From IMG/VR virus record IMGVR_UViG_2534682325_000013: 34,694 nucleotides of DNA; one strand, given 5' to 3'. Shown here in pieces: positions 1-34,694 of the stretch. The notes below the pieces were generated by a model. It was given only the letters and a program-made list of their open reading frames with translations, was not told the origin of the DNA and made no database searches. This DNA comes from a virus (Duplodnaviria; Heunggongvirae; Uroviricota; Caudoviricetes). A program made the position numbers and the translations under genes. Positions within the stretch are counted from its first letter, which is position 1. Each line of letters opens with the position of its first letter.

Positions 1-9235: not shown

Positions 9236-9662
9236 AAGTACAATAATGATTCCTGTGGCTATATAGATGTTTTTGTAATTAGTCCTTAAGATAAAATTTC
9301 TCTATTTATCCAAGAAACAGACTTCATTAGGAAGAGTCGTAAAAACATTAACAACTACCGCCGTGTAATTAAATTATTTTTTAGAATGTTCTGATTGAGA
9401 AAAACAACGCCATACACATCAAAAGATATAGAAATGTAAATTTAGATTTATTAATCTTTTGAGTTACAACCTAAACTTTCCGTTAATCACCAAGATATCA
9501 ACAGATTATACTCACTGAGTACACATTTTTACAATTGCTATTTCTCACATTAAGATGCGCATACCAATCTCTTATTTGACACTTTCTTATTTGTTACTAG
9601 AGTTAATTGGGTGCTGACAAGGCACATGTTATTTACAATTTGAAAATCAGAGGAGAAATGAT

Positions 9663-9845
9663 ATGACCGAACATCGTGGCGGTGCAGGTAATTTCGCTGA
9701 AGATCGACAAAAAGCTTCTGACGCTGGTCGTAAAGGCGGCCAACATAGTGGCGGTAATTTTAAAAACGATCCACAAAGAGCATCAGAAGCAGGGAAAAAA
9801 GGTGGTCAGAATAGCCATGGTGGCGGCCGTAAATCTGACTCTTAA
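9663..9845 (+). CDS. yciG: YciG-like general stress protein with KGG repeats
   Basis: 60 aa, MTEHRGGAGNFAEDRQKASDAGRKGGQHSGGNFKNDPQRASEAGKKGGQNSHGGGRKSDS; close to E. coli YciG as I recall it. Good SD (agaggag) 7 nt upstream. First gene of a four-gene same-strand cluster. Confidence 0.85.
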   Translation: MTEHRGGAGNFAEDRQKASDAGRKGGQHSGGNFKNDPQRASEAGKKGGQNSHGGGRKSDS

Positions 9846-9882
9846 TTTATCACCCCCTACATTCGTGAATAACTGAAGCTAA

Positions 9883-9904
9883 CTGCGAGCCTACGGGCTC
9901 GCAG
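9883..9904 (+). other. Perfect 9-bp stem / 4-nt loop hairpin between yciG-like and yciF-like genes
   Basis: ctgcgagcc tacg ggctcgcag. No U-tract follows, so not a canonical intrinsic terminator; possible RNA processing or stability element. Confidence 0.5.
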
Positions 9905-9923
9905 TGAAAACTCTGGAGTGATT

Positions 9924-10424
9924 ATGCAAATTAAATCTGTTGAAGATATCTTCATCCACTTATTATCGGATACATACAGCGCTGAGAAACAACTAACAAA
10001 GGCACTGTCTAAACTTAGTCGCTCTGCATATAGTGATAAATTAACCGCTGCTTTTCAGTCACATCTTGATGAGACACATGGTCAAATTGAACGCATCGAT
10101 CAGGTTGTTGATTCTGAAGATGGTCTTAAATTGAAAAGAATTAAGTGTGCCGCAATGGAAGGACTTATCGAAGAGGCGAATGAGGTAATTGAAAGCACTG
10201 ATAAAAATGAAGTACGTGATGCTGCATTGATTGCTGCAGCACAAAAAGTAGAGCACTATGAAATTGCCAGTTATGGCACTTTGGTAACACTCGCTGAGCA
10301 ATTAGGATATAAAAAAGCGGCTAAACTCCTGAAAGAAACACTGGAAGAGGAAAAAGCTACTGATGTCAAATTAACAGACCTGGCATTTAATAACGTTAAT
10401 AAAAAAGCTCAGGATAACTCCTGA
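9924..10424 (+). CDS. yciF: YciF-like protein (DUF892, ferritin-like four-helix bundle)
   Basis: 166 aa from the ATG at 9924 (SD ggag 7 nt upstream; track ORF starts 2 codons earlier at a GTG). Sequence IKSVEDIFIHLLSDTYSAEKQLTKAL... resembles E. coli YciF. Confidence 0.85.
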   Translation: MQIKSVEDIFIHLLSDTYSAEKQLTKALSKLSRSAYSDKLTAAFQSHLDETHGQIERIDQVVDSEDGLKLKRIKCAAMEGLIEEANEVIESTDKNEVRDAALIAAAQKVEHYEIASYGTLVTLAEQLGYKKAAKLLKETLEEEKATDVKLTDLAFNNVNKKAQDNS

Positions 10425-10460
10425 ACTATAGACTTCAATTTCTTTTAGGATAAACAGATT

Positions 10461-10967
10461 ATGAATAGAATTGAACATTACCATGACTGGCTTCGTGATG
10501 CACATGCGATGGAAAAACAAGCTGAAAAAATGCTTGAGTCTATGGCCAGCCGGATAGAAAACTATCCTGAGTTACGTTCCAGAATTGAGCAGCACATTAG
10601 CGAAACAAAGAACCAGCTTTCACAGCTTGAAAGCATACTTGATCGTAATAATATTTCGCGCTCTGTCATTAAAGACTCTATGAGTAAAATGGCCGCGTTT
10701 GGACAATCCATTGGTGGAATTTTTCCATCTGATGAAATTGTCAAAGGTTCGATCAGTGGCTATGTGTTCGAACAATTTGAAATTGCGTGTTACACATCTC
10801 TTCTCGCAGCAGCCAAAAATGCGGGTGATACAGCTTCAGTACCCATTATTGAAGCAATTCTTAATGAAGAAAAACAAATGGCTGAATGGCTTCTTAACCA
10901 TATTCCTGACACCACTGAGCAATTCATGGTCAGATCTGAAATTGATGGAGTTGAAGCCAAAAAATAA
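10461..10967 (+). CDS. yciE: YciE-like protein (DUF892, ferritin-like)
   Basis: 168 aa, MNRIEHYHDWLRDAHAMEKQAEKMLESMASRIENYPEL...; paralogous to the preceding gene; 36-nt spacing. Confidence 0.85.
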   Translation: MNRIEHYHDWLRDAHAMEKQAEKMLESMASRIENYPELRSRIEQHISETKNQLSQLESILDRNNISRSVIKDSMSKMAAFGQSIGGIFPSDEIVKGSISGYVFEQFEIACYTSLLAAAKNAGDTASVPIIEAILNEEKQMAEWLLNHIPDTTEQFMVRSEIDGVEAKK

Positions 10968-10985
10968 TTCTTTTGAGGAGGCATT

Positions 10986-11876
10986 ATGTTTAGACACGTG
11001 AAAAAACTTCAATATACAGTACGTGTAAGTGAGCCAAACCCAGGCTTGGCTAATCTACTCTTAGAACAATTCGGTGGGCCACAGGGTGAGCTTGCAGCAG
11101 CATGCCGATACTTCACTCAAGGCTTAAGTGATGAAGATGCAGGCCGAAGGGATATGCTGATGGACATAGCAACAGAAGAACTAAGTCATCTCGAAATTAT
11201 TGGTTCTCTTGTTGGTATGCTCAACAAAGGTGCAAAAGGAGCACTTGCTGAAGGAACTGAGAATGAAGCTGAGCTTTACCGTTCCTTAACTCAAAATGGC
11301 AATGATAGCCATATAACTTCTCTCCTCTACGGAGGAGGCCCAGCATTAACTAATTCAGCTGGAGTACCCTGGACTGCAGCTTATGTTGATACTATTGGCG
11401 AAGTCACGGCCGATCTTCGTTCAAATATTGCAGCTGAAGCTCGGGCAAAGATCATTTACGAACGTCTCATTAATGTTACTGATGATCCTGGAGTAAAAGA
11501 CACTCTGGCATTTTTAATGACCCGGGAAGCAGCACACATGCTTTCATTTGAAAAAGCATTACATTCAATTCGTAACACCTTTCCACCAGGAAAATTACCA
11601 CCACTTGAGAAATACAAAAACGTATATTACAACATGTCAGAAGGTGAAGACGTCAGAGGTAGTTGGAACAGTGATGAAAACTTTGACTATGTTTCCGATC
11701 CAGTTTCAGCGGTTGACGGTGGGGATGGGAAGGCCTCGATAAATCTTTCGACCAAGCAAGAAGCCATGATAAAAGCTATGGCAACAAGGTTGAAATCCCA
11801 TGAAGACATCAATCCTGTCACTGGCGCTGAGCTTGCTGAAGGAGAACCACAAACAAAGATAAATAGTAAAAACTAA
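10986..11876 (+). CDS. katN: Manganese-containing (non-haem) catalase, KatN-like
   Basis: 296 aa. N-terminal four-helix-bundle region with conserved Glu/His metal ligands (EELSHLE, REAAHMLSFE), typical of the Mn-catalase family. Strong SD (gaggagg); 18 nt after the yciE-like gene. Confidence 0.8.
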   Translation: MFRHVKKLQYTVRVSEPNPGLANLLLEQFGGPQGELAAACRYFTQGLSDEDAGRRDMLMDIATEELSHLEIIGSLVGMLNKGAKGALAEGTENEAELYRSLTQNGNDSHITSLLYGGGPALTNSAGVPWTAAYVDTIGEVTADLRSNIAAEARAKIIYERLINVTDDPGVKDTLAFLMTREAAHMLSFEKALHSIRNTFPPGKLPPLEKYKNVYYNMSEGEDVRGSWNSDENFDYVSDPVSAVDGGDGKASINLSTKQEAMIKAMATRLKSHEDINPVTGAELAEGEPQTKINSKN

Positions 11877-11963
11877 TTATCTTCTGGTATTTAGCTATCC
11901 CTCATAAGTTAATTGCCGCTGAGATATCCTAAGCTCTAGCCTCTGAAAATACATTTATATTTC

Positions 11964-11997
11964 GAAGCCCGCGATATTTTAAGCGGGCTTTTATTTT
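11964..11997. terminator. Hairpin terminator between convergent katN-like (+) and tfa (-) genes, possibly bidirectional
   Basis: aagcccgc / gcgggctt stem with ~10-nt loop, followed by ttatttt on the plus strand; A/T-rich on the other side too. Confidence 0.55.
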
Positions 11998-12577
11998 AAA
12001 CTTCAGGTATTACAGGCCACTCAATATCAGGTGCAGTTGATGTATCAACACGGTTCAGCAACACCCGATACTTTTTCCAGGCTTCCAGCAATGAGGTTTC
12101 TTCCTCCGTTGCGATTTCCAGATCTACAGCATCCTGAAGTGGCGCAATATGCTCACTGGCTACCTGCATCAGGCTGTTTTTTGTTTCTTCCGCCTCCCGG
12201 ATCCGGAACAGTTTTTCTGCTTCTGCATCTTTCACCCAGGCTGTGCCGTTCCACTTCTGAAACTCCCCTTCCGGCGATAACCAGGTAACATTTTCCGGTA
12301 ATGAGCCGAGTTCAGAAATAAATAACGCGTCGCCGGAAGCCACGTCATAAACCGTTTTACCCCGATGATCTTCAACGAGATGCCACGATGACTCATCACT
12401 GTTGAAAACAGCCACGAAGCCAGCCGGAATATCTGGCGGTGCAATATAGGTACTGTTTGCTGGCAGACCTGTATGAGGCGGAATATATGCGTCACCTTCA
12501 CCAATAAATTCATTAGTTCCGGTCAGCAGATTATAAATTTTTATGGTCCGTGGTTGTTCACTCATTCTGAATGCCAT
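11996..12577 (-). CDS. tfa: Tail fibre assembly protein Tfa
   Basis: 193 aa; start ATG overlaps the stf stop (TAATG). C-terminal motif [18 protein letters not shown]...[18 protein letters not shown] typical of lambda-like Tfa. Confidence 0.9.
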
Positions 12578-15492
12578 TATGCAAGCCTCACAATGTAGTT
12601 AAATGCGATGTTTTTGACAGTGTTTTCCGCGTTACCCGCAGCGTTAACGGTGATGGTGTGTCCATGTGAGCCAATCGCAACAGAGTGCGTATGAGCACCA
12701 ATACCGACAGTATGTGCGTGAGCACCTGCAGATGCAGCTGTGCCGCTGACACTATGAGTGTGCGCTCCTGCAGCACTTGTATTCACACTGGCCGCAGACA
12801 CTACCTTATGTACTGACCCATTTTGTGACCACTGGCTGACTGCTGATGCGCCTGTGACACTATGAGTATGGTTTCCGGCACTTGCGGCTGTACCGCTCAC
12901 ACTGTGCGTGTGCGCCCCGGTGTTATTCGTGGATTTAGTGCCGTAATCAAACGACGATGTGGTTTTCGTCCCCAAATCCGTACTGGATGCGCTGGCGCTG
13001 TGGGTGTGCGATTTAATGCCGTCCTGTTCCTGAGACAATACGGCCCGACCACTGGCAGGTTTGCCCTTAATCGTCCAGCCACGCATATCAGGGATCACGC
13101 CTGACGGATAAGCGGCTGCAAGTTTCGGGTATGCAGATTTGTCAAAAGTCTGCCCCTGCATCAGGGCATAGCCAGACGGAACGGTATCTGATGGCCACGG
13201 GATTGGTGCGCCAGGCGGATAAAACTGCTCTGATGGCGTATAGAGTGAATAAACTGTACCGTCCGTTAACCCTTCCGGCTTATTAGCAGAATATGCTGGT
13301 GACGTATGAATCGTCACGCTGGCATTACTGGTATAATCCCATTGAATATTTACACCAGTCGCATAATTTCCGATTGCAACGTAAATATCGTAAGTATCAC
13401 CAGATGTATTGACCCAGGCAAAATTTGTAAACCCTGTCGATGTGCGCTGCCATAAAGCACCAGTAATCCCCTTCGGATTACCATTACCTGCACGCAAAAC
13501 AAGTTCAGATATACCTGCCTGTTGAGGTGACCCCACGTTAAATCCCGCGCCACCAATCAACGTAATTGAAACAACAGAACTCGCCTGTGGCATGGTTACC
13601 GTTGCTAATTTGAACCAACCAGCACCACCGCTGAATGACATTGTTGTTGAGTTAAGCGTACCAATATCTTTCGGCGTCAGTGTTATATCCGATGAAAGCG
13701 CCTTACCATTCACCTTACGGGCAGAAGGTACCCGACCATTCGCATTATCATTAGCTGCTTTCACTGCTTTCGGTGTCGCGGCAAGCGTTTCAGATGCGCT
13801 GTTGGTTGCACTACTGAGCTGGACAATTCCTTTTTGTGCTGTCGTAGCGTCCTGAGCAGTATATTTCCCGTTAGCAAGGTCATAGGCTGCCTTTACCGAC
13901 TTTGGCGTTGCCGCCAGCATTTCAGATGTGCTGTTGGTCGCGTTGCTAAGCTGAACTATCCCTTTCTGTGCTGTCGTTGCATCCTGTGCGGTGTATTTCC
14001 CGTTAGCCAGCTCATACGCGGCCTTAACGGCTTTTGGCGTTGCCGCCAGTGACTCGGAAGTGCTGTTAGTCGCACTGCTGAGCTGTACTATCCCCTTTTT
14101 CGTCGTGCTCGCATCCTCAAGCGCCACGGCGGATGCAATATCCTCTGCCCGTTTTGCCGCTGTCTCAGCGCGCGTTGCTGCAGATTCCGCCGTACTTTTG
14201 CTCTGAGCTGCTGCCGTCGCACTACCAGCTGCCTCTGTCGCCTTCGTGGATGCCGTCGTGGCGCTGCTCTTCGCTGCTGACGCTTGTCTGGTCGCCTCAT
14301 CTTTTGAAGCAGACGCAGATGATGCCGATGACGCCGCCGAACTGGCTGACGATGCGGCAGCCGTTTTTGAGGATTCTGCGCTGGTTTCCGACGCTTTCGC
14401 GTTCGTTTCGGATGTCTTCGCTGCGGAAGCAGAACTCGCTGCTGCGCTGGCCTGTTCAGTGGCTTCGCCAGCCTTCGTTGTGGCTGTTGAAGCAGACGAT
14501 GCGGCACTTTCTGCCGATTTTCCGGCGGCGGTGGCACTGGCTGAGGCCTGCCCGGCACTTGTTGACGCGGCACTGGCAGATAATGCAGCCGCTGTTTTTG
14601 AGCCTGCTGCTGCGGAGGCACTCTGTTCTGCTGCCGTTTCAGAGGACTTAGCGTTTGTCTCAGACGTTTTGGCCGCCTTCGCGGAATTGCCTGCCGCCGT
14701 TGCCGAGGAGGCTGCACTACTGGCGCTCGAGGCTGCGCTCGTTTCTGATGATTTTGCCGCCTCTTTTGAAGCCGACGCATCCCTGGCTGAGGAGGCAGCT
14801 TCTGACGCTTTCGTGGTCGCGGTGGATGCAGAAGTGGCGGCTGATTGTTGTGACACTGCCGCATTCGTTTCTGACGTTTTCGCCGCACCGGCACTGGTAG
14901 CCGCCGCGCTTTTTGAGGACTCTGCAGCGGCAGCACTTTTTGATGCTTCAGTAGCCTTTGTTGATGCCGTTCCTGCGCTGGAAGACGCTGACTGAGCCGA
15001 CGACGCGGCCTGTCCGGCTGACGTGCTGGCTGCGCGTGCTGAGTCCGCAGCATCAGTCGCATGGGTTGCCGCCTCACGGGCTGATGTGCTGGCATCGCTG
15101 GCTGACTTCTTCGCGGCTGCCGTGTTCTGTGCCACCGCGGACGCGTTACGCGCCACCTCTTCCACCATCAGCTCAAAACGGCGCAGTGCCTCCGGACGGA
15201 CATCATCCTCAGTCATGGCACCAAGAAAATCATTCAGCGTACCGGGTTGAGAATCTTCATACACGGTGATGGTCCCGGCATGTGACGGCGGGAACCCTTC
15301 CACCAACAGAATAACGCTGTACTGACCGTACTCAACGTCCATGCTGTAACGACCGGCTTCATCCGGATTTTCAGAGGCCACCGTGTTCACCACCACCGTG
15401 GCGCTGTTACGTCTGGCTTTCAGTTGAATGGTGCAGTTCTCTACCGGTTTTCCTGTGCCGTCTTTCAGTACACCTGAAATCTTTACTGCCAT
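12577..15492 (-). CDS. stf: Side tail fibre protein Stf, long form with Ala/Ser-rich spacer, three tandem ~42-aa repeats and C-terminal His-x-His repeats
   Basis: N-terminus [26 protein letters not shown]... is lambda Stf-like. Likely start ATG at 15492 (971 aa); the track ORF starts 2 codons upstream at a GTG. C-terminal [15 protein letters not shown] repeats resemble metal-binding His boxes of tail-fibre tips. Confidence 0.9.
13732..14112 (-). repeat. Three tandem ~126-nt coding repeats in stf ([41 protein letters not shown])
   Basis: Near-identical nucleotide units visible in the sequence, e.g. gtatttcccgttagc...ggctgcctttac recurring three times. Confidence 0.8.
14121..15141 (-). repeat. 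Low-complexity Ala/Ser/Thr-rich coding region inside stf (aa ~120-460)
   Basis: Long runs such as [45 protein letters not shown]; source of multiple spurious overlapping ORFs in other frames. Confidence 0.8.
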
Positions 15493-15503
15493 ATTCACCC
15501 CAC

Positions 15504-15529
15504 AAAAAAGCCCGCCTGAACCGGCGGGC
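15504..15529 (-). terminator. Intrinsic terminator on the minus strand between lom and stf
   Basis: Minus-strand reading agcccgcc ggttca ggcgggc followed by tttttt. Confidence 0.65.
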
Positions 15530-15556
15530 TGTCATAACACTGTGTTACCTGGCTAA

Positions 15557-16156
15557 TCAGAACTTATAACCGACACCCACGATGAAACCGTCAGTGCGCC
15601 AGTCGCCACTGCCGGAGCCTTCATAAGCAATATCAATGGCCACGGATTCGGTCGGGTTAAACTGCACGCCAGCCCCCCACGCCAGAGACGTGTTGCTGTG
15701 GCGACCGTCATCACTTCCGGTCAGCACATCGTGCGTTTTCCCCTTGTTGTCAGTTACGCGAAGATAATCCCCGGAGAAAGTCGACACACGGCTGTAAGCC
15801 ACACCCGCCATCGCATACGCGCTGAACCATTCATTCACGCGCACAGACGGCCCCGCCATTACGCTGAACCAGCGGTTACGAACGGAATCTTCATGCCAGC
15901 GGGTATCGCTGTAACGGGTAAGCTGGCGATTCTTGTCTCCTGCATAGCTGAATGACGTCACCAGCCCCAGCGTATCCGTAAACTCATAACGGTATTTCAC
16001 GTTAATCCCGTTCAGATCATCACTGCCGGGAACGTTGGTCCGGGCATGAAGATACCCCGCGCTCAGCGTGGACTGATGTTCAGATGCCCATGCAGGCGCA
16101 CCGGATACGGCCAGACAAATGGCTGCGGACAAAATGGCGGCATAAAGTTTACGCAT
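15557..16156 (-). CDS. lom: Lom outer membrane protein (Ail/Lom family), with signal peptide
   Basis: 199 aa, [41 protein letters not shown]... ending ...FIVGVGYKF; matches lambda Lom as I recall it. Confidence 0.95.
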
Positions 16157-16180
16157 AATTACCTCTCGCTTTTCTGCAAT

Positions 16181-16204
16181 AAAAAAGGCGTCATTTCTGA
16201 CGCC
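16181..16204 (-). terminator. Intrinsic terminator on the minus strand between J and lom
   Basis: Minus-strand reading ggcgtca gaaa tgacgcc followed by tttttt. Confidence 0.65.
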
Positions 16205-16222
16205 CGTTCTGGGTTATAAAAT

Positions 16223-19624
<3,402 letters not shown>

Positions 19625-19644
19625 TCATGCTCCATAAACGATAA

Positions 19645-19662
19645 AACCGCCCGGAGGCGGTT
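19645..19662 (-). other. GC-rich hairpin plus U-run in the 60-nt I-J spacer, just upstream of the J start
   Basis: Minus-strand reading aaccgcc tccg ggcggtt followed by ttatcgttt. Terminator-like, though inside the late operon. Confidence 0.4.
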
Positions 19663-19681
19663 TCACATAAAACATTTTGCA

Positions 19682-20353
19682 TCAGCGACCAATCACCACA
19701 ACCTGACCACCGTCCCCTTCGTCTGCCGTGCTGATCTCTTGAGAAACCACGCGTGACCCCACGCGCATTTCACCGTACAGAACCGGCAGAACATTGCCCT
19801 GGGCAACCATGTTATCCAGTGAGGAGAAATAGGTGTTCTGTTTGCCGTTATCCGTTGTCTGTGTACGGGGAGTTCTGGCTTTCGGTGCCAGCATCTGCGC
19901 CACACCACCGAGCACCATACTGGCACCGAGAGAAAACAGGATGCCGGTCATACCACCGGCCCCAATGGCTGCCCCCCATGCTGCAAGGGTGGCTCCGGCG
20001 GTAAAGAATGATCCGGCAATGGCGGCAGCCCCCAGGACAATCTGGAATACGCCACCTGACTTGGCCCCGGCGACTCTGGGAACAATATGAATCACAGCGC
20101 CATCAGGCAGAGTCTCATGTAACTGCGCCGTTAACCCGGACGTGCTGACGTCCCGCCCGGTAATCCGTACCTGATACCAGCCGTCGCTCAGCTTCTGACG
20201 AAACACCGGGAGCTGTGTGGCCAGTGCGCGGATGGCTTCAGCCCCCGTTTTCACACGAAGGTCGATGCGGCGGCCAAATCGTTGCAAATCCCCGTAAAGG
20301 CAGATGCGCGCCATGCCCGGTGACGCCAGAGGGAGTGTGTGCGTCGCTGCCAT
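19682..20353 (-). CDS. I: Tail assembly protein I
   Basis: 223 aa, MAATHTLPLASPGMARICLYGDLQRFGRRIDLRVKTGAEAIRALATQLP...; matches lambda gpI. Confidence 0.95.
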   Translation of the reverse strand: MAATHTLPLASPGMARICLYGDLQRFGRRIDLRVKTGAEAIRALATQLPVFRQKLSDGWYQVRITGRDVSTSGLTAQLHETLPDGAVIHIVPRVAGAKSGGVFQIVLGAAAIAGSFFTAGATLAAWGAAIGAGGMTGILFSLGASMVLGGVAQMLAPKARTPRTQTTDNGKQNTYFSSLDNMVAQGNVLPVLYGEMRVGSRVVSQEISTADEGDGGQVVVIGR

Positions 20354-20994
20354 TTGTCGGTATACCTCTCTCGTTTGCTCAGTTGTTCAGGAATATGGTG
20401 CAGCAGCTCGCCATCACCACAGTAAATGGCGGCATGATTCGGCACCGATGAACCAAAACAGCACAGCAGCACATCGCCCGGTTGTGCTGATGACAACGGC
20501 ACCTGATACAGCCCTGTGGCCTCCAGATTATCCAGATAGAGATTCTGACCGTGACGCCACCAGTCATCCTCGCGATGAAAATCCGGCATCTCAATCCCCG
20601 CCAGATGATAAGCATCCCGGAACAGCGTGTAACAGTCCGTCACCCCGTGCTCAAAGCGCCGCCCGGTGAGATGCGGCACACAGCGGAACTTATGAATCGT
20701 CCCCCGGCAGACCAGCCACCACGGCAAATCACTCTGCACCTGCAGCCGCCGGTCGGCCTCACTCAGCCAGGGCAGACCACCGGGGTGGCTGTGGACCAGC
20801 GCCACAATCTCACCCTGCATTTCTGCCTGCAGCCAGTCTTCCGGCGACATACGGAAATACGCCTCCGGCTCACCGGAGATATTCACGCAGGGGAAATATC
20901 TTTCCCCCTCCGGCGTGCTTACCACGAAGCCGCACGACTCCGCTGGCGCACATCGCCGGGCGTGCGCCAGAATCGCTGATTCTGTCTGTGTCAT
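20251..20994 (-). CDS. K: Tail assembly protein K (MPN/JAB plus NlpC/P60-like domains); 3' end overlaps I by ~100 nt
   Basis: 247-aa ORF starting 5 nt after the L stop, MTQTESAILAHARRCAPAESCGFVV... with HSHP motif and a Cys-His NlpC/P60-like region. Start is uncertain; the alternative internal Met (MSPEDW...) would give 199 aa. Confidence 0.85.
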   Translation of the reverse strand: MTQTESAILAHARRCAPAESCGFVVSTPEGERYFPCVNISGEPEAYFRMSPEDWLQAEMQGEIVALVHSHPGGLPWLSEADRRLQVQSDLPWWLVCRGTIHKFRCVPHLTGRRFEHGVTDCYTLFRDAYHLAGIEMPDFHREDDWWRHGQNLYLDNLEATGLYQVPLSSAQPGDVLLCCFGSSVPNHAAIYCGDGELLHHIPEQLSKRERYTDKWQRRTHSLWRHRAWRASAFTGICNDLAAASTFV

Positions 20995-20999
20995 GGGAT

Positions 21000-21698
21000 T
21001 TACTGCGAAAGTTTGTTAATGGAAAGGAAGCCGCCAAAGTTGCCGACGTTATTGCGGAACTTACAACCGCTCAGGCATTTGCTGCATTTATCCTTCGTGA
21101 TATCGGACGTTGGCTGGTCATATTCATCCGCGACCGCCGGACCGTGATAACCGCACTCATCGCCGCGATAGGTCCAGGTGCAGGTGTTGGCCAGCATGAT
21201 ACGTCCCGGAAAAACAGCGCCGTCCGTTTCCGTCGGCGTGGACAGTACAAAAGAGGCACTCACCGCGCTCAGTTCGCTGCACTGCTCAATGCGCCAGCGG
21301 CTGATCACCTCCTGCTCCGGATCGGCGTCACTGTTTCCGTTGACGAAGTTCACCGCATCCAGAAAACGGGCGTAAACCTTACGCCGGACCACCGTTCCGC
21401 CGACCAGACTCTGCAGATCTTCCGCCATCCCGGTGACCATACCGTACAGGTTAGAAACCGTCAGCGTGGGGCGCGTACTGGTGCCTTTGCCATTCAGTTC
21501 AAAACCACTCCCCTGAATGGGATACGGCTGATACTGTCGCCCCTGCCAGGTGACCGGCTCACCTTTTTCGTTCTGCTCATTACAGAAAAAATAACGTTCT
21601 CCACCGACCTCTGTCAGATCGATTTCCCAGAGCACCACGCTGGCCGACTGCTCCGCACGGGTGCATTCATTCAGTGTTTCCTGCCGGATATCCTGCAT
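21000..21698 (-). CDS. L: Tail tip assembly protein L
   Basis: 232 aa, MQDIRQETLNECTRAEQSASVVLWEIDLTEVGGERYFFCNEQNEKGEPVTWQGRQY... Confidence 0.95.
   Translation of the reverse strand: MQDIRQETLNECTRAEQSASVVLWEIDLTEVGGERYFFCNEQNEKGEPVTWQGRQYQPYPIQGSGFELNGKGTSTRPTLTVSNLYGMVTGMAEDLQSLVGGTVVRRKVYARFLDAVNFVNGNSDADPEQEVISRWRIEQCSELSAVSASFVLSTPTETDGAVFPGRIMLANTCTWTYRGDECGYHGPAVADEYDQPTSDITKDKCSKCLSGCKFRNNVGNFGGFLSINKLSQ

Positions 21699-34694: not shown

Follow-up and report, generated by a model that had tools for sequence, protein, structure and literature searches.

The window (the whole 34,694-nt stretch of viral DNA analyzed) carried J, lom, stf, and tfa in the order in which they occur in lambda (Table 1). 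All four genes were on the minus strand, and the original prediction, which concerned stf, had given no strand. The stf ORF started with ATG and ran for 971 aa without interruption, as predicted. An in-frame GTG two codons 5′ of this ATG would allow a form of 973 aa; the ATG is the start chosen in the RefSeq annotation of Escherichia coli O157:H7 Sakai. Among RefSeq genomes, the stf DNA was 100% identical to Sakai ECs_1650, whose product name is "phage side tail fiber protein" and which belongs to prophage Sp8, and the same 100% match was found in many further complete O157 genomes. The exact 971-aa and 973-aa proteins were both absent from a collection of 15 billion proteins, so that identity with public records was based on the RefSeq DNA match. 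The Pfam matches of Stf were PF08400, PF03406 (three times), PF07484, and PF03335, whereas NCBIfam had no family for Stf and none for Tfa. The ORF is very probably the Sp8 stf gene, in which known fibre modules are combined as a mosaic; Sp8 is a lambda-like prophage. The gene is already catalogued and annotated, and a Pfam family or a solved homologue exists for each module. Across the Ala/Ser-rich part of stf, other reading frames also contained long ORFs (14088-15095, minus strand, and 14246-14995, plus strand, among others), which were attributed to stop-poor, GC-rich Ala/Ser codons and not regarded as genes.

Table 1. Features of the stf locus. Positions are those of the window; residue numbers are those of the 971-aa Stf.
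Feature	Position	Strand	Basis or match
tfa, tail fibre assembly chaperone, 193 aa	11996..12577	-	PF02413, E=3.4e-45
stf, 971 aa plus stop	12577..15492	-	Sakai ECs_1650 (NP_309677.1)
gp37-type needle with seven HxH motifs (aa 807-971)	12580..13074	-	2XGF, PF03335
Tip between HxH 3 and HxH 4 (aa 878-904)	12781..12861	-	T4 gp37 residues 932-959
Tail-collar domain (aa 756-806)	13075..13227	-	PF07484, E=6.6e-12; T4 gp37 residues 811-861
Middle domain, predicted jelly-roll beta-sandwich "knob" (aa 590-755)	13228..13725	-	
Three tandem 44-aa Phage_fiber_2 repeats, 132 nt each (aa 458-589)	13726..14121	-	PF03406 x3, TRF and repeat search
Ala/Ser/Thr-rich rod, 51 uninterrupted heptads x-S-A-x-x-A-x (aa 101-457)	14122..15192	-	
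Segment of 105 aa, exactly 15 heptads (aa 304-408)	14269..14583	-	Three-way alignment
Lambda Stf-type N-terminal domain and linker; collar around tail (aa 1-100)	15193..15492	-	PF08400, 9E7M/9MGH, limits per PMC12617516
Terminator-like hairpin and T-run, between lom and stf	15509..15530	-	
lom (Ail/Lom outer-membrane protein), stf upstream neighbor as in lambda	15557..16156	-	PF06316, E=1.5e-120
J, central tail fibre/host specificity protein, 1132 aa	16223..19621	-	

The start codon of tfa overlapped the stop of stf, and the product, a Tfa/gp38-type assembly chaperone, was 94% identical to lambda Tfa. The terminator-like hairpin lay directly 5′ of the stf ribosome-binding site. A search of 11800-16300 gave no sigma-70-like promoter, which is consistent with expression being driven by the phage late transcript.

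In Sakai, prophage Sp8 lacks CI/Cro, and neither circularization or excision, nor replication, nor packaging was detected (PMC2669165); the fibre may thus never be built from the Sp8 locus. The gene might even be an evolutionary relic, still intact owing to recent acquisition or inactivation of Sp8, unexpressed, and serving only as a recombination reservoir for lambdoid prophages. In favor of this reading, O157 genomes carried many stf-like places (among the matches listed, 1 to 17 per matching genome, median 2, and 8-12 in the O157 records), and modules were visibly shuffled among alleles, even with P2-like gpH fibres. However, the Sp8 morphogenesis genes are all reported to be intact (PMC2669165), the stf ORF had no defect, full-length alleles with 97% identity and the same tip were present in non-O157 strains (strain 3347558), and the sequenced phage 2H10 carried a nearly identical tip. 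We consider the relic explanation possible but doubtful.

The C-terminal part of Stf matched a solved structure. PDB 2XGF (T4 gp37, residues 799-1026) aligned with aa 744-971 at a level that excludes chance (E=2.5e-88), with 67% identity over the last 228 aa; 42 of 51 collar residues were identical (82%), identity in the needle stems was 70-74%, and the C-terminus was also conserved. The distal HxH motifs, which had been predicted to resemble those of metal-binding fibre tips, did so residue for residue: all seven (at aa 829, 861, 875, 911, 925, 934, and 943) aligned with the seven iron sites of gp37, and 14/14 histidines were kept. Seven coordinated iron atoms are reported for T4 gp37 (PMC6957217), and by homology the Sp8 motifs may hold seven iron ions along the axis of a trimer. 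The T4 fibre depends on a chaperone, as the Sp8 fibre presumably does. In T4, the receptor-recognizing part of the fibre can be replaced by a part of the lambda side fibre (Montag 1989, cited in PMC12617516). The proximal 800 aa of gp37 were unrelated to Sp8 Stf, and T4 itself is a myovirus.

Conservation of the scaffold did not extend to the tip, where identity to T4 fell to 3 of 28 residues (11%); of the 11 T4 receptor-contact residues that were mapped, 1 was kept. These contact residues mark specificity and do not define membership of the family. The tip sequence varied among alleles that were otherwise 94-99% identical, and in the family of T4 and lambda receptor-binding proteins divergence lies mainly at the specificity segment (PMC9659904). 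The 27-aa tip is the hypervariable segment and is presumed, from this pattern of variation, to contact the receptor. Could that receptor be OmpC and/or the LPS core, bound exactly as by lambda Stf and T4 gp37? Both of those fibres use OmpC (PMC12617516, PMC6957217), the collar and needle scaffold of Sp8 is the same as that of T4, and the short motif WSQ(N/Y)G was common to the Sp8 and lambda tips. Nevertheless, with almost none of the T4 contact residues in the tip, binding to OmpC or LPS is not transferable from T4; the Sp8 tip was also 12 aa shorter than the lambda tip, and other alleles carried unrelated tips on the same scaffold. Identical receptor use is rather unlikely on this evidence.

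The middle domain had no Pfam match in aa 590-755. Its predicted fold, a jelly-roll beta-sandwich, was taken from a model built from an alignment. A single-sequence AF2 model of this domain was poor (pLDDT 55.9) and was discarded, and Foldseek with that model returned nothing significant (best E=0.059). The same stretch, from the repeats through the middle domain into the collar, was found with 91-93% identity in gpH-type tail fibres (P0001 and P0005, among others) from P2-like E. coli and Shigella prophages; these fibres differed from Stf in having four repeats, no Ala/Ser rod, and the PF12571 myovirus baseplate-attachment N-terminus. Similarity to the tailspikes of Pantoea stewartii (WceF) and Acinetobacter phages (6TGF, 6C72, and 6E1R) was limited to 12-15% sequence identity; these are beta-helix depolymerases, whereas Stf has no beta-helix.

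The three tandem repeats had been predicted as units of approximately 42 aa at 13732-14112, which is close to the limits found here. PF03406 matched three times (E=1.2e-51; type KG-x-VQLS...AATP-x-AVK), and the Pfam model is 42 aa long, whereas the actual period was 44 aa or 132 nt. This repeat type also occurred in the Mu gpS structures 5YVQ and 8JU3 (E~5e-8). The suggestion that the repeats are substrates for length variation held between alleles but probably not within the Sp8 allele. Between alleles, copy number varied (one in lambda and 2H10, three in Sp8, four in strain PO06021 and in P2-like gpH), and the extra unit of PO06021 looked like a hybrid, with an 81-nt exact match to one neighboring unit and a 60-nt exact match to the other, as unequal crossing-over would yield. 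Within the Sp8 allele, the units are old and diverged, and slippage is unlikely because their pairwise DNA identity was only 62-74% and the longest stretch matching exactly was 17 nt. Moreover, among the matches listed, 29/29 O157 alleles with at least 99.6% identity spanned the same 2916 nt. Neither near-identical units nor copy-number change among near-identical alleles, the marks of a simple-sequence contingency locus, was thus observed, and it is very unlikely that frequent slippage or recombination at the three 132-nt repeats gives variable fibre length in one strain.

The Ala/Ser/Thr stretch of approximately 340 aa was described correctly in composition (A+S+T was 74.5% in the 341 aa of aa 115-455 and 35.7% in the remaining protein) but not as a low-complexity spacer. 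The period of Ala was 3.5/7.0 residues, with a power of 45 at 3.5 residues vs. a shuffle maximum of 13.6. In the register table, Ala occupied one core position in 47/51 heptads and the other in 35/52, and the register was unbroken across all 51 heptads. Repeat spacings in the DNA of the rod were multiples of 21 nt. Because the heptad periodicity is strict and without a break, the stretch is better read as a coiled-coil rod, in agreement with the "proximal coiled-coil domain" of the published Ur-lambda Stf model (PMC12617516); aa 101-457 would form a trimeric alanine-core coiled coil approximately 53 nm long. That the region is instead a disordered spacer with a length free to drift, as its composition and the lack of a Pfam domain past aa 134 might suggest, is extremely unlikely given this periodicity, the total absence of Pro, Trp, Tyr, Phe, Cys, and Met from aa 115-455, and a length difference from lambda of exactly 15 heptads. 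A match of aa 217-306 to the T7 gp17 shaft was not significant (E=0.19).

Rod length between fixed motifs fell into classes of 106, 254, and 359 aa among the proteins in hand. The step from 254 to 359 aa equals 15 heptads; the step from 106 to 254 aa is 148 aa, which is no multiple of 7, and a general "heptad quantization" of rod length was dropped. In the three-way alignment, the 105-aa segment was present in Sp8 Stf and in 2H10 Stf but not in lambda Stf.

At the N-terminus, the predicted lambda-like attachment region was recovered twice: PF08400 covered aa 1-134 (E=3e-72), and aa 1-94 matched the collar chain of Ur-lambda Stf (PDB 9E7M/9MGH, E=7.6e-52). Ur-lambda Stf (774 aa) and Sp8 Stf had the same N-terminal domain, an Ala/Ser heptad rod of the same type and register, a Phage_fiber_2 motif, a collar, an HxH needle, and the same 11-residue terminal sequence, with tfa adjacent in both. 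They differed, as had been anticipated, in other respects: the Sp8 rod was longer, Sp8 had three Phage_fiber_2 repeats vs. one in lambda, the segment from repeats to collar was a predicted beta-sandwich in Sp8 vs. a published distal coiled-coil domain in lambda, and the lambda needle had extra inserts, nine HxH-type motifs, and a different tip. By sequence comparison, the protein is thus a lambda-type side tail fibre distinct from classical lambda Stf. The 2H10 tail fibre (LR595862, 1117 aa) was nearly identical to Sp8 Stf at the N-terminus, had the same long rod, and showed one substitution relative to Sp8 in the alignment of the last ~228 aa, tip included. It differed in its single Phage_fiber_2 repeat and in its middle region, which was unrelated and, at ~400 aa, much longer; downstream of the 2H10 tfa lay an invertase gene.

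From these modules, an overall architecture can be proposed. Three Stf chains would form one fibre, docked by the lambda-type N-terminal domain (aa 1 to ~91) in a dodecameric tail collar, as solved for Ur-lambda. The continuous alanine-core rod would then exceed the lambda rod by ~16 nm, and the shaft would be extended further by the Phage_fiber_2 repeats and the jelly-roll knob. The last ~215 aa would fold, probably aided by the adjacent Tfa, into the collar and a six-stranded needle of the T4 gp37 type, stapled by seven metal (iron) ions, each held by HxH motifs of three chains. The tip would make the first, reversible contact with a surface receptor, and this contact would speed adsorption ahead of binding by the central fibre J. 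With such a role, stf would be a determinant of host range.

Beyond annotation, the significance of a catalogued O157:H7 prophage gene is small, but three points are of practical use. The gene breaks short-read assemblies, and many database entries are consequently "partial"; fibre typing in STEC requires long reads. The Ala/Ser region is to be regarded as a structural element, a rod varying by heptads, and not as low-complexity sequence that can be dispensed with. The part that specifies the receptor comes down to ~27 residues on a conserved scaffold, and lambda- or P2-based particles directed against O157-like hosts would be engineered by swapping or mutating aa 878-904. A broader idea, which we regard as speculative and distinctly improbable, is that lambdoid fibres are tuned in discrete structural units (whole rod heptads, +15 in Sp8; whole 44-aa repeats; and swappable knobs), with the jelly-roll as a second, lectin-like glycan site and hence two receptor contacts; if it were true, such tuning would determine how far the needle reaches through layers of O-antigen or capsule. 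Finally, a non-inducible prophage that retains an intact fibre cassette could donate it to co-resident Stx phages and so re-target them.

The stf ORF was uninterrupted, as originally predicted, and all the features named for it (N-terminal domain, Ala/Ser/Thr stretch, repeats, and HxH motifs) were present. A G-rich ribosome-binding stretch lay 5′ of the ATG, directly preceded by a terminator-like hairpin closing lom; with a GTG two codons before the ATG as the start, the protein would have 973 aa. The 2916 nt of the gene were 100% identical to O157:H7 Sakai, EDL933, and many further O157 chromosomes. The Sakai counterpart, ECs_1650, is annotated 'phage side tail fiber protein' and is part of the element annotated as 'prophage Sp8; lambda-like phage', where the genes run J (host specificity) - lom - stf - tfa as in lambda. 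Positions 363-31492 of the window had 6 mismatches to the Sakai stretch (99.98% identity), and positions 1-362 did not align to the Sakai stretch compared, in which IS629 adjoins this point. Given the mismatches and the unaligned first 362 bases, the source of the window is a close relative of Sakai and not Sakai itself.

Features of the side tail fibre region and neighbouring genes (window positions)
Feature	Position	Strand	Details
stf ORF	15492 down to 12577	-	ATG start, 971 aa
Three tandem units (44 aa / 132 nt)	13726-14121	-	aa 458-589; PF03406 x3, E = 1.2e-51
tfa, Caudo_TAP protein	11996-12577	-	E = 3.4e-45; downstream of stf
Stress-gene cluster	9663-11876	+	KGG-repeat protein (PF10685), two DUF892 proteins (YciE/YciF-like), manganese catalase (PF05067)
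Class I SAM-dependent methyltransferase	8497-9165	+	222 aa; 'hypothetical' in Sakai annotation
Second, truncated tail fibre assembly gene	8192-8440 (with 5767-8208)	-	82-aa ORF; residues 31-77 match Caudo_TAP profile
OmpT-family outer-membrane protease and alpha/beta hydrolase (494 aa) genes	2877-5501		inside annotated right end of Sp8

The receptor-binding tip of T4 gp37 (crystal structure 2XGF) matched Stf aa 744-971 end to end (E = 2.5e-88, 67% identity). The predicted HxH motifs were seven in number, between aa 829 and 945, and all seven (14 His) were in register with those of T4 gp37, where they are the ligands of seven iron atoms arranged along the needle (PMC6957217). With region limits taken from Islam et al. 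2019 (PMC6957217), identical residues numbered 42/51 in the collar, 37/50 and 35/50 in the stem halves, and 16/17 at the C-terminal end, whereas only 3/28 were identical in the tip subdomain (T4 932-959, Sp8 878-904). Just 1 of 11 T4 residues assigned by mutagenesis to LPS and/or OmpC contact was conserved. Alleles 94-99% identical elsewhere carried unrelated sequences of differing length exactly at the tip position. The Sp8 tip was also found in strain 3347558 and phage 2H10, and it has the small motif WSQ(N/Y)G in common with the lambda tip. Because the tip has diverged, has kept one T4 contact, and differs between alleles, the short insert is the putative specificity determinant, and its receptor is not readable from T4 or lambda.

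Ala, Ser, and Thr made up 74.5% of aa 115-455 compared with 35.7% of the remaining protein, and no Pro, Trp, Tyr, Phe, Cys, or Met occurred in this stretch. Ala showed a periodicity of 3.5/7.0 residues (spectral power 45; maximum of 200 shuffles, 13.6). Set in rows of seven, aa 101-460 gave 51 heptads in unbroken register, with Ala in 47/51 at one core position and 35/52 at the other, and Ser in 37/52 at the position preceding the latter. Thus, the ~340-aa stretch has the composition predicted for it but is not a featureless spacer. Its sequence pattern is the one expected of a coiled coil with an extended alanine core and agrees with lambda Stf, in which residues 102-393 are described as the 'proximal coiled-coil domain' (PMC12617516). 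At the DNA level, internal repeats of the rod were weak (60-76% identical); the spacings listed, e.g., 42, 105, 126, 231, and 252 nt, were multiples of 21 nt. Coiled coils rise ~0.148 nm per residue, and from this standard value we infer a rod of ~53 nm. Several frames other than that of stf, on either strand, also contained long ORFs (up to 335 aa) over the rod (14088-15095, minus; 14246-14995, plus; and neighbours), and these we judged to be by-products of GC-rich, stop-poor codons.

We aligned Sp8 Stf with that of Ur-lambda (774 aa, translated from its sequence) and that of phage 2H10 (1117 aa). A single clean insertion of 105 aa, exactly 15 heptads, distinguished the Sp8 rod (aa 304-408) from the Ur-lambda rod, so that 'expanded' is correct relative to lambda. 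The 105-aa segment was also carried by 2H10; a rod of this length therefore occurs outside Sp8 as well. A pin-type recombinase (invertase) gene followed tfa in the compared sequences of 2H10 (positions 5527-6117) and strain 3347558 (positions 4289-4316), and no invertase was found at the corresponding position in the window.

The three predicted tandem repeats were recovered as Phage_fiber_2 units. Pairwise identity was 70-80% in protein but only 62-74% in DNA, and the longest exact stretch common to the units was 17 nt, which points to ancient duplications and leaves little for slippage or homologous recombination to act on in the Sp8 allele. Among the matches listed, 29 of 29 alleles at least 99.6% identical spanned exactly 2916 nt. 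The proposed length variation at the repeats is thus unlikely within the Sp8 allele but does exist between alleles, copy number being one in lambda and 2H10 and three in Sp8. Strain PO06021 encodes a 1035-aa Stf with four repeats, and strain MLI108K1 a 991-aa Stf with three repeats and the same tip. The extra PO06021 unit had an exact run of 81 nt in common with one neighbour and of 60 nt with the other, a pattern such as unequal crossing-over would produce. Rod length and repeat number occurred in all four combinations (short or long rod, with one or three repeats); the two assort independently. P2-like gpH fibres (PF12571 N-terminus) have four repeats followed by the same middle domain as Sp8 Stf (91-93% identity), and the Mu gpS fibre (5YVQ/8JU3) has the same repeat type (E about 5e-8). 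The closest relatives among the matches listed were mostly 'partial' proteins of ~500-567 aa starting within or just past the rod, suggesting that short-read assemblies routinely break in stf, a gene common to several prophages per genome.

The middle domain (aa 590-755) had no Pfam match and was covered by several PHROG tail-fibre families. When 1.84 billion representatives were scanned in full with HMMER, 330 relatives had an E of 1e-3 or better; the proteins that contain them are fibre-like and differ widely in length, and some have the domain twice. AF2 gave no usable model from the single sequence (pLDDT 56) and a confident all-beta model from a 27-sequence alignment of diverged relatives (pLDDT 90.2, pTM 0.82). 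In Pantoea stewartii WceF a triple beta-helix is followed by an eight-stranded jelly-roll beta-sandwich (PMC7949094), and we infer that the beta-sandwich is the part matched.

The lambda-like N-terminal attachment region was confirmed by PF08400 (Pfam; aa 1-134, E = 3e-72), and the Stf chain of the Ur-lambda cryo-EM structures 9E7M/9MGH was matched by aa 1-94 (E = 7.6e-52). Ur-lambda StfN (residues 1-91) is a dodecameric collar anchoring four trimeric fibres on the tail (PMC12617516). The stf stop was overlapped by the start codon of tfa, whose product was 94% identical to lambda Tfa. Directly downstream of tfa, within the annotated prophage, lies the stress-gene cluster; in other strains the methyltransferase gene immediately follows tfa, which gives the cluster the look of inserted cargo. 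This methyltransferase gene and tfa also converge in E. coli prophages unrelated to Sp8. The truncated assembly gene, cut by ISEc8 (IS66 family) in Sakai, matches the C-terminal part of Caudo_TAP (positions 75-121 of 131) and is probably a remnant of another fibre cassette.

Judging from these families, Stf would form a trimeric fibre anchored via StfN, with a long coiled-coil rod holding the distal parts off the tail, beta-structured repeats and a beta-sandwich knob lengthening it, and an iron-stapled gp37-type needle at its end. The needle tip would contact a surface receptor reversibly, giving faster adsorption ahead of the binding of J to a receptor of its own. For lambda such a role is documented: its side fibres, which are not essential, speed adsorption to OmpC+ cells 10-30 times (PMC12617516). 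Asadulghani et al. 2009 (PMC2669165) found all the morphogenesis genes of Sp8 intact; the prophage is without CI/Cro, and in Sakai it was not seen to circularise, replicate, or be packaged. The predicted 'host-range determinant' is therefore the role that the protein would have in a particle, and the term does not imply that the phage is active.

The gene is already known, being annotated and having all its modules in described families, with solved relatives in the crystal structure of the 67%-identical tip and the cryo-EM structure of the N-terminal domain. The T4/lambda receptor-binding protein family has >200 published members, which diverge mainly in the specificity segment (PMC9659904). 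To this we add, modestly, the heptad register of the rod set out explicitly and its 15-heptad difference from lambda, a confident predicted fold for the unannotated middle domain, and one documented 3-vs-4 repeat polymorphism with a hybrid unit.
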